A stretch of DNA of 64,000 nt from a virus (Duplodnaviria; Caudoviricetes): the IMG/VR virus record IMGVR_UViG_3300048582_000118, positions 687 through 64,686 of that record. The stretch is one strand, 5' to 3'. Below, in pieces: positions 1 to 64,000 of the stretch. The notes below the pieces were generated by a model. The model did not search any database. It saw nothing but the letters and a program-made list of their open reading frames with translations, and was not told the origin of the DNA. Within the stretch, counting starts at the first letter, position 1; the number at the start of each line of letters is the position of its first letter. The position numbers and the translations under genes were made by a program.

Positions 1-1
1 C

Positions 2-1105
2 ATCGGTGGAGTCGGCATATTAGTCCACAAATATATCGGCAGTGGCGACAGTGAAGATCCTGCTAAAATACAAGATGTATTATTCTTAGAGAATAGAGAC
101 AGAAGATACGACGACACCCTGTATGAACTACGGGCCCATTATACTCCGGAGGATGTAGAATACGACTTATCACAATTCGGCATATTCTTATCTAACGATA
201 CAATACGTTTCACGTTTCATTATAACGAAATGATGCGATTCTTAGGAAGAAAACTTATGAGTGGCGACGTAATAGAAATGCCTAATCAGAGAGACACAAC
301 GCTCGACGGTACTGCAATAAATGCATATTACGTGGTACAAGATTCATTGTATGCTGCTCCTGGGTACTCTGTTACGTGGAGGCCCCATCTTTGGAAAGTA
401 AGAGCGAAACAAATGCCAGCTAGCAGCGAATATCAAGACGTACTTGACAAAGCAGCAACAGGCGATAGTGCCGGTGGAGAAGGCGACGGCACCGGGCTGA
501 TGGCGCCGGGTTATAGCGACAATGTTACCGCGGACGGCGACATAGGGTTCGGTTGCAACCATGCAATCACCGATGCGTTAGACAGGTATTGCGAAATATT
601 AGGAATCACCGATCAAAATGTTGCTGAAGCAGCCCAGAATGTATTTTACGATCCAAAGTTCTTTGAATCGGCAAATCTCTGGGTTACTATGAGTCCAGAA
701 GGTTATCCGCTTATAGAATATTGGGCTAGTGGCGACGGGATTCCGCCGAACGGACAACCGTTAGCAGGGATCGGCGTTACATTTCCACCGGATATGAAAG
801 ACGGGGAATATTATCTCCGAGTAGATTATACCCCAGATAGATTATTCCAAAAACAAGGAAATGTTTTTAAACGAATAGAAGACGATCTACGCAGATGGTG
901 GACGCCTACTAATGTGCCGCTTGACGGGTATATTAACAACAACAATATGTCCACACTCGACGACGGAACGGTTATTAGGGAAAAGACCCCGATAAGCAAG
1001 GCAGTGTCGGCTAAAACAGATATATACGCCGCTGATAAAGCTGCTCAAACTAAAGCAGAAGAAAAAAGACAAAGAATTGCAAAAAGATTAGACGGGGCAC
1101 AGTGA
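2..1105 (+). CDS. gp14: Neck/head-completion protein, T4 gp14-like (5' end lies before the window)
   Basis: The frame is open from nt 2 (IGGVGILVHKYIG...IQDVLFLENRDRRYD...YDLSQFGIFLSND), upstream of the track ATG at 230. The motif and the position before a gp15-like gene fit a neck protein. Confidence 0.65.
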   Translation: MGGVGILVHKYIGSGDSEDPAKIQDVLFLENRDRRYDDTLYELRAHYTPEDVEYDLSQFGIFLSNDTIRFTFHYNEMMRFLGRKLMSGDVIEMPNQRDTTLDGTAINAYYVVQDSLYAAPGYSVTWRPHLWKVRAKQMPASSEYQDVLDKAATGDSAGGEGDGTGLMAPGYSDNVTADGDIGFGCNHAITDALDRYCEILGITDQNVAEAAQNVFYDPKFFESANLWVTMSPEGYPLIEYWASGDGIPPNGQPLAGIGVTFPPDMKDGEYYLRVDYTPDRLFQKQGNVFKRIEDDLRRWWTPTNVPLDGYINNNNMSTLDDGTVIREKTPISKAVSAKTDIYAADKAAQTKAEEKRQRIAKRLDGAQ

Positions 1106-1151
1106 GTAAAGAAAATAAAAGATTAAAGTCAATTAACGGAGGCAGTTAGTT

Positions 1152-2593
1152 ATGGATTTTTTTACGATAACCAGGTAAGACGGTACCTGGTACAGTTTAT
1201 GAGGATCTTTTCAAACTACAGCATACAGTCGGGTCCTAACGAAAACGGCACAGTAGTACAATCTCGTGTGCCTATCATATACGGCAACATGTCGTGGATG
1301 GCAGCACAAATTTTAAAAGGAGGAAGTCAAAACACTTCTCTTCCATCGCCCATGATGTCGGCGTGGATCGTTGAAATGAAAATAGCACCTGATCGCAGGC
1401 AAGATCCTGCATTTGAAAGCACCGTTAACGCAATAGAGCGAAATGTAGTAGGAAACGATTACGGAAAGCAAGTAGGAAACAGATACACAATCAACAGATA
1501 CATGCCTGTGCCTTATGATTTAACAATGCAGTTAGATATCTGGACAACAACAACGACTACTAAATTGCAAATATTAGAACAAATTTTAACCATTTTTAAC
1601 CCATCTATACAACTACAACAAAACGCTAACAAGTTAGATTGGACTTCTATATTTGAGGTGGAGTTAACGCAGGTTACTTGGTCTAACACCGGGGTTCCGC
1701 CGGGACCGGATCAGCCTCGCGAAGTTGCATCGTTGCAATTTAGAGTACCTATCTGGATTAATCCTCCTGCAAAAGTAAAAAGAATTAAGCTAATTGAAGA
1801 AATTGTAGTAAATATAAACTCAGTAAAAGATATCCAAGACGCCGAAATAGAAAGGCTTTTAGACCCGGCGGTAATAATGCATTCACCGCCTACACAATTA
1901 ATTGTTACACCAGGTATGCACCGTATTGCTGTAGGCATAGATGGTTTAGAAAAAAATGAAGTAATGTTGTTAACAAAATATGGTAATAAAGACCCTAATC
2001 TATCGTGGAAAAGTTTATTTGAAGAATACGGAAACATGGAATTAAATGAAACTATTTTAAGATTGAAATTAGATCCCGATATAGAAGTTTTTGATAACGA
2101 TGTATTGGGGGTAATATCTGTAGATCCTGCACTACCACAAAACATCGCCCGATTTGAAGTTGACATAGATACCCTTCCTAGTACTATCAGCAGCGGTCCG
2201 GTAAACGACATTATTAATCCGGGAAAAGTGTTCCCTGGGAGGGGGTTGCCGCAGGCTGCTGCTGGTCAAAGATACTTGCTTGTAAGTAATCTCACAAATG
2301 GAGAGGAACCGGCTATCCCAGTTAACACCGGTAGAAATCCTTGGGGAACAATCACAGCATACGAAAACGATATAATTGAATACACCGGTACAGAGTGGTT
2401 CGTAAGTTTTGATAGTACCACCGAAAATAAAAATCAGTATGTAATAAATTTACGCACTATGAATCATTATAAATTCACAGGTAACGACTGGGTGTTTACT
2501 TACCTAGGAGAATACTTCCCTGGTTATTTCCGTTTTGAGAATATACACACAAACGGATCGGGTACTGGAACCAGCCCTTCGGATTTTTGCTAA
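1152..2593 (+). CDS. gp15: Tail sheath stabilizer/tail terminator, T4 gp15-like with C-terminal extension; the start at 1152 needs a -1 shift in the T7 run
   Basis: Motifs RVPIIYG, MPVPYDLTMQLDIW and KLQILEQILTIFNP. SD GGAGG (1138-1142) precedes ATG 1152. The N-terminus MDFF-YDNQVRRYLVQFMRIF is split across frames 0/-1; the track ORF starts at 1199. Confidence 0.75.
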
Positions 2594-2601
2594 ATATTAC
2601 A

Positions 2602-3051
2602 ATGCAAACAACTACAATAAACCACGCTGAAAAGACTGGGGTAGGGACTATTTTCCTATGCTCGAGTACTGCCCGTGTTCTTTTAAATCTAAGAGCTCCA
2701 TATAAAACTTTCTCATTGTGCTGGTCGCTGTGGGGTGGAATGTCAGAAGGCAACGAGACCCCGAAAGAAACCTTACTTAGGGAGTTAAGCGAAGAAATGG
2801 GCACAGTACCGGACATCGAACGTTTTTATCCTTTTGACATTTACGAATCAAAGGATGGCAATTTTCGTTACTATACGTTTGTCTGTGTAGTTGATAAAGA
2901 ATTTACACCTGAGATAAACAAAGAAGCTGTAGGATATGCTTGGACTAAATTAGGTGTGTGGCCTAAACCAATGCACGCTGGCGCAAAGATATCTTTTTGC
3001 AATAAAAAGGCATTAGAAAAGATGCAAATGATACTAGATCAACATCAGTGA
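2602..3051 (+). CDS. NUDIX hydrolase
   Basis: Nudix box GGMSEGNETPKETLLRELSEEMG; likely start ATG 2602. Confidence 0.85.
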   Translation: MQTTTINHAEKTGVGTIFLCSSTARVLLNLRAPYKTFSLCWSLWGGMSEGNETPKETLLRELSEEMGTVPDIERFYPFDIYESKDGNFRYYTFVCVVDKEFTPEINKEAVGYAWTKLGVWPKPMHAGAKISFCNKKALEKMQMILDQHQ

Positions 3052-3065
3052 CGCTAAATATATGT

Positions 3066-3602
3066 ATGACAGCGAAAATCATACAATTTACACATGCTAA
3101 ACTTTCGCGGGAAATACAACAACATATTGCCCGCTCGCGTCAACTTCACCAATCATTATACGCCCAAGATAGTTACGCCGACACGTTCTACGAAGAAAAA
3201 GAATGCTTTAAAGAAGAATTTAACAAAGGTTACAACACCCTTGTAACAAATTTACGAACTAAGAGTGCTAAATATAAATTCCCAACTGTTATGAGTGGTT
3301 ACAGAAAAGACATAAATCCAGTTGATGCACTTTATCAAAATTTGCAAGAAGCACTATTTTGTTTCGATAAAAACAATAAGTTCTACTTATGGATAATTTC
3401 TTTATTTAGAAACGAAGAATGGCTAGATGACTTGTTAGCTGATCTGCACTACGACTGTGTAGTGATATCTAGATTTCAGAAAGACAACTATAAAAATAAG
3501 TACAATGTCGGAATTAACGAATTGCATGTCCTGCAAAACATTAAGTCCAACTTTGCACATTATAAAAAAACATTCGCGATGATGAGAGATTACACTATTT
3601 AA
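3066..3602 (+). CDS. Hypothetical protein
   Basis: Open frame (track 3048..3602); ATG 3066 follows a TAAATA motif; no recognised domain. Confidence 0.65.
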   Translation: MTAKIIQFTHAKLSREIQQHIARSRQLHQSLYAQDSYADTFYEEKECFKEEFNKGYNTLVTNLRTKSAKYKFPTVMSGYRKDINPVDALYQNLQEALFCFDKNNKFYLWIISLFRNEEWLDDLLADLHYDCVVISRFQKDNYKNKYNVGINELHVLQNIKSNFAHYKKTFAMMRDYTI

Positions 3603-5355
3603 TTGATAGTGTAGTTGCACTAACATCCCCATTTACGATCATTGACACGCCGGGATTACCCGATGTCTCTTTGCATGTGAAAACAACGGTGCTTCCTTCT
3701 GCAATTCCCCAGCTTGCGTTAACTAAGGCAGTCTCTGTATAATTTAAAACAGACGATATCCCGTTCCATTGTTTGGAATATTTCTGAACACCGTCGACCT
3801 TAACCTCGACTAAACAACTAGACGCAAAGTTGGACGATAACATTACGTTGTATGTCATTTGCCCGTCAGTAATTGCAGTTACTGGAGGAGAAATTGTAAT
3901 GACATCGGTGACAACACCCGATTCGAGGGTTACGCGAGAAGTATTAGTACCTTCGATGCCTCCGGAACCGGATGACGGGATACCAGGAACAATATCACTA
4001 AACACAAGCTCTGATCGAGCAGTGCTACCCATTATCATTGTCGTAATACTTCCGTTGCTTATAGAACCGTATACAATTACGGTAGAATCAGCGTTAACCT
4101 GCCACGACTCGTCGACTGGTATTGTAAATTCTAACCGTTGCGAGGATAACAGCGGGGCTGAGGATGCAGAATATCGTTGTATGCCGTCAACAGTTATAGA
4201 TAAATCTAAAGGAACCGAAGCGTCGGAAGTTACGTTAAATGCTAAATTAGCCGTTGCCGATATGAATCCATCGGCAGTATCATTGTCCCATGTTAACCCA
4301 AACGCAGTCGGTGTAGTTAATACCCGAACATCGCTTGTACTAGCAACCCCAATAACTTCAACCGGTTCGCCTTCTACAATATTAGTAATTGCTAACGTTG
4401 ACGATTGTACATCTCCCTTAACTTCGATGTTTACAGCACCTGAAATTTCTCTGAATAAAATAACTATAGAAGATCCTAACCTAATATCCCAGGAGCTATC
4501 TATTAATATATCTTGAGTCACAAGCTGATCTTGATAAAATGACGGAGTAACAGCAGAATGCTTAACTATTCCGTCGACTGTTACCTCTACTTCAGCTACG
4601 GTAGAGGTACTAGAATTAGCTAACATCCTGTATGACAATAACCCCGATGCAACATTAGCTTGAGACACAAGCTGGAGGCCGATCGGTTCAAACGTATTAG
4701 TAATTACTCGTCTAGTAGTATCATTATCGAACATCTCGTTAACTGCGTCGGCGGGCGTATCTTTACGATAAACTTCTTTTGCTAACCAAGAAATGCCGTT
4801 ATCAATAGACGTTAGATTTATCGTCGATGTCCCATTCGGATTCAAAGGTATTTGAACCGATCTGTTATCCGCCCACGATACTCGAGTATCTGAAGAAAAC
4901 GTTACTTTGTGAAATCCTACTTGATCTTGCTGCAAAGTTAAATTAACAGATATAACTGGCATATTAACTGATACACTCTGCATCTGAATCGAAGTGTCAC
5001 TTGCTATAGTTAAGATCCATGTATTAGAAGATACAGGATCAATAATCTGAGTGTCGGCTACGGTTGCAGATGTTACCGAAGTACTGATGTACCCGAGCGA
5101 CGACTTAACGCCGATTAAACTTGCGCCTGACGACAATGACGACAAATAAATAGCTGCGTCTGCTGCTGGTAACACTTCGGTACCATTGCTGACTGTAAAA
5201 TCCCCCGATGCTACTTTTGCTGCAAATGCAGGGTCGCTCGACAAGGTGTCTACTGCAAAAGAAGTGTATTCTTGGGTGGCACCTGGTCTTATTTGTGCGC
5301 CAATAATAAGAACATCTTCGGCGGTGTTATTTGTTATTAAAATTCTATTACTCAT
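3595..5355 (-). CDS. Putative virion fibre-associated protein with three tandem beta-rich domains
   Basis: ATG 5355 overlaps the upstream stop (ATGA) and has a GGAG SD. Three copies of (T/K)VDG...SW...S(S/T)(I/V)(I/V)...G are present. Confidence 0.6.
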   Translation of the reverse strand: MSNRILITNNTAEDVLIIGAQIRPGATQEYTSFAVDTLSSDPAFAAKVASGDFTVSNGTEVLPAADAAIYLSSLSSGASLIGVKSSLGYISTSVTSATVADTQIIDPVSSNTWILTIASDTSIQMQSVSVNMPVISVNLTLQQDQVGFHKVTFSSDTRVSWADNRSVQIPLNPNGTSTINLTSIDNGISWLAKEVYRKDTPADAVNEMFDNDTTRRVITNTFEPIGLQLVSQANVASGLLSYRMLANSSTSTVAEVEVTVDGIVKHSAVTPSFYQDQLVTQDILIDSSWDIRLGSSIVILFREISGAVNIEVKGDVQSSTLAITNIVEGEPVEVIGVASTSDVRVLTTPTAFGLTWDNDTADGFISATANLAFNVTSDASVPLDLSITVDGIQRYSASSAPLLSSQRLEFTIPVDESWQVNADSTVIVYGSISNGSITTMIMGSTARSELVFSDIVPGIPSSGSGGIEGTNTSRVTLESGVVTDVITISPPVTAITDGQMTYNVMLSSNFASSCLVEVKVDGVQKYSKQWNGISSVLNYTETALVNASWGIAEGSTVVFTCKETSGNPGVSMIVNGDVSATTLSIK

Positions 5356-5936
5356 ATCGGTCTCCACCCTGTGTAAGGATCAAATGCATCAATTTCTTCT
5401 TCTGTTGTAAGAGAATCTAATTCGTCTGATTTTGCAAAATAATCCTGCCTAACCATTTCTCGAGTACGTTGAAAACGTGCATGGAAATTCATAAGCTCAG
5501 CAGCCGTTAAAGACTGCATTTGTAGATCTGTTGTAATAATGTCAATTTTATTACTTTCGGTAATTGCATCAACTGGAACCCCGGTTACAATTGCAAGCAC
5601 TTTATCCACTACGATTGTTGTACTAAATGACGATGCATTATACAATTCGCCTTCGGTGAGATCATTTCCGTTCGGAGCATAGTGGAAGTCACCGGCTAAC
5701 TGTTGGCTGCGATACGTTTCTAAATCTACATTTTTAATATCGCGCTTCCATGCAATCCTATCGGCTGTTATTAAAACCCCTTCTTCCGGTATAATCCAGT
5801 ACATAGTCGGTATTTGCTCATTGTCATTAATGACTAAAGAAGTATCCGGATTAATTAACCAAGGTGGATCGGTAAAATCCGGCGTGTTTACGCTCGGAAA
5901 ATATACTTTTGTGATTCTATTAACTACGCTTGCCAT
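5352..5936 (-). CDS. Putative fibre assembly chaperone (DUF4376-like C-terminus)
   Basis: 194 aa in a fibre operon; helical C-terminus ...ELDSLTTEEEIDAFDPYTGW typical of tail-fibre chaperones. Confidence 0.45.
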   Translation of the reverse strand: MASVVNRITKVYFPSVNTPDFTDPPWLINPDTSLVINDNEQIPTMYWIIPEEGVLITADRIAWKRDIKNVDLETYRSQQLAGDFHYAPNGNDLTEGELYNASSFSTTIVVDKVLAIVTGVPVDAITESNKIDIITTDLQMQSLTAAELMNFHARFQRTREMVRQDYFAKSDELDSLTTEEEIDAFDPYTGWRPI

Positions 5937-5938
5937 AT

Positions 5939-6634
5939 TTAAGTTCCTGATAGCCGTGATTTAGTGAAAGTCCGATAGGAAGATACCCATATCGGCGATG
6001 CAGTGTTTGTTTTTCCGTTATATCTATTCGGACTGTAATCCCTAACTGTCCCGTTTAGGGTAGGTGATATTGTGCCATTTTCCGGAGCTTCGTTTAGTTG
6101 ATACCACGCCACTAGACCATCGTACAGACAATCCATACCAGCGGCTTCGTTGTACATCTCTACTTCTTTTTGAGAAAAAGCCCTGTTGTAAATTCTTACA
6201 TCTTCAACTAGGCCGTCATAAGGCCAAGTAGTACCACCATTCCAGCCGCCGAGTGCAAAAATACGAGAAGAGTTAGTTCGCACTGGACCTGTGTAGTTAG
6301 CTGATTCGGTTAATGCGCCGTTGATCCACAACTGAAGTTGAGACCCGGTATACACTGCGCATAACGTCGTAGAATCTTGCGAAATACCGCCGGAGGTAGA
6401 TAAGGCGCGAACTGTGCCATTTATATTTAATCGTACGTTAATCTTTTTCCCGTTGCTGATGTGTATGCCAAAGTCTCCCGAACCTACGGATGTTCCGGAG
6501 GTTTGACTCATTATGTATGCATTAGAAGTACTCAATGCCTGAACCGTACACATAAAAGAACACGCACTTAATCCATTTAGGGGAATGTTAGTGGTTGCTA
6601 TAAGTTGATTAGCTCCGGTGAAGTTAACTGCCAT
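5939..6634 (-). CDS. LamG/concanavalin A-like lectin domain protein
   Basis: LCAVYTGSQLQLWING...ALGG...YDGLVEDVRIYNRAFSQKEV and GLVAWYQLNE motifs of the Laminin_G_3 family. Confidence 0.8.
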   Translation of the reverse strand: MAVNFTGANQLIATTNIPLNGLSACSFMCTVQALSTSNAYIMSQTSGTSVGSGDFGIHISNGKKINVRLNINGTVRALSTSGGISQDSTTLCAVYTGSQLQLWINGALTESANYTGPVRTNSSRIFALGGWNGGTTWPYDGLVEDVRIYNRAFSQKEVEMYNEAAGMDCLYDGLVAWYQLNEAPENGTISPTLNGTVRDYSPNRYNGKTNTASPIWVSSYRTFTKSRLSGT

Positions 6635-9600
6635 TATATAAATCCTATGCCAAGTTCTATCAAATTAAAGTCACCCACTAATGTATCTCCTGCTATTGCG
6701 GCATCTCGAGCTAATTCAAAATTATACAGTGTTCCGGCAATTAAATTTGCTGTAGTTAACGCATAAGTAAACGTATACTTAGTATAGTTTGCAGTTCCGT
6801 TAATAACGCAAGGAATACTAGTAACGGAATTTCCCCAAGCCGGCACAGCGGTGCCGTTAGGTACCGCACGGCTATATAATCTCATTATTGCAGTAGTGGT
6901 TGCAGCAGAAGACGCCCTCCCTGTTATCGATAATTGTATAGAAGTGGCGGCTGCTGGTATCGATACCATGAACCCGACACCTTCCGGAGTAGTATCGTCG
7001 AACGCTCTTCGTATTAACGAATTAAAACTTGCATCGGGCGACAATGACGCAAACGTAGCGACTGGCCAATCACTATTATTAGGTGATTGAAACATATCTG
7101 CATAGTAGGTAATAGATGAATTCACAAGGCCGGCGCCGACTGACCCAGGGCGCCATTGTCCTGCTGCTTGGTTCCACACTAAACCTTGACCGGTAGTCGG
7201 GGCAATAGTTGCAGTGTCAACATCGTTAAGCGCATTGATCGAAAACGCACTAATACCTGTGATAAACCCAGCATTATTATTAAGTAAAGTAATGTTGCTG
7301 CCAGATTGCAAGGCGGTGTCTGCTTTAGTACCTTGTGCTGCTGTTGCAAAACTTGCGCTATTGAACGCACTACTTGCCACTGTTCCGCCTGTAGCCTGTA
7401 CAGTAAAGTTACCGTTGGTACCACCGGAAATTGTACTAATTTTGCCGGTATTTAGCGTGTTCAACGCTGCTGTAACAGTAGTACCGACAACAGCCGACGA
7501 GTTAGTAATTAACGTCGAGTTATAATCCCCGGATGTTGCAACTACTGCACCGGTACGAGTGAATACGCTAGTTACCGCGCTTGCTGGGGTACTGTTTATC
7601 CATTTACTAGTAGCATTATCGTAAGATAATACTTGCCCTTGCGCAGGCGTAGTAATAGTGGTATCTGTCAACGAGGTTAATGTGCCGGCTGTTGCTACAC
7701 TTGCAAGGCCGGTAATGGACGACGATGCTATAGTTGTAGAATATGTTACCTGGGTGCCGCCGGCGTTCCATCGTAGATATCCGTTACCTACAGCAGGTGT
7801 TGCAGTATCGCTAAGTCCCAATAGTGTAAAGCTACTATTAGTAGGAATAGTCGGTGTGCCAGTTAAATCGGTATATGCACCGGTTGTGGCTACTGTTGCA
7901 AGCCCTGTAATTTTAGCTGTCGGGATAGTAGCTGCATATACAACTTCTGTTCCGGTTGCATTCCACAATAAGTATCCGCTGTTAACTACAGTATCGTTAG
8001 TGTCACTTAGTCCTAAAAACGAATAAGCAGACGACGTAGGTTTGTTAGACAAGTCGTTGAAATTACCGCTTGTTGCTACTGTTGCAAGACCGGTTACGTT
8101 AGCAGCCGCAATTGCAGTTTCGTATACAACCGAAGTGCCGGTGCTGTTCCATCTTAGGTAGCCGCTGTTGACCGCTGTTGCAGTAGTGTCGCTCAAACCT
8201 TTTAATGTAAACGTGCTATTAGTAGGGATGGTCGGCTGGTTGATTAAATCATTGTAGCTACCACTTGTCGCCACTGTTGCGAGACCGGTAACAGATGCCA
8301 CTGGAATTGTAGCCGAGTATGTAACTTGTGTGCCGGTTCCGTTCCATCTTAAGTACCCGTTGTTTACAGCGGGCGTTGCAGTGTCGCTTAATCCCAGTAA
8401 TGTAAAGCTGCTGTTAGTAGGAATAGTCGGTGTCCCAGTTAAATCAGTGTATGCCCCGGTTGTTGCTACTGTTGCGAATCCAGTCACTGCGGTCGACGGA
8501 ATTGTAGCCGAGTAAGTTACTGATGTTCCGCCAGCATTCCATCTTAGATAGCCGCTGTTTACTACGGTGTTGTCGGTGTCGCTTAATCCAACGAAGCTAA
8601 AGCTGTTGTTAGTAGGAATAGTAGGCTGATTGATTAAATCGGTGTAGCTACCGCTTGTTGCTACTGGTGCTAGTCCTGTGATTACTGTTGTCGGAATCGT
8701 AGTAACGTAAGTCACTAATGTTCCGCCAGCATTCCATCTTAGATAACCATTGCCCACGGCAGGCGTTGCAGTGTCGCTTAATCCTAATAATGCGAAGCTG
8801 CTGTTAGTAGGAATAGTAGGCTTGTTGGACAAACTGTTGTAGTTTACAACTTTGTTTACCCACACTGTTCCGTTATACACTAACGCCTGATCATTAACAG
8901 GTGCAGTAATAGTGACGCCGCCGATGGTGTTTATCGTCGGCACTACTTCGTTGGAGTTAATCCATGCGGTTCCATTGTATCTTAGAATTTGATCAAGCGT
9001 CGGGGCAGATATGCTTACATCAGTTAAGCTACCGAGCGTAGACGGTATTGCTGGAGTGTTTATTAAATCAGCATAATCGCCGGTGGTCGCCACTGTCGCA
9101 AGCGGAACATCTTGTATAGTAAGATCGCCGGTGATATTAACAACCCCCGTCGGGCTTATAGTTAAACGAGGCTGACTGTCCGTAGAGAATGCAACAAGAT
9201 CTTGCGACGGACTATACATGCCGTAAGTGGCAACTGGATACTGTGCACCGGAGTTTGCAAACCCGTATGCAGGTGTTGCCGGGGAACTGTTGTTAGCAAA
9301 TATTCTACCTGTATTTACACCTACCGATCTACCGTTGTTTACTATTGCAAACGTAGGTATGCCGCCGGACACAGTGTTTGTTGCAAGCTCCATGTTAACG
9401 AAATCAGTGAATATAGATTTATTAATATCGAATTGACTATCTGTTACTACTAATCTACCGGCATTCGACGTTCTCTTTAAGTCGATGGTATTGTTTAGAA
9501 TAGCAGTAGCAGTAATAGCTAAATTACCGCTGCCGGTTGTTTCGCCGGCAACAGCGCAATTCCATATAGTGGACTCGCCTATGCGTAATTTACCGTTGCC

Positions 9601-12600
9601 GACCCTGGCGCCGCCACCTGTTGCAGTAGTATTAGTGTTGTTGATTTCCACCGGTATAGCTTGTATAATACCTTCAGCACAATCTATGCCAACTACGACA
9701 GAATCACTAAGTAGCGCGCCTGCGAGTGTATATACACACTGCGAATGTATTGTCTGGATGCCTATATTACATAACGTTGTCCTTCCCGACGAGAAGTATA
9801 GTCTCTGTAAGTTAGCCGGTATATCAGCAGTGGAAGTAACACCCACATCGCAATTTTGTATTTCTACTCCCTTCAGATTAAATAAGCCGGCACCTTTTAG
9901 CGCGACACCGACCGATCCTACGGCATTATTGCCGATTATATTGAGACCGGCTAACGTGGACCCGAAGTCTGCGCTCGATGACGACAACACAATTACGGGT
10001 GCTGCGTTTACCCCTACTATAGTAGAATTTAAACCTAACACCCCAATTCTTTGATCATTAATTTCAATAGGGTTATCTTCGTTGTAAACACCTGGCAAAA
10101 TATTAACTGTTACGAAATCATCCGGCGATAGTGTTGCCGCTAATGCTGTAGCAGCCTCTACACCTTTCTTAACAGTTGCATATGGATGCAAGCCGGATCC
10201 GTCGCCTGTTAGGTCATTGCCTGTTGTCATAACTATCACAGTGTTGCTATCGGCAGGCAATGTTGCACGTATTGCTTCCCACTGTGTACCGTTAAACTGT
10301 AGCAAATCTTTAGGTTGTTGACCTGTAGTGACTACGTCTGTTAAACTACCTAAAGTTGTAGGAATAGTCGGCTTATTAGTTAAACTATTGTAATTTACGT
10401 TTTGATTAATCCAGCTAGTACCGTTATATACTAACGCTTGCTGTGCAATCGCGCCGGAGATCGAAACATCCTCAAGTCCACCTAATGTTACGCCGTCGCC
10501 GGCAGTAGTTAAGTCATCTGCCGGCAGCCACGTTAATGTGGTTGAATTCCACTTTAACACTTGTCCGTTTGTTACTCCGGTTGTATCTACATCACCGATG
10601 CTATTTAACGTAGGTACAGTTGCGACTGGATTCCCATTAATCCAACGATCACTAGCAGTGCTGTAAATTAACGATTGCCCGTCAGCTGGCGCAGTAATAA
10701 CTACGTCCGTTGCATCATTTAGTATGCCGCTGAAGCCTATTGCCGAAATATCTGCAATTCGAGCGTATACGCTTAAATTGGGCTGACCGGTCAACGACGA
10801 GTAAGGCACAAATTGGTTAACCCATGTAGTACCGTTCCACACTAGTGCCTGATTTGTTAAACGGGACGAGGTGATAACGTCGGTTAAGTCAGATAGTAAA
10901 ACTGGTATAGACGGCTTGTTGATTAAGTCGTTGTAACTACCGCTTGTTGCTACGGTAGCAAATCCGGTTACCGCAGTAGACGGAATAGTCGACGAATAAA
11001 TTACACTAGTTCCTGCAGAATTCCATTGCAAATATGCATTTGCTACTGCGGTCGACGAAGTATCACTTAACCCTCTTAATGTAAAGCTGCTGTTAGTAGG
11101 AATAGTAGGCTTGTTGGACAAACTGTCGTAGTTTACAACTTTGTTTACCCAATCGGTGCCATTGAATACTAACGCTTGGTCATTAACTGGGGAACTAAGC
11201 ACAACGCCGCCGAGGGTGTTTATCGTAGGCACTACTTCGTCAGAGTTAATCCATGTGGTTCCGTTGTATCTTAGCAGCTGATTAGTGGTTGCAGATGCAA
11301 CCGACACATTAGATAAATCATCTAATACAGACGGTATAAACGGTGCATTTATTAAATCGTTATAGTTGCCGCTTGTCGCTACAGCAGCAAGTCCAGTGAC
11401 GTCCGAAGCAGGGATAGCCGCATCATATATAATTGCAGTACTATCTGCGTTCCACTGTAAGTAACCCGAGTTAACAGGCGCATCGGTTGTGTCAGCTAAA
11501 CCTAAGAAAGTGAATGTGTCGTTTGTAGGAATACTCGGCTTGTTTAGCAAGTCGTTGTATTGGCCGGTTGTTGCTACTGTAGACAGCCCAGACACAGAAG
11601 CTGCTGGAATAACAGTAGAGTATGTAATATTTGTGCCAGCAGCATTCCATTGCAAATAACCCAATGCTAAAGGCGTATCGAGTGTATCATTTAATCCTAC
11701 GAAACTAAAATTGTTGTTAGTAGGAATGGTTGGCGTATCGGTTAAATCAGTGTAACTGCCAGATATTGCAACTGCTGCAAGCCCTGCAATATCACCGGAG
11801 CTAATAATAGTTTCATAGACTACATTTGTCCCGGCACTATTCCATCTTAGGTAACCGCTTGCCTCCGGAGTGTCAGTGACATCACTAAGGCCTACTATCG
11901 TAAATGAATTATTAGTAGGAATTGTCGGAGTGTTAATCAAATCACTGTAGCTGCCACTCGTTGCTACGTCAGCAAGACCGTCGATTGCAGTAGGTGGAAT
12001 AGTTGCAGTGTACTCAATTGCAGTTGCAGTATCGTCCCATTTTAAGAAGCTGTTAGCAACTTTAGCATCGACAGTATCGTTTAACCCAACGAAACTATAG
12101 GAGTCGTTAGTAGGCGTACCAGATAAGTCCGAAAATGCACCGCTTGTTGCTACAGTAGCAAGACCGGTTATTACTGTCGAAGGAATGGTAGCTTGGTATA
12201 TAACTTGTGTACCGGCGGAGTTCCATCTTAGGAATCCGTTTACTAATGCAGTACCTAGTGTATCGCTTAATCCCGTTAATGTATAACTTGCTGATGTAGG
12301 CGTACCAGATAAGTCGGAGAATGCCCCACTTGTTGCTACGGCAGCAAGGCCGGTTACATCACTCGACGGTATAGTAGCAACATATTCTACCGATGCTCCA
12401 GAAGCATTCCACCTTAAATAGGCCTCAGCAAGCGAAGTATCGGCCGTGTCGCTTAATCCAGTTAATGTAAAACTACTGTTACCCGGTATAGTCGGTTTAT
12501 TTGATAAATCGTTGTAATTTCCGGTTGTTGCCACTGTTGCAAATCCAGAGACCGCGGTCGACGGAATGACAGTAGAATATATAATACTTGTACCAGCAGC

Positions 12601-15600
12601 ATTCCACTGCAAATACCCTAATGCTGTTGGAGCATCAAGAGTATCGTTTAAGCCCACAAAACTAAAACTGCTGTTAGTGGGGATAGTCGGCGTATTTATT
12701 AGATCATCGTAATCACCACTAGTAGCAACCGATGCTAGGCCGGTGATACTAGCAGCGCCGATTGTTGTCTCGTATACTACATTAGTGCCGGAAGTATTCC
12801 ATCGCAGGTATCCGTTTGCTGTTGCAGTAGCAGAAGTATCATTTAAGCCTGTTAGCGAAAAACTATTGTTAGTCGGCAAAGCAGTAGGAACCCATGCAGT
12901 ACCATTCCACAACACAGTAGAACTACCTACTGTCGGTGGAACTGTCGTCATATTTACATCAGACAACTGACTGTAAGATAAAGGAATGAATGGTTTGTTT
13001 TGCAGAGTACCGTAGTCAACATCCTCGTTTACCCACACTGTACCGTCCCAGACTAGCGCCTGCCCTATGTCCTTAACGACTCCGATGTCTGTGTCAGTTA
13101 GATCGTTTAATGTGCTCGGTACAGTGTATGAAGTGTTAACCCACTGATTGTTAATACTATCGTATCCTAAGACTTGTCCGTCCTGTGGACTAGTAATAGA
13201 AACGTCAGTTAAATCATTTAAATCAGCAACTGGCGCAGGCATCGGTGTGTTAACCCACTTAGTACCATTCCACCTTAGTATATTACCATTTGTGATAGCA
13301 CTTATTGTTACGTCTGTTAACCCTGACATGCCGATCTTGTCAGTTAATTCATTATAACTAATATATTTGTTTATCCAGGCCGTACCGTTGTATCCAAGAT
13401 ACTGACTATTAGCCGGGGAGACGATAATAACATCGTCGAGATCATCTAATTGCCCGCTGACAACCGGCACTGACTTAACATTAAAGAATGTAACAGGAGC
13501 AGTATAACGAAACTTAGCAGGAGACGTCACTGACGAATTTAAACTAACCGGAGTAGCAAAAGAACTATTGGCGCCTGCTAACAGAGTTGTAGTCGGATTA
13601 GTTAAATTAGAAGGGTCTACAACTTCGCCGTCGGCGCCTTCGTACACATTATTAAATCCGATCCATAATTCCCGAGTAGTAGTATCTATAGCAAACTGAA
13701 CTACACCCGGCTGGACGCTAGTGGAATCTAAAGTAAATTGTGTAAATGTGTGCGCTAATACCCCATCTTTGTATAGTGAATTATCATTAAAATTAACAGA
13801 AATGTACCCGATGCTTGCCGAAGGATCTTCGTTAAAATTCGTAACAATGTTATAATCAAATAAACCCATTTGAACATTGTTATCCACGGACCTTACATCA
13901 TATTCTAAATACAGCAAGTCGCTACTAAAAGGGTTTAGTGCAGAACGGTCCGTTACAACAGTGCCTAACCCGGCACTCGTTGCAATTGCCGTCTTTTTAT
14001 CAGTACTTAATCCCTTGTTCACCGACGGAGGAACAGTATACAATACACCGTCTACTAGCACCTGATTACTACTATCGGCTGCTGCAACCCATTTTACTCC
14101 ATCGAATTTTAAGACATCGCCGGCTGCTGGGGACGGCACTGTCACATCCGACATTGTGTTGATACTAGATGCTGCACCAAGAATAACTACAAGTCCGTTA
14201 TCTAATGCAACCTTAGGCGATAATCCGTTTGTTAAATTATTTCGTCGAAATAAATTGTTCCAGGTCATGTCGTCTACACATAGCTCTTGTCCGGCGGGAA
14301 TCGTTATGCTGCCAAGTACATCGGAGTTGCAAAATGCCTTAGGGTATCGGTAAGGCCATAACGTTGTTTTACCAACATTAATAATTACATCGTTATTAAT
14401 AATAGTGTTGTTAAAATATTCATATGTGCCGATATCGATTTGATTAATTTGGCTATCTTCTACTGAAGACAATTGTAATTTAGGAAATTCAATGTTATCT
14501 ACAAAACAATTCTTTAAGTATAACGACATTGCATTAGGTTGTGTGTTGCCAGACCATTTAAAGTCGTTAAATGTTGCTCCCCAGAAATATACAATCTGCG
14601 TACCGGTATTTAGGTATTCGGGATCAGTGCCAGTATCGACTGTTACATCGCCTGCAAAGACCCATTGGGAGTAATTACTAACTAATTCTACAGAAAGTGC
14701 GCTAGAGTAAGTACCGGTAAATTGTGTTGCTATGACTCCTTGCGCTGGCATATTGAGATAGGGAATAGTAACATTACCGGTGTTATTAGCAGATGAACCG
14801 ACACGCACCACGCCCGACGATGCAAAAGACAGAATTCTCCACTTCGGGAGTACGAGATTTTCATCGTATGGTGCAGGAGTACTTGCAACGGAAATTATCC
14901 AACCGGGAAATAACGATTCGGGTCCTGTGCCATCACCGATCTCGTCTAACGCCCTGCTAATAGTACGAAATGGCTTATACACGGATCCTGTATTTTTGTT
15001 ATCGTCGCCGGTGAGAGCGTCAACGTACAACTTCTGCGCTTCGGCACCGATTTTAGTAGTACTTGACTGCCATAGATTAGTAGTTCCATCAAATAATAGA
15101 ATATCGCCGGTTACAGGAAACGGTGCATCGACATCTGTTAAGTCATTAATCGAACTCGGCGGAACCTCGGTTGCGGTAATATAACCGACGTCGTTGTTTA
15201 ATTCACTGATGTCATTGCCACTTTGCAAAGCAGTATCGGCTAAATCACCTTGTGCTATAGTTGCGTAGAAAGCAGCATAATCTCCTACAAGTGGCGCTAC
15301 GGCTCCATTTCTTCCATTGAACGAAGCTACGCCTGCATCGGGAGGGATATCAGCCGCAGTGATATACCCTGCGTCGTTGACTAATAGACTTACGTTATTG
15401 CCTGATTGCAAAGCAGTATCGGCTAAATCACCTTGTGCAGTAGTTGCATAAAACGATGCATAATCACTTGCCTCTGCTGTAATTGCGCCAGTGCGTCCAA
15501 AGACCGATGGTATCGCATCGGCAGGTATATCAGCAGCAGTGATAAATCCGGTATCATTATCTAGTTCACTAATAGGGTCGTTTGGTTGCAGGGCAGTATC

Positions 15601-16110
15601 AGCCAAATCACCCTGTGCAGTAGTTGCATAGAAAGCAGCATAATCGTTTTCATCGGCTACTATTGCACCAGTGCGACTAAAGACCGAAGGGACCGCGTCT
15701 GCAGGCACTTGAGCAGCAGTTATAAACCCACTGTCGTTGTTTAATTCACTGATATCGTCACCACTTTGCAAAGCAGTGTTGGCTAATGCGCCTTGTGTAG
15801 TGGTTGCATAAAAAGCAGCATAATCGTTTTCGTCGGCAATGATAGCGCCGGTGCGTCCAAAGACGCTATCGACTGCACTAGTACCGCCACCTGTTACTGT
15901 CTGAAAAGTCAAATTACCGGAACCATCCGTCATTATTACTTGCCCCGACGTTCCGTCGGTATCAGGATACGATATACCGGAAATTGTCACTTGTCCTACC
16001 GAATTTAATATGTCGAACCCGGCGGTATCTAAATCTGCAGACAACGACGGACTATTGTCGAAAATAAGACTAGTGTTACTTTTTGCAATATCGGATAATT
16101 TGATTGCCAT
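6634..16110 (-). CDS. Giant (3158 aa) repeat-rich virion fibre protein with putative beta-helix and SPRY/lectin-like inserts
   Basis: Thr/Ser/Ala/Gly-rich with three repeat families. Two DUF1565-like openers (VDALTGDDNKNTGSVYKPFRTISRAL; TTGNDLTGDGSGLHPYATVKKG) precede beta-helix-like segments. Confidence 0.75.
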   Translation of the reverse strand: MAIKLSDIAKSNTSLIFDNSPSLSADLDTAGFDILNSVGQVTISGISYPDTDGTSGQVIMTDGSGNLTFQTVTGGGTSAVDSVFGRTGAIIADENDYAAFYATTTQGALANTALQSGDDISELNNDSGFITAAQVPADAVPSVFSRTGAIVADENDYAAFYATTAQGDLADTALQPNDPISELDNDTGFITAADIPADAIPSVFGRTGAITAEASDYASFYATTAQGDLADTALQSGNNVSLLVNDAGYITAADIPPDAGVASFNGRNGAVAPLVGDYAAFYATIAQGDLADTALQSGNDISELNNDVGYITATEVPPSSINDLTDVDAPFPVTGDILLFDGTTNLWQSSTTKIGAEAQKLYVDALTGDDNKNTGSVYKPFRTISRALDEIGDGTGPESLFPGWIISVASTPAPYDENLVLPKWRILSFASSGVVRVGSSANNTGNVTIPYLNMPAQGVIATQFTGTYSSALSVELVSNYSQWVFAGDVTVDTGTDPEYLNTGTQIVYFWGATFNDFKWSGNTQPNAMSLYLKNCFVDNIEFPKLQLSSVEDSQINQIDIGTYEYFNNTIINNDVIINVGKTTLWPYRYPKAFCNSDVLGSITIPAGQELCVDDMTWNNLFRRNNLTNGLSPKVALDNGLVVILGAASSINTMSDVTVPSPAAGDVLKFDGVKWVAAADSSNQVLVDGVLYTVPPSVNKGLSTDKKTAIATSAGLGTVVTDRSALNPFSSDLLYLEYDVRSVDNNVQMGLFDYNIVTNFNEDPSASIGYISVNFNDNSLYKDGVLAHTFTQFTLDSTSVQPGVVQFAIDTTTRELWIGFNNVYEGADGEVVDPSNLTNPTTTLLAGANSSFATPVSLNSSVTSPAKFRYTAPVTFFNVKSVPVVSGQLDDLDDVIIVSPANSQYLGYNGTAWINKYISYNELTDKIGMSGLTDVTISAITNGNILRWNGTKWVNTPMPAPVADLNDLTDVSITSPQDGQVLGYDSINNQWVNTSYTVPSTLNDLTDTDIGVVKDIGQALVWDGTVWVNEDVDYGTLQNKPFIPLSYSQLSDVNMTTVPPTVGSSTVLWNGTAWVPTALPTNNSFSLTGLNDTSATATANGYLRWNTSGTNVVYETTIGAASITGLASVATSGDYDDLINTPTIPTNSSFSFVGLNDTLDAPTALGYLQWNAAGTSIIYSTVIPSTAVSGFATVATTGNYNDLSNKPTIPGNSSFTLTGLSDTADTSLAEAYLRWNASGASVEYVATIPSSDVTGLAAVATSGAFSDLSGTPTSASYTLTGLSDTLGTALVNGFLRWNSAGTQVIYQATIPSTVITGLATVATSGAFSDLSGTPTNDSYSFVGLNDTVDAKVANSFLKWDDTATAIEYTATIPPTAIDGLADVATSGSYSDLINTPTIPTNNSFTIVGLSDVTDTPEASGYLRWNSAGTNVVYETIISSGDIAGLAAVAISGSYTDLTDTPTIPTNNNFSFVGLNDTLDTPLALGYLQWNAAGTNITYSTVIPAASVSGLSTVATTGQYNDLLNKPSIPTNDTFTFLGLADTTDAPVNSGYLQWNADSTAIIYDAAIPASDVTGLAAVATSGNYNDLINAPFIPSVLDDLSNVSVASATTNQLLRYNGTTWINSDEVVPTINTLGGVVLSSPVNDQALVFNGTDWVNKVVNYDSLSNKPTIPTNSSFTLRGLSDTSSTAVANAYLQWNSAGTSVIYSSTIPSTAVTGFATVATSGSYNDLINKPSIPVLLSDLTDVITSSRLTNQALVWNGTTWVNQFVPYSSLTGQPNLSVYARIADISAIGFSGILNDATDVVITAPADGQSLIYSTASDRWINGNPVATVPTLNSIGDVDTTGVTNGQVLKWNSTTLTWLPADDLTTAGDGVTLGGLEDVSISGAIAQQALVYNGTSWINQNVNYNSLTNKPTIPTTLGSLTDVVTTGQQPKDLLQFNGTQWEAIRATLPADSNTVIVMTTGNDLTGDGSGLHPYATVKKGVEAATALAATLSPDDFVTVNILPGVYNEDNPIEINDQRIGVLGLNSTIVGVNAAPVIVLSSSSADFGSTLAGLNIIGNNAVGSVGVALKGAGLFNLKGVEIQNCDVGVTSTADIPANLQRLYFSSGRTTLCNIGIQTIHSQCVYTLAGALLSDSVVVGIDCAEGIIQAIPVEINNTNTTATGGGARVGNGKLRIGESTIWNCAVAGETTGSGNLAITATAILNNTIDLKRTSNAGRLVVTDSQFDINKSIFTDFVNMELATNTVSGGIPTFAIVNNGRSVGVNTGRIFANNSSPATPAYGFANSGAQYPVATYGMYSPSQDLVAFSTDSQPRLTISPTGVVNITGDLTIQDVPLATVATTGDYADLINTPAIPSTLGSLTDVSISAPTLDQILRYNGTAWINSNEVVPTINTIGGVTITAPVNDQALVYNGTVWVNKVVNYNSLSNKPTIPTNSSFALLGLSDTATPAVGNGYLRWNAGGTLVTYVTTIPTTVITGLAPVATSGSYTDLINQPTIPTNNSFSFVGLSDTDNTVVNSGYLRWNAGGTSVTYSATIPSTAVTGFATVATTGAYTDLTGTPTIPTNSSFTLLGLSDTATPAVNNGYLRWNGTGTQVTYSATIPVASVTGLATVATSGSYNDLINQPTIPTNSTFTLKGLSDTTATAVNSGYLRWNSTGTSVVYETAIAAANVTGLATVATSGNFNDLSNKPTSSAYSFLGLSDTNDTVVNSGYLLWNATGTEVVYAATIPTAKITGLATVATTGAYTDLTGTPTIPTNSSFTLLGLSDTATPAVGNGYLRWNAGGTQVTYSTTIASSSITGLASVATAGTLTSLTDTTITTPAQGQVLSYDNATSKWINSTPASAVTSVFTRTGAVVATSGDYNSTLITNSSAVVGTTVTAALNTLNTGKISTISGGTNGNFTVQATGGTVASSAFNSASFATAAQGTKADTALQSGSNITLLNNNAGFITGISAFSINALNDVDTATIAPTTGQGLVWNQAAGQWRPGSVGAGLVNSSITYYADMFQSPNNSDWPVATFASLSPDASFNSLIRRAFDDTTPEGVGFMVSIPAAATSIQLSITGRASSAATTTAIMRLYSRAVPNGTAVPAWGNSVTSIPCVINGTANYTKYTFTYALTTANLIAGTLYNFELARDAAIAGDTLVGDFNLIELGIGFI
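7640..8820 (-). repeat. Coding tandem repeat block (six ~65-aa units, GYLxWN...ATVATSGxYxDL..PTIP)
   Basis: Six GYL(R/L)WN units at ~190-195 nt spacing; boundaries approximate. Confidence 0.8.
10900..12880 (-). repeat. Coding tandem repeat block (nine ~65-aa units of the same family)
   Basis: Nine (Y/F)L(R/Q/K)W(N/D) units, interrupted once by LxDV...W.N repeats; boundaries approximate. Confidence 0.8.
15150..15870 (-). repeat. Coding tandem repeat (four ~60-aa units VFGRTGAI...DYAAFYATxxQG.LADTALQSG)
   Basis: Four units at ~180-nt period, visible in both DNA and protein. Confidence 0.85.
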
Positions 16111-16136
16111 GTGTTGTTTCCTACTTATTATTTTAT

Positions 16137-19100
16137 TTATTTATCTGCTTTAAGAGCTTCGATTTCTGCTCGCAATTCTTTAATGGACTCTACTAGCAAT
16201 CCTATTACGTTGCCATATGCTACTGACATTGTTTGTTCTTCATCGGCACCTATATGCACTGCTTCCGGTAACACTTCGTAAAGTTCTTGCGCTATTAATC
16301 CAGTTTGTCTTTCTTTTGTATCTAATCGGTTGTATGTTACACCACGCAAACTGCAAACTTTGTTAAGTGCGTCCGGAATAACTTCTATGTTAGTTTTTAA
16401 TCGTATATCCGAAAATGCTGTTACGTCGCCTGTTGCTATCCAGTTGCCACTGTTGTCGCTTCGCGCTGCCCACCCGCCGGCGCTAGTTAAGAAACCGACA
16501 CTACCGTTATCGTGATACACATACCGCAATATACTGTTGTTTGTGTCCCATAATTGTATTTGCGGAGTGGTGCCTTCGATGCGTACAACGTTCCCACTGG
16601 TAGTAAAACTCCCGCGAGTAGTAAAATCTCCGTTCGGGGCCGATGTCCAGCGATAGACGCCGGAACCGTCCGAAAACCCGCCCATCCTAAACACGTTATC
16701 GGTGTCGAGCCCTGCATTAATTGCATACGTGCTAGGGCGATGGAAGGACATTATTGCTCCAGCGCCGGCGGTTCCTCTCACACTTAGACTACCGTCAGTT
16801 ACTGCGCCTACAGAGGCTGCGCCTACTCCGCCGGCGGTGTTTAGTAACCCTGCCATTGTGCCGCCGGCTAACGGTAACTTGGTAATATCAGCTATAGTAA
16901 TAGGGCTTGCGCCGGTAAAGTTCACACCGTTAATTGTTGCACCGGGCGATAATGCACCTGCTGTAGAAGCGTTAGATACTGACAATCCAGGTAAGTTACC
17001 AGAAGCGTCACGAAGAACTACAGTGTTAGGGTCGTTAGTTGTTCTAGCAGGGAATATTGCTGCTGTATCTACTGGCATGCCCAAAGTAGTTCTTGCCGCT
17101 GATGCGTTAGCGTCGTCTAATAAGTTTCTACCGAAAGTAGTAATCGGCGCAGTAGCATAGGTATTTGCACCCACACCATATATCATCTGGTCGGCGCTGA
17201 TTCCGAGTCCGGCTATTGACGTTAAAGCAGGACTACTATTTTGTTTTCCGTCTGCAATTACTTTTACCCCAGCAGGTGTAGTTGCAACTGTATCTAATGT
17301 GCCGGTTGATGTTTCTGCTGTAGTCGCTAGTCTTGTTAAACCAATTGTAGAAGTTCCCGCCAACGGGATAGCTAGATTAATTGCGTTAGTTATTCTGCCT
17401 TTAGAATCTACTGTTATCCTCGGCACACTGGCGCTTGTGCCATATGTGTTTGCTGCTACTCCTGTATCAGATAAAACGTTTACGTTGGTACCAGATGCAG
17501 ACGTCACATCGCCGGTGTAGGACGGCATACGGGCAGCCGGTACAATTCCTGTATTTAAATTAGAAGCATCTAAATAATAGGATCCCGGTTGTCCGTCTAA
17601 TAAGCCTACTGAACTGGCACTTGTGTTACCGTCGTGCCATATTTTATAACTAGCAATAGTTGTGCCGCCACCGGATGTAGGAAAGTTCGCAGCCGACGGA
17701 TCAACACCGTCGCGATTATTTACTACCCACTGATCTGTAGCCTCGTCCCATGCTATGCCGGTTGTGTACCCGCCGACTGTTGCAGAGTTACCACGATATA
17801 CAAAAAGGCCGGCAGACTCCGATGGCGCTGTTTCTGGCGGCCAATCTGCATTTAATACAATTGCGTTTTCGCCAGTGCTTATGTCGCGCTGAGTAACGTT
17901 ACTGTTACCATTGACTGTTAAATCGCCCGTGATGGTCACGTTGCCACCGACTGTCAAGTCGCCGCCGTTACCAATATTTAAGCTGCCGTTAATAGTCTGT
18001 CCGCCGGTGGTGCGAATTACAGTGGAGTCAACATTAAGCGCAACTGTTCTGCCCGATGGTAAATCAGTAACAGTCGCAGTTATGCCATTAGATCCTGTTG
18101 CATCGGTCACTGCAGGTGCCCAATATGCTACTTGTGTAGGTCCTACTCCACTTGTTTTTAAGAATTGACCACCTGTCCCGCCATCCTTCGGGTACGCAAC
18201 GCCGTTGACGAGTACTTCGCCGAGGCCGGTTGCTGATAGTGATAGGGACCCGCCGGCTGGTCCACCCCGAATAAACAAATTTTGAGCATCCTCGGGTGCA
18301 ATTTCTGTGTCGACATTTACCCCGGAATTGACTGAAAATACTCTTGAACCCGGTTGTACATTAATGTCGGTATTGTTAGATGAAAAAATATTGTTGCCAA
18401 GCGTGTCTAACGGTCCGCCGAGTTGAGGAGATTTATCATCGTACAACTCTTGCATACCTGATATATCTTTGAATCCTAGGATGCCGCCTTCACCGCCCAC
18501 GCCTAACGATAATAACGTCAGGGCTTGTCCTACAGCATAAGGGGGCAACGGCGGAGTAATATTTTGATTTTGTGTCCTAGTAGGCCACTGAAATCCACGC
18601 AAATACAATAATCCACTAGACTCAATAGATAACGGCTGGTTGCTACTTGTATTAATTACCATTGTTGCAGTGTTAGCAGGGGAAGATGCATTTACATCAA
18701 ATTTAATCTCGGCTGCGGATTTAAAATGCATATCTAAGTCGCTGTGAGTAGGAGCAGACGGTATCGGCGGAGCCGTGAATATTTCAAAACCAGTTACATC
18801 AAGATTACCTGCTAATTTAGGAGAAGGATCTAATTCTAGAGATCCGCTTGTCCAACCTAGCGCATTATTGGTTGCCATGTACAGAATCTGACCGATGGTC
18901 CCGGGTACTTCGGGCCAAGTAGTGTTCTTAAGCACCAATGCACCGGTCGGTGCAATGTTAAGTGGTTGATTATTAGGAGTAGTAATAGCAGATGCTTGCC
19001 CACCAGTCTGAACTACTACAGTGCTTGAACCGGGGTTAAGTACTAAATCTGTATTACCGGAAGAATAGATAGTATTATCTACAGATAAATTACCACGCAC

Positions 19101-19172
19101 ATCCACTAGCACAGGAATATCGGGGGACTTAAACTCGATTACACCGCTCTGGGAACTAAAAACGTCTGCCAT
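16137..19172 (-). CDS. Tail fibre with C-terminal intramolecular chaperone (Peptidase S74)
   Basis: GDVTAFSDIRLKTNI...GLIAQEL...VAYGNVIGLLVESIKEL; fibre repeats TVDSKGRIT and GLTRLAT. Confidence 0.85.
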   Translation of the reverse strand: MADVFSSQSGVIEFKSPDIPVLVDVRGNLSVDNTIYSSGNTDLVLNPGSSTVVVQTGGQASAITTPNNQPLNIAPTGALVLKNTTWPEVPGTIGQILYMATNNALGWTSGSLELDPSPKLAGNLDVTGFEIFTAPPIPSAPTHSDLDMHFKSAAEIKFDVNASSPANTATMVINTSSNQPLSIESSGLLYLRGFQWPTRTQNQNITPPLPPYAVGQALTLLSLGVGGEGGILGFKDISGMQELYDDKSPQLGGPLDTLGNNIFSSNNTDINVQPGSRVFSVNSGVNVDTEIAPEDAQNLFIRGGPAGGSLSLSATGLGEVLVNGVAYPKDGGTGGQFLKTSGVGPTQVAYWAPAVTDATGSNGITATVTDLPSGRTVALNVDSTVIRTTGGQTINGSLNIGNGGDLTVGGNVTITGDLTVNGNSNVTQRDISTGENAIVLNADWPPETAPSESAGLFVYRGNSATVGGYTTGIAWDEATDQWVVNNRDGVDPSAANFPTSGGGTTIASYKIWHDGNTSASSVGLLDGQPGSYYLDASNLNTGIVPAARMPSYTGDVTSASGTNVNVLSDTGVAANTYGTSASVPRITVDSKGRITNAINLAIPLAGTSTIGLTRLATTAETSTGTLDTVATTPAGVKVIADGKQNSSPALTSIAGLGISADQMIYGVGANTYATAPITTFGRNLLDDANASAARTTLGMPVDTAAIFPARTTNDPNTVVLRDASGNLPGLSVSNASTAGALSPGATINGVNFTGASPITIADITKLPLAGGTMAGLLNTAGGVGAASVGAVTDGSLSVRGTAGAGAIMSFHRPSTYAINAGLDTDNVFRMGGFSDGSGVYRWTSAPNGDFTTRGSFTTSGNVVRIEGTTPQIQLWDTNNSILRYVYHDNGSVGFLTSAGGWAARSDNSGNWIATGDVTAFSDIRLKTNIEVIPDALNKVCSLRGVTYNRLDTKERQTGLIAQELYEVLPEAVHIGADEEQTMSVAYGNVIGLLVESIKELRAEIEALKADK
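16138..16145 (-). promoter_or_regulatory. Putative late promoter GATAAATA
   Basis: The motif overlaps the stop of the 1011-aa fibre gene and lies ~28 nt upstream of the giant fibre gene. Confidence 0.5.
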
Positions 19173-19200
19173 ATTTCATCCTTGAAAGTTACTATTGTAG

Positions 19201-19208
19201 TATTTATC
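19201..19208 (-). promoter_or_regulatory. Putative late promoter GATAAATA
   Basis: T4 TATAAATA-like motif upstream of the SD and ATG 19172. Confidence 0.65.
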
Positions 19209-19238
19209 TAAAGATAGAAAAACAGAATGCATTGCGGA

Positions 19239-19272
19239 TTGACAGTAAATTTTAATTATGTTATGCTAAATA
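19239..19272 (+). promoter_or_regulatory. Sigma70-type promoter (TTGACA-17-TATGCT, extended -10) overlapping a CTAAATA late-like motif
   Basis: TTGACA 19239-19244, TG-n-TATGCT 19259-19267, CTAAATA 19266-19272. Confidence 0.65.
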
Positions 19273-19305
19273 CATTGTCAGGTACAAACGTAATAGGAAC
19301 AACGC

Positions 19306-20898
19306 ATGAAAGATATTCGACAAATAATTTTAGATACATATAATTCATATCCTAAACATTTTACGCAAATGTTGAAAAGAAACAGAGATGTAACAGAATA
19401 TGTAAACACCGTTGCGACGAGTTCAGGCGCAGAAACCTTTTTAGAAAAGTTGTACTATGTCGTCTATCAAGAGCCAATTTTTTGCAAAAATGGAAACAAA
19501 AAGAAACTAAAATCTTTCGAGGGGTATGGTTTCTGCGGAAGGGCAAATAGCTGCGAATGCGCTAAAAACTCCGTAAGTGAAAAAGTATCATTAGCGAAGA
19601 ATAATTACACAGATGAAAAAAGCGCAGCTATCAACGAAAAACGTAAATTAACGACACTTTCACTACATGGCGTAACCAACAACGGGCAAACAAAAAAATC
19701 AATCACAGCACATAAAAAATTATATAAAAATAGAGATAAAGTAAGCGACATATCCGAACAAATAAAAAATACAAAACTGCATAGGCACGGAGATGCAACG
19801 TTTAACAACCGCACAAAAGCAGCCGAAACTTGTCTAATAAAATACGGTGTTACTAACACTTATTTAATCACAGAAGACAATAGTAATCCGCTTTTAGCCC
19901 AGTTAAGAGATAAGCACGAATTAGCAAAATTATTTCCTAAACTTCCCGTAAGTGAAATTGCTACCCGATTAAACGTAGCCGACACAACTGTCTATCGTTA
20001 TTTAAACTTGCACGGGTTTAGAGAACCCTATCAATCTACATTCGAAAAAGAAATCGTCGATTATTTGCAAACCATCGGTGTCACTAATATATTAACAAAC
20101 AAGAGATCGATAATAGACAAAGAGCTGGATATATTTTTACCAGACTTTAACCTCGCAATAGAATATAACGGCGTATACTGGCACCACGATAAAATACCAC
20201 ACATTACAAAAACATACCATCGAGATAAATTTCTAAATTGTGAAAAGAATGGAATAGAATTATTCACTATTTTTAGTGATTCATGGGATAATAAAAAAGA
20301 TGTCTGGAAGAATAAAATAAGAGCTAAACTAGGCCTGTCAGATATAACTGTGTATGCTCGAAAAACAAAAATAGTGAATTTAAGAGCTGCCGATACTAGA
20401 GAAATTCTAAACAAACATCATGTCCAAGGCTATTGTGCTGCTCAGTACTGCTACGGTCTAGAATACAATAGTGAGATAGTAGCAGTAATGACTTTTTCTA
20501 AAAAAAGAGCAGGTATAGGAAAAGACAGAGGAGAAAACAGTTTCGAACTTGTAAGGTACGTAACTTCTAAGAATGTAATCGGTGGTGCATCGAAATTACT
20601 TAAACATTTTATAAAAACTAGCAGCCCTGAAATAATATTTTCTTATTCCGATAATCAGTATAGTGTCGGGAAATTATACCGCACATTAGGATTCGAACTA
20701 GAAAAAGATAATAATGCTGGGTACAAATATTACGATCCGGCGCATAAAAAAATGTATCATCGCTATAAATTTGCAAAACATAAGCTAATAGAAGCAGGTT
20801 TTAATTCAACATCTACTGAAAAAGAAATCATGGATAACACCGATTATCTGCGTATTTGGGATTGCGGATCGCGCACTTGGGTAATGAATTTAAAATAA
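19306..20898 (+). CDS. Free-standing Hef-like/homing endonuclease: Vsr/DUF559-like PD-(D/E)XK domain plus GNAT-like C-terminal domain
   Basis: ELDIFLPDFNLAIEYNGVYWH nuclease motif; ELVRY...VIGGASKLLKHF...SYSD...GKLYRTLGF; N-terminal Cys cluster and KYGV/HGV repeats. The gene is AT-rich and opposite in orientation to its neighbours. Confidence 0.7.
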   Translation: MKDIRQIILDTYNSYPKHFTQMLKRNRDVTEYVNTVATSSGAETFLEKLYYVVYQEPIFCKNGNKKKLKSFEGYGFCGRANSCECAKNSVSEKVSLAKNNYTDEKSAAINEKRKLTTLSLHGVTNNGQTKKSITAHKKLYKNRDKVSDISEQIKNTKLHRHGDATFNNRTKAAETCLIKYGVTNTYLITEDNSNPLLAQLRDKHELAKLFPKLPVSEIATRLNVADTTVYRYLNLHGFREPYQSTFEKEIVDYLQTIGVTNILTNKRSIIDKELDIFLPDFNLAIEYNGVYWHHDKIPHITKTYHRDKFLNCEKNGIELFTIFSDSWDNKKDVWKNKIRAKLGLSDITVYARKTKIVNLRAADTREILNKHHVQGYCAAQYCYGLEYNSEIVAVMTFSKKRAGIGKDRGENSFELVRYVTSKNVIGGASKLLKHFIKTSSPEIIFSYSDNQYSVGKLYRTLGFELEKDNNAGYKYYDPAHKKMYHRYKFAKHKLIEAGFNSTSTEKEIMDNTDYLRIWDCGSRTWVMNLK

Positions 20899-20902
20899 AG
20901 TC

Positions 20903-20931
20903 AAAAAAAAGCCCTGCAAACAGGGCTTTTT
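20903..20931. terminator. Bidirectional intrinsic terminator
   Basis: A8-GCCCTG-CAAA-CAGGGC-T5 between the convergent endonuclease and capsid genes. Confidence 0.85.
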
Positions 20932-20958
20932 AATTTTACTACAACTAAAGCTCTATTA

Positions 20959-22137
20959 TTAATAGAACTTCAAGGTTGCCGAATCAATACCAACTTTCGA
21001 CAAGTAGTCAGCAGCGTTACCGAAGCTGTTAGCCGAGTTAGTCAATTCTAAGTAACCATAACGTGTCATAAAGCTAACAACCGGTTCAAAGGTGTTAGGA
21101 TCCATCACCGGACCAGTGCTCATCAACGGAATGTATGGGCAATAGTATGCAGCAGCATCAGTTTCTGTAGGACCTTTATAGCCTATCAGAACAGCTTCAG
21201 CGTCCGAAGCATACTGGTCAACATAAACACGCATAGTGCTGTTCAAAGTACCGACAAACTTAGTGTTTGTAGGAGCTTCGAAAACGCCTTCTGTTGTGCG
21301 AGCGAAAGTCGAAGTAGTAGCAGACTGAAGAATAGTTAACGCTGTTGGCGAAACTACAGCCCAGTTAGCAGCACCACGGCGTGTACGAGCAGCAACGAGG
21401 TTAGCTTGTTGGTTAATCATAACAGCAAGAGCAGCATGCTCGTCACCTACGTAAGTAGCAGTACCGCTTACAGCAGCCTGATTATAGACGGTAGGAGGAA
21501 CAGGAACTAGAACACGAAGATTGCTCAACATTTCTTGGTCGATTTCAACGGTAATTTCCTGTGCAAGAGCTTGCATGATTTCAGCCTCGATATCAACACC
21601 GTGAATGGCGTTAGCATCTTGAGCTGCTTCAAAAGTCCAGCGAGCGCTTAGACGACGTGTCTTAGCTTCGACGCTTTCTTTCAAAATCTGGATGCTCATT
21701 TTGTTACCTGGACGACCTTCTAGCATCGCTGTTTGTGCAGCACGAGCGTCTGGGCCGTTAGGTTGATTGTTACCGGAATAAGCGCGAGCTAATTCGAACG
21801 GAGACAATGCTTCTGTACCAGCAGTAACACCGGCAGCAGTTTCAGCATAACGTACACGCAAGGTGTGAATCTGACCAACAGGGCCAGTCATAGGCTGTAC
21901 ACCTAAGATTTCGTTAGCAATAACTGTAGGCATTACACGTCTGATCAACGGTAACATTACTTTGTTTAATACTGCGATATTACCCGACTGGGTAGCACCG
22001 GCTGTCGCAGATTCTGATAAGTATCTACGAGTGTTTTCTAGGACTACGTCCATATTTTTTCTGCGAGAGCCGCTTAGGCCTTCCATAAGGGCTTCTTTCG
22101 TTGCACCCCAATTGCTCTCAAATAGCTTACTTGCCAT
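20959..22137 (-). CDS. gp23: Major capsid protein, T4 gp23-like
   Basis: LIRRVMP..IANEILGVQPMTGPVGQI, EAKTRRLSARWT.EAAQD, EITVEIDQE, YYCPYIPL and FMTRYG motifs. Confidence 0.95.
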   Translation of the reverse strand: MASKLFESNWGATKEALMEGLSGSRRKNMDVVLENTRRYLSESATAGATQSGNIAVLNKVMLPLIRRVMPTVIANEILGVQPMTGPVGQIHTLRVRYAETAAGVTAGTEALSPFELARAYSGNNQPNGPDARAAQTAMLEGRPGNKMSIQILKESVEAKTRRLSARWTFEAAQDANAIHGVDIEAEIMQALAQEITVEIDQEMLSNLRVLVPVPPTVYNQAAVSGTATYVGDEHAALAVMINQQANLVAARTRRGAANWAVVSPTALTILQSATTSTFARTTEGVFEAPTNTKFVGTLNSTMRVYVDQYASDAEAVLIGYKGPTETDAAAYYCPYIPLMSTGPVMDPNTFEPVVSFMTRYGYLELTNSANSFGNAADYLSKVGIDSATLKFY

Positions 22138-22149
22138 ATTTGTATCTCC

Positions 22150-23274
22150 TTATTTTAAACCTGCTAAAGTTTTTATGTGTGATAACTCGCTGTTGAACTC
22201 GCTATCTGAATTACCTTGTTGGGCATTATTAACCCGATTTCCTGTTCTTTCGGACAGTTTAGAACCCTCTGTAAGCGGTCTTTTAGCTGCATTTGTTCTC
22301 GGAACAGAAGTTTCATTCAATACAGCCGGTAGATACTTGTTAAAACTTCTTTCAAGTTCTTTCGTCTGTACTGACTCTAATAAGCCCTTCATTACAGCTC
22401 TCTTTTCTTTTGCAAGTGGAGATAGTAATTCGGACATTACTTTGTTACGATTAATGCGATCTCTTGCTACATTAAGCTCGGACTGTAGACTCTCGGCAAT
22501 CTTAGCTTTCTGCTGAACAGACTCTTTAATTGCTTCAATTTCTCGATCTTTGCTTTCTACAACTTTTTGTAGCTTGCGAACTTCCGTACCTTCATTTAGG
22601 TAAGAAGTCATATATTCGCCGACGAATGCTTCATACATTCTACGACCGAATTCGTTTTCGCGGGCTACTTTAATATCGCCTTTAAACTGCGACATCTCGG
22701 AACGAAGTACATCGTTAATTTTTTGTTCGACTAACTTAGCTGCACGAGAAATAAACGCTTTTTTTGTTTCGTTTAAGTGTGCCTTGCCTTCGCGAACCAT
22801 CTTAACCTTTTGTTCTACTAGTTCACGCTTGTCCTTACGGAACTCGCGAATTTCCTCAGCTAGCTGCTTTAATATGAAGTTTTCTAGTTTCTTGAAATCA
22901 GAACCTAGTTTTTGCTTATCTTCGTGCAACTCTTTTACTTCTTTTGCTACTTGCTGAGTAATGAACTTGTCTAGAACAGAAGTGTGCTCTTTAATTTTAC
23001 GTCTGTAAGCGGCGCGCTCAGTAATAAGATCTCTCTTATCCTGTGCAAATTCTTCGAGTTCAACGCGAATCTTGTCAGTTAAAAAACGATCCATTGCTTC
23101 GGCAAGCACACCTTTATCGTGCGTATACTTTCTAGCAAATTCTTCTCTTAGATTGGCGGAAATTTCTTCCCGAGCTTCTGATAGCTTAGAATTCCAAGCT
23201 TCGGAGATTTGAATCTGTTGTTCTTCTGTTAACCCTGCGCTTTCACTCAAGATCTTTTTTAAATCTTTTGCCAT
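22150..23274 (-). CDS. gp22: Prohead core scaffolding protein, gp22-like
   Basis: Glu/Lys-rich coiled-coil protein between the protease and capsid genes. Confidence 0.8.
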   Translation of the reverse strand: MAKDLKKILSESAGLTEEQQIQISEAWNSKLSEAREEISANLREEFARKYTHDKGVLAEAMDRFLTDKIRVELEEFAQDKRDLITERAAYRRKIKEHTSVLDKFITQQVAKEVKELHEDKQKLGSDFKKLENFILKQLAEEIREFRKDKRELVEQKVKMVREGKAHLNETKKAFISRAAKLVEQKINDVLRSEMSQFKGDIKVARENEFGRRMYEAFVGEYMTSYLNEGTEVRKLQKVVESKDREIEAIKESVQQKAKIAESLQSELNVARDRINRNKVMSELLSPLAKEKRAVMKGLLESVQTKELERSFNKYLPAVLNETSVPRTNAAKRPLTEGSKLSERTGNRVNNAQQGNSDSEFNSELSHIKTLAGLK

Positions 23275-23285
23275 CTTGAGTCTCC

Positions 23286-23912
23286 TTAAATCTTCAAGTC
23301 ATTAATAAACTTAATAATGTTTTTCTGTAAATGTCTGTGTGCAATTGGGTCGCCATACGAAACACCTTTTGCCATTTCGTATATACTGGCCCCACCTTTC
23401 ATGTTAAAAAGGCTTTCGTAAATTGTACGTGGATATGCGTTCGGCGCACTAGGTTGAGCTACTATATCTACAGTAACAATTTCAAAATCAGACACATGAC
23501 CGTCATCGCCTACGTTGCCGGATCCTCTGGAACTAACGCCTAATTTAGCGCCAGCATGCAGCAAGGTCTTAACAATTTCGCCGGTGGGAGTCGGTATGAT
23601 TTTTAATTTACCGTAACCGTCGTGCCCATCCATCCACATTTCGGAGATCATGTGTGATACTCTGTCAAGGTTGATGGATAGTTCTTCGGGGTGATCTAGC
23701 TCTCCCAGAACAGTTTCCCCTTTGCTAACTTTTTCATTAATTGCATTAACTGCATTATTGATTTCGCGCAAAGGGTAGACACGCTGGTTCTGATTACGCA
23801 CATCGCCTTGTATAAAGATACCCTTCATGCAAAGGTCTTTACCGCCGTTAATGTCTTCAAGCACTAATTGTGCTTGATTAAACGACATGTACTCATACAA
23901 TTTATTAGACAT
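23286..23912 (-). CDS. gp21: Prohead maturation protease, gp21-like
   Basis: GIFIQG..RNQNQRVYP, LGELDHP, GVSSRGSG and DIVAQPSAPNAY motifs; likely start MSNK at 23912. Confidence 0.92.
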   Translation of the reverse strand: MSNKLYEYMSFNQAQLVLEDINGGKDLCMKGIFIQGDVRNQNQRVYPLREINNAVNAINEKVSKGETVLGELDHPEELSINLDRVSHMISEMWMDGHDGYGKLKIIPTPTGEIVKTLLHAGAKLGVSSRGSGNVGDDGHVSDFEIVTVDIVAQPSAPNAYPRTIYESLFNMKGGASIYEMAKGVSYGDPIAHRHLQKNIIKFINDLKI

Positions 23913-23931
23913 AATCTTCACCTATTCCTAA

Positions 23932-24759
23932 TTATCTACGCGGCATGTTGGTCAATGGACTCTTAGTGCCTTCGGCACCTTTTGTAGACCCTTTACCTGT
24001 GCCGACAAAACCGGCAGTGCCTTCTTGTCCTGTAGATGGTGCATTTTTCTGAGTAGCATTAATGTTATCGCTAGGCGTTTCGTCTTTCGAGGAAGGGGTA
24101 GCACCGCCTGGCTTATCATTACCTTTAGTAAATTCAACTGGATCAGCACCATCGATGAATTGCTTAGGAGCATGTGTATAAGGACTCTCAGTTCCTGTTG
24201 CACCGGCGGATTTACCAGCACCTACGAATTTCCCTTCAGTGTCCATGGACACAGATACGTTGTTAGAGAAATTAGTAGCTTCGCCTAGTCTATTGTCGAA
24301 CTCTAAGTCACTTCCTTCGTCACCAAAATCAACATCAAGTCCACCTTCGTCACTGTAATCACCGGCAAAATCATCTGCATCGTGATACGGTTCTTCCAGT
24401 TCGTCGGACATTAATTGTTCGAATTCAGCACGCAATTCTTCAAGTTGCGACTCAAGGTCCTCGACTCTCTCTTCGGTGCTAAGTTCTTCAGTTTCGTCGC
24501 TGTCGACTTCGCCGTCTTGTAATTCGTCTGTTTCGATATCATCTTCTGCATTAGAAACTTCGTCAGTGAAACCCTGCTTCATATCGCCGCCGATGGAGTC
24601 ACCCATCGCTTCTTCGTCACCATCTTCTTCGTTGACGAGTTCTTCGTAGATATATCGGGCCTTTTCGATAACAAGCTCATGCAAAAGTTCTTCAGCTTGT
24701 CCCATTTCTTCATTAACAAGAAGATTTAGAATTTGCTCAAGTTTCTTTTGTTGTGACAT
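23932..24759 (-). CDS. Acidic prohead core/scaffold protein
   Basis: Highly acidic, partly coiled-coil, located between portal and protease as T4 gp67/68 are. Confidence 0.6.
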   Translation of the reverse strand: MSQQKKLEQILNLLVNEEMGQAEELLHELVIEKARYIYEELVNEEDGDEEAMGDSIGGDMKQGFTDEVSNAEDDIETDELQDGEVDSDETEELSTEERVEDLESQLEELRAEFEQLMSDELEEPYHDADDFAGDYSDEGGLDVDFGDEGSDLEFDNRLGEATNFSNNVSVSMDTEGKFVGAGKSAGATGTESPYTHAPKQFIDGADPVEFTKGNDKPGGATPSSKDETPSDNINATQKNAPSTGQEGTAGFVGTGKGSTKGAEGTKSPLTNMPRR

Positions 24760-24802
24760 GGTTTGGGTCTCCTATAAAATAATTGTTAGATTAACATTAA
24801 AA

Positions 24803-24810
24803 TATTTATC
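24803..24810 (-). promoter_or_regulatory. Putative late promoter GATAAATA
   Basis: Upstream of the core-protease-scaffold-capsid operon; a TATAAATA copy lies just upstream at ~24817-24824. Confidence 0.65.
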
Positions 24811-24903
24811 TAACATTATTTATAAGATTTTTTAAAAAACCGCAGAAATAGGCCAAAAAGAGTCTCTTTTTGGCTAAAAGGGTGGAGGGATGCTTAAATT
24901 CCT

Positions 24904-25119
24904 TTACAATCCGCCGGAGTCGTCCATTGGTTGATTGTACATTGTGGGGACGAATGCTAGGTGCTGTGCTTTATCGACTTTTTCTGCATCTTTAGAAATT
25001 CTAAGATTGTGCAGGTGCTGAAACGTTAGTCTCGGTCGTCTCGTGTCGTCATACTCCCACTGCGATAGCTCGTCATGCGCAGGATCATAAAATTCGCAGA
25101 GTAAATGTTTAGCTTTAAT
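24904..25119 (-). CDS. Small head-region protein (71 aa) with an ATT start codon; absent from the ORF track
   Basis: AAGGAGG SD, 6-nt spacer, then ATT AAA GCT...: (M)KAKHLLCEFYDPAHDELSQWEYDDTRRPRLTFQHLHNLR...MYNQPMDDSGGL. An in-frame TAA lies just upstream. Confidence 0.7.
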   Translation of the reverse strand: MKAKHLLCEFYDPAHDELSQWEYDDTRRPRLTFQHLHNLRISKDAEKVDKAQHLAFVPTMYNQPMDDSGGL

Positions 25120-25142
25120 TTTAAACCTCCTTTAGTAATAGA

Positions 25143-25150
25143 TATTTATC
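25143..25150 (-). promoter_or_regulatory. Putative late promoter GATAAATA
   Basis: Directly upstream of the SD of the 71-aa ATT-start ORF. Confidence 0.65.
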
Positions 25151-25179
25151 TAAACTCATCGTAATTATCTATCACTGAC

Positions 25180-26904
25180 TCATGGTTCTTCACCGAAGGA
25201 ATCTACCTCTTCAGCTGGGTTATCGAGATCAATATCTAAATCTGCATCATTGCCTAAGTCCAAGTCGTCTACGGGCTCTTCGAACCCGTCATCGGGTGCC
25301 ATGCCTTCGATCCCGGATGCTGTAATCCCAGCATCGCCTAATGATGTTGCGGAAATATCTTCTTTGCTAGGGGTTTTCTTCGTACCTTTTTCTTCTTTCC
25401 ATAACTTCTCGTTTTCTGCAATTTCTTGCTCAGTGAGCCCTAAATAACGCTTCAGTGCAAAACGCTTAGATATATAGGGCACCTCTGCCATTGCAGCAAA
25501 CACGTTTATTTGCGCTGCGTCTAGCTCTAATCGACGATATTCGGAGAAATTTTGCGGTGGAGTGAGGGTGAGATTAAATAACGCATTGTCTATAGAAATA
25601 CCCCTATGTTTTAAGAACAATTTGAACTCTTGATCTAACGGCTTAACGATTTGCTTCTGATAACGTTCGCAAACTTTAGAGAATCTAAACTCTTGTATAA
25701 ACGCTGTGCCTACTCTGCCGTCGTTGTAAGATGCTGTACCATCTTCCGGACCTGTCGGTAAATATGAACTAGGTACACCTAATGCTCTTAGCATCTTGTT
25801 GTTAAAATAACGCAAATCGTCAATATCTCCTAAGTTTTCACCACCCGGGAGTGTCTCAACTTTAGAGCCGCGTCCGTCGGAGGTAGTAGCAAAGAAGTAA
25901 TCCTCAAGCATGGACATTGGGTTGTATGCCGAGTCAACGACATTTTGACCACCGCCGTTACGACTAGGAATACGCTTTTGCTGTACTTCGTAACGCACAC
26001 GCTCTAAGTATTGCTGTGCTTTGTTAGGTGGCATGGTACCCACATCGATGAAGAATACACGACGTTCCGGAGCGCGATGTACGCGATAAATTAGAATACT
26101 ATCTTCGAGCAGTTCTTTTTGTTTGTAAACTTTATATACGTACTCTAGTATCGATATACCGAATGGCCAGGCAGCATTCATTCCGTCTGAAAGAGTTAGT
26201 TGTAGTACGTGACAACCATCTACAGTCACCTCTTCAGTGGTTTGAAAAAAGCTGTTTCCGCCGCCCATGCCGCCGGCGTACACATTCGTAGTAAAATTGC
26301 CGCCGATAGTTAGTGGAGGCGAATATAAACCTGCTCCGCCGCCCTTTCTATCATTACTGCCGTACATATTTGTCGCGACAAGATCTTTTAGGTTAAGATC
26401 AAGGTTCTTCATAAAGTACTGCTCGATCTTCTTACCTTCGCTTTCGTTTACTACTACTTTCATGACGTTGTTAGGATCGCACCAGAATAACTTATGTGTC
26501 TCTGGATCACGTATAAAAAATTGATCGCCGTACATTAACGTCTGGCGAACTGCGCCCCAGAGTCGTTTATCCCACTCGTTAAGTATACACCACTGCTTTA
26601 GCGTTTTTGAGAGTATCTTAATTTCAGTTGGACTAGGTTCGTCGTTCCAGTTAAACACAAAGGGAAGTGTAGTTTCGTCGTCATTTTCGGTGGAAAAATC
26701 TGCAATAGTGTCCAATGCTGCATGTATTTCGTTATCTAAGTTCATTGTTTCGTACACGCTGTAACGCTGAAGGCGATCAGGAGGACCTTGGTATACTTCG
26801 GGCAACCACGAATTATACTTATTAGACGTAGCATGCCCTGTTGATTGCCCCTTGTTATCGGGCAACACTGAGTTTACTGGTCTAAAATATTTTTTCCACG
26901 ACAT
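25180..26904 (-). CDS. gp20: Portal protein, gp20-like
   Basis: LLEDSILIYRVHRAPERRVFFIDVG, MSMLEDYFF and VETLPGGENLGDIDDLRYF motifs. Confidence 0.95.
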   Translation of the reverse strand: MSWKKYFRPVNSVLPDNKGQSTGHATSNKYNSWLPEVYQGPPDRLQRYSVYETMNLDNEIHAALDTIADFSTENDDETTLPFVFNWNDEPSPTEIKILSKTLKQWCILNEWDKRLWGAVRQTLMYGDQFFIRDPETHKLFWCDPNNVMKVVVNESEGKKIEQYFMKNLDLNLKDLVATNMYGSNDRKGGGAGLYSPPLTIGGNFTTNVYAGGMGGGNSFFQTTEEVTVDGCHVLQLTLSDGMNAAWPFGISILEYVYKVYKQKELLEDSILIYRVHRAPERRVFFIDVGTMPPNKAQQYLERVRYEVQQKRIPSRNGGGQNVVDSAYNPMSMLEDYFFATTSDGRGSKVETLPGGENLGDIDDLRYFNNKMLRALGVPSSYLPTGPEDGTASYNDGRVGTAFIQEFRFSKVCERYQKQIVKPLDQEFKLFLKHRGISIDNALFNLTLTPPQNFSEYRRLELDAAQINVFAAMAEVPYISKRFALKRYLGLTEQEIAENEKLWKEEKGTKKTPSKEDISATSLGDAGITASGIEGMAPDDGFEEPVDDLDLGNDADLDIDLDNPAEEVDSFGEEP

Positions 26905-26930
26905 AGTTATTTCGCCTCTGTTTGTATAAA

Positions 26931-29390
26931 TTATTGAAACGGATCGATTTGACTTTCGTCACTTAGCCGTTCTTGCCTGCTATACTGAACCTGAATTGCT
27001 ATATTTTCAGCAATATTTGTTAGGACCTTTAGCTGCTTCTTTAATAGGTCTATTTCTGTTTTTGTATTTATCTCCGAGTACTTCTCGGGCCGTGCAGGTT
27101 CCGGTGAGGTTGCTGTCGTGTTGTCACCCTTAGAAGTCGGCACATTCAACGACGGACTTTCGATTGTTGTCTCGACAATTTTCTTTTCACCTATCGTGAC
27201 ATTATTCCCTGGTCCTACTTGAATTGCACCGACATTATTCAAATTTGTTATAGCCGTTGCTAATAAATCAACATCTGTTGCCATTCTGACAAACACTGAA
27301 TTTTCACTACTATAACTAGAAGTGGATGCCATCTCTTCGAACTCTTTAAACTTATCGGCGAAAGAGGTATCCATTCCGAATATTCCAGCAATAGAATCCC
27401 CAATGCCACTTGCCGATTGCAACGCTGTTCCACCGGCAAAGAGCGATAATCCAGCGCCGATGTCAGCAATTGCGCCACCGAGTGCCGATAATTTTGTAGA
27501 ATCAAGTGTTTCAAATTCTTTTAAACTTGCTGTAAACGTCGACAATGCAGATCCTGTCAACCATGTTGCCCCTGCTATGCCTGCGCCGATAAGTGCTATT
27601 GCTCCGCCGATAGCAGTTGCACCGAGTAAAATCATTGGGGCTTGAGAGCCTAGCGCAGCGAGACCGGCCCCTATTCCTTGAATTGCTACGCCAGCGCCTT
27701 TTCCTAATCCCCCTAATAATCCACCGGCTGCACCACCAGCAGCGCCGCCTACTGCTCCGCCCATAGCTGGTAATCCTTTAAATAATAGCAAGAGGCCGGC
27801 TCCTATGGCAGTAGCAGCAGCAGCGAGAATAGCAGGGCTCTCGAATACAGAAGCTATGGTATCTCCGAAACCGCCGATAAAACTATTAATCGCTGCTGCG
27901 GGGTCGTCCATTTTTTCTGCAAAGGCAGTAATACCGTCAAGCCACTTAGAGAGCATATCGATAATTACCGGTAACTTTTCTCCAAGTTTAGTTGCAAAAT
28001 CGATAATCTTCGGAACAACGGCAGTGACGCTCTTCTCGAATGACTCCCCGAAATTTGCTAAACTTTTAGTAAATGCTTCGTCATCGAATAGCCCACCGAT
28101 TATTCTTTCAAACATGGTACTAATTACTTTCCACGCGTCTCGCATGCTAGCGGCGCCTGCGAGCTGATCCTTAATTATTTTATTTGTTGTACCTTTTTTC
28201 TTAGCTTCTGCCCACTGATCAGTTTCGTCCATATTTTGCAGAGTTTGCTTAATTTGCATCTGCAATGCCATTGCCTGTTCGCCGGCATCTCCCATGGTCC
28301 GTAACATATCCACATTTACGTTAGCAATAGTTTCGAAGGTTGCCCGTGTTTGTTCCTTCGACATTTCGGTGCCGCTGTTGATCTGTTTGTGCATATTGTT
28401 TATTGCTTCGACTGCGCCGGGCGCAGTCGAAGCAAATGCACCCATCATATCCGATCTCATTACAAACGGATCTGCAAGTGCATCGAACACCGAAGTTCTT
28501 AACTTTTCAGATTCTGGCCCAGACATAAACGACCCGAGATTCATAAATGCATTGCGCACTTCATCTGTTGCATTTTGCAAGAAAAACTTAGTTTGTGTCG
28601 AGCCTTCTATGGTACCGCGAATATTTTCTAGCATTTGCTTTTTAGAAATCCCCAACACATGACTCATTTCATCGAAATTTTGAAACAATGTCTCTGCTTG
28701 TCGAGTCTGCCTATTTAAATCTTGAGAATTAGTAAATGCTTGTGTACGTTGCATATCTATGTACTCAGCTAAAAATTCCGCACTTTCGGAACTAGTAGCA
28801 CCTAAATGTCTCATGCGTTCGGTGAACTCTTTAGAACTTTTTGCAAATCTTTGTATTCCGTAGATGTTCAACGTATTACCGTATTCTTTTTGTAACTCCA
28901 CTAATTCACTAAATTCCAAATTTGCTTCGCGTGCAGCCCAGGCAAACGTCCCCATGCCGCCGGTTATATTTTCCTGTGTACTGATTAAATTCATACCGGC
29001 AGCATTTAAATCCACTACCATACTCAGTTGTTTAGCAATACCGCCAGTTAACATGCCTAATCCGGTGATTGTTGCACCGATACCCCAGCCTACTAGTTGT
29101 TTAGCTGTAGATGCCACTGCATCACCGAACGATTTAGTCTTCTTAGTGCTCTCTTGTAATGCATTACTATTTCTATCGGACTGATTTTCAAGATCATCCA
29201 TTGACTGCGTAAGATCATCGACTGCTTTTTGACCCGGCCCTAAGCCGCCACCTTTTTTAAGCGCAGCAACTTGTTGTTCGGATAATTTTTGCATTTTTTG
29301 GAGAGTGTTAAGTATTTCCGTAGACGTAGCCTCAGATGCCCACTGAGTTAAACCGCTGCCTATTCCTTCGATGACTACTGCATCAACCAT
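26931..29390 (-). CDS. Putative tail tape measure protein
   Basis: 819 aa, helical, with Ala/Gly-rich hydrophobic segments; adjacent to the gp26-like hub chaperone. Confidence 0.6.
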   Translation of the reverse strand: MVDAVVIEGIGSGLTQWASEATSTEILNTLQKMQKLSEQQVAALKKGGGLGPGQKAVDDLTQSMDDLENQSDRNSNALQESTKKTKSFGDAVASTAKQLVGWGIGATITGLGMLTGGIAKQLSMVVDLNAAGMNLISTQENITGGMGTFAWAAREANLEFSELVELQKEYGNTLNIYGIQRFAKSSKEFTERMRHLGATSSESAEFLAEYIDMQRTQAFTNSQDLNRQTRQAETLFQNFDEMSHVLGISKKQMLENIRGTIEGSTQTKFFLQNATDEVRNAFMNLGSFMSGPESEKLRTSVFDALADPFVMRSDMMGAFASTAPGAVEAINNMHKQINSGTEMSKEQTRATFETIANVNVDMLRTMGDAGEQAMALQMQIKQTLQNMDETDQWAEAKKKGTTNKIIKDQLAGAASMRDAWKVISTMFERIIGGLFDDEAFTKSLANFGESFEKSVTAVVPKIIDFATKLGEKLPVIIDMLSKWLDGITAFAEKMDDPAAAINSFIGGFGDTIASVFESPAILAAAATAIGAGLLLLFKGLPAMGGAVGGAAGGAAGGLLGGLGKGAGVAIQGIGAGLAALGSQAPMILLGATAIGGAIALIGAGIAGATWLTGSALSTFTASLKEFETLDSTKLSALGGAIADIGAGLSLFAGGTALQSASGIGDSIAGIFGMDTSFADKFKEFEEMASTSSYSSENSVFVRMATDVDLLATAITNLNNVGAIQVGPGNNVTIGEKKIVETTIESPSLNVPTSKGDNTTATSPEPARPEKYSEINTKTEIDLLKKQLKVLTNIAENIAIQVQYSRQERLSDESQIDPFQ

Positions 29391-29417
29391 AATTTATCTC
29401 CAACCGGTTTTAACGCT

Positions 29418-29425
29418 GATAAATA
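29418..29425 (+). promoter_or_regulatory. Putative late promoter GATAAATA for the gp26-like gene
   Basis: Exact motif, followed by an AAGGAG SD and ATG 29469. Confidence 0.6.
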
Positions 29426-29447
29426 GCACTTAGTTACCTATTATACT

Positions 29448-29455
29448 TATTTATC
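29448..29455 (-). promoter_or_regulatory. Putative late promoter GATAAATA for the tape-measure/portal operon
   Basis: TATTTATC on the + strand; points toward ATG 29390. Confidence 0.6.
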
Positions 29456-29468
29456 AAGGAGATGATTA

Positions 29469-30314
29469 ATGACACAGACCAACCCGCTAAGGCACTACTT
29501 TAGGCATGTCAAATTGTACGTATCTTTGCCTAGCGGAACTACATACTATACTCCGGATGTAATAGAATTCACCGATAGCGGCGAAGTGGGCATAATGCCG
29601 ATGACAGCAAAAGATGAAATCATTACTCGAAATCCAGATGCATTACTTAACGGAGAAGCAATTTCGCAAATCATTAGCAGTTGCGTGCCGGCGGTGAAGG
29701 ATCCTAAGAAATTACTAGCAAATGACATCGATACGCTGATGATTGCCGTTCGACACGCCACTTACGGCGACGATTTAGAAGTTAACGTAGCTTGCCCTAA
29801 GTGCGATCATGCTAATAAATTTTCCGTAAACATCACGCAAAGTTTAGCAACTATGGCTAAGCTAGATCCGGAATACGCGATTGAATTACAAGACGGTATT
29901 AAAATCTTCGTTAAACCTTTCTCTTATCAAGATACAATACTTGCTATGAGGGCGCAATTTGAACAATTTAAAATCGCTAAAAATATTAGTAACGATAAAC
30001 TAAGCGACGACGACAGAGTGAAGATTTTCTCTAAAAGTTTTAATGAAATATCTAATCTAAACATGCAACTAATTAGCAATTGTATCGTAAAAATTACACA
30101 AGAAGAAGAAGATTTAGAAGTAGTTGAAAAACCATTCATATTAGAATTCATCCAAAATATCGAAAAACATGTTTTTAGCGAATTAGATTCGTTAATTAAA
30201 GAGATTAATTCAATTGGAGTCAATAAAACATTTAATGCAAAGTGCGAAAAGTGCGAACACGAATGGGAGGCGTCGATCGATTTCAATCCTATAAATTTTT
30301 TTACAGAGTCCTGA
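29469..30314 (+). CDS. gp26: Baseplate hub assembly protein, gp26-like (tail assembly chaperone)
   Basis: LPSG..Y, PMTAKDE, D.D.L.IA.R.ATYG, two CxxC pairs (CPKC, CEKC), C-terminal NFF. Confidence 0.8.
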   Translation: MTQTNPLRHYFRHVKLYVSLPSGTTYYTPDVIEFTDSGEVGIMPMTAKDEIITRNPDALLNGEAISQIISSCVPAVKDPKKLLANDIDTLMIAVRHATYGDDLEVNVACPKCDHANKFSVNITQSLATMAKLDPEYAIELQDGIKIFVKPFSYQDTILAMRAQFEQFKIAKNISNDKLSDDDRVKIFSKSFNEISNLNMQLISNCIVKITQEEEDLEVVEKPFILEFIQNIEKHVFSELDSLIKEINSIGVNKTFNAKCEKCEHEWEASIDFNPINFFTES

Positions 30315-30532
30315 TGTCTGCTGATTACGCCAAAATAGCAGAAGTTGTTCAGGGCATGGAAAAAGATCAAGATGCATTACACCATCAAATAGGTGATATA
30401 TGTTATTGGATGAAGGGCGGTATTACCTGGGACGAAGCATGGGCACTGTCGTTTAGAGATAGAGAACGCTTGATTAAGAGCTTAAATGATAAAATACGCA
30501 AGCAAAGTGGAGACACGAGAGAGTATATGTAA
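30314..30532 (+). CDS. Small hub assembly protein, gp51-like; probable -1 frameshift extension of the gp26-like gene
   Basis: TGATG overlap; ICYWMKGGITWDEAWALSFRDRE; this frame is open back through the T7 slippery run. Confidence 0.65.
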   Translation: MSADYAKIAEVVQGMEKDQDALHHQIGDICYWMKGGITWDEAWALSFRDRERLIKSLNDKIRKQSGDTREYM

Positions 30533-31044
30533 TGAACACTTTATTAAATTACGATTTTCCGAAAACAGACAAAGAGTGTTGGGAAAAATTCCCTCACTTG
30601 AACTGGGTTTATAACACTACGCGATTACTAGATTGTCAACATTTGTCATGGGCGCCTTTCCCTACAGAGGCGTTCACCCACGGAATAGAAATATTCATGT
30701 ATGATAAGAAAATAAAATTTAGCAGCGAAAATTTATCATCGCTCGTGTATGTTTCTCCGCCCACAGGAAAATTAGTTACCACTGAAGTAATTATTCATAA
30801 AGGTGAGATTAAATGGCTAGGGCATATTACTTCACCTAATACCATTTCCGAAAGTATCACCGGAGACATAGACCTCTGTATAAATGCTTTTGTTACGTTA
30901 TACTTTAAAAAGTTCACAGGAATTATATCTGTAGATACAATCGGGCATTACATATATGCAGTAAGGTTAAGACCTACACATAGCATGGGCAGTTTTTATT
31001 CAGAAGAAGCACAAAAAATTTTAAAGAAGATATTTAAAAAATAA
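30532..31044 (+). CDS. Hypothetical protein (N-terminus resembles phage ATP-grasp-like proteins)
   Basis: 170-aa ORF coupled by TAATG; DKECWEKFPHLNWVYN motif; the functional guess is weak. Confidence 0.6.
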   Translation: MNTLLNYDFPKTDKECWEKFPHLNWVYNTTRLLDCQHLSWAPFPTEAFTHGIEIFMYDKKIKFSSENLSSLVYVSPPTGKLVTTEVIIHKGEIKWLGHITSPNTISESITGDIDLCINAFVTLYFKKFTGIISVDTIGHYIYAVRLRPTHSMGSFYSEEAQKILKKIFKK

Positions 31045-31058
31045 ATTAATACAAATTT

Positions 31059-31083
31059 AGCCGCTTTAAATAGCGGCTTTTTT
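31059..31083 (+). terminator. Intrinsic terminator
   Basis: AGCCGCT-TTAAAT-AGCGGCT followed by a T-run, 15 nt after the stop at 31044. Confidence 0.8.
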
Positions 31084-31138
31084 ACGACTTTAATCCCTGA
31101 ACTAAAACTCGTAGCTATCCATTATTCTCTATCATACT

Positions 31139-32017
31139 CAGTGGCAAGCCACTGTAAAAAATAAATGCAGTTAAGCTCACATTCGTTCGCTTCTGCATTT
31201 ATTTTTTAATTTCTTTAATATTAGATATAACTATTATTTTACAGTTTTAATTCTTCTGCTTTTGATCCACTACTACCTGGTGTGGAAGATATTTGTCATA
31301 TAACGGTAACTGAATGCTCGCGCCTAAGCGCGATGCATTCGGTCGTTATTACCCGTTACGCGGGTACTTTAAAAAAACTGTAAGACATATAAAACCTGTC
31401 TTACAGTTTTTTTAACAATAACGCACAACCTGGTTAGTTGTCCTATTTCTCATACAGTCGTACTTAACCCGATGTTAAGTCACCTAAGCGAATGATTAGT
31501 TACGCAAAGGGGGCGGTTAGCCGGTACCACGACCCGTCAGTCTAGCGGAAGCCAAAGTAGTCGCTAATGAGGACGAACTAAATTGACCAATGTTGCGCCA
31601 TGCTATTAAATCGTTAGCATATTCTTTTCTATCCTATACATATAGGGCGCAGAGCAAAATCTTTTTTGGTGGGATCTTGTGACACCCAAGCTCCGAACGG
31701 CCGCCACTACAACGCCGTCCTCAATGGGATAGTTTATTAGACTATAATTAGGTCACTTGTTCAGAATTTAAGATTAGAAGCTAATCTAACCACATTAAAT
31801 CCTTTTTGCCCATAACAAGGGGCTGCAAATATATTTAATTGGGAGTTTTAATAAGTAAAATAAGAACGCTGCTCACCATTCCCGCTCTAGCGTTATTGTC
31901 GGGGGCTATTGTTTATATATTTAAATTATGTTATGCTGTATTTGACGCCCTATCCACTAGCAATGTCATGGGAGCGGTTTGTATAGTTTATATGTAATAT
32001 CTATAAGTTTTTTAAGT
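31139..32017 (-). ncRNA. Candidate large structured non-coding RNA or replication-origin region (unassigned)
   Basis: About 1 kb with no ORF in the track, many perfect hairpins and crossed long-range helices; CATAAATA late-like motif on the minus strand at 32023-32030. Strand and ends are inferred. Confidence 0.4.
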
Positions 32018-32061
32018 AAAGGTATTTATGTTGTCGTTTTAAAATCTGTTGTAAAAAGTGG

Positions 32062-32586
32062 TCACGTAAAAAAGAACGTATCTTCGTTTGCTAACACTGT
32101 TTCTAATTTATAACCGTAGTATCCTTTGTATTTAAGTTGGCATTCGACTTCGTCTAGCGGTGAGTCTAAAAATACAATTTCTTTTACATTATTGTATTTT
32201 ATTATTAACATCATTGCTTTGCCGGCACTTATACTATCTTGTTTAGCTTGTGCTAGCCAGCCGTCCCACTGTGTTACTTGTTGATCGAATACACTTTGGA
32301 ATGTAGGCGCTGATTTATAGTGCTTACATTCCAAAGTATACTTAAAATCTCGCGGACAGATTAAATCGCCGAATACAGCATAATCCAAATTATGCGTTGT
32401 AGTTCGGCGAGCGTTTGAACCGCCATAAAATGACCCCGAATCCGGATTCCTCTGAAAACCTTTTTCCACTTTTAAGTGCGTTTTAAATCTGTCAGACAGT
32501 AAATTTGCAATCTTACGTTCAAAATTGTTCCCTTTTGCTTTGCCGTTAACTGCCTTTGATTTAGTTGTCATACTACTATGTATCAT
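32062..32586 (-). CDS. Holliday-junction resolvase-like PD-(D/E)XK nuclease
   Basis: KAKGNNFERKIA...SGSFYGG...GDL...LECKHY...W..QA motifs; the start may be ATG 32571. Confidence 0.7.
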   Translation of the reverse strand: MIHSSMTTKSKAVNGKAKGNNFERKIANLLSDRFKTHLKVEKGFQRNPDSGSFYGGSNARRTTTHNLDYAVFGDLICPRDFKYTLECKHYKSAPTFQSVFDQQVTQWDGWLAQAKQDSISAGKAMMLIIKYNNVKEIVFLDSPLDEVECQLKYKGYYGYKLETVLANEDTFFFT

Positions 32587-32616
32587 TAACGAAATCTAGA
32601 TCGTATTTAAAATGGT

Positions 32617-34374
32617 TTATTTACTCTCCGGTGCAAATGTTGTAAATCCGTTCTCCTTTACAACTTGCAGTATGTTGCTAACTCGCCCGTTTAGTTCGTC
32701 TCGATGGCTAATTAAGAAGATGTTTCTATGCTGATCTCTGCTCATTTTCTTTAACACACCTAATGCACTTTCCACACCTGATGTATCTAAACCGTTATCT
32801 AAAAGTTCGTCGATGAACAATAAATTAATACGATCGTTTAAACTTTCGTAAACATCCCTAAACGCCCATGACAGCGACAGAATTAAACGAGTCCTTTCGC
32901 CGCGACTTAGATTATCAAAGTCGAAGTCTCTACCGTACTGTGTTATTTCTACTTCCAAGTCCGATTTAAACTTAACTTCGTGCGGTAATCCCACTTTAGT
33001 TAAATAGTTCGATAGTCGACTATTTAGGTATGCAAGATTTTGATCGATAATCTTTTTTCGAATAAAACTATCCTTGTTTGTTAGTAATTTAAGCAAGAAT
33101 TCCTGATGATCCCTTAGAGATGTCATGGTGTTCATGAATTCGTAATCAACTTTCTGCAACGCACCTTTGCGCAAAGAATCTACTTGATCTTTATACGGAT
33201 TCTTTGTGTTAGCTTCCCTCTCTAGGTTATTTGTCAACTCTAGTAGAGTTGATTTATGATTTAATGCATCCTCTAATGTTTCATAATACGTATTGATATC
33301 CTCTTCGACTTCTAAAGAAACCATTTTTTCTTCTATTTCTGCGAGATTAGATGTCTTTTCGTTTATCTTTTCCGATAAAATAGTAGCTTCTGCTTCGTAT
33401 TCTGCATGTACTTTTTTGTGTGTACTCTTGTCCATTTCTTGGCTACAAGTAGGACAGACTTTTTCTGTCGATTTACTAAGGTGAGTATTTGTGGCTGCAA
33501 GATTTTTCGTATAGAGCGCAATTTCTTTTTTAAGTGCAGTTACTTCTTGATTTAGTGTTTTGTATTCGGCATAAACAATCGCAGATTCTGCATTCTTTTT
33601 GTGTGCATTAATCTCAATAGTGATATCTAGGTGTTCGAGCGCAACAATCTTTTCACTGTACTCTTCTAGCTGTGTGCTTTTAGATTTTTCCCACGCTGCA
33701 CTTTTTATCTCAATAGATTTGATATTATCTTCTATTTTTTTATTAGCTTCGTTAGTAGCTTTGATGCGAAATTCTTCTTCCTTGATAGCATCTTTGACTT
33801 CTTTTAGTTGTACTTTTAGGTTTTCTGCTTTTTCCGATAGCTTAGTAATACCTAACAATTGTTCAATTAAATCGCGCTGTTCGTTAGATTTTAATGCAAG
33901 AAATGGTTCGTTATATGTATTGAGTGCAATGATCTGCTTAAACATATCGTGCGTAATACCGATGGTGTTCTCGACCTCAACCTGTGTCAACCGGCTATCG
34001 CCCTGAGCCTCATCGGTTTCGCCGTCGTGCGCAATACCATTTACAATAAATTTAAAAATGTTAGGCTTACGCCCTCTTTCAATTCGATATACCGTTCCGT
34101 CTTTCTCAAATTCGATTGTTACCATCATGCCTTTAGTATTAATTTTGTTAACAAGATTGTCTTTTTTAATCTTAACTAACGCTTCCCCATATAAGGCATA
34201 AGAAATAGCATTTAGGATTGAGGATTTACCAGTGCCGTTTCTATTATCGTTGCCGCCGAGGTCTAAATTCTCGCCTAATACCAGTGTCAATTCCTCGTCA
34301 GTAAATGTCACGGCTTGTGACACATTCCCCACTGAAAGAAAGTTTTTAACTGTAATATTCTTTATGTTTATCAT
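32617..34374 (-). CDS. gp46: Recombination endonuclease ATPase subunit, gp46 (Rad50/SbcC-like)
   Basis: Walker A NGTGKS, CPTC zinc hook, signature LSRGE, Walker B LFIDE, ISH. Confidence 0.93.
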   Translation of the reverse strand: MINIKNITVKNFLSVGNVSQAVTFTDEELTLVLGENLDLGGNDNRNGTGKSSILNAISYALYGEALVKIKKDNLVNKINTKGMMVTIEFEKDGTVYRIERGRKPNIFKFIVNGIAHDGETDEAQGDSRLTQVEVENTIGITHDMFKQIIALNTYNEPFLALKSNEQRDLIEQLLGITKLSEKAENLKVQLKEVKDAIKEEEFRIKATNEANKKIEDNIKSIEIKSAAWEKSKSTQLEEYSEKIVALEHLDITIEINAHKKNAESAIVYAEYKTLNQEVTALKKEIALYTKNLAATNTHLSKSTEKVCPTCSQEMDKSTHKKVHAEYEAEATILSEKINEKTSNLAEIEEKMVSLEVEEDINTYYETLEDALNHKSTLLELTNNLEREANTKNPYKDQVDSLRKGALQKVDYEFMNTMTSLRDHQEFLLKLLTNKDSFIRKKIIDQNLAYLNSRLSNYLTKVGLPHEVKFKSDLEVEITQYGRDFDFDNLSRGERTRLILSLSWAFRDVYESLNDRINLLFIDELLDNGLDTSGVESALGVLKKMSRDQHRNIFLISHRDELNGRVSNILQVVKENGFTTFAPESK

Positions 34375-35390
34375 AGGTTATTGTAGATTTCCAGTAATTT
34401 AGTTCTGTCAAAAGTCTCCGTATCTAAGTTAGCCAACTGCTCTGCTACTAATTGGTCGATAGTCTGGAACCCAATTTCTCCCTCAAATTCTAACTGTTCT
34501 TCCGATGCTTTGTCGTACACGAATTTTATTTCTCTTAAATTATACGTTTCTGTAAAAGTGTCTTTCATGAAGTTTGCATCTTCGTATGTAATGTCTGAAT
34601 CGAGTGTAACCCGGACAAATGTTTTTGGTTTCAGATATTCATCGGTATTATCTAAAAGTTCCGATAAAAAACAAGTAATATATCGCGGACCGTCCTCCCA
34701 GTTCACATACTCCGGCGCCCCGCCCCATTCTAAAAACATAGCACCTCGATCAAAATCCCATGCATCGGCATAGTTGTGTCCGAATGGGTTGCCGATGTAA
34801 TGGATATTACCTTGTTGCTGTCTCTTATGAAAATGCCCACTAAAGACATAGTCCTGGTGCTTAAACTGTGTGCGGTTTATTGTACCGTGATCCGGCATTT
34901 CTATTTGCGCATTCATCTTAAACCCAGGTATTTCAAAGTGCCCAAATACGTATTTAGACTTAATGTCTTTGATAGTCTTCCACTCGTCTTCTACTAGCCA
35001 CGGGACAATTGCAACATCCCCGTCTATTAGCGGTTCGTCTACGACAGTGACGTTACTTAGGTACGTTCCTGCAATTAATGAGTGAATTTCACGCTTTTCT
35101 CTATAAAATAAGTCATGATTGCCTGCAATAAAATATACTTGCTCGAAGTTATCGCTGAGATATTTTATATTAGATGCACTATAATTTAGTGTAGACACGT
35201 TTACGTTAGAACGATGATGGTGAAAGTCACCTAGCATAATGCAGGTTTCGCATCCGCGCGCCTTTGCCTGCCTTACAAACCACCGAACAAAGGCTTCGCA
35301 ATCGTCATTATGTTGACGACTGTTATTCTTTAGTCCAAAATGGATATCAGTGAAGGTTGCGACTTTTTTAAACAAATTCCCTTTAATCAT
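34371..35390 (-). CDS. gp47: Recombination endonuclease nuclease subunit, gp47 (Mre11/SbcD-like)
   Basis: DIHFG, LGD, GNHD, GHFE and SGHFH phosphoesterase motifs. Confidence 0.93.
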   Translation of the reverse strand: MIKGNLFKKVATFTDIHFGLKNNSRQHNDDCEAFVRWFVRQAKARGCETCIMLGDFHHHRSNVNVSTLNYSASNIKYLSDNFEQVYFIAGNHDLFYREKREIHSLIAGTYLSNVTVVDEPLIDGDVAIVPWLVEDEWKTIKDIKSKYVFGHFEIPGFKMNAQIEMPDHGTINRTQFKHQDYVFSGHFHKRQQQGNIHYIGNPFGHNYADAWDFDRGAMFLEWGGAPEYVNWEDGPRYITCFLSELLDNTDEYLKPKTFVRVTLDSDITYEDANFMKDTFTETYNLREIKFVYDKASEEQLEFEGEIGFQTIDQLVAEQLANLDTETFDRTKLLEIYNNL

Positions 35391-35403
35391 TAATCCGTTC
35401 CTT

Positions 35404-36258
35404 TTAGTCTTGTTCGGAGTCGTGTTCTCTTATTTGGCGCAGCTCTTCTTCAACTGCTAGTTGTCGAGTAAAACTCGGCATTTGCCCAGCGGCTTGTAAT
35501 AGGTCATCGCGTAAATCTTGATTTTTCTTTTCGGTATTAAGCACCCGGGTAAAGCTATTGCTTATCGAAGCAGTAAAGTACGAAAAAGGATTATCACTTT
35601 TTGCTTCGTTAAACTGCAAACCCATTTGTGATAGTTGTAATAACGCCTGTCCCTTCATCTCATCTAAATAGGTGTATCCTCGCCAATTTGATCTCTGACT
35701 ATACTTGTTTACCATTAAGATGAACATTCTTGCTAATTTATCGGTTATGGACCCGCAAGAGACGTTGAATTCACCATTTTTAAAATGCGAAACAAGAACT
35801 TCTTTTAATTGAATAATTTGATTGCCGTGATCGTCTAACACGTTTTCTAGCATGTAATGCTTGAATGGTATAAAATTTACTCGGCATTTAGTGTCTGCTT
35901 CTGATTTAGGATTCTTTTTTCTGCCGGCCATAAATGGTATATGTTCGTATGTTGTAACACGAAATACTAAGTCATCGTTTGGTATTAGCGTCGGGTCTGA
36001 TCTAAATTCAGCTAATTTAGGCTTTACTGCCGGTTTTAAAGCTATCGCGGCTTTATAGGCTATATCAGCAAGTTTAGCTTCTCTTTTAATCTTTGCAGCT
36101 TCAATGTTTTCGGGCAATAGTGCATCTTCTTTACAATCTAAAATTAGATCATAATCGCCGTGACGAGGCACTGCATATTCACAATAAGATAATTTACTCT
36201 TGTGAATTTCAGTTAACATGTCTTTATTATTTAGGTAATTTACCTTAGGTGCGATCAT
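35404..36258 (-). CDS. gp55: Late-transcription sigma factor, T4 gp55-like
   Basis: NYLNNKDML, RSNWRGYTYLDEM and F.EAKSDNPFSYFT...NSF...EKK motifs; gp55-47-46 synteny. Confidence 0.85.
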   Translation of the reverse strand: MIAPKVNYLNNKDMLTEIHKSKLSYCEYAVPRHGDYDLILDCKEDALLPENIEAAKIKREAKLADIAYKAAIALKPAVKPKLAEFRSDPTLIPNDDLVFRVTTYEHIPFMAGRKKNPKSEADTKCRVNFIPFKHYMLENVLDDHGNQIIQLKEVLVSHFKNGEFNVSCGSITDKLARMFILMVNKYSQRSNWRGYTYLDEMKGQALLQLSQMGLQFNEAKSDNPFSYFTASISNSFTRVLNTEKKNQDLRDDLLQAAGQMPSFTRQLAVEEELRQIREHDSEQD

Positions 36259-36292
36259 ATACTCTCCATGTATAGTGTTTCTCCATTGTGTA

Positions 36293-36321
36293 ATTGTACA
36301 CTATTTGACGCACTTTGTCAA
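36293..36321 (-). promoter_or_regulatory. Sigma70 promoter TTGACA-17-TACAAT for the gp55-gp47-gp46 operon
   Basis: -35 at 36316-36321, -10 at 36293-36298. Confidence 0.75.
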
Positions 36322-36356
36322 CTGTTTCTTAATAAAAATCTCCGATTTTTTGAAAT

Positions 36357-36364
36357 GATAAATA
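36357..36364 (+). promoter_or_regulatory. Putative late promoter GATAAATA
   Basis: Upstream of the baseplate operon start at 36393. Confidence 0.65.
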
Positions 36365-36392
36365 TAAGATATACAACATGTCGGGGTAAGCA

Positions 36393-37244
36393 ATGGCGTT
36401 TATAAATAGCATGAATGGAATGTTTAATTCGACCAGAACGTCGATTACTACTGCATATCAGTCCGCAAAAACAGCAGCTAACGGCGCATATGATGCTGCT
36501 TACGATAAATTCACAGATTTAACAGGCATCGGCGGCGATGTCGAATCAGTAGCAAGTTACGGTCCGCAAACGCGCGGTGGTAAGAGAAGAAAAAAGATAC
36601 CAGGGGTTCCACCGAATGTAGTAGCGCCGCCGGAAGATGTTATGCAAGGAAGGGCAACAATTTCTCCAATGGGAAGTGGCGCAATGTTGTTCGGCGGCGC
36701 AGGCGCAATAATGGAACCACTAAGGGCGAGAGGTGCGTTGATATTTCCGTATACCCCAACATTGCAAGTAGGCTCTACTGCCGAGTACGAACCTTCTAAT
36801 ATTTCGCATACCATAACTAAGAATCAGTCTTATACAAGAACATTTATCAACGAAATAGTGTTGTCAGCTGAGTTTACCGCGCAAACACTCGAAGAAGCAA
36901 GATATATGCTAGCCTGTATGCACTTTTTTAGATCAGTTACAAAATCTTATTTTGGCGAATCCAACGGTGATCTTGCAGGCGCTCCGCCGCCGGTGGTAAA
37001 ATTTAACTATCTCGGTGATCAAATGTTTAATAATGTTCCTGTAGTGATTAAGGGCTATACATATACTTTGCCACCGGACGTAGACTATGTAATAATAGAT
37101 CAAGCAGGAATAAGCACTCAGGTGCCAGCACACCTTACTATGCAGATTACTATGGATGTTTATTACAATCCTTTAATGACTCGGACAGTATTTAACTTAG
37201 CAGAATTTAAAAATGGCAATCTATTATCTAACGGGTTTATATAA
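36393..37244 (+). CDS. Baseplate/tail-tube initiator-like protein (gp48/54-like)
   Basis: FPYTP motif and GAPPPVVKF...FNNVPVVI tube-fold motif; precedes the gp53-like gene. Confidence 0.55.
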   Translation: MAFINSMNGMFNSTRTSITTAYQSAKTAANGAYDAAYDKFTDLTGIGGDVESVASYGPQTRGGKRRKKIPGVPPNVVAPPEDVMQGRATISPMGSGAMLFGGAGAIMEPLRARGALIFPYTPTLQVGSTAEYEPSNISHTITKNQSYTRTFINEIVLSAEFTAQTLEEARYMLACMHFFRSVTKSYFGESNGDLAGAPPPVVKFNYLGDQMFNNVPVVIKGYTYTLPPDVDYVIIDQAGISTQVPAHLTMQITMDVYYNPLMTRTVFNLAEFKNGNLLSNGFI

Positions 37245-37522
37245 TGAAAGCGACTAGCAGATATATAAAAACACCGACAGTTGAATTTTATCTAGATATA
37301 TGGAATCCTAGATCTATCGAGGCGTCGCCTAATGATGCCCTATTCGAACTCGACCCTCGGTATAATAAGCGGCCTGATTTACTATCATATGATTTATACG
37401 GGACTGTGGACTACTGGTGGGTTTTTGCTATACGAAACATGGACACACTTGTAGACCCGATAAACGACTTTATCACAGGGACAATTATTTATATTCCGTC
37501 ACTGTCGTCTATTACACAATAG
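37244..37522 (+). CDS. gp53: Baseplate wedge LysM-type protein, gp53-like
   Basis: RPDLLSYDLYGTVDYWWVFAIRN...G..IYIP. Confidence 0.75.
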   Translation: MKATSRYIKTPTVEFYLDIWNPRSIEASPNDALFELDPRYNKRPDLLSYDLYGTVDYWWVFAIRNMDTLVDPINDFITGTIIYIPSLSSITQ

Positions 37523-37531
37523 GAACAAAAA

Positions 37532-40165
37532 ATGACAATGCCATTTTCGGAAATAGATTTTCAGTCTAACTATCTAGATAGAGTAGATTTAGCAACGTAC
37601 CATATTATATTTTATATGTTACCGATCGACCGCGAACTTACATTTGACGCTATAGACCCTAATAAAGGTGGAGCAATCATAGCAGAATCTGGGGTAACAG
37701 GGCAAATTACAATCGATAATTTGTACAGCAGGGCATATACTGCGGAATCAGCGCACTATAACAAAAAAGCAACAATGCAAGGCCAAAAGATTACCTTTAC
37801 CTTAAAAGAACACCAGGGGTCTGGATTATTCGATAAAATAAGGTATACTGCGCGACAATTAGGCAACAATAGCTTTAATGTCGAGACCGGTCTCTATTAT
37901 CTAGAAATATCTTTTAGGGCAAATAATTACCCTAATTCGTCAGATGCTATAAAATTGCCGATGGTTTATAGGTGGCCATTTAGGATTCAGACAATTGTGG
38001 CTCAAGTTACGCCTGCTGGTGCCACATATGACGTTGTCGGGTACCACGAAGCGCAGACATCGTTGACCAATCTTAGTCAACCCAACGGCACAGTTACATT
38101 AGACCAATCAAAGGCAGTAAACGCAAAACCGACAACAATTGCCCAGCAAAGCCGGTCGAGCCCAGCTACGAAATACAGTGCTGCTGTGTCGACTAGGACA
38201 AAACCGAAACAGTTACCTTCTCCATTACTCAATCGAGGCCAAGATCAGTACGCAGCAAGAGTTGCAGCACTTCAAGAACGTAGTAGCCAAGCGGTACAAT
38301 CTAGTTTAGGTTCACTCAGCAGCTCGGTGCCTGCTGTAGCTGCATTAAATCGTGGCAAAATTGCAGTTTTACCTAAACTAAGATCATCGTCGGTGATCGA
38401 CTTTAATGACATTAAAAAAAGCAGTGCTATATCAGCTTCTAGTCGCAGCGTTCCGCCGGATTTTATTCCTAGCGGTATGGATTTAGTAGAATGGCAAAGA
38501 ATTCTTGCAAGCGATCCCGAGTTTGCTCAGGTTCTCTACGATGCAGAAAACAAAGAAGCAATCGACCCAGTCGAAGAAGAAAGAGTTCGTCAGCAAGAAG
38601 AACTAGCCGAAATAGAGAGACTTGGACTCAATAATCGAGTGTACGATCCTGCTGCCGATCCTAGAAATCTCGGAGGACAATCGTCCTTGTCGATCAGTGT
38701 AGGTTCGGTGGGTACTGCATTGGAAATTTTAGCTCAAGAACTAACAGAACGATCTAAAGCCGACGGCATGAATATAGAATATAACATTGTAGTGGACAAC
38801 ATAATTCATCAAATGAAAATGCGTGTTGATGCCGCCGGCGACCAAGGTCGATGGACTACTATGAACTATAACGAAGCCCAACAAAAATGGGTATTTACCT
38901 GGGCTCCAGGTACTAGCATAGATACTATGATCAACGATGTCATTTTATCTTCCCCGGATTATCAAGCATATTCGATAAACAATTCTGTTGCAAACGGTCA
39001 AAGCGGTGAACCCGATGGACTTAAAAAAATACATAAAATAACATCGACGTCGTATAACGACCGAGGTGCTCCTCCGGCCGATGCAAACGATGTAGCGGAA
39101 ATACAAATTGTAGTAGAATCGCAATCGACTTACGTCTATGTAACAAAAGAAGATCAAAATACAAATCCCCAGTCACTAGCAAGATCGTTGTCAAATAATG
39201 GCCAATTAAGAAAACGTTATTTTTATTTGTTCACAGGTTTAAATGATCAGATAATTAACCTAGATTTAAAATTTGATTATGCCTGGTATATTAACTCCCC
39301 TATACCCGAGTATGTAGATACTGTAACCCCAAATCAAAGCGGCACAGGCGAAGTTAAGACAATCGTTAAGCCGGAAGTTAAATTACCGACAAACGAAAAC
39401 ACAACAGCTAAACCTTTTAACCCCGTAATCAACGACGTGCGGCAAAAAGTATTATCAACCGCGACGGCGACGCCAATTACACAAATTCCGTTGTTGAAAG
39501 GGGAAAACCCCGCCGTACCAGTTGCCGGCGATTTATTGATAACCGATGCGTATAAAGCCCGACAAGTCCGCGAAGAAACTGCTAGAAAAGCCCAAGCAGA
39601 ACTAAATCAAAGGCAAGATGCGTCTCTCCAGCAGCGCAGCAATATCAGGTTTGTCGAAGATGCCTTTGCAGGAAAAACTTCCGCCGATATAGTGGCACTT
39701 ATGTCAGAAGGTAAACCGACTACATCTAGGTCGATATATAATCAAGCAGCTTCAACTCGAAATCCAACCGAAGGTACTAAGGCTGTTTCTCAGCCAAAAG
39801 GGCGGGGCCGCCCTTTTGTAAATAGCATGTTTGCTGCGGCATTTAACGCAACAGGGGATTTAGCAAACATAGAAATGAAAATAAAAGGTGACCCATACTG
39901 GTTAGGGCATACCGGAACAACCAGTATAGCATTACCGAGTGAAACGGGTGTACCTTATTTTGTACTATCTGTAAAAAATCAAGAATTATACGATATTACC
40001 ACCGGCCTGGCAGTTCCGTCTGGGCCGTACGCTGATGGATTATATCAAGTAAAAATGGTAGATACTGAATTTATTGCGGGTGCATTTACGCAAACTCTGT
40101 TTGCTTGTGTAAATCCGGCAACAATAGACTTAGATTTAAGTGGTTATAGTGGCAGGATCCCATAA
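37532..40165 (+). CDS. Baseplate hub protein (gp27-like) with large insertions
   Basis: Lies between the gp53- and gp5-like genes; KRYFYLFTGLN, IKGDPYWL and GLYQV...F..G.FTQTL motifs. Confidence 0.6.
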   Translation: MTMPFSEIDFQSNYLDRVDLATYHIIFYMLPIDRELTFDAIDPNKGGAIIAESGVTGQITIDNLYSRAYTAESAHYNKKATMQGQKITFTLKEHQGSGLFDKIRYTARQLGNNSFNVETGLYYLEISFRANNYPNSSDAIKLPMVYRWPFRIQTIVAQVTPAGATYDVVGYHEAQTSLTNLSQPNGTVTLDQSKAVNAKPTTIAQQSRSSPATKYSAAVSTRTKPKQLPSPLLNRGQDQYAARVAALQERSSQAVQSSLGSLSSSVPAVAALNRGKIAVLPKLRSSSVIDFNDIKKSSAISASSRSVPPDFIPSGMDLVEWQRILASDPEFAQVLYDAENKEAIDPVEEERVRQQEELAEIERLGLNNRVYDPAADPRNLGGQSSLSISVGSVGTALEILAQELTERSKADGMNIEYNIVVDNIIHQMKMRVDAAGDQGRWTTMNYNEAQQKWVFTWAPGTSIDTMINDVILSSPDYQAYSINNSVANGQSGEPDGLKKIHKITSTSYNDRGAPPADANDVAEIQIVVESQSTYVYVTKEDQNTNPQSLARSLSNNGQLRKRYFYLFTGLNDQIINLDLKFDYAWYINSPIPEYVDTVTPNQSGTGEVKTIVKPEVKLPTNENTTAKPFNPVINDVRQKVLSTATATPITQIPLLKGENPAVPVAGDLLITDAYKARQVREETARKAQAELNQRQDASLQQRSNIRFVEDAFAGKTSADIVALMSEGKPTTSRSIYNQAASTRNPTEGTKAVSQPKGRGRPFVNSMFAAAFNATGDLANIEMKIKGDPYWLGHTGTTSIALPSETGVPYFVLSVKNQELYDITTGLAVPSGPYADGLYQVKMVDTEFIAGAFTQTLFACVNPATIDLDLSGYSGRIP

Positions 40166-41554
40166 ATGTCAACAATAGATTATAATAGTGTAGGACAAAC
40201 CACAACTGTTGGTCGTCCTTACATCGGGGTTGTAAAAAGAACCGAAGACAGCAAGCGCGCCGGAAGAATACAAGTGTGGATTCCCGAATTAAAAACGGTC
40301 GAAACCGACGAAACTGGCTGGATTACTTGCGATTATTGTTCTCCTTTTGCTGGCACAACAAATATTGCAGATGCTTCGCAAACAGTATCTGACACTAGTC
40401 AAGGTACACAATCTAGCTACGGATTTTTTGCGGCTCCGCCAGATATCAACAACGAAGTTGTTGTAATGTTTATTGGTGCTGATATAAGCAGAGCAATATA
40501 TATCGGGTGTTTATTTGGTGAACACATGATGCATCAGGTTCCGGCTATAGCAGCATCGAGCAAGAACAGAAATATCAGCAAACCAGTTCCTGTCACGGAA
40601 TACAACAAGAACGATAGATCGAATGCCGGCAAAGGTGCTAACGTGTCCCGCCCTTGGAACGAAACTAGAACGAATGGGATCGGTGCGCAGGGTCTTATAG
40701 CCGATCCCATTCGCGGAATAACAACGAGCTCAGTAATGAGAGAATCACCTTCGGCGGTATTCGGAATGATAACGCCTGGTCGTAAAAAGGGCAAAAGCAG
40801 AACAGGTGGGCATTCGTTTGTAATGGACGACGGTAATGCAGAAGGAAAAGATTCTTACATAGGATTCCGCACAACCAACGGTGCAAGTATACGCATAGAT
40901 GACGCCAACGGTTTAATTTACGCCATTAACTCGAAAGGCACAGCATGGATACAAATGGATGCCGACGGAAACGTAGATATCTTCGGTGCTAAATCTATGT
41001 CTGTCCGCTCGCAAGAAGACATTAACTTGCGCGCAGACAGGAATATAAATATCGAAGCAGGGCAGAACATTAACACAAAGGCAGTAGCCGGTAAAATTAA
41101 CATCGAAGCACAAGCAGGTGTATTTACAAAAAGCAACGCAAAAGTGCAAATAGATGCCGCTGCAACATACAGCGTAAAATCTACCAATTTCAACATTGCC
41201 GACAGCGGGGATACATCGGCAACAGGGAAGATAGTTGCCTCTGGAATTATGTTTGCACCAGACTTTAAAGCCCCTGGTGTGGGACTAATAGGGCATATAC
41301 ACGGTAACAGCCCCCCTCCTTCTCAAGCCGGCGGGAGCAGCGGAGCAGTAACCGGATCGACAGTACCGCCGATACCTAAAACTAGCAAAACAAATGTAAA
41401 GTCAGGATTCGCCGGCACAACTAGTGTCACTGTTGCCGGCCAGGGTGCAGCGATACCTAATTATTGGTCGAGGGAGACCGAGTCGATTGAGACTATTGTA
41501 TCTCGTCTTATGACCTACGAACCTTGCCCGGAACATGTTAACAAAGGTCAATAA
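40166..41554 (+). CDS. gp5: Baseplate central spike, gp5-like (OB fold + beta-helix, no lysozyme domain evident)
   Basis: D..RAGRIQVWIPEL, SYGF..PPD...V.V.F, GHSFVMDD, beta-helix repeats, HIH motif. Confidence 0.8.
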   Translation: MSTIDYNSVGQTTTVGRPYIGVVKRTEDSKRAGRIQVWIPELKTVETDETGWITCDYCSPFAGTTNIADASQTVSDTSQGTQSSYGFFAAPPDINNEVVVMFIGADISRAIYIGCLFGEHMMHQVPAIAASSKNRNISKPVPVTEYNKNDRSNAGKGANVSRPWNETRTNGIGAQGLIADPIRGITTSSVMRESPSAVFGMITPGRKKGKSRTGGHSFVMDDGNAEGKDSYIGFRTTNGASIRIDDANGLIYAINSKGTAWIQMDADGNVDIFGAKSMSVRSQEDINLRADRNINIEAGQNINTKAVAGKINIEAQAGVFTKSNAKVQIDAAATYSVKSTNFNIADSGDTSATGKIVASGIMFAPDFKAPGVGLIGHIHGNSPPPSQAGGSSGAVTGSTVPPIPKTSKTNVKSGFAGTTSVTVAGQGAAIPNYWSRETESIETIVSRLMTYEPCPEHVNKGQ

Positions 41555-41580
41555 AAAAGGCGCCTAGGCGCCTTTTTTAT
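41551..41580. terminator. Bidirectional terminator (perfect 30-bp palindrome)
   Basis: ATAAAAAAGGCGCCT/AGGCGCCTTTTTTAT between convergent genes. Confidence 0.85.
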
Positions 41581-41588
41581 GGTTTTAA

Positions 41589-41813
41589 TTATGCGTTTTT
41601 CAGCATAATTTCGATTTCGTCAAATGCTAAATTCACATCGACGAACGGCTCGGTGATTATGTACTTTTTAGTTTTATAATCGTACATACCGTAGACTAGG
41701 ATTTTACCTTCTTTTGCTGAAATCGGATAAAATCGCTTGCCGCCGCGACCGTTGCGCTCTTCTGCTAGTTTTACTAGCTCGTCAAAACGACTTACGTTGA
41801 TTTTTTTGCTCAT
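41589..41813 (-). CDS. Small hypothetical early protein
   Basis: MSKKINVSRFDELVKLAEER...; has its own consensus promoter and terminator; alternative start at 41864. Confidence 0.65.
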   Translation of the reverse strand: MSKKINVSRFDELVKLAEERNGRGGKRFYPISAKEGKILVYGMYDYKTKKYIITEPFVDVNLAFDEIEIMLKNA

Positions 41814-41884
41814 AATACCGTAGTATCCTTTGCAATGATTGGGATGGTTTCTGCAAGACAACATAGTTTGTTTGCATTGCGTGT

Positions 41885-41913
41885 ATTATAGCGCAATCTA
41901 ACACAGTTGTCAA
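41885..41913 (-). promoter_or_regulatory. Perfect consensus sigma70 promoter TTGACA-17-TATAAT
   Basis: TGTCAA 41908-41913 and ATTATA 41885-41890 on the + strand. Confidence 0.85.
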
Positions 41914-41973
41914 CCGCTGTTTGCAGCGTTCTTTTAAAAATTTTCAAGCTAAATTAACCCCATTTTTTTAGAT

Positions 41974-41981
41974 GATAAATA
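41974..41981 (+). promoter_or_regulatory. Putative late promoter GATAAATA
   Basis: Upstream of the gp25-like gene, preceded by a T-tract. Confidence 0.65.
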
Positions 41982-42009
41982 AGTTAAACTGTAAAAGGAT
42001 GGATAAGAA

Positions 42010-42411
42010 ATGGCTATTATTACAAAAGAAGACATTGTTGCGCTTCCTATCTATAAGGGATTTTCTACATTCCAGCGCCTTGCGCCTCCATTTACACTCA
42101 CTAACGTAGAACTGGTTAAGCAAGATTTACTGAACACGTTTCATACACCGATCGGCAGTAGAGTGATGCTACCTTTGTTCGGAAGCAACATACCGCAATA
42201 CATGTTTGAACCGTTTGATGAAGCGACCAGGCAGGCAATTATTAACGATGCAATAAACGTAGTGAAAAGCGAGCCGCGAGTATCGTTGCAAGATATAGAT
42301 GTGGCAGATTTCCAGTACGGTCTCAGAATAGAACTAATTTTAATGTTCCTTCCGGGTAATTTAATTGACACGCTATATGTAAATTACATTAGAGAAGAAA
42401 CCCAAAACTAA
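42010..42411 (+). CDS. gp25: Baseplate wedge subunit, gp25-like
   Basis: YKGFST, LVKQDLLN.F.T..G.RVM.P.FGS.I...FEP and EPRV motifs. Confidence 0.88.
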   Translation: MAIITKEDIVALPIYKGFSTFQRLAPPFTLTNVELVKQDLLNTFHTPIGSRVMLPLFGSNIPQYMFEPFDEATRQAIINDAINVVKSEPRVSLQDIDVADFQYGLRIELILMFLPGNLIDTLYVNYIREETQN

Positions 42412-42421
42412 AGGAATTACC

Positions 42422-45400
42422 ATGAGTCAAGTTGTTAGACAAAGCAAGCTGTTCGCAGCAGAAGATTTCACAAAGGTATACAAATCATTTCAGAATATTG
42501 ATTTCACTGCATATGATTTTGATACTATTAGGAATGCATTAGTACAATATATTCGTGTGCAGTTCCCCGAAGACTTTAATGACTATATTGAGAGTTCCGA
42601 GTTTATTGCAATTATTGAATTATTAGCGTATTTAGGGACTAGCCTTGCATTTAGGGTTGATCTAAACTCCCGCGAGAACATAATGGACACGGCAGAGCGC
42701 CGTGAGAGTATTATTCGTCTTGCTCGGTTAATCAATTACCAACCTAAGCGAAACATTGCAGCATCTGGCTTGTTTAAAGTTAATTCACTGTCGACTACAC
42801 AACCTCTTACGGATTCAGTAGGCAATTCTATTGCTAATGTTAACGTGTTCTGGGGTGACCCTAACAATCCGGACTGGTTTGATCAGTTTGTTACTATCCT
42901 TAATGCATCATTGCAAACTACTAATCCATTCGGCAGACCGTCTAAGTCGGGCACAGTAGGTAATATACCGACTGATTTGTATGCATTAAATAATGTGCTT
43001 CGATTGAACGTAACTCAGCCTATTACAATAAGCGTAAATGGCGAACAGCTAGCATTCGATGTTTGTAACCCTAACTTCGAAGATCAAGGTGCATTCTTCG
43101 AGAGACAGCCTGATCCAACGGAATCGTTTAATCTTATATATAGGAATGACGGCCAAGGAGTTTCGTCTAATAATACCGGTTTCTTCTTATTCTTTAAACA
43201 AGGTAAGCTAGAAAGCAACGACTTTAGATATGACTTCCCTGAGCCGAGTCGATTGCAACCATTGCCTAAGACTAATGTTAACCAAACCGATGTATATGTT
43301 CAAGAGATTGATCAAAACGGTACAGTTTTACAAAAATGGACTAAGGTTCCGTCCGTTAACGGTACAAACGTGATTTATAACTCCATTGCGTTTCAAGAAA
43401 GGAATATATACGAAGTAATATCGGAAGTCAGCGATAAAGTTACTATAAAATTCCCCGATGGTAACTTTGGGAATGTGCCTACAAACATTATGAGATTCTG
43501 GACACGTTCTAGCATCGGCCGTAACGTAATTATACGCCCGGAAGATGCACAGTCGATACAGATTACAATGCCTTATGTAGGTGTGGATAATCAACGCTAT
43601 AGCTTAACAATCACATTTTCGCTAGAATACACTGTTGCAAATGGTTCTTCTGCAGAGAGCAATGAACAAATTAAAGATCGTGCTCCTCAGACTTTTTATA
43701 CACAAGAGCGAATGATTAACAACGAGGACTATAACGTATTCCCGTTACTTTACGGCAGCGAAATTGTAAAATTAAAGTCTGTTAACAGGACTTATTCGGG
43801 TAACAGTCGTTACATAAATGTAAATGATCCAACTGGGTTCCACCAAGATTTGGTAATCATAGGCGAAGACGGTGCTATATTCAACGAGAACGAAGAACAA
43901 AGAGAAGTACGAGAAATCGATAAGAACGTAATCGGATTATTGTCTGACGTCGTGTTAGAAGAATTACAGAATTTTATGTTAAATCAACGACTACGTAATT
44001 TCTTCTATAATAATTACATGGCATCGTTTGCCGAACAATTCTCTTATGTGCCGCCGGAAGGCAGCGCAGATGCGCCTATTCCCTTTACTTATTTTGATTT
44101 TACTACAGAGACCTATTGGAAAACTGCCCCTGATAAATTTAAGAATGACACGGGATTCTTGATTAAAGACTTAGACACCACGATACCGAATTGGCCGTAC
44201 GGTCCGGCAAGTGGCTCTAACTACAGTAACATTTTTTCGACAGTAGGTGTTCCGTATAAATTTGTTGTACCAGGCGCAATATTAACACTATCTGTAGAAA
44301 ATTCCAGTGGTGAAGAAATTAACACCGTGTCCTCATCTGTTACTTCTGTCTCGAACAATGGAATGGCGTATGACACTGCTATCACATTAGTCGGCCCGAT
44401 AGAATTAGGCTCAGAAGTAAATGACCTATTGCCTGCAAAAAATATTATTCCTAATTTCAGATCTATGTTTAATGCAAACGACCCGATGCAAGATATAATA
44501 GACCGAATTAACGCCACTGGTAGCTTCGGTCTAGGCTACGACGTGATCAACGATCTATGGTATGTGCTAGACGTATACGATACTGCAAACGAATTCGGTT
44601 TACAAAGAATAGGAATACCCGATAATCCGACAACTAACGACCAGTTAAGTACGACTTACGCACCTAGCTGGTTAGTCACTGTAAACGTCACTAAAAATAG
44701 TTACGAATTTGTTTCTAGAGGGACTGCAACTATATTTCAGTCACTTAGGCAAATTAGATTTTACTGGGACCCCGAATACAAAGTGTATGACTCTAAAACA
44801 GGGGAATCGTTGTACGATCAGATTATAGTTCTTGCCGACATTAATAATTCCTCCGAAGTAGAAACATGCGTTTGTGACGGCACCACAGTCACTCGCCCGG
44901 TACCTCTTAAAAACTCCATAATATGGAATCCAGTGGGCATGTTCACGCAAGACGATGGTTTTAGGGATCCGTCTAAAATAGAAATCATGCCTGCAGATCT
45001 AAACGGCGATGGATTGCCGGATTATCCGATGAGTTTTTTCATGCTTGCTAACCCAAAGGCAGAAGTAGTAATAGAAACCTATACCGACTTCGACGGCTAC
45101 GAAAAAACAAGACCGTGGGTGTCTGCATGGAACACAACGCTGCTAAATATGACAAACACTGATCAGCTTACCTTAGTGATCCCCACCGCCGGGTCTACAA
45201 TCGGTACTACCGCAACTGCTAACGAGATCGGGTTTAGGATAACAGAAGGAACTAGCAACACTTTTGTCCCGTTAAGTTCGGCTGACTTGTTTATGTCGAT
45301 GTATGTACCGACCGGTGGTGGAAAAACTGTTCCAGAAAGAATAGCAGAATTACTAACCACTAGCATCAATGATCCGGCTACATTCGAAAATGCAAAAAGA

Positions 45401-46216
45401 TTTGTAACAATTATGCAAGACGGCAAGACAGTGCGCAACGGAGTTGTCGGCACAAACATCTCCGATCAGAATTATTATAATTTTAGAGTTGTAAGAACCG
45501 ATGTCGAGACTTATGTCGAGACTGTAGTCGACAATAAGTACTTCGGATATCCAGGTATATCTTTAGAACAGAATTCTTTAGTTCCGCCAAACGAAGTGAA
45601 AGGGCTAACAATCAAATGGAAACATTATGCGCCTGCAGATCAGCGAATCGATCCTAGTGCATCTAATATCATCGATATGGTTGTTTTAACTGACGCTTAT
45701 TACAGAGATGTTTTGTTGTGGAAAAACGAAAATAAGCCTGCATCAGAATTTCCTAAAGCACCGACTACAGAAGAATTGCGTATACAATTCGGCGAGTTAA
45801 ATGAATTCAAGAGTATCTCAGATGCGTTAGTATTTAATTCAGGTAGTTTCAGGGTACTGTTTGGCAGAAATGCTATTCCGGAGTTGCAAGCTACTTTTAA
45901 AGCAATTAAGCTACCGTCCTCGACAATCAGCGATAACGAATTAAAAACTCGAATCGTACAAGCAATTGACGTGTTCTTTGAAATAAGAAATTGGGACTTT
46001 GGTGAAAAATTTTATTACACAGAATTGGCTGCATACATTCATTCTACACTGTCTCAGTCGTTAAGTTCTGTGGTAATTGTTCCTAAGAAGGAAGAAGCCC
46101 AGTTCGGTGACTTATTTGAAATTGTTGCAGGATCAACTGAGTTATTCTTATCTACTGCAACAGTGGCTGATGTAGAACTTGTTACTAATTATACAGAAAC
46201 TAATTTGAGAGTATAA
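42422..46216 (+). CDS. gp6: Baseplate wedge subunit, gp6-like (extended)
   Basis: YDFDTIR..L..Y, FNDYIESSEF...IEL, TAERRES..RLA...NY, FPDGNFG.VP and ES.EQIK.RAP..F..Q.R motifs. Confidence 0.85.
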   Translation: MSQVVRQSKLFAAEDFTKVYKSFQNIDFTAYDFDTIRNALVQYIRVQFPEDFNDYIESSEFIAIIELLAYLGTSLAFRVDLNSRENIMDTAERRESIIRLARLINYQPKRNIAASGLFKVNSLSTTQPLTDSVGNSIANVNVFWGDPNNPDWFDQFVTILNASLQTTNPFGRPSKSGTVGNIPTDLYALNNVLRLNVTQPITISVNGEQLAFDVCNPNFEDQGAFFERQPDPTESFNLIYRNDGQGVSSNNTGFFLFFKQGKLESNDFRYDFPEPSRLQPLPKTNVNQTDVYVQEIDQNGTVLQKWTKVPSVNGTNVIYNSIAFQERNIYEVISEVSDKVTIKFPDGNFGNVPTNIMRFWTRSSIGRNVIIRPEDAQSIQITMPYVGVDNQRYSLTITFSLEYTVANGSSAESNEQIKDRAPQTFYTQERMINNEDYNVFPLLYGSEIVKLKSVNRTYSGNSRYINVNDPTGFHQDLVIIGEDGAIFNENEEQREVREIDKNVIGLLSDVVLEELQNFMLNQRLRNFFYNNYMASFAEQFSYVPPEGSADAPIPFTYFDFTTETYWKTAPDKFKNDTGFLIKDLDTTIPNWPYGPASGSNYSNIFSTVGVPYKFVVPGAILTLSVENSSGEEINTVSSSVTSVSNNGMAYDTAITLVGPIELGSEVNDLLPAKNIIPNFRSMFNANDPMQDIIDRINATGSFGLGYDVINDLWYVLDVYDTANEFGLQRIGIPDNPTTNDQLSTTYAPSWLVTVNVTKNSYEFVSRGTATIFQSLRQIRFYWDPEYKVYDSKTGESLYDQIIVLADINNSSEVETCVCDGTTVTRPVPLKNSIIWNPVGMFTQDDGFRDPSKIEIMPADLNGDGLPDYPMSFFMLANPKAEVVIETYTDFDGYEKTRPWVSAWNTTLLNMTNTDQLTLVIPTAGSTIGTTATANEIGFRITEGTSNTFVPLSSADLFMSMYVPTGGGKTVPERIAELLTTSINDPATFENAKRFVTIMQDGKTVRNGVVGTNISDQNYYNFRVVRTDVETYVETVVDNKYFGYPGISLEQNSLVPPNEVKGLTIKWKHYAPADQRIDPSASNIIDMVVLTDAYYRDVLLWKNENKPASEFPKAPTTEELRIQFGELNEFKSISDALVFNSGSFRVLFGRNAIPELQATFKAIKLPSSTISDNELKTRIVQAIDVFFEIRNWDFGEKFYYTELAAYIHSTLSQSLSSVVIVPKKEEAQFGDLFEIVAGSTELFLSTATVADVELVTNYTETNLRV

Positions 46217-46219
46217 CAC

Positions 46220-49200
46220 ATGGCAAATAAGACAGATACAATTAAACAGCTACCGGCGATTTTTCAAACAGTCGTCGAACGTAAATTCTTTGATTCTACA
46301 TTCGATCAAGTATTCTCTAAGAAAGATTCCGAAAGATTAACTGGGTATATCGGTCGTCGTATCGGCGGATCTTACAATCCTAACGATGATTTTTATTTAC
46401 CAGAGCCTACTAAGGACCGCACCTGGTATCAGTTAGAACCGATGTCGTCGGTACTTAATGTCGATACTCTGGCTCGTACTAATCAATTCTTTTACGATGA
46501 TCTCATTAACACTATACAATTCTACGGCGGAAACGTCGAAAATCACGACAGGCTGTTTAACTCGTTCTACTACTGCTATTCTCCACCTATAGATGCTGAC
46601 AAGTATGTAAACTATCAGAACTATTTCTGGTTACCAGATCGACTACCTATTATTAGTGTATATAACGTCGATGACACAGCAGTTGAAACTGAAATTTTAG
46701 GCAATGCCCAGTATATTGCGCCGAATGGGTTTAAATTTATTAACTCCATTATTGTTAATTTCCCCGATTCAGTGTCGTATCGAGATCCGTACACAGTGAT
46801 AAACGTGGGACGTTCGATTAATTTTATCCCCGATTATCCAGAAATACTTACAGTAAAGAAGTATAATCTGTTGCCGTGGGACAGCAAAGTATCGGTAGCC
46901 GGCACAACTGTTAATAATAATGCATGGGGTATGCTGCCGTGGGATGCAATTGATTCGACTACAACTACACCGGATTATATTACAATGGAAATGGGGTCCA
47001 TAGATAGGAATGCCTGGTCTAGGACTAACAAGTGGTATCACATTGATACAATAAATGAAGTTGTGTTAGCGACCGGTACTTCTTTTCCGAATAATGCGGT
47101 AAGAGCTCAACGGCCTATCTTGGAATTTTTTAAAAGCATAGAACTATACGGCTCTGGTAGCAACTTTGTAGCAGATGTGAATTACTTCTTAGCTAGCGGT
47201 ACCCCATCGGAATTTGAGTGTAATCCTTTAGTGGAAAATTTTAATACTATAACATTTAACGATGTACAAGGCACCCCTTTATCTGTAGTGAAACTCATTC
47301 CGTCGCTTTCTACAATTTCTGCAGGAGAAACGCTAGTGTTCCCGTGCGATAGTTCGGGAGCATATCTGCTGAATGCAGAGTGGGCAGCCGGCATTAACAA
47401 TAAATGGGATACATTAAACTGGGATTCTTCAGTTATTTTAGACGAAAACGGCGACCCTGTTCCGGTTAAGAACTTTGTTTGGCAAGTAGTTATACGAAAA
47501 GATTCGTACGGAGTAGATACCGTCGTATTAGTTCCTTACATTAGTCAAGCTAACGTAACCAGAGCTTCGTCCCCTGCTGTGGCAGAAATGAAAGACGGCG
47601 ACATTATACTAATTGTTTCGGGTAGAACAAGATTCGAAGATCCGGTTGCCGGGCATTACGGAGAAACGTATTACTTTAGCAACGGACTATGGAGACTCGC
47701 TGCTAACCAAAAAACCGGAAATAATCAACCGCTGAAATTTAATTTATACGACATTGAACACAACAGCTTAGACTCGCCTACCTACCCAGATAGTAACTTT
47801 CGTGGAAGTGAAATATTTTCCTATAAAGTAGACGACGAGCCCAATGCAGTTGTAGATCCTGTGTTAGGTTTTCCTATCGTATATAAATCCTTAGGACAAA
47901 CATCTGACATTATGTTTGAAAATGATTTACAGGTAGATAGATATGAGTACGTAATAGACTCTTCCATTTATCCCATTATCGGCTACTACTACTACAAAAA
48001 AATAACCGGAACCGACGAAGACATATACGAAAATTCGTGGTACTCCGTTGCTAACTTTAGTAAGCAAGATGTAATAGAACACTATGTAGTCATAGATGAA
48101 ACAGACGATGAATTTATTCTAAGTGTCGCCCCGTATGAACAATCTATCGACAATTTAATTGTTAAGGTTGACGGCGTGCCCACCGATAAGTTCACATACG
48201 CTCTTAAAAATGGTAACCCTGTTATAAAAATTACACAAAAGGTTAAAAAAGATCAAGCCATTGAAATAGCTATCTACACATATGATTACTTAACCAGGAC
48301 AGACACCGGATATTTTGAAATACCTCAACAGCTCGAAGCTAATCCAGTTAACGCAGAAGTAAAAGAACAGAGCTTCGGGGAATTCAGCATACACTTCGGT
48401 ACTATCATGGAAAATCAGATAGGGTTCGAGGGAAGTCCACTCGGGTATAATAACTATAGGAATACTGCAAGAGATCCGTCCCTAGGTACAAAGATCTTAC
48501 AAAACGAATCTTCATTACTAAAATCAATGTTCGTATCCGGCAACGATGATCTAAACGCAATACGTGCCATTCGTTTCGCCGGTAACGACTACGTAAATTA
48601 CAGAGCAAAATTTTTAAAAATTGCTACTCAATTGTGGAACAGAGGTTTTAAACCCTTTATACAACAAGGCGATTTAGAACCAGATCTATGGTTAGAAGAA
48701 ATTTTAAAAGTTATTACAGTATCTAGGGAGTTTTCTTCCGCATTTGCATACTCCTACATGCTTGCTCGTTCAGACGTTTTTAGTGCGGCCGAAATCGTGA
48801 ATACGTCAGCTAATGAGGTGTACACTCCGTTACCGGTCGACCTAACCGATCCTCGCAACGCAATGTACTTATATCACGTGACTGATGCCTTCAATAATAA
48901 CATTTACTCTAATAGTCAACTATTAGTTGTGAACGTTGATTACGACATTGTTGATTACACTACCGGTGCGTTTGTGTTTAAACCTGCAGGTCAGGTTCAG
49001 ATAGGCGACAAAATTGCAATTCGTGTGTATAACGATAGTATTCCTGCTTACTTACCTGCTACTCCTACTAAACTAGGTACCACAACTGCGCAAATACCCG
49101 CAATAGTGCTAGATGCTTCGTATGCTACACCAGTATTGATGATTGTAGGTCACGACGGATCTCGTACACCGGTATTCGGCACATACGATACTGCGGCATC

Positions 49201-52200
49201 GGTATTACGGCAAAGGCTCGTTTCGTTATACGAGGACGTTACGCAAGTTGATATACGCGACGTGATGTTACTCGAATTAGAACGAAGAATATATAACGGA
49301 CTTAATCCGAGATTTACAGTAGATAGCGATGTGCTGTTAAGAATCGTAGATATCCGTCCAGGCGCATTTAGACAAACGTACAATCCGGGTATTTGTAAAT
49401 TCGAACCCACAGCTCGCAATAGATATACTCGTAAAGAGTACTACAACATCACCGAATCTTATTTTGCAAAATGGACTGCTGAAAACAAAGCAGACTATCG
49501 CCAAAATGAATTCTTTGATCCGGCAGACTGGAGAACGTGGAATTATAGCAGTCAAACCGACAACGTGCTTTTTATAGGTAACAAATTGCCAGGACACTGG
49601 AAAGGTGCGTTCCGTCAATATTACGACACTGTCTATCCTGCTACTGCACCATGGCAGATGCTAGGTTACGATATTAAACCAGTATGGTGGGAAGAAGAAT
49701 ATGGTCCTTATCCATGGGTAGCTACTAACAAGATGTGGGCAGATTTAGAAGCTGGCATCCCTGCTAGAGGAGATATTAAGGCAGGACAAGCACGATATTC
49801 TCGCCCAGGTTTGTCACAAGTACTACCGGTGTATGCAGATGGATTACCGAAGCCTCTTCCGGAGATATTCGGTATCACTGCGACTGCATGGCAAGGTATG
49901 GCTGACGACTGGGTATACGGGGACGGTTCTCCAGTAGAGCAAGCGTGGTACGATTCGCCGGAATATAAATTCTCTGAGCTAGAATTCTTTTACCTGATGC
50001 GCCCTGCTGAGTTCGGCGAAAAGTTCTGGAATCCAGGGCAAGTTCGTTACTTCGGATATCAGCTTCTAGACGAAGTAACAAAAGAGCGTCAAAAGAATTC
50101 TACACTTGTAGTACACGGCGAAGTTGTTGACAATGAGGTTACGTACAAGTCGGGATATCAGCAATATATCACTGATTATTTGCTGTTTTTGGGCAAAGAT
50201 ATCACAGTAGATTTCGGTGACAAAGTAAGACGCCTTGACGTTCAGTTAGGGCATAAAATGGCGTCTTTTACTGATAAAGATACAATGCGTGTTAGACTGC
50301 AAAGCGCAGGCGCAGGGACATCTTTAGGTGGCCTAATCATACCAACTGACAACTATCAGGTGAACTTATATCAAGGCGCATCTATAGCTGATTACGTGTA
50401 CAGCGGAGTCATTATTAGGGCAAGGGCAAACGGCGGGTTTAGTGTCTACGGGTATGATTTGTTAAGTCAGTCGTTTAAAATGCTTCCGCCAATTACAAAC
50501 GGAAAACAACAGCGTGTTAACTCTGGTGGCACACCTGCACCTTTTACTGATTTTGAATTTAACCGAGCATATAAAGCCGGTGACATAGTAAGATATAACA
50601 CTAGATTTTATTCTTCTAAGAAAGATCAAATAGCGACCATATTTAATTCTAAGGATTGGTATAAACTAGCGGCACTGCCTCAAACCGGTGGACAAACCGT
50701 AATATGGTACCAAGAGAGGGCAGCCGACGTTGCTATCATACCTTACGGAACAACATTCCACAACGTGCAAGACGTATATGACTTTTTAATAGGATATGGT
50801 CAGTGGCTAGAATCAATGGGCTGGGTATACGACTCAATTAACGAGCTTAATCAAGTGTTAGATTGGAAAAACTCGGCCGATCAATTCCTATTCTGGGTAT
50901 CTAGTAACTGGGCGCCAGACGAATCTTTGTTTGTTAGTCCAGGCTCGGAAGCACCTACATTACGTGTCAAGGAAGGTTATCCCGACTCAGTTGAAAAAAT
51001 GTCCAACGGGGTGTACAGCATACTAAACAAGTTTGGTGTAGCAATACAACCAGCAGATACAGTGGTCAATCGCGAAGATAAATTTATACAAGTTATCCCT
51101 AAAACACCGGGCGAAGGAATCTATTATTTACGCATAAGTGCAAAAGAGACAGAACACATACTAACTTTTGATAACACAACTAGCTTCAACGATATCGTAT
51201 ACGATCCTTTATTGAATGTTAGGCAAGAAAGGCTAGAATTTACCGGTACCAGAACATTAGGCTGGTTCGGAAAAATGGAGGCCGGTGGTTACTTAGTTAG
51301 GAATAGTAGACTAGTGCAAAACTTTGATAACATTGTCGAAAGCATCCGTTACTACTATGACTCAGATAAGCCACTTGACAATCCTGAGATTGACGCAGGT
51401 GCTAGACATTTAATCGGATACGTAAACAGAGAATTCTTAGATCAATTAGATGTATCCGATGATGTACAATTTAATTTCTATCAAGGATTCATTAGGCAAA
51501 AAGGTACAGCTAATGCCATTACTAAGTTGCTTCGCTCCGACGAAATTCAAGATAAAGACGAAATTAGCTTCTTTGAAGAATGGGCTATCAAGATGGGAGA
51601 ATATGGTGGCACAGCTGAAAACTTGTCAGTGGAGTTTGTATCTAAATTTGACGACGTAAGAACTGATCCGCAAATCTATAGATTAGATCATAAGCATTCC
51701 GGCGAAGGCGTCATTAAGAAGATTGTAATATTTAACGCTGAAGAACTATACAACGAACCACCAGAAATCTTAGTTTCTTTGCCTTACACTATCAATCCGC
51801 TCATATATGATCCGGAGAATCCGCCAGAGCCGACGTATAGCAATAAGATTGCAAAAGCAGTAATTGACAGGACCACTCGTAAGCTCATAAGGATAGATGT
51901 CATTGATAATAGCCATGTGTACACTGTAGCACCGTCTGTTCTAATTGTGCCTAAGTCCAATGCAGTGACCGGGTCATCTACATTTGCAACCACTGCTAGA
52001 TCGGTGACTTATGACAACAATCTAACTAATAATGATAAAGCATACGCGGTGTTGCAAATGGACATCGTTACCGATGAACAATTAGACACTATTATAGATA
52101 TTGATATAGACGACAATGTTAATTGGATATATTATCCTCCCGAGTATTCAGTTCCTCTTACAAATAAGTCGTGGACTAGTTACGAGACTCCTAATGCGGG

Positions 52201-55200
52201 ATATGTGCATTTAGATGATGTAGATTACATTGCGTTTGACAACGACGCATTGCATGTACTATGGAAAGAAGAAATCCCGACCAACGGAGATACTGTATGG
52301 GTGGCTAAAACTTCTCAAGAAAAATGGGGAGTATACATTGTTAAGCCTGCAGACAACACGTACGGATTAGAAGCAGATGCAGATGGCGTAATATCATTTA
52401 CTGTTGACTCATCAGCATTCGGCGGCGTCTCCGTATTGCAAAACACTAACATCTGGTACAACTCTTCATTTACTATACCTCCTGCAACAGTATTACCACA
52501 GACACCTTTTGTCGGTGTAAAAGGTGTAGTTAATATTAAATTACCCGATGGTAAAAATACTCTGTATGACTTTGCAGGATCACTGAACGAGACAGCAACA
52601 GCTTATGTTTATCATTTAATAAATCAAAATGGCACTATAGTGAACCTTGATGAAGAATTTGCCGATATTGATTTATCGGCGGTCGAGTATTCGCAGTTAA
52701 TTAATTTAAGATTTAAAAATCTTTCAGAAGTGCCCAATATATTAACGGGGCCTTATTTTTGGATTGATGAGGTTCCTGTAACCGCTGGCGTGCCTGCACA
52801 CGGCACTAAGTGGGTAGTTTACGAAAGTAATAAAACAGTTCCTCACAGAGAGCAAATATTACTAATTGACACGCAATTGTACAATAATGCCTACTTGCGT
52901 AATAGAGCCACTGATAACTTTATTTCGTATGCATCTATATGCGATCCTTTTAAAGACGTGATGTTAGGACAAATATCTCAGAATATTACATATAGAACAT
53001 CTAACGATCCTGCACGTTACAATAACGCTAGCAACCCGAGATTAATAAACACTAACTTGATGTTCGGTGATAAACAATTGGGCCTATTATGGTGGGATCA
53101 ATCTACTATTAGGTACTTGCAGTACGAGCAATCACCTGACCTGATAAAACTCGCCGATGATCCTGCTAAAGAAAGAACTGCGGTATTAGAATACAATCGC
53201 ACAAATTGGGCTAAGCCGTTCCCAGGTTCTGTTGCAAACGTATACGAGTGGACAGAAAGTATATATCTACCGGCCGACTATAACGGCACAGGCACACCTA
53301 GGAATACCACCGACTACGTGTCTATCATAACACAGAACAATGTTACTGGCATGCCGCAAGTAAAATACTATTACTGGGTTAATAGAGCAGAAGATATTCC
53401 TAATAATGCTAGTAGAACATTATCTGCTCGTAATGTTGCTGCATTGATAATGAATCCGGACTTTTTACTGCAACCTTGGTACGCCCCGGTACAAGAAACT
53501 GGTCACTCGACAAGTTATATATTCGGTGTAACGAACCCTACGTTAACAAATCAAAACGTTAATATTGAGATTGATTATAAATTAAGAGCAGACGCCAACG
53601 AAGTTCATATGCAATGGCTATTACTAGACGAAGGTAATAGATTCTCTATCGTGCCCGATCAGCACTGGGATAAGATGGTAGACTCGTTAGTGGGATACAC
53701 CGTAGAGTTACCTAAAAATGATTTCCCGCACGGTGTATCTGTTTCGGACAATACTGTAGTCTTGCCGGTGCCTGCGTATAATCTAAGCGAACAACAGCAA
53801 CTAGGCATAGGAATACGCCCGCAACAAACCATGTTCCGAGATATTCGTGCTGCTAGAAAGATTATGACACAGTCCGTCAATGCTTTGATGACTACTGTTA
53901 GAATCTGGGCCGATAGGTTTGACGGATGGGATAATAACGTAACTTCTAATCAATTCTGGGGTTATGTTGACTGGTTCCTGCCCGGTTACGATGCTGATAA
54001 CACTATTGCAAAATTGCAGGTAAACGATTACGACCAGCTGTACAAGTTAGTGAATAAAGTGCCCGATGGGCAACTAGTTAAGGTATTCCCGTTTATGCCG
54101 GATATCAACGACAAGTACGAAATACATCAATATGTTGCCGAAGTTGAAGCATTCATATTAGTCCGCAAAGAAGATGGCACCATTGCATTTAAGGACACTG
54201 TATTTTCTGAAATATACTCTAGCACACTTAGAAGAGAGATACGAGAACTGCTAACTGCACTAAAGGAAAACGTATTTATCGGCGACTTTAAGGTATACGA
54301 AAATTTAGTATTCTTTGCAATGATGAACTATACATTTAGTGAACAAGATGGAGTAGACTGGGCGTTTAAAACTTCCTACATATCGTTTATACAAGATAAT
54401 ATTATACTGAAGCAAAATCCTATATTCCGTTCGGACTTGTTGACTGAATTTTTAAATTACATTCAAGAAGCTAAACCATTCCGTACAAAGGTCCGTGAAA
54501 CCACTACTATCATTGCGACTGCAATTGACACTGCCGAAGGTACTGCATACGATGACGCAATGGGAGATTTTGCGTGCGTGCCGTTGCCTGTTCCGTTCCC
54601 GGATCCTGTTTATCCCGGTGAAATAGTAACAGAAACATGTACGTGGATTAACGATTCTATCACCGAAACGTTGCGCAACTTTAAATTAACTGTTGATTTT
54701 AGTCGCACAAACTGCTCCAATCCGTCGGCTGTGTGTAAGCAGCAGATAATTGATGCAGGGCCATTTGTACTAGGCTGGGACGCATTCTATAATACAGAAT
54801 CGTTCTTAATGGGCTGGAATACAGTTACTCACTTGCCGGGCACAACATTTATATTCTTGTATTTCGGCTGGGACGACTCAGCATGGGACGATGTGAATTT
54901 CCCTATTAACGTCATTAAGTATCCAGACGAAGGGGTAGTGAATACTTCGAATGTTATGATTGATGCTGAGGATTTTATATACCCATACGCTTCTCCGGAG
55001 GAGTTGGTCCCGTTAGATCCAGTAGAAAGTATTGTAATGTTATCCACATACGACAACGTAATTGAACCTGCCGATGAATCACAGGCTGCAATTGATGCAG
55101 CAGAAAGGCATAGCGTCGGTTTTAGAATAAACCTTAATCCGATGACATGGGTAGAGTATGTGAGAGTTTCCGACAAGTTCACAACAAGACTAGCAGTCGA

Positions 55201-55783
55201 CTTAACACCGGACTCGACTATTATTCAGCTCACAGATGCAAGCATGTTTAGTCAGCCTGAACCAGGGATAGCTAATGTAATATGGGTAGACGCTAAGACC
55301 GAATTAATCGACGACAACGGCAACCCTGTACTTGACGACCAAGGTAATGTTGTAACAGTTTCGTGGGGCTCCGAAAGAATTGAGTATCGCGGCAAGACAG
55401 GGAACACATTGTTTGACATTACCCGTGGAACTATGGGAACCACGATTGTAGCTTTTGCCAGTGCCGCAGTAAGTAAAGTAAGTGACGGAAACATGTCGCA
55501 ATACATAGTTAGACCAGACAATGTCACTGTGTCGAATCAAGGGACAATTCTTGCATCGGGTGAAATTTTGCCTGGATCAGTGACGCTTACTGCCAACAAT
55601 TACTATCCGCCGACCGTCGAAGGAGACCCGATCGTAGTAGAAAGTTCGAATATACAAGTACCTAACGTAGATCCGTGGTTCAAACTATACAAGGCTAATT
55701 CGGGTCTACCGGAAGATAATGCGTTAATTGCGTCTACCGAACAGGCTAGATTCTTGTTTAATTTACCATACGACAATAACTGA
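46220..55783 (+). CDS. Very large (3187 aa) baseplate wedge protein, gp7-position analogue
   Basis: Follows gp6; N-terminal LP.IFQT and YQLEP, FYQGFIRQKGT.NAI, C-terminal YIQEAKPFRTK and ERIEY...RGT.GT. Confidence 0.65.
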   Translation: MANKTDTIKQLPAIFQTVVERKFFDSTFDQVFSKKDSERLTGYIGRRIGGSYNPNDDFYLPEPTKDRTWYQLEPMSSVLNVDTLARTNQFFYDDLINTIQFYGGNVENHDRLFNSFYYCYSPPIDADKYVNYQNYFWLPDRLPIISVYNVDDTAVETEILGNAQYIAPNGFKFINSIIVNFPDSVSYRDPYTVINVGRSINFIPDYPEILTVKKYNLLPWDSKVSVAGTTVNNNAWGMLPWDAIDSTTTTPDYITMEMGSIDRNAWSRTNKWYHIDTINEVVLATGTSFPNNAVRAQRPILEFFKSIELYGSGSNFVADVNYFLASGTPSEFECNPLVENFNTITFNDVQGTPLSVVKLIPSLSTISAGETLVFPCDSSGAYLLNAEWAAGINNKWDTLNWDSSVILDENGDPVPVKNFVWQVVIRKDSYGVDTVVLVPYISQANVTRASSPAVAEMKDGDIILIVSGRTRFEDPVAGHYGETYYFSNGLWRLAANQKTGNNQPLKFNLYDIEHNSLDSPTYPDSNFRGSEIFSYKVDDEPNAVVDPVLGFPIVYKSLGQTSDIMFENDLQVDRYEYVIDSSIYPIIGYYYYKKITGTDEDIYENSWYSVANFSKQDVIEHYVVIDETDDEFILSVAPYEQSIDNLIVKVDGVPTDKFTYALKNGNPVIKITQKVKKDQAIEIAIYTYDYLTRTDTGYFEIPQQLEANPVNAEVKEQSFGEFSIHFGTIMENQIGFEGSPLGYNNYRNTARDPSLGTKILQNESSLLKSMFVSGNDDLNAIRAIRFAGNDYVNYRAKFLKIATQLWNRGFKPFIQQGDLEPDLWLEEILKVITVSREFSSAFAYSYMLARSDVFSAAEIVNTSANEVYTPLPVDLTDPRNAMYLYHVTDAFNNNIYSNSQLLVVNVDYDIVDYTTGAFVFKPAGQVQIGDKIAIRVYNDSIPAYLPATPTKLGTTTAQIPAIVLDASYATPVLMIVGHDGSRTPVFGTYDTAASVLRQRLVSLYEDVTQVDIRDVMLLELERRIYNGLNPRFTVDSDVLLRIVDIRPGAFRQTYNPGICKFEPTARNRYTRKEYYNITESYFAKWTAENKADYRQNEFFDPADWRTWNYSSQTDNVLFIGNKLPGHWKGAFRQYYDTVYPATAPWQMLGYDIKPVWWEEEYGPYPWVATNKMWADLEAGIPARGDIKAGQARYSRPGLSQVLPVYADGLPKPLPEIFGITATAWQGMADDWVYGDGSPVEQAWYDSPEYKFSELEFFYLMRPAEFGEKFWNPGQVRYFGYQLLDEVTKERQKNSTLVVHGEVVDNEVTYKSGYQQYITDYLLFLGKDITVDFGDKVRRLDVQLGHKMASFTDKDTMRVRLQSAGAGTSLGGLIIPTDNYQVNLYQGASIADYVYSGVIIRARANGGFSVYGYDLLSQSFKMLPPITNGKQQRVNSGGTPAPFTDFEFNRAYKAGDIVRYNTRFYSSKKDQIATIFNSKDWYKLAALPQTGGQTVIWYQERAADVAIIPYGTTFHNVQDVYDFLIGYGQWLESMGWVYDSINELNQVLDWKNSADQFLFWVSSNWAPDESLFVSPGSEAPTLRVKEGYPDSVEKMSNGVYSILNKFGVAIQPADTVVNREDKFIQVIPKTPGEGIYYLRISAKETEHILTFDNTTSFNDIVYDPLLNVRQERLEFTGTRTLGWFGKMEAGGYLVRNSRLVQNFDNIVESIRYYYDSDKPLDNPEIDAGARHLIGYVNREFLDQLDVSDDVQFNFYQGFIRQKGTANAITKLLRSDEIQDKDEISFFEEWAIKMGEYGGTAENLSVEFVSKFDDVRTDPQIYRLDHKHSGEGVIKKIVIFNAEELYNEPPEILVSLPYTINPLIYDPENPPEPTYSNKIAKAVIDRTTRKLIRIDVIDNSHVYTVAPSVLIVPKSNAVTGSSTFATTARSVTYDNNLTNNDKAYAVLQMDIVTDEQLDTIIDIDIDDNVNWIYYPPEYSVPLTNKSWTSYETPNAGYVHLDDVDYIAFDNDALHVLWKEEIPTNGDTVWVAKTSQEKWGVYIVKPADNTYGLEADADGVISFTVDSSAFGGVSVLQNTNIWYNSSFTIPPATVLPQTPFVGVKGVVNIKLPDGKNTLYDFAGSLNETATAYVYHLINQNGTIVNLDEEFADIDLSAVEYSQLINLRFKNLSEVPNILTGPYFWIDEVPVTAGVPAHGTKWVVYESNKTVPHREQILLIDTQLYNNAYLRNRATDNFISYASICDPFKDVMLGQISQNITYRTSNDPARYNNASNPRLINTNLMFGDKQLGLLWWDQSTIRYLQYEQSPDLIKLADDPAKERTAVLEYNRTNWAKPFPGSVANVYEWTESIYLPADYNGTGTPRNTTDYVSIITQNNVTGMPQVKYYYWVNRAEDIPNNASRTLSARNVAALIMNPDFLLQPWYAPVQETGHSTSYIFGVTNPTLTNQNVNIEIDYKLRADANEVHMQWLLLDEGNRFSIVPDQHWDKMVDSLVGYTVELPKNDFPHGVSVSDNTVVLPVPAYNLSEQQQLGIGIRPQQTMFRDIRAARKIMTQSVNALMTTVRIWADRFDGWDNNVTSNQFWGYVDWFLPGYDADNTIAKLQVNDYDQLYKLVNKVPDGQLVKVFPFMPDINDKYEIHQYVAEVEAFILVRKEDGTIAFKDTVFSEIYSSTLRREIRELLTALKENVFIGDFKVYENLVFFAMMNYTFSEQDGVDWAFKTSYISFIQDNIILKQNPIFRSDLLTEFLNYIQEAKPFRTKVRETTTIIATAIDTAEGTAYDDAMGDFACVPLPVPFPDPVYPGEIVTETCTWINDSITETLRNFKLTVDFSRTNCSNPSAVCKQQIIDAGPFVLGWDAFYNTESFLMGWNTVTHLPGTTFIFLYFGWDDSAWDDVNFPINVIKYPDEGVVNTSNVMIDAEDFIYPYASPEELVPLDPVESIVMLSTYDNVIEPADESQAAIDAAERHSVGFRINLNPMTWVEYVRVSDKFTTRLAVDLTPDSTIIQLTDASMFSQPEPGIANVIWVDAKTELIDDNGNPVLDDQGNVVTVSWGSERIEYRGKTGNTLFDITRGTMGTTIVAFASAAVSKVSDGNMSQYIVRPDNVTVSNQGTILASGEILPGSVTLTANNYYPPTVEGDPIVVESSNIQVPNVDPWFKLYKANSGLPEDNALIASTEQARFLFNLPYDNN

Positions 55784-55789
55784 TAAATA
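55782..55789 (+). promoter_or_regulatory. Putative late promoter GATAAATA
   Basis: Overlaps the stop of the 3187-aa gene, upstream of fibre gene 55816. Confidence 0.6.
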
Positions 55790-55815
55790 CATTAAATTGC
55801 AGCAAAGGACATAAC

Positions 55816-57492
55816 ATGGCATATAAAATTTTCAAATCCGACGGAACAGAAGTCATTATACAGAACGGTGTCTCCGATGAGCCGTTTAGTATAGATTTCG
55901 TCGGCCGAAACACAGTTAATTACGGTGCAACTATTGCCACTACACAGTTACATCTGTTAGAGAATTTTGCTAATAATGCTGCTCCGGTGGACCCTACTAG
56001 GGGGCAATTGTGGTACGATACTGTTAAGAGGATTGTGTGTGTTAATAACGGAGCCCCTGTCGGTACTTATCCTGCCAACTGGGACAGGTTAGTGTCTGCC
56101 ATTACTGTCGGTACTGCTCCTAATATTTTATACGACATAGGTAAGGCAACCGAACCGTATAATTACATATATGCAACCGGATTTATGGGTAAATATGCTG
56201 GCACTATCGGACCAGTGACTAACGACGCTCTTTCCCCAACTTCGTTTGACGAAATACACTCGAAACTTTTTTACGGTAGATTTAAAGGTACATTCGAGGG
56301 AACCGGCGACTACTCTAGAACCGCAGGAGCGTTAACATCTACAAGAAATATCAACGCAACCGGCGATGCGACAGGTACAGCGTTTTTAAATTTAACTACG
56401 ATTGATCCTGTTACTCCGGATGTGCCTTTTAATATTAATGTAAACAGCTTTAAACCATTTAGAATTTCGTTATCAAATGGTGCGCAAGGAACTTCTAACA
56501 ACATCACCGGATCTGGCAGTAACCCGTTAGTCACATTTGATATACCGGTTACTGTACTGCCATCTGGACACCGACACACTAATTTGCCAACTGCAAATAC
56601 ACCGCCGACATCGCTTACTGTATCTTCACCGAGCAACGCACCGACTACGGCGTTAGCGGTATATTTTACTGCTACTAATACCATTGGCGGCGGCACAGCC
56701 ACTAGTGCTAATTCCGACTTAATTGTGTTGAATACTTCTACCGGCGCCGGACTGCTCAATGCATTAGAATTTGATAAACAAACGCGCACGCTTCGACATT
56801 GGCAAGCACCACCTGGTTCCACAAACTGGGGCAGTCCGCGCACATTGGCATACACCGATAGTAACATAACCGGTAATGTAACTGGCAACGTATCGGGATC
56901 AGCCGGAAGTCTTTCCCCAGGCTTCGCTATATCGTTGTCGGGTCAAGCAACCGGGCTGTCGGGCGTCAGCAACGGCACAGGCACAATAAACGTTCCTGTG
57001 ACAGCTATCGGCAACGCAGGCAGCGCCACAAGGTTGCAAACAGCAAGAACAATTAACGGTGTGCCATTTGACGGCACAACAAATATAAACATCCCTACTT
57101 CTGCTCCCCGAGCATATATTGCTTTTAATGGCACTAACGGGGGTGTATACCGAGCTGAAAATTTAACAATAAGCAAAACTGGGACAGGTGCATACAATAT
57201 TATTATTGATCCTGCATTAAGAGACGGCAGCGCATACTGGGCAGCAACAGTCGGTAATGTTTCTAGCGGCGTCACTGAACAAAGTGCAGGAATCACATCA
57301 GCGAATAACACACTAAACATTTATAATTGTTGGGTGTCCGATAACTCCTTTACATGGGGATTTTCCCTACGTGCAGCAAGGACGTTCAACGTGTATTCTG
57401 TTTTCTCAGCCGCAGATGGCGACGGCAATGCTACTCAAATGTTTGGTGTTACTGCGGTTGACCCCACATACATCGCCGTTACGTTATATTAA
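55816..57492 (+). CDS. Tail fibre/receptor-binding protein
   Basis: Baseplate-anchor N-terminus (GRN..YG...HLLENFA...GQLWYD), LQTARTINGVPFDGT repeat, tip domain RAYIAFNG...TGAY. Confidence 0.75.
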   Translation: MAYKIFKSDGTEVIIQNGVSDEPFSIDFVGRNTVNYGATIATTQLHLLENFANNAAPVDPTRGQLWYDTVKRIVCVNNGAPVGTYPANWDRLVSAITVGTAPNILYDIGKATEPYNYIYATGFMGKYAGTIGPVTNDALSPTSFDEIHSKLFYGRFKGTFEGTGDYSRTAGALTSTRNINATGDATGTAFLNLTTIDPVTPDVPFNINVNSFKPFRISLSNGAQGTSNNITGSGSNPLVTFDIPVTVLPSGHRHTNLPTANTPPTSLTVSSPSNAPTTALAVYFTATNTIGGGTATSANSDLIVLNTSTGAGLLNALEFDKQTRTLRHWQAPPGSTNWGSPRTLAYTDSNITGNVTGNVSGSAGSLSPGFAISLSGQATGLSGVSNGTGTINVPVTAIGNAGSATRLQTARTINGVPFDGTTNINIPTSAPRAYIAFNGTNGGVYRAENLTISKTGTGAYNIIIDPALRDGSAYWAATVGNVSSGVTEQSAGITSANNTLNIYNCWVSDNSFTWGFSLRAARTFNVYSVFSAADGDGNATQMFGVTAVDPTYIAVTLY

Positions 57493-57501
57493 GGAACTAA
57501 C

Positions 57502-58008
57502 ATGAACATTATATTTTATACATATCCAGAAGGGACAAATAAGGTTGCATTTACTTTATCGGATAAGAGTGTGGATTACTTGAGAGAAATAGATGTTATC
57601 CCGCCTACTTCGTTTACCTTGATAAAACCATACGACCCCAATGCAAAAGCAGAAGAAAAAGCAAAGCTATCGCATGTTGATAAACTTCGTTGGAATTACG
57701 ACAATACAGACGTTGAGTTTGACCTAGAGTTATTAGCTATGGACTTTCTTAAATTTTACAGAGAAATAAGAGAAAATATTTTCAAAACATTAGATCAATA
57801 TCAAACAAGGGCGTTAATTCGTAACAAGACTGATCTCATTAACATGATAGAAGAAGATAAGAAGTCATTAAGGGAGTTTACAGAACACTTAAACTCAAAT
57901 TATAAAACTGCCCGATGTGCAATGGATCTAGTCAATGCTATTCCATATCCGTTAACTGTGGATTACGATGAAAAATACAAAGAAATCTTTAAATCAGAGA
58001 ATATCTGA
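57502..58008 (+). CDS. Putative tail fibre assembly chaperone
   Basis: Follows the fibre gene; REIRE..FKTLD....RAL......IEEDKKSLRE pattern. Confidence 0.55.
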   Translation: MNIIFYTYPEGTNKVAFTLSDKSVDYLREIDVIPPTSFTLIKPYDPNAKAEEKAKLSHVDKLRWNYDNTDVEFDLELLAMDFLKFYREIRENIFKTLDQYQTRALIRNKTDLINMIEEDKKSLREFTEHLNSNYKTARCAMDLVNAIPYPLTVDYDEKYKEIFKSENI

Positions 58009-58513
58009 AGGTGTCACATTACACGCAGAGCGGATCATAAAGGAAAACAAAGATAATTTCATAAAAGTCTCTAATGTAAGCCAATATATCGACGAATCGT
58101 TTGATTTTAATAAAGACGTCGATATCGGGCAACACAAACATTTATTAGATTTTTCATTCGACGGAACAACGAACAAATTTACTCATTTAGTAAAAGAGTT
58201 ATATCCGTGCTACGACATAGTGAATAGTGGTGGATTTTATTATCCACCAACTGGGTATATGAGTTGGCACACTAATTCTAACAAACCATGTAAGAGAGTT
58301 TACTTAGTCTATGCAGATGAAGATAATAAATCCTTTTTTAGGTGGAAAGATCCAGTGACAAACGAGATCGTTACTTCATACGATAATAAGGGTCTCACGA
58401 TACGAGAATTTGATGTAACAGGGCAAGCACCGTATCTCTGGCACTGTATATACAGCGATTGCAACAGGGTTAGCTTTGGATTTAGATTGCATGATACACG
58501 AAATGGCAAATGA
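57968..58513 (+). CDS. Cupin/2OG-Fe(II) oxygenase-like protein
   Basis: YYPPTGYMSWHTN ... WHCIYSDCNRVSFGFR (H-x-N...H...RxS double-stranded beta-helix pattern). Confidence 0.6.
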   Translation: MKNTKKSLNQRISEGVTLHAERIIKENKDNFIKVSNVSQYIDESFDFNKDVDIGQHKHLLDFSFDGTTNKFTHLVKELYPCYDIVNSGGFYYPPTGYMSWHTNSNKPCKRVYLVYADEDNKSFFRWKDPVTNEIVTSYDNKGLTIREFDVTGQAPYLWHCIYSDCNRVSFGFRLHDTRNGK

Positions 58514-58847
58514 GTGGGCAATAAGCGGTTTGCCCAACATGAAAGTTAATTGTACTAATTTAATTAGACTAATTAAATACAGGAACCTTTTGCCAGTAGA
58601 ATTATACATCAGCGACATAGCAAGAAAAGAATTAGAGTCAATTGATATCGACGGGATTCGGTACACCATTGCAGATATGAAATATCCGATAATAGTAGCC
58701 GAAGGTATGGAAAACCCCTATAACTTGCCGTTTAGATTAATTGACGGAAGGCACCGAATTCTAAAACATTTATATTTAAACAAAAAAACAGTACATTCTT
58801 ACGTTCTAACTAAAAACGATATACTAAGTTTTGCAGAATTAATGTGA
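58503..58847 (+). CDS. ParB/Sulfiredoxin-like domain protein
   Basis: AD.KYPIIV...RLIDGRHRI motif; start may be 58476 or 58503. Confidence 0.7.
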   Translation: MANEWAISGLPNMKVNCTNLIRLIKYRNLLPVELYISDIARKELESIDIDGIRYTIADMKYPIIVAEGMENPYNLPFRLIDGRHRILKHLYLNKKTVHSYVLTKNDILSFAELM

Positions 58848-58879
58848 TTGCCGTTATTGTTTTTATCTAAAAAACATAT

Positions 58880-58887
58880 GATAAATA
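58880..58887 (+). promoter_or_regulatory. Putative late promoter GATAAATA
   Basis: Upstream of the SD and ATG 58909; a second copy is at 58911-58918. Confidence 0.65.
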
Positions 58888-58908
58888 CATTAGAGCAAGG
58901 ATTTATAA

Positions 58909-59052
58909 ATGATAAATAAAGAAAGCAACCAAACTAAAGAAAGTTTACCCGATAAAAACAAGCCAGACGATTCTGCAAAAGTAGATGTCTTAGCACATGT
59001 TGTGATTAAAGATGTAGCATCGGGTAAAGTTATTGTTGACAAACGAGGATAG
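58909..59052 (+). CDS. Small (47 aa) protein; absent from the ORF track
   Basis: AAGGA SD; MINKESNQTKESLPDKNKPDDSAKVDVLAHVVIKDVASGKVIVDKRG; stop 1 nt before ATG 59054. Confidence 0.65.
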   Translation: MINKESNQTKESLPDKNKPDDSAKVDVLAHVVIKDVASGKVIVDKRG

Positions 59053-59053
59053 A

Positions 59054-59716
59054 ATGATAGAACAAATAGCCGGGTGCGTAATTGGACACATTACAGTCCG
59101 CGACTTTGAAACAAAAGAAGTCTTAATAGATAAGGACAATGCCGTGCATTACGGTAACATCTCGACTGAAATCGCGCAAGCATTAACCGGTGACCCGAAT
59201 TCGTTTATCACATATATGGCATTCGGGAACGGCGGCGTTATTATTGATTCATCCGGCGGGATTGTATATAGAAGTCCTAACACTAGCTTAAATAAGAATC
59301 CAAACGCACAACCGTATAATACTACCTTGGTGTTTGAGATGACTAACGCCGCAAGTAACGTAAGAGATCCGTTAGTTAAGGTTCCGCAAGAAAGTACGTT
59401 AACCGGTAATTACGAGGATATATTAGCCCAGGTAGTGCTAGTAGCTGGATTCCCGCAAGGACAAAAGAACATGGACAATGCTAGTGGTTCTAATAATCAG
59501 ATAATAGATGATTCTACTACATTCGTTTTTAACGAAATTGCACTATATTGCGGACCTAAAGGATTAGGTACATTAACTGAATCTACTCAGATACAGAATT
59601 TTATAGTTAACCCTAGCACAAGATTAATTACTCACGTGATTTTCCATCCTGTACAAAAATCGTTAAACAGGGTATTAGAAATCACTTATACACTAAGAAT
59701 ACAAATGGGAATTTAA
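59054..59716 (+). CDS. Baseplate/fibre-attachment structural protein
   Basis: GHITVRD, MAFGNGG, FVFNEIAL and THVIFHPVQKSLNR...YTLRI motifs; start ATG 59054 after GAGGA. Confidence 0.65.
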   Translation: MIEQIAGCVIGHITVRDFETKEVLIDKDNAVHYGNISTEIAQALTGDPNSFITYMAFGNGGVIIDSSGGIVYRSPNTSLNKNPNAQPYNTTLVFEMTNAASNVRDPLVKVPQESTLTGNYEDILAQVVLVAGFPQGQKNMDNASGSNNQIIDDSTTFVFNEIALYCGPKGLGTLTESTQIQNFIVNPSTRLITHVIFHPVQKSLNRVLEITYTLRIQMGI

Positions 59717-59726
59717 AGGATTAACC

Positions 59727-61559
59727 ATGTCATATTTAATTATAAGATCAGACCCGTCAAAAACGCCTATTACAGTAAACGACGGCACTGTAAACAGCGC
59801 CCCGTTGCTGAGTGTCGGTTTAGTCGGCAGAAATACTATTGACTATGGTCAGCCTATTGCCACTTCGCAAGTACACATGCTTGAGAACTTTGCAGATAGT
59901 GCTCCTCCCGTTAACCCTATACCGGGGCAACTGTGGTACGACAACGCTAATAAGTTACTCCACGTTAATACCGGCACAACCGACGGAGACAACACTTGGA
60001 CACCAATAGTGTCGTCTTCGGTACCTGTGCAAGAAGCGGATCCTGCGCTAGACGGTCTATCAAATATTGCACCTTCGCCAATTCCGGCTATTCCTGATTC
60101 GTTAGTTATGTCTACCGGCAACAACTCGTTTGTGTACCTCCCAGTTACTCTTTTTGCCCAAGGATTACTAAATGATCCAGACGCTGCGACTATGCGGACT
60201 ACACTAGGGCTAGGAAATGCTGCTACTCGTACGGTGCAAACTAATGATTTAGACACTACAGATGGAAGAGTATTAACTGTAGGCGCATTCGGTTTAGGCG
60301 TATTTGGCGCACAGCCGGCGTGGCCAAACACTAGCATAAATAACTGCTCGGGCGTCGGGTCGGGATCATATGCAACTATTGCTACTAATACGGATTTGCC
60401 GAATGTCGGCGGCGTACAATACACTAAACAGTGCTTGTTAGAGTTTAGAGTAAGAAGTACATTAACCGGTGATGTAGAGTATTTCCAACAGATAACTGAC
60501 GTTGATCAGAATCAAATGGCATTTCGGGTATCCAATGGTGCAGGTACATCAGCAGCTCCAATCTGGGGAACTTGGACAAACATGCTTGGTACAGGCGGCG
60601 GAGGCGGTGGTGTTTATCAGCCGCTGGACAACACCTTAACTGGATTGTCCGCGTTAACTACGGCAGCAAATCAGGTGATTTATTCCACAGGAGTAGATAC
60701 GTTTACTACAGGCGCTGCCGGTACAACCGGTAAAGTTGTAATGGCTGCCGATACTCCTGCCGCTGCAAGAACGACTTTAGAGCTAGCAAACTCCGCTACT
60801 ATATTAGCAACGACGGCAGCAACAGCAAACACAATTGTATTACGCGATAACAGCGGTAATGTTAGTATTTCCGGAATTACAGGAAATGCTGCTACTGCAA
60901 CGGCATTGCAGACGGCAAGAACAATAAACAGTGTGCCATTTGATGGTACAGCAAACATAACAATATTGGATTCGACTAAGTTACCCATAAACGGTTCCTC
61001 GCCGATGACCGGTAAACTTACTGTTTCATACAACGGCGGCTCAACGCCGATTTACAACTCAGGTCAAATAGAGTTAAACTCCGGGGGTACTAACCCAGTA
61101 TCAATAGGTTTTCAAAGAATAGGTGCATCAGCCTGTTCTTTAGTACATGTCGGTAACGGGCTAGAGCTAAAAGGGAATGACTGGAGCAACAGAGGAAACT
61201 TTTCATGTGCTGCTTTAAACGTCCAGGGCACCATCGTTGCATCTGGTGACATTACTGCATTCTCCGATGCAAGACTAAAGACTAACGTTTCTGTTATTGA
61301 AAATCCACTAGAGAAAATTAATAAATTACAGGGAGTAACTTATGATAGAATTGACACAGGTAAAAGAGAAACTGGACTTATTGCTCAAGAAGTGCAAAGA
61401 GTTTTGCCAGAAGCAGTACACGCAAGTGATGACGAAAATCAAACATTGAGTCTAGCATACGGCAACTTAGCAGGATTATTTGTAGAAGCATTTAAAGAAA
61501 TGTCCGATACCATTGCTGCGTTACAGGCAGAAGTTGCAGAATTAAAAGCCAGACAATGA
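59727..61559 (+). CDS. Tail fibre with Peptidase S74 chaperone
   Basis: Same anchor domain as 55816; GRVLTVGAFGLG; GDITAFSDARLKTN...GLIAQEV. Confidence 0.85.
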   Translation: MSYLIIRSDPSKTPITVNDGTVNSAPLLSVGLVGRNTIDYGQPIATSQVHMLENFADSAPPVNPIPGQLWYDNANKLLHVNTGTTDGDNTWTPIVSSSVPVQEADPALDGLSNIAPSPIPAIPDSLVMSTGNNSFVYLPVTLFAQGLLNDPDAATMRTTLGLGNAATRTVQTNDLDTTDGRVLTVGAFGLGVFGAQPAWPNTSINNCSGVGSGSYATIATNTDLPNVGGVQYTKQCLLEFRVRSTLTGDVEYFQQITDVDQNQMAFRVSNGAGTSAAPIWGTWTNMLGTGGGGGGVYQPLDNTLTGLSALTTAANQVIYSTGVDTFTTGAAGTTGKVVMAADTPAAARTTLELANSATILATTAATANTIVLRDNSGNVSISGITGNAATATALQTARTINSVPFDGTANITILDSTKLPINGSSPMTGKLTVSYNGGSTPIYNSGQIELNSGGTNPVSIGFQRIGASACSLVHVGNGLELKGNDWSNRGNFSCAALNVQGTIVASGDITAFSDARLKTNVSVIENPLEKINKLQGVTYDRIDTGKRETGLIAQEVQRVLPEAVHASDDENQTLSLAYGNLAGLFVEAFKEMSDTIAALQAEVAELKARQ

Positions 61560-61891
61560 CAGTTAACTACCGCAATAAAACCGTCAAAAACGTAGGTACC
61601 ACGCCCGTGGTGGTATGCACAGTACCCGAGGGCGTGCAATACCTTGTTGCTGGCCTAACTTTAGCAAATATTGTCGGGGCTACTGTGTTTGCCGATATAA
61701 CTTTAAGCAGCGCCGAAGACAATCACGAAGTCTACATAATTAAACGTGGTAAAATTCCAGTATCAATGACAATGGTGCCAGTCGCTAACGAAACAACGTT
61801 AACATTAGAAGCCGGCGATCAATTAAAAATTAAAAGCTCTACAGCAAACTCAATTGATGTAGTGTTGACTTATATGTCTCTAGATCCATAA
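61556..61891 (+). CDS. Small beta-rich virion protein
   Basis: 111 aa; GLTLAN...LEAGDQLKI.SS....DVVLTY pattern; translationally coupled on both sides. Confidence 0.6.
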   Translation: MTVNYRNKTVKNVGTTPVVVCTVPEGVQYLVAGLTLANIVGATVFADITLSSAEDNHEVYIIKRGKIPVSMTMVPVANETTLTLEAGDQLKIKSSTANSIDVVLTYMSLDP

Positions 61892-62856
61892 TGTCATTTT
61901 ATATAGGTAATATGCCGGCGAACCACGTCGGTGGCAACAATAGCAGCAACAAAGTAGGAAACTATATAACCGATGGCCGACTTGATTATTGGGATAACGG
62001 CACTTCTCAGTTAGCCGATGGATATTCTGCCACGATGTGGTACAGTACGCTGACAATGCAAAATCCACCAGAAGGATTGCCGCCGTTTATTTCTAGAGGA
62101 ACTTTAGAAATAAACGAAATATCAATTCCGACGGCCGTGTATTACATGAATGTAATAGTTCATCCAGATGCGACCGTTTCTGTAAGTCAAAAGATAGAAC
62201 AAGTTCGTACATTAGCAGGAAAAGATGCAATGTTGTCTTTTTGGATGTCTGCAGATGTTTCTACCGATATAGAAATAACAATCTCGCAACATTATAACGA
62301 TGCAACTGGCGCAAAAACAAATAGTGTGACACAAAATGTATATGTTGATACTACGTTTAATCAACATTATGTCCTATTCTCTTTGCCGCAACTAGAGGCA
62401 CTGCCTATTAATACAGGACACATAACAGTGTCATTTAAATTTTTTAATTCAACAGCATATAAGTTAACATGCGTTCAGTTAGCAGAAGATTCTTCAGACG
62501 AATTTGAAGAACTAACCCCGCAGGATGCATTGTTACGTTTAAACAGATATTATTATACTAGCGCATTATTGGGTAATTATTCTTACGGAGCATATAACAG
62601 CGGAGAAGTGCAAACATTTGTACTGCCTCTGCCTACTGTAATGAGAACAGTTCCTGTTATAACAGCCAGCGTATCTGTGACAAACGGATCGGGCAGTATA
62701 TCTGCATCGTCTGCTAATTCTGCCCTTCTCACTGTAAACAGCAGCGGAATTACACCCCCGGAACCAACTGTTCCGCCGGCACCTTCTCCTCCCTTCCCTT
62801 CCCCCACTACAGTATCTGCAACCATCGCTAATTTCGTAGCTGACGCTCGTTTTTAA
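61891..62856 (+). CDS. Fibre-associated carbohydrate-binding-like protein
   Basis: SQKIEQVRTLAGK...LSFW, VQL....FE......L....RYY, MRTVP and ADAR motifs typical of phage fibre tip modules. Confidence 0.55.
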   Translation: MSFYIGNMPANHVGGNNSSNKVGNYITDGRLDYWDNGTSQLADGYSATMWYSTLTMQNPPEGLPPFISRGTLEINEISIPTAVYYMNVIVHPDATVSVSQKIEQVRTLAGKDAMLSFWMSADVSTDIEITISQHYNDATGAKTNSVTQNVYVDTTFNQHYVLFSLPQLEALPINTGHITVSFKFFNSTAYKLTCVQLAEDSSDEFEELTPQDALLRLNRYYYTSALLGNYSYGAYNSGEVQTFVLPLPTVMRTVPVITASVSVTNGSGSISASSANSALLTVNSSGITPPEPTVPPAPSPPFPSPTTVSATIANFVADARF

Positions 62857-62869
62857 TTTCTTCGCATAT

Positions 62870-62877
62870 GATAAATA
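62870..62877 (+). promoter_or_regulatory. Putative late promoter GATAAATA
   Basis: Upstream of the GGAG SD and ATG 62905. Confidence 0.65.
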
Positions 62878-62904
62878 GTGTAATAGTTTACACGGAGAAA
62901 TAAT

Positions 62905-64000
62905 ATGCTAATTATCGGCGGATCGTCTTCTACTACGCTTGCTATCGCAAGCCCTAACGCTGCTGGGACTTCATCGGAATCTTTAGAAAATCTTAACGAT
63001 GTGAGTTTAACTTACCCGGTGGGGGATCCTACCGCCATGGCCGGCCAATTCCTAGTCTACGATGATAACAACGACGGTAATTATTTCTGGAGAAACAGAT
63101 CGTTGATGCTAACGGGCGCAAACGGAATTATAGTAGACCCTAATCCATTAAACGAATTTGAAAGAACTATTAGAGCAGATAACACTTTTATTAGAACTAA
63201 CCTCCCCAACCAAACCATTCAAGGTAACCTGACTGTCACCGGTGACATTGTGTACGGCGGAACAATTACTCAAGTAACCATACAGCCGGCGGTAATAGAG
63301 GAACCAGTACAAGTATTAAATGTAACTGCTTCTACTCCGCCAACCGACGGATACGGTGGAATGATAATTAACAGAGGTCCCGTTGATCCCGCCACTGGAT
63401 TAATTTTTGACGAGAGTATACAGCAATGGGTTAGACAAGACAGAACAGGATTTAATACATCTTCTCCTACATTTCCCGATGCAGCATCTATGGGAACTGT
63501 AGTTACAACTCCGCCTGTGATACCGCCTAATCTGTCGGGCGCTGTTGCAACAAAAGATGTCATATGGTCAGCATGGAACGACGGTGAAAATTCGGGTCTT
63601 GATGCCGACTTACTTGATGGTCGTCAGGGTTCATTTTATCAGAATGCCACTAATTTAACAGCGGGCTTTCTTCCTGTCGGCAGATTGCCGGCGTTTACCG
63701 GAGATGTTCTTTCCACATCGGGGACTAACGTTAACACCCTAATCAATACCGGGGTAGTAGCAGGTACGTACGGCACCGGCGGTGTTGTCCCTGTCATTAC
63801 CGTTGATACAAAAGGCAGAATAACCGCCGCAACAACTGCTGCATTAGCAGGCGCAACAAATGCTGTTCCAGGTGTCATTGCAACTGCTACTCAAGCAGAA
63901 ACTGTAGCAGGCGTTATCTCAAATAAAGCAGTAACGCCAAATAGTTTAAGTGCTGCACTTGCAGGAAAACAGCCTATAGATCCTACGCTAACAGGTATAT
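62905..64000 (+). CDS. Tail fibre protein (runs off the window end; absent from the ORF track)
   Basis: Frame open to the end: MLIIGGSS...SGLDADLLDGRQGSFY...FTGDVLSTSGTNVN...TVDTKGRIT, paralogous to the 16137..19172 fibre. Confidence 0.8.
   Translation, partial: MLIIGGSSSTTLAIASPNAAGTSSESLENLNDVSLTYPVGDPTAMAGQFLVYDDNNDGNYFWRNRSLMLTGANGIIVDPNPLNEFERTIRADNTFIRTNLPNQTIQGNLTVTGDIVYGGTITQVTIQPAVIEEPVQVLNVTASTPPTDGYGGMIINRGPVDPATGLIFDESIQQWVRQDRTGFNTSSPTFPDAASMGTVVTTPPVIPPNLSGAVATKDVIWSAWNDGENSGLDADLLDGRQGSFYQNATNLTAGFLPVGRLPAFTGDVLSTSGTNVNTLINTGVVAGTYGTGGVVPVITVDTKGRITAATTAALAGATNAVPGVIATATQAETVAGVISNKAVTPNSLSAALAGKQPIDPTLTGI

Follow-up and report, generated by a model that had tools for sequence, protein, structure and literature searches.

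The window, a 64,000-nt stretch of DNA from a virus of the Caudoviricetes, carries on its plus strand a gene that lies in a different frame from its start signals. The gene body (1163–2593; 476 codons plus the stop at 2591–2593) occupies a frame that is closed upstream by a TAA at 1124–1126 and is open from there to the stop; a frame scan from this TAA revealed no ATG, GTG or TTG in the frame before the ATG at 1199–1201. The initiation signals, located by inspection of the window, are a Shine-Dalgarno (SD) sequence GGAGG at 1138–1142 and, after 9 nt, an ATG at 1152–1154. The start frame reads ATG GAT TTT TTT ACG ATA ACC AGG TAA, a mini-ORF (1152–1178, stop at 1176–1178) from which ribosomes that do not change frame would produce the peptide MDFFTITR. 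A run of exactly seven T's (T7; 1157–1163), which begins 14 nt after the end of the SD, comprises the last base of codon 2 and codons 3 and 4. The heptamer, (GA)T_TTT_TTT, is in phase with the start frame, and the functional ORF runs on in the -1 frame. An 8-bp hairpin, ACCAGGTA-AGACGG-TACCTGGT (1170–1191), follows 6 nt after the run. Each of these elements was found where the original prediction had placed it, and the scan confirms its claim that the -1 frame lacks a start codon ahead of ATG 1199. The window contains 19 homopolymer runs (at least seven A or T, at least six G or C); the frame is broken at the T7 run only, and the other 18 interrupt no ORF. No tRNA genes were detected in the window, which leaves an explanation by a phage tRNA without support, and a promoter and terminator scan of positions 1–3600 gave no signal above shuffle expectation.

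Profile matches assign the predicted product to the gp15-like tail sheath stabiliser / tail completion family. It matches Pfam PF16724 (T4-gp15_tss) with an E-value of 9e-29 and 100.8 bits (cut-off 25) over profile positions 2–215 of 245, and it matches PHROGs 11196 and 227, the latter ('tail sheath stabilizer') at 7.8e-27. The PF16724 match begins at the codon at 1160, which corresponds to profile position 2, so the residues between the T run and Met 1199 belong to the domain. With M-D-F-F in front, the predicted product has 480 residues; relatives of 480–486 residues begin M[DN]FFYDNQVRRYL, and the N-terminus MDFFYDNQVR foreseen in the original prediction is exactly that of the in-frame relatives. 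T4 gp15, which forms a hexamer, belongs to the same protein family, and the alignment of the N-terminal F-Y-x-x-x-x-R-R-Y region starts at profile position 2. Unlike T4 gp15, the window protein is about 480 residues long with a long C-terminal part, as in the cultured phages PA5oct and Atu_ph07, whose homologues are 44% and 37% identical, respectively, and are both annotated in frame. A megablast search found no near-identical DNA in cultured phages, and tblastn with the window protein and three other frameshift-type proteins returned no cultured match above 44% identity.

The length of the T run was compared across assemblies of the same phage type. Contigs of runs X1, X2 and X4, which come from three studies and have low depth (2.85–5), span 1152–1191 with no gap and carry single-base changes elsewhere. 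Counting the window, the run was assembled as T7 in four independent data sets, and it is not a T8 read error. The raw-read run X21 yielded no read from this region.

The layout recurs in related phages. Among 31 IMG/VR loci with the T7 pattern, 27 share a strong SD, an ATG, GTG or TTG start, a GAT or AAT codon and TTTTTT-A, with the gp15 frame at -1 and devoid of an in-frame start after the upstream stop. Apart from the window, these 27 loci supply 13 distinct sequence contexts. The frameshift layout, in each case with an unusually strong ribosome-binding site, is retained in a dozen or more related phage lineages. The four exceptions have their start in frame, with M-A-E-F-F-Y-D opened by an ATG in L019 and L021 and the A-E-F-F-Y-D run standing behind a GTG in L029 and L034. 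In all 14 frameshift contexts the start lies exactly four codons before the Tyr and the T run occupies codons 3 and 4; 13 of the 33 canonical in-frame T8 contexts have longer N-termini. The start codon is GTG or TTG in 9 of the 15 distinct frameshift-type genes, which the slippage model set out below does not predict. Other family members have weak ATA, ATC or ATT starts at the same position, or a start that overlaps the upstream stop and lacks an SD. Most loci have a start-frame ORF of 8–12 codons, but it extends to 22 codons in L013 and L018 and beyond 40 in L017; a nearby start-frame stop was therefore rejected as a conserved element.

Within the family as a whole the frameshift state is rare. 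It was found in one of 120 loci among the matches listed in an unbiased motif census, and it makes up at most about 4.5% of at least 596 family loci, these family-wide counts being lower bounds or samples. Scanning genome contigs for the T7 pattern gave no match, and the metagenome-contig scan gave a single distant locus (L006, on the same contig as L003). The original prediction had counted uniformly in-frame relatives against itself: the in-frame state does prevail, in 116 of the 120 best protein matches, but it is not universal. Trees were built from 106 unique full-length proteins, obtained from 146 start regions after removal of duplicates, ORFs shorter than 400 codons and ORFs running off the contig. 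On the tree, the state has flipped at least eight times, and closest relatives can be in opposite states (the window and L040, a T8 locus at 81% identity; L022 and L041; L010 and L056).

The sequence following the T run evolves as protein in the -1 frame. In the 12 codons before position 1199, the 15 frameshift-type genes show 563 synonymous versus 282 non-synonymous differences in the -1 frame. The start frame of the same region shows 53 versus 852, and its peptide is not conserved. All 15 genes share the residues Y, D, Q, R, R, Y and Q, which are encoded by synonymously varying codons. In three sister pairs in which both members need the shift (L008/L009, L017/L018 and L025/L037), dN is 0.08–0.14 and dS is 1.4 or saturated, which corresponds to a dN/dS of approximately 0.05. 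Purifying selection acts on the gp15 frame from the T run on, and in these pairs the layout has outlasted synonymous saturation (dS at least 1.4). Both the shift site and selection on the frame behind it are thus conserved across diverged relatives. The recurrent layout and this selection uphold the central claim of the original prediction, namely that a full-length gp15 homologue is obtained from this locus only by a -1 change on T7 at codons 3 and 4.

The companion of the T7 run that was found every time is the upstream SD, as the original prediction had proposed. A strong SD motif precedes all 15 distinct frameshift-type genes versus 2 of 88 in-frame relatives, and none of the 21 in-frame T8 genes has one. 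The median SD duplex energy is -10.9 kcal/mol in the frameshift-type and -3.95 kcal/mol in the in-frame genes, and the calculated duplex of the window SD with the anti-SD is -9.5 kcal/mol. For comparison, -8 kcal/mol is reached by about 10% of the other called ORF starts in the window and by 5.7% of the other ORFs on the same contigs, in a survey with crude starts (the first ATG of each ORF of at least 120 residues). The SD goes with the frameshift in seven of seven phylogenetically independent pairs on a FastTree tree (103 rows, p ~0.016) and in about eight of eight on a quick IQ-TREE tree (p ~0.008), for which 48 of the 106 rows were selected by hand (all 15 frameshift-type genes, their neighbours and a few outgroups). 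The pair tests did not include L077, L078 and L108, whose starts are non-canonical. Only about 12 nt separate the SD from the T7 run, so that any recombination event would move both at once and the pair counts may overstate independence; by eye, the SD-to-start spacers comprise at least four unrelated sequences. The distance from the end of the SD to the heptamer is 11–14 nt in all 15 genes, with the window at 14 nt. A spacing of 9–14 nt is reported for stimulation of -1 frameshifting by an SD in a passage of the review by Atkins et al. (PMC5009743), and the window and the 14 other distinct genes all have an SD-like sequence within this range.

The hairpin, which had been included in the predicted signal, did not hold up as a shared element. 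It is real in the window (8 bp, 6-nt spacer; -11.9 kcal/mol, z-score -2.47, with 5 of 200 shuffles folding as well) but is not conserved among the relatives. Stems at this position are not significantly longer in frameshift-type loci (median 2 bp) than in in-frame loci (median 1 bp; p 0.18), 4 of the 15 frameshift-type loci have no stem there (0 bp), and an 8-bp stem is also present in the in-frame relative L050. The hairpin is therefore not supported as a conserved stimulator. Over the 35 nt that follow the run, the overall folding energy of frameshift-type loci is somewhat below that of in-frame loci (p 0.004, with relatedness ignored). The window hairpin seems to be largely a by-product of the Q-V-R-R-Y-L codons, and it may help the slip in the window phage.

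On these comparisons, we consider it very probable that the frame is restored during expression by recoding of some kind, and we lean, with little more than even confidence, towards SD-assisted -1 slippage by the ribosome. Ribosomes would initiate at ATG 1152, where the gene starts as SD, 9 nt, ATG GAT TTT TTT A. Once tRNA-Phe occupies codons 3 and 4 (UUU UUU), some of these ribosomes would slip back one base on U_UUU_UUU and then read UAC GAU AAC, which gives M-D-F-F-Y-D-N-Q..., the normal N-terminus of the protein family; those that do not slip would terminate after eight codons. An SD-anti-SD helix formed at initiation persists for a few codons. Pairing of the initiation SD with 16S rRNA, 11–14 nt behind the slippery run, is probably still in place at this point and would drive the backward slip, by analogy with the internal SDs of dnaX and IS elements; the hairpin of the window, which follows after 6 nt, may contribute. 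The outcome would be a low, fixed output of a protein that is needed in few copies per virion. Such a dosage-setting purpose, the expression throttle of the original prediction, would fit the weak ATA, ATC and ATT starts of the family.

Published work bears on this model in both directions. Long spacers between the SD and the P-site are reported to slow translocation and promote back-slippage (10.1101/2020.04.16.045807), and the heptamer was judged competent since PMC4066793 counts H_HH.U_UU.Y motifs with those that shift efficiently to the -1 frame in E. coli. Counting against it, U_UUU_UUU is described in PMC5009743 as much less shift-prone than A_AAA_AAG in E. coli constructs. The rarity of the state, its flips, which also fit a mutable and tolerated switch, and the lack of hairpin conservation likewise weigh against the model, and the strong SD could merely compensate for a low-yield step of either kind, ribosomal or transcriptional.

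The main rival, which we regard as possible but unlikely, is transcriptional slippage: host or phage RNA polymerase would add one U on the A7 template, the U8 mRNAs would be in frame, and the strong SD would only compensate. This mechanism would give the same MDFFYD product with a dispensable hairpin, and the element that never varies is indeed a pure homopolymer. E. coli genes contain fewer UUUUUUU and AAAAAAA runs than expected, whichever of the three frames is considered, and polymerase slippage or a high indel rate has been suggested as the cause (PMC4066793); transcriptional rescue of interrupted genes is the subject of, for example, PMC4256274. However, an SD that only raises output does not explain the enrichment of GTG and TTG starts, and the rival accounts neither for the run at codons 3 and 4 in all 14 frameshift contexts nor for an SD within the 9–14 nt range, though the gene layout forces that spacing. 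A run of seven is also short compared with the nine or more of the well-studied bacterial cases.

We find it improbable that the T7 state is a tolerated or switching indel, in which a hypermutable T8/T7 tract leaves T7 genomes leaky or 'off', surviving on background slippage or complementation by T8 genomes with no evolved signal. The state changes on the tree, the differences between closest relatives and the rarity of the state in the family are all consistent with such a switch. A 'savior indel plus low-level compensatory frameshifting' is named as a recognised class in PMC5009743, and non-programmed frameshift suppression of 1–10% has been measured in E. coli (PMC10861913). However, T7 was assembled in all four data sets and lasted through dS of at least 1.4 under strong constraint in three sister pairs. 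In every case, moreover, the T7 state is accompanied by a strong SD, and such SDs are otherwise uncommon in the contigs, which argues that selection has shaped the surroundings of the run.

A start at Met 1199 or later, with the upstream part as an untranslated leader, is very improbable. ATG 1199 does open a 464-codon ORF, and the public gene call for the contig (P0001; 431 residues) begins later still, but the Pfam domain begins at the run, the 12 preceding codons are conserved as protein, no SD precedes 1199, and Ile rather than Met stands there in 6 of the 15 frameshift-type genes. Against the approximately 480 residues expected, the public call indicates that gene callers truncate an essential virion gene, and P0013, P0014 and P0102 may be further truncated cases. 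A true T8 run misread or misassembled as T7 is hardly credible: in-frame relatives with the same codons do carry T8 (35 of 35 loci) and the supporting contigs are shallow, but three further runs agree on the run, 13 other contexts show it across many metagenomes, the other window homopolymers break no gene, and an error would leave the correlation with SD strength and start-codon choice unexplained.

Returning to SD-assisted ribosomal slippage, we tentatively propose an 'initiation-coupled frameshift', in which the start-codon SD-rRNA helix would still be intact two codons later and would pull the mRNA back on U_UUU_UUU. A strong SD with a slippery run at codons 3 and 4 would then form a self-contained low-output module, which would have arisen or been kept in at least seven to eight lineages and is seemingly interchangeable with other weak-start solutions. 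One low-copy structural gene would have several alternative, interconverting ways to keep its translation low, and since T7 is paired with a strong SD, the transitions may have passed through a hypermutable tract in two steps, one compensating the other. If this is true, designers of expression constructs would have to avoid, or could exploit, a run of U or A at codons 2–4 behind a strong SD.

The literature searched contained no account of frameshifting in a gene for gp15 or another tail sheath stabiliser. The λ tail assembly chaperone gpG/gpGT also relies on a -1 slip in a tail-module gene, which sets the ratio of its products; the chaperone gene gives two functional proteins with a shared N-terminus, whereas here the shift would be obligatory and at the very start. 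Thermus dnaX (A9), Shigella mxiE (T9) and Ebola GP (7A to 8A) share the one-base deficit at an A/T homopolymer that is restored in part of the messages by transcriptional slippage. The Ebola run of seven becomes eight, and the bacterial runs are longer; under this mechanism the SD association seen here would have no role except compensation. The G7 'savior' indel of herpes thymidine kinase, as described in PMC5009743, is likewise an indel in a run of seven with a low but sufficient output via slippage, whereas the window state is old (dS >1), recurrent and accompanied by a dedicated strong SD.

E. coli dnaX (tau/gamma) shares with the window an in-phase slippery heptamer and an SD-like sequence 9–14 nt upstream, the stimulator of dnaX being placed at 10 nt in PMC5009743. 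Both also have a stem-loop a few nucleotides downstream, although that of the window is not conserved among relatives. In contrast to dnaX, with its A_AAA_AAG site deep in the gene, the U_UUU_UUU site of the window lies at codons 3 and 4, its stimulator would be the initiation SD itself, and the unshifted product is a non-conserved peptide of eight residues, which leaves only one useful protein. According to PMC5009743, an estimated 56% of IS elements have an SD as a major 5' stimulator, and there is one IS element whose single SD is used for initiation as well as for frameshifting. The locus offers a natural, recurrent test bed for whether an initiation SD-anti-SD helix alone can drive -1 slippage right after the start; to our knowledge, existing models concern internal SDs far from the start. 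In the IS case, of the IS3/IS911 transposase type, the double-duty SD starts a second ORF and boosts a shift that fuses two proteins, whereas here one and the same ribosome would use the SD to start and, two codons later, to slip.

The window comprises most of a 64.7-kb IMG/VR contig (completeness rating 18%) of a large myovirus. Its gp15-like protein, a tail sheath stabiliser or tail completion homologue, shares 44% and 37% identity with those of Pseudomonas phage PA5oct and Agrobacterium phage Atu_ph07, respectively, and the gene order is that of PA5oct: virion structural protein, gp15-like gene and NUDIX hydrolase, the last being the first gene of the stretch 2589–3068. All the elements of the original prediction are present on the plus strand: an SD GGAGG (1138–1142), an ATG (1152) that opens the start frame ATG GAT TTT TTT ACG ATA ACC AGG TAA, a run of exactly seven T's (1157–1163), an 8-bp hairpin (1170–1191; −11.9 kcal/mol, z −2.47), and a −1 frame that is open from TAA 1124 to 2593 and lacks ATG, GTG or TTG before 1199. 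The alignment to the gp15 Pfam domain (PF16724, E 9e-29) begins at the codon at position 1160, which corresponds to profile position 2. The closest full-length relatives (80–82% identity, 482–486 aa) carry the N-terminus M[DN]FFYDNQVRRYL, the peptide expected from a −1 slip on the T run. The public gene call (P0001, 1298–2593, 431 aa) begins at an internal Met, and by this choice of start about 49 N-terminal domain residues are missing from the databases.

An IMG/VR scan for seven T's followed by the conserved Y-D-x-Q-x-R-R-Y codons yielded 31 loci, 27 of which, drawn from many metagenomes and grouping into 13 distinct sequence contexts, have the layout of the window: a GGAGG-type SD, 6–9 nt, ATG, GTG or TTG, GAT or AAT, and TTT TTT A, with the gp15 frame at −1 and without a start codon after the preceding stop. 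The other four are in frame, reading M-A-E-F-F-Y-D from ATG (L019, L021) or A-E-F-F-Y-D behind a GTG start (L029, L034). All 35 loci with the matching T8 pattern are in frame. Uniformly in-frame relatives would speak against a frameshift; most relatives are in frame, but not all, and the split start recurs in 13 contexts besides the window, each with a GGAGG-type SD.

The strong SD motif is present in 15/15 frameshift-type genes, compared with 2/88 in-frame relatives and 0/21 T8 genes, and the median SD–anti-SD duplex energy is −10.9 kcal/mol in the frameshift-type versus −3.95 kcal/mol in the in-frame genes. In a survey using crude first-ATG starts, only 5.7% of other ORF starts on the frameshift-type contigs and 4.1% in the T8 loci reach −8 kcal/mol or stronger, which indicates that the SD is specific to the gp15 start rather than a general trait of these phages. 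A tree of 106 proteins requires at least 8 changes of frameshift state, and the strong SD is paired with the frameshift in 7/7 independent pairs (p ~0.016), or ~8/8 (p ~0.008) in an IQ-TREE analysis of 48 selected rows, with the caveat that the SD and T run lie ~12 nt apart and recombination would carry both together. Judged by eye, at least four of the SD-to-start spacers are unrelated to one another. Non-ATG starts occur in 9/15 frameshift-type versus 2/88 in-frame genes (pair test ~5/7, p ~0.06), an enrichment that the SD-assisted mechanism favoured below does not predict; besides the strong SD, little else accompanies the T7 run.

The hairpin, proposed as part of the signal, exists in the window without being characteristic of the family. 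At this position the median stem length is 2 bp among frameshift-type loci versus 1 bp among in-frame ones (p 0.18), the stem is 0 bp in 4/15 frameshift-type loci, and the in-frame locus L050 also has an 8-bp version. The stem exists because the Q-V/I codons are the reverse complement of the Y-L codons, with the R-R codons between them. In frameshift-type loci, the 35 nt that follow the run have a somewhat lower total folding energy (−4.7 versus ~−2.6 kcal/mol, with a p of 0.004 that ignores relatedness), and folding may contribute weakly at most to the slip.

We favour, as somewhat the better bet, an SD-assisted mechanism in which the tRNA-Phe pair on codons 3–4 would slip −1 in tandem. The SD ends 11–14 nt upstream of the heptamer in 15/15 frameshift-type genes, and a comprehensive review (PMC5009743) gives a spacing of 9–14 nt for SD-stimulated −1 frameshifting, describes an SD hybrid that persists through 5–7 nt of translation, and cites one IS element with a single SD for both initiation and frameshifting. 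U_UU.U_UU.Y heptamers are placed in the efficient class in E. coli, given a stimulator (PMC4066793), and the review ranks U_UUU_UUU well below A_AAA_AAG in shift-proneness. Slower translocation and more back-slippage are reported for long SD-to-P-site spacers (preprint 10.1101/2020.04.16.045807).

The main rival is the addition of one U through slippage of RNA polymerase, to which we assign perhaps half the weight; its protein product would be identical to that of the ribosomal slip. A merely tolerated or switching indel is unlikely. The shift-requiring sister pairs L008/L009, L017/L018 and L025/L037 have dN of 0.08–0.14 and dS from 1.4 to saturation, rates which indicate that these genes are functional and that the frame break is retained long-term.

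A protein that starts at Met 1199 or later is very improbable. Over the 12 codons that follow the run, codon differences among the 15 distinct frameshift-type genes number 563 synonymous and 282 non-synonymous in the gp15 frame versus 53 and 852 in the start frame, and seven residues (Y, D, Q, R, R, Y, Q) do not vary, each being encoded by several codons; this pattern indicates that the region between the T run and Met 1199 is translated in the gp15 frame. Ile replaces Met 1199 in 6/15 of these genes, therefore a downstream start is not a general solution.

An assembly error at a true T8 is all but ruled out by the 27 T7 loci that share the layout, by contigs from three other public runs (three studies; depth low, 2.85–5) that span 1152–1191 gap-free at the run, with single-base differences from the window at other positions, and by the frame break being confined to the T7 run among 19 homopolymer runs in the window. 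One raw-read run contained no reads from this region. One open frame of ~3188 codons (46217–55780, plus strand) contains an A7 run and is unbroken by it.

The frameshift state is a minority in the gp15 family: among the matches listed, it is found in 1/120 loci of a downstream-motif census and 1/80 loci found by protein alignment (L079, on the same contig as L008), and it amounts to at most ~4.5% of at least 596 family loci in IMG/VR. In-frame starts are found in 116 of the best 120 protein matches; the four truncated entries are the window's own call, P0013, P0014 and P0102. Among the matches listed, the start precedes the Tyr by exactly four codons in 14/14 frameshift contexts, and the N-terminus is longer in 13/33 in-frame T8 contexts with a canonical start. 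In one well-supported clade, 7/11 sampled genes need the frameshift (L008, L009, L013, L014, L016, L017, L018). The other four do without it: the T run is broken in L080 (TTC TTC) and L081 (TTT TGG) and shortened to an in-frame T7 behind GAC in L076, and L077 has an ATC start. The ancestor of this clade may have had the frameshift form.

In the in-frame T8 relatives (L038–L072), the ATG mostly shares bases with the stop codon of the structural gene upstream (TAATG) and the SD is weak, which suggests translational coupling as the usual start mode. Ten of these loci (L038, L039, L042, L048, L049, L053, L054, L066, L068, L070) form a clade with ORFs of ~750 rather than ~460–480 codons and a long C-terminal addition. 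Other homologues have ATA, ATC or ATT in frame at the position of the relatives' ATG, with a canonical start absent nearby (L077, L078, L157, L192, L225, L234, L250, L366, L385, L391, L397, L401, L402, L407, L411). Among the matches listed, these codons occur in 5/118 census loci and 7/40 T8 contexts, plus L077, L078 and L366; in one clade, ATA, ATC and ATT each follow an identical AGAGGCAYCCAAA leader. The position looks like a retained non-AUG start, thus weak starts seem a recurrent theme of the gene, which fits the expression throttle proposed originally.

The arrangement is absent from cultured phages in protein searches with the window's gp15-like protein and three other frameshift-type proteins. 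The components are known, and the combination at the gp15 start is apparently undescribed: in the literature searched, we found no description of a frameshift at codons 3–4, one using the initiation SD itself, one obligatory for the sole product, or one in a gp15-type tail gene. The known components are the slippery heptamer, the 5´ SD stimulator and, in the window, a 3´ stem.

Follow-up and report, generated by a model that had tools for sequence, protein, structure and literature searches.

Phage T4 encodes two small stable RNAs, rnaC and rnaD, which have tRNA genes and a seg homing endonuclease as neighbours. Larger are GOLLD and ROOL, ornate RNAs linked to phages and prophages (bioRxiv 10.1101/2024.12.08.627333; PMC5737381), while from fresh water and Burkholderiales comes the motif Polynucleobacter-1 (RF01718), which the table of Weinberg et al. 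(2010; PMC2864571) marks as probably cis-regulatory. The intergenic gap studied here, part of a 64,000-nucleotide stretch of caudoviricete DNA (positions 687 to 64,686 of IMG/VR record IMGVR_UViG_3300048582_000118; the window in the following), probably is a minus-strand gene for a conserved, structured non-coding RNA that represents a divergent subtype within a family of RNAs of approximately 0.5 kb; as its role, that of a scaffold acting in trans is favoured. On setting and size, T4 rnaC and rnaD reportedly resemble this RNA as stable non-coding RNAs of a T4-type genome with adjoining free-standing GIY-YIG genes, but are much smaller and situated in a tRNA cluster, whereas ARAGORN detected no tRNA or tmRNA gene in the 64 kb of the window. 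GOLLD and ROOL, as portrayed in the two sources above, share with it a size of approximately 0.5 kb or more, a structured multi-domain architecture, a phage as carrier and discovery by comparative genomics; both are however Rfam families that match neither the window nor its relatives, and the setting here is distinct, the locus being fixed in jumbo myoviruses, with DNA-repair genes on one side and baseplate genes on the other.

The region between 31045 and 32061, for which a sequence-only reading of the window had noted no ORF, is devoid of ORFs of at least 60 amino acids, and only six ORFs of 30-52 amino acids touch it. The hydrophobic frame of 52 amino acids at 31839-31997 has no PHROG match, and one strain contig disrupts it by deleting 8 nt; small ORFs as the content of the gap were rejected because of such frame-breaking indels. 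Among strain contigs the gap differs by indels of 1, 8 and 10 nt, the flanking genes by substitutions only. The upstream gene, previously called a resolvase, codes for a protein that is RusA-like by PHROG and a PDDEXK_15 nuclease by Pfam. The position assigned to the element downstream of this operon proved right, with the minus-strand RNA located 3' of the gp47, gp46 and small-nuclease genes and convergent with baseplate-hub genes; since the next gene is convergent, the RNA of the window cannot be a 5' leader. The flanking genes are common to the window and the family loci by N-terminal similarity, Pfam and PHROG, and in related uncultured freshwater jumbo phages the RNA occupies the same locus, between gp47/gp46/small-nuclease and convergent baseplate-hub genes.

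Every motif quoted in the sequence-only reading was found in its place, and the helices listed there are, as a set, at chance level. Exact inverted repeats in 31421-32030, counted against 200 dinucleotide shuffles, amounted to 4 versus 4.6 +/- 2.8 (k=8), 18 versus 16.8 (k=7), 61 versus 64.8 (k=6) and 232 versus 243.5 (k=5), and repeats spaced within 60 nt were likewise at the level of the shuffles. Folding z-scores were 0 to +1, the minimum free energy being no better than that of shuffles for the 610 nt (z +1.13 on the plus and +0.23 on the minus strand) and for a 258-nt core (+0.48 and +0.02), with no thermodynamic signal on either strand. Helices at chance level can still overlie a real RNA, which only comparison with relatives could tell.

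Such relatives are identified by a 17-nt stretch at 31512-31528, identical at the same intergenic position in the viral contigs L015 and L134, the former syntenic with the window at 66.6-74.5% DNA identity of the coding genes, and identical also in about 15 distinct further sequences. Extended to a 20-mer (31509-31528), it recurs in one other viral contig, L015. The 15-mer is present at 48 viral loci (14 with family-like flanks), the 17-mer at 54 metagenomic loci (16 with such flanks) and at 18 loci of bacterial genomes (none with such flanks), and the 14-mer TTGTGACACCCAAG at 117 or more viral loci, L015 being the only relative among those looked at. All family members carry CCGYURGA about 35 nt 5' of the 17-mer, and the window has the same arrangement on its minus strand (31548-31541 and 31528-31512). 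Model R1, built without window-type sequences, scored 27.1 bits in the window (E 0.0016, top match in 64 kb), a largely circular result, most members having been retrieved through the 17-mer of the window itself, which alone yields 20.5-25.1 bits in 50 unrelated loci; L015 and L183 scored 21 bits. Fetched via the nuclease protein and not the motif, L005 and L006 possess a variant 17-mer and matched R1 with 61.1 bits (E 5e-10), in L005 directly following the nuclease homologue, in both just downstream of the nuclease gene on its strand. A second match in the window, at 5618-5735 (E 0.45), is inside a 194-aa ORF and was taken as chance, and the GC-rich 17-mer loci L168 and L212, with 23.6-26.6 bits over 34 model positions only, were left out as unproven.

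The reach of the family is bounded by several searches. Syntenic L001, with an 800-nt gap, gave no R1 match at E <= 1 and has, by eye, nothing in common with the family beyond the terminal hairpin and the tandem G-A hairpin at the 3' side. In PA5oct, the closest cultured relative tested and the sole cultured phage examined, neither a 17-mer within 3 mismatches nor an R1 match including the invariant module was detected. Blastn of the gap against 50,697 GenBank phage records found no match, nor did the L162 RNA against GenBank phages; at word size 7, the gap had chance matches only in the first 13 syntenic loci, and nhmmer with single sequences recovered L015 and a weak match in L134 only.

When relatives were compared for covariation, as proposed in kind along with the sequence-only reading, the 3' domain of the main family covaried strongly. 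Among 12 main-group sequences, which include the near-duplicate rows L137/L166 and L162/L204 and from which the tested structure itself was derived, the 3' domain is structured, with 42 pairs in seven helices including a pseudoknot, 86.0% paired versus 38.5-46.1% in slid controls, 28 pairs with both sides changed versus 11-15 and a covariation score of 0.517 versus at most 0.148, not reached in any of 500 shuffles. RNAalifold independently recovered three of the helices. Six of the eight pairs of the H2-loop pseudoknot change on both sides, the outer helix of module H3 covaries, and helix H4, in which CYUR finds its partner 15 nt further along, is tentative at only 70.8% pairing. The RNA is on the minus strand of the window because in the main-family helices G-U cells, 55 in number, far exceed the 11 A-C cells. 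Boxes 1 and 2 of the main group have the same 7-nt core and co-vary in the manner of direct repeats rather than of helix strands (identity 6.7/10 within an RNA versus 4.16/10 between RNAs; 0 of 10,000 permutations). An 'anti-box' switch was rejected, as GUUUGA, close to the domain junction, pairs in some members without tracking the changes in the boxes (e.g. in L162). From 5' to 3', the main-family RNA consists of a 5' domain (Polynucleobacter-1 in about half of the lineages) and AAAAGAU with H1 and its A-rich loop (modules 1-2); H2, whose loop forms the pseudoknot with a downstream strand, CCGYURGA and the invariant helix-bulge-hairpin (modules 3-5); and a hairpin, often with a GNRA loop, box 1, long hairpin and box 2, the tandem G-A hairpin and the terminal hairpin (modules 6-9).

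The window copy is best described as a divergent subtype of this family of approximately 0.5 kb, predicted to extend from about 31906 to 31371 on the minus strand (Table 1); it would start near 31906 and end at or beyond the hairpin 31413-31371, which gives approximately 540 nt or more. Covariation within the window type rests on three sequences, the window, L015 and L183, with helix correspondences made by eye.

Table 1. Features of the gap and its borders, by window position; RNA features are read on the minus strand
Feature	Position	Strand	Remarks
Nuclease gene, 174 aa	32062-32586	-	Upstream, co-directional with the RNA
5' conserved block	31860-31906	-	GCCCCC ... GCUAG.G.GGGAAUGGU.AGCAGC; conserved in window, L015 and L183
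Hairpin in 5' block	31894-31889 / 31870-31865	-	AACGCU/AGCGUU; C-G to U-A in L183; 5/6 positions pair in L015
Variable insert between conserved blocks	31761-31859	-	Carries AGATTAG/CTAATCT hairpin; missing from L015 and L183
Domain 2	31679-31756	-	Closing helix GUGAC 31756-31752 / GUCAC 31683-31679
A-rich linker with AAAAGAU, then three-way junction	31594-31678	-	Counterpart of main-family helix H1
Counterpart of hairpin H2 and motif CCGCUAGA (31548-31541)	31529-31593	-	Aligned by model R1
Invariant 17-mer GGUACCGGCUAACCGCC	31512-31528	-	Core of module H3: outer helix, UAC bulge, CGG-CUAA-CCG hairpin
Two hairpins 3' of 17-mer	31462-31510	-	CCUUUGCG/CGCUUAGG 31510-31483; ACUUAAC/GUUAAGU 31480-31462
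Box 1 and small hairpin	31425-31459	-	GACUGUAUGAGA (31459-31448); ACAAC/GUUGU (31441-31425)
Long A/U-flanked hairpin	31371-31413	-	Terminator-like on both strands; candidate 3' end of RNA
Two further hairpins	31300-31366	-	ACCCG-CGUAA-CGGGU 31366-31350; long hairpin 31349-31300
Intrinsic terminator of 170-aa ORF	31059-31078	+	7-bp stem with 5 G-C pairs, then T run; other edge of gap
Convergent ORF, 170 aa	30532-31044	+	Borders other side of gap

Within domain 2, the closing helix encloses the hairpin AUAGU/ACUAU, the motif CCCAUUGAGGACG, the hairpin ACGGC/GCCGU and CUUGGGUG; it is invariant in the three window-type sequences, with counterparts, by eye, in L159 (CCCAC/GUGGG) and L005 (GUGU/ACAC). 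The three-way junction at 31651-31594, composed of the closing helix UGCGCC/GGCGCA and the hairpins CCUAUA/UAUAGG and AUGCUA/UAGCAU, is the expanded form in which AAAAGAU and H1 with its A-rich loop are found in the window, the correspondence to H1 being drawn by eye. Its closing helix reads GCGC/GCGC in the window, AUGC/GCAU in L015 and GUGC/GCAC in L183, and its first hairpin differs wholly in sequence among the three with pairing kept. Two main-family elements are less distinct in the window: of the H2-loop pseudoknot at most 5 bp can be drawn by eye, with which L015 and L183 do not covary, and of the outer helix of H3 only 2 bp can form. The two hairpins following the 17-mer are represented in L015 and L183 by CCAAGAA/UUCUUGG and by UCUCAA/UUGAGA or UCUUAA/UUAAGA. 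The region of box 1, GACUG.U.UGAGA, is conserved in all three and resembles, by eye, the main-family box 1 ACUCAGAUGAG; the minus-strand 5' arm of the terminator hairpin, ACUGUAAGACA (31407-31397), in turn resembles box 1 at 8/10 positions by eye. The hairpins at 31300-31366 may be a 3' tail of the RNA or separate elements; L015 and L183 possess, by eye, a CCCG...CGGG hairpin and then a long hairpin in the same order as window 31366-31300. The 3' tandem G-A hairpin (stem, GA, NN, GNRA, NN, GA, stem) was detected by a pattern script in L005, L252 and L253 and in none of the three window-type sequences.

The claim of a large multi-domain structured RNA is supported, on the minus strand and not as a decayed gene, and single helices, compared among the window, L015 and L183, fared differently. 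Four of those listed initially are retained through compensatory changes in the two relatives, namely TGCGCC/GGCGCA with its hairpin CCTATA/TATAGG, ACTTAAC/GTTAAGT and AACGCT/AGCGTT. ATGCTA/TAGCAT is weaker, both relatives keeping a 3-bp UGC/GCA stem only, though a strain contig of run X9 pairs 31600 A>G with 31620 T>C. AGATTAG/CTAATCT falls into 31760-31841, which in the 14.8-kb DNA contig of run X9 is replaced by 83 other bases, and CCGCTC/GAGCGG extends into non-conserved DNA. The two helices quoted for a pseudoknot do cross on paper, but the pseudoknot they would form is not supported, as neither is kept in the relatives: TGAGGACG/CGTCCTCA pairs at 5/8 positions in L015 and at 6/8 in L183, and instead of TGACC/GGTCA, GGTCAC (31751-31756) pairs with GTGAC (31679-31683). 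A late-promoter-like motif is present as TATTTATG at 32023-32030 (CATAAATA on the minus strand), but nothing supports its promoter role; it precedes the first conserved block by approximately 117 nt and lies in DNA without a counterpart in L015.

Regarding known RNA families, the window, scanned as had been suggested, has no Rfam 15 match at gathering score, GOLLD, ROOL, HEARO and group I/II introns included, and neither Rfam nor ARAGORN contradicts the statement that the element could not be matched to tRNA, tmRNA, RNase P or group I/II introns. At E <= 10, 16 sub-threshold matches, mostly to microRNA and small-RNA models, were obtained in 30900-32200, most of which cover hairpins near 31040-31110 and 31360-31420; the miRNA models matching the hairpin 31371-31413 do so by chance. 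The element is nevertheless not entirely novel: in the window copy RF01718 finds nothing at its gathering score of 37 bits and nothing at E <= 10, but relatives of this RNA carry RF01718 as a 5' domain. In 6 of the 12 main-group sequences (L151, L162, L204, L180, L211 and L182; five lineages, two being near-duplicates) the motif adjoins on the 5' side in the same orientation, 107-130 nt ahead of the 17-mer and with 78.9-104.3 bits, and Polynucleobacter-1 therefore is probably one domain of the RNA of approximately 0.5 kb; the other six have no detectable RF01718 domain. The 141-nt motif covers only about a quarter of the composite RNA and excludes its pseudoknotted 3' domain, invariant module, boxes and terminal hairpins, while the habitat, fresh water and Burkholderiales, is alike. 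Domain 2 of the window (31756-31679) resembles, by eye and without a model match, the 3' half of the motif (closing helix, ACUAUCC-loop-GGACG and second hairpin); its GUGAC/GUCAC surrounds ACUAUCCCAUUGAGGACG and ACGGC/GCCGU, ACUAUCCCAUUGAGGACG agreeing by eye at 13/18 positions with ACUAUCCUUAACAGGACG of L162 and the window having an extra hairpin. Family copies are found also in genomic islands of some small Burkholderiales genomes, where L252 and L253 show RF01718 and then, by eye, the same 3' modules, followed by a terminal hairpin between the RNA and the next gene.

Contigs of the RNA-library run X20 cover 31277-31760 and cross the terminator hairpin 31371-31413, past which read-through is possible. 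As evidence of RNA this run is weak, such a library being able to contain DNA; its coverage extends over neighbouring genes and, available as contigs only, gives no level, strand or ends, and its uncovered parts carry no information. Some sequencing runs contain 43-90% of the words of the gap.

How such an RNA functions can be approached by weighing what else the gap could be. An RNA acting in cis, as 3' UTR of the nuclease operon that provides a terminator or exonuclease block at convergent transcription and as 5' leader in bacteria, would agree with a region between convergent genes with at least three terminator-like hairpins, with no separate promoter having been shown for the RNA, with bacterial copies upstream of a gene and with the probable cis-regulatory tag of Polynucleobacter-1 in the 2010 table. 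It is nevertheless unlikely, as approximately 0.5 kb with pseudoknot, invariant loops and GNRA hairpins far exceed the needs of termination, the RNA is kept while its upstream neighbour varies between a PDDEXK nuclease, a GIY-YIG protein and unknown proteins of 354-380 amino acids, and in the bacterial loci the terminal hairpin stands between the RNA and the gene that follows. Ribozymes typically have such a size, a pseudoknot and invariant single-stranded bases, and a ribozyme or derivative of RNase P RNA, with the invariant module and GNRA-capped hairpins as catalytic core, could account for the local resemblance of the 17-mer and its 5' flank to J5/7-P7-P8 of RNase P class A: one of the 18 bacterial 17-mer matches, exact and in a Burkholderiales RNase P gene, falls there, and the phage consensus around the 17-mer agrees by eye at 13/17 positions with the Rfam consensus line. 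This reading is improbable, however, with RF00010 silent at E <= 10 in the record of the window and in three member records, with the bases flanking the 17-mer covarying with each other in another register than P7/P8, with no counterpart of the P4 core found and with no known ribozyme family matching the window or its relatives.

Homing endonucleases of the free-standing type settle beside conserved genes. This habit explains, without any function of the DNA, why SegE-type GIY-YIG genes adjoin the element in all five lineages tested, an association that otherwise would speak, together with the three direct repeats of approximately 47 bp beside the element in L134 and with the boxes behaving as direct repeats and not as a helix, for a homing-endonuclease target, replication origin or protein-binding site with incidental folds. 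Such a DNA-level element is very unlikely in view of the 28 pairs altered on both sides and the ratio of G-U to A-C, 55 to 11, meaningful only for RNA of one strand. Hardly credible is a gap without function, filled by spacer, by what is left of a decayed gene or by short ORFs missing from the annotation, the 52-aa frame among them: helices and folding energies at chance level, strain-to-strain indels and the mere presence of this hydrophobic frame would fit, but the frame does not survive the 8-nt deletion and is without PHROG match, helices show compensatory changes, and the 17-nt identity and ordered motifs persist at the same locus despite divergence of the genes to 67-74% DNA identity.

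As for its role, we tentatively infer that the RNA acts in trans as a compactly folded scaffold, which is quite possible if well short of established; a conserved partner, whether protein or RNA, would then make contact with the invariant module and with the A-rich loop that is itself conserved, or the GNRA loops would dock there in tertiary contacts. A more far-reaching proposal, unlikely when all its parts are taken jointly, is that Polynucleobacter-1 is the 5' domain of a new class of RNA machines of approximately 0.5 kb, in which a core for catalysis or ligand binding would be built from the module resembling P7-P8 of RNase P together with pseudoknot and GNRA hairpins, and the boxes would be a specificity element retuned in each lineage. 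In that case the boxes around the hairpin could be two identical sites for recognition or processing, or could act like a guide together with the upstream small nuclease, which would be a PDDEXK or a GIY-YIG enzyme lacking a DNA-binding domain, and such RNA machines would be common to jumbo phages of fresh water and to mobile islands in the bacteria that probably are their hosts.

Few large structured RNAs are known from phages, and among them GOLLD and ROOL proved structurally unusual; a further candidate is presented here, which offers testable features in its invariant 17-nt module, covarying pseudoknot and direct-repeat boxes matched within each RNA. An Rfam motif that has been without function or clear host since 2010 thereby finds its place, within an architecture far more extensive than the motif. 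The half-kilobase pseudoknotted RNA of which Polynucleobacter-1 appears to be one domain is carried at a fixed locus by uncultured jumbo myoviruses of fresh water, a broad group, and by small Burkholderiales genomes as well. Should cultured Polynucleobacter strains possess the bacterial copies, experiments would become feasible for which the uncultured phages give no opening.

The gap between the minus-strand nuclease gene and the plus-strand 170-aa ORF, in which the sequence-only reading had seen no ORF, spans 1017 nt and holds none of at least 60 aa. Since the CheckV completeness of 18% for the IMG/VR record implies by arithmetic a genome of about 350 kb, a jumbo phage is suggested; the hub protein encoded on the other side of the gap has its nearest cultured relatives in jumbo myoviruses, among them the Pseudomonas phage PA5oct (39% identity). 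The 170-aa ORF, located between the RNA and the 96-aa ORF/baseplate-hub pair, belongs to no Pfam or PHROG family; it has a 166-aa counterpart in the related viral contig L015 and is missing at that position from four other compared loci (L005, L134, L137 and L166).

All helices named in the sequence-only reading are present where it had placed them. Taken together they do not exceed chance, as dinucleotide shuffles contain exact inverted repeats (5 to 9 nt) just as often. Likewise, neither the 610 nt nor the 258-nt core within them folds with a better energy than shuffles on either strand. No Rfam family matches at gathering score, and at E <= 10 there are sub-threshold matches only, for the most part of microRNA and small-RNA models to hairpins at the gap edges; ARAGORN on the window and blastn against 50,697 phage records gave no match. 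The proposed crossing of helices is not supported, as GGTCAC pairs with GTGAC (31679-31683) in a nested helix, which resembles the closing helix of the 3' half of the Rfam motif Polynucleobacter-1 (RF01718), while the 8-bp helix TGAGGACG/CGTCCTCA pairs only at 5 and 6 of 8 positions in the relatives L015 and L183. No promoter was established; the late-like motif CATAAATA (32030-32023) lies in non-conserved DNA.

The GC-rich 20-mer 31509-31528 matched one other viral contig, L015, which is syntenic with the window at a gene DNA identity of only 66.6-74.5%. Shorter versions of the motif were accompanied by family-like flanking motifs at 14 of 48 viral, 16 of 54 metagenome and none of 18 bacterial-genome loci, and once duplicates are removed, the window is joined by about 15 distinct sequences; the family members other than the window, L015 and L183 form the main group. 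As most members were retrieved with the window's own 17-mer (31512-31528), any model based on these members is skewed towards it. Two loci, L005 and L006, were fetched via the nuclease protein and not via the 17-mer, and therefore confirm family, position and strand in a non-circular way: the model R1, built from 12 main-group sequences, matches them on the strand of the nuclease gene, about 200 nt downstream of it, with 61.1 bits (E 5e-10); three positions of the 17-mer are altered there, and the words forming the pseudoknot are preserved. The contig L001 has a syntenic 800-nt gap (5495-6300) downstream of a homologous nuclease, which gives no R1 match and ends in a tandem G-A hairpin and a terminal hairpin of the same kind as the family's; this gap may hold an even further diverged version of the RNA.

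Alignment of the 12 main-group sequences over about 240 nt yielded helices H1, H2, H3, H4 and H5 and a pseudoknot in which the H2 loop pairs with a strand lying 3' of the invariant module. With the restriction that the structure was derived from the tested sequences themselves and that two row pairs are near-duplicate, 86.0% of cells are paired, against 38.5-46.1% when partners are slid by 1-3 columns, 28 of 42 pairs change on both sides (11-15 when slid) and the covariation score is 0.517 (at most 0.148 when slid), values reached by none of 500 shuffles. RNAalifold by itself recovered H2, H3 and H5. The RNA strand is the equivalent of the window's minus strand, because G-U cells exceed A-C cells in the helices by 55 to 11. 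RF01718 is found on this strand in six of the 12 sequences (two of them, L162 and L204, near-duplicates), 107-130 nt 5' of the 17-mer, with 78.9-104.3 bits. By eye, and partly by script, the invariant module is directly followed in 3' direction by a hairpin, often with a GNRA loop, then by hairpin H5 between box 1 and box 2, a further hairpin with the order stem, GA, NN, GNRA, NN, GA, stem and, 3'-most, a terminal hairpin. The boxes (alignment columns 223-232 and 286-295, for example in L159, L213 and L162) are direct repeats flanking H5, whose 7-nt core is identical within each RNA and different between RNAs, which none of 10,000 permutations reaches; no complementary partner tracking the box changes was found. 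In L134, a 302-kb phage contig, three iteron-like direct repeats, each about 47 nt long (GTGCCTAGATCGCCTAATGCGAACAAT..., shown on the minus strand; 9880-10010), lie just 5' of the conserved domain.

On the window, R1 gives its top match in 64 kb with 27.1 bits (E 0.0016), which says little beyond the 17-mer, since 50 unrelated loci merely bearing it score 20.5-25.1 bits. The window's copy is placed in the family by other evidence: the exact 17-mer at the same intergenic position (chance about 1e-7 per 1-kb gap, by arithmetic), CCGCUAGA at the right distance from it, the family's module order and the conserved blocks in common with its closer relatives L015 and L183. Both relatives keep four elements with different sequence: the 5' hairpin AACGCU/AGCGUU, the hairpin that follows the 17-mer, ACUUAAC/GUUAAGU, and the three-way junction closed by UGCGCC/GGCGCA, of which the first hairpin is retained and the second is reduced to a 3-bp stem. 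In this subtype the RF01718 domain is undetected, the outer H3 helix has only 2 bp, the pseudoknot lacks a clear partner and the tandem G-A hairpin is absent. Because more hairpins follow the first terminator-like one and an RNA-library contig covers 31277 to 31760, the 3' end is not fixed at that hairpin.

Features of the window and GIY-YIG loci of related sequences
Feature	Position	Strand	Remark
ORF, 3158 aa	6634-16110	minus	single ORF
T4_baseplate hub protein gene and 96-aa ORF	other side of gap	plus
ORF, 170 aa	30532-31044	plus
Terminator	31059-31078
A/T-rich spacer (remaining gap)	31085-31300		strong hairpin 31160-31205, terminator-like on either strand
Two further hairpins	31366-31350, 31349-31300		counterparts in L015, L183
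First terminator-like hairpin	31413-31371	minus
R1 match	31622-31477	minus
First conserved block	starts 31906	minus
Nuclease, 174 aa	ends at 32062	minus	PHROG RusA-like; Pfam PDDEXK_15
gp47-like (SbcD) and gp46-like (SbcC) genes	near gap	minus
GIY-YIG, L015	2451-3586
GIY-YIG, L162	747-1175
GIY-YIG, L182	4780-5208
GIY-YIG, L213	5125-5565
GIY-YIG, L151	3648-4076

Parts of the gap are present in 20 of the 22 listed public runs (11 studies) from freshwater, wetland, sediment, riverine and biofilter habitats, four of which were compared over 30400-32700. In a 14.8-kb DNA contig across the region, the flanking genes differ by substitutions only; indels (10, 1, 1, 1, 8 and 1 nt) and the replacement of 31760-31841 by 83 other bases are confined to the gap, which is therefore non-coding, its 52-aa frame not being conserved. 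No differences are listed between 31508 and 31599, and positions 31600 and 31620, paired in the ATGCTA/TAGCAT hairpin, change jointly from A-T to G-C. A 10-nt insertion behind 31120 in one strain contig resembles a tandem duplication.

The size and pseudoknot of the RNA, together with its GNRA loops and its unpaired invariant bases, suggest that its tertiary fold is compact. Provided that the RNA is real, a trans-acting scaffold is our tentative reading, held at somewhat less than even confidence, in which the invariant module and the A-rich loop would contact a conserved partner or dock GNRA loops. A cis-acting 3'-end or terminator complex is, on the same proviso, unlikely, catalysis as a ribozyme improbable and an element working at the DNA level more improbable still; a leader role in the window is ruled out, as the next gene is convergent. 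The likeness to RNase P is local only: the exact 17-mer occurs in one Burkholderiales RNase P class A RNA (L233:5938-5954, a MAG; J5/7-P7-P8; RF00010, 222 bits), whose consensus resembles that of the phages around it, whereas the pairing register there is unlike the phage family's and the RNase P model does not match the phage records searched. SegE-type GIY-YIG proteins of 140-146 aa, comprising the nuclease domain only, adjoin the RNA in all five lineages tested, followed in L015 by a separate NUMOD3/I-TevI DNA-binding ORF. This association probably reflects homing beside a conserved RNA gene; alternatively, nuclease and RNA may conceivably be linked in function.

In full-text literature, Polynucleobacter-1 was found only in Weinberg 2010 (PMC2864571), in a table of which it is classed as a probable, probably cis-regulatory RNA from Burkholderiales in fresh water or estuary; no description of the larger RNA was found among search results and abstract openings on GOLLD/ROOL with phage or on structured RNA in T4-like freshwater phages. 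Among 151 sampled Burkholderiales genomes, three, each of 1.8-1.9 Mb, carry RF01718 above cut-off; R1 gave no match there. By reading, RF01718 is followed in two of these bacterial loci, L252 and L253, by an AAAGAU hairpin, a variant of the invariant module, box 1, H5 and box 2 with again matching cores, then by the tandem G-A and the terminal hairpin, and only then by the next gene; an integrase-like ORF lies near the L252 copy. Judged from these shared 3' modules, the whole RNA of about 0.5 kb, of which Polynucleobacter-1 probably forms one domain, is therefore not restricted to phages.
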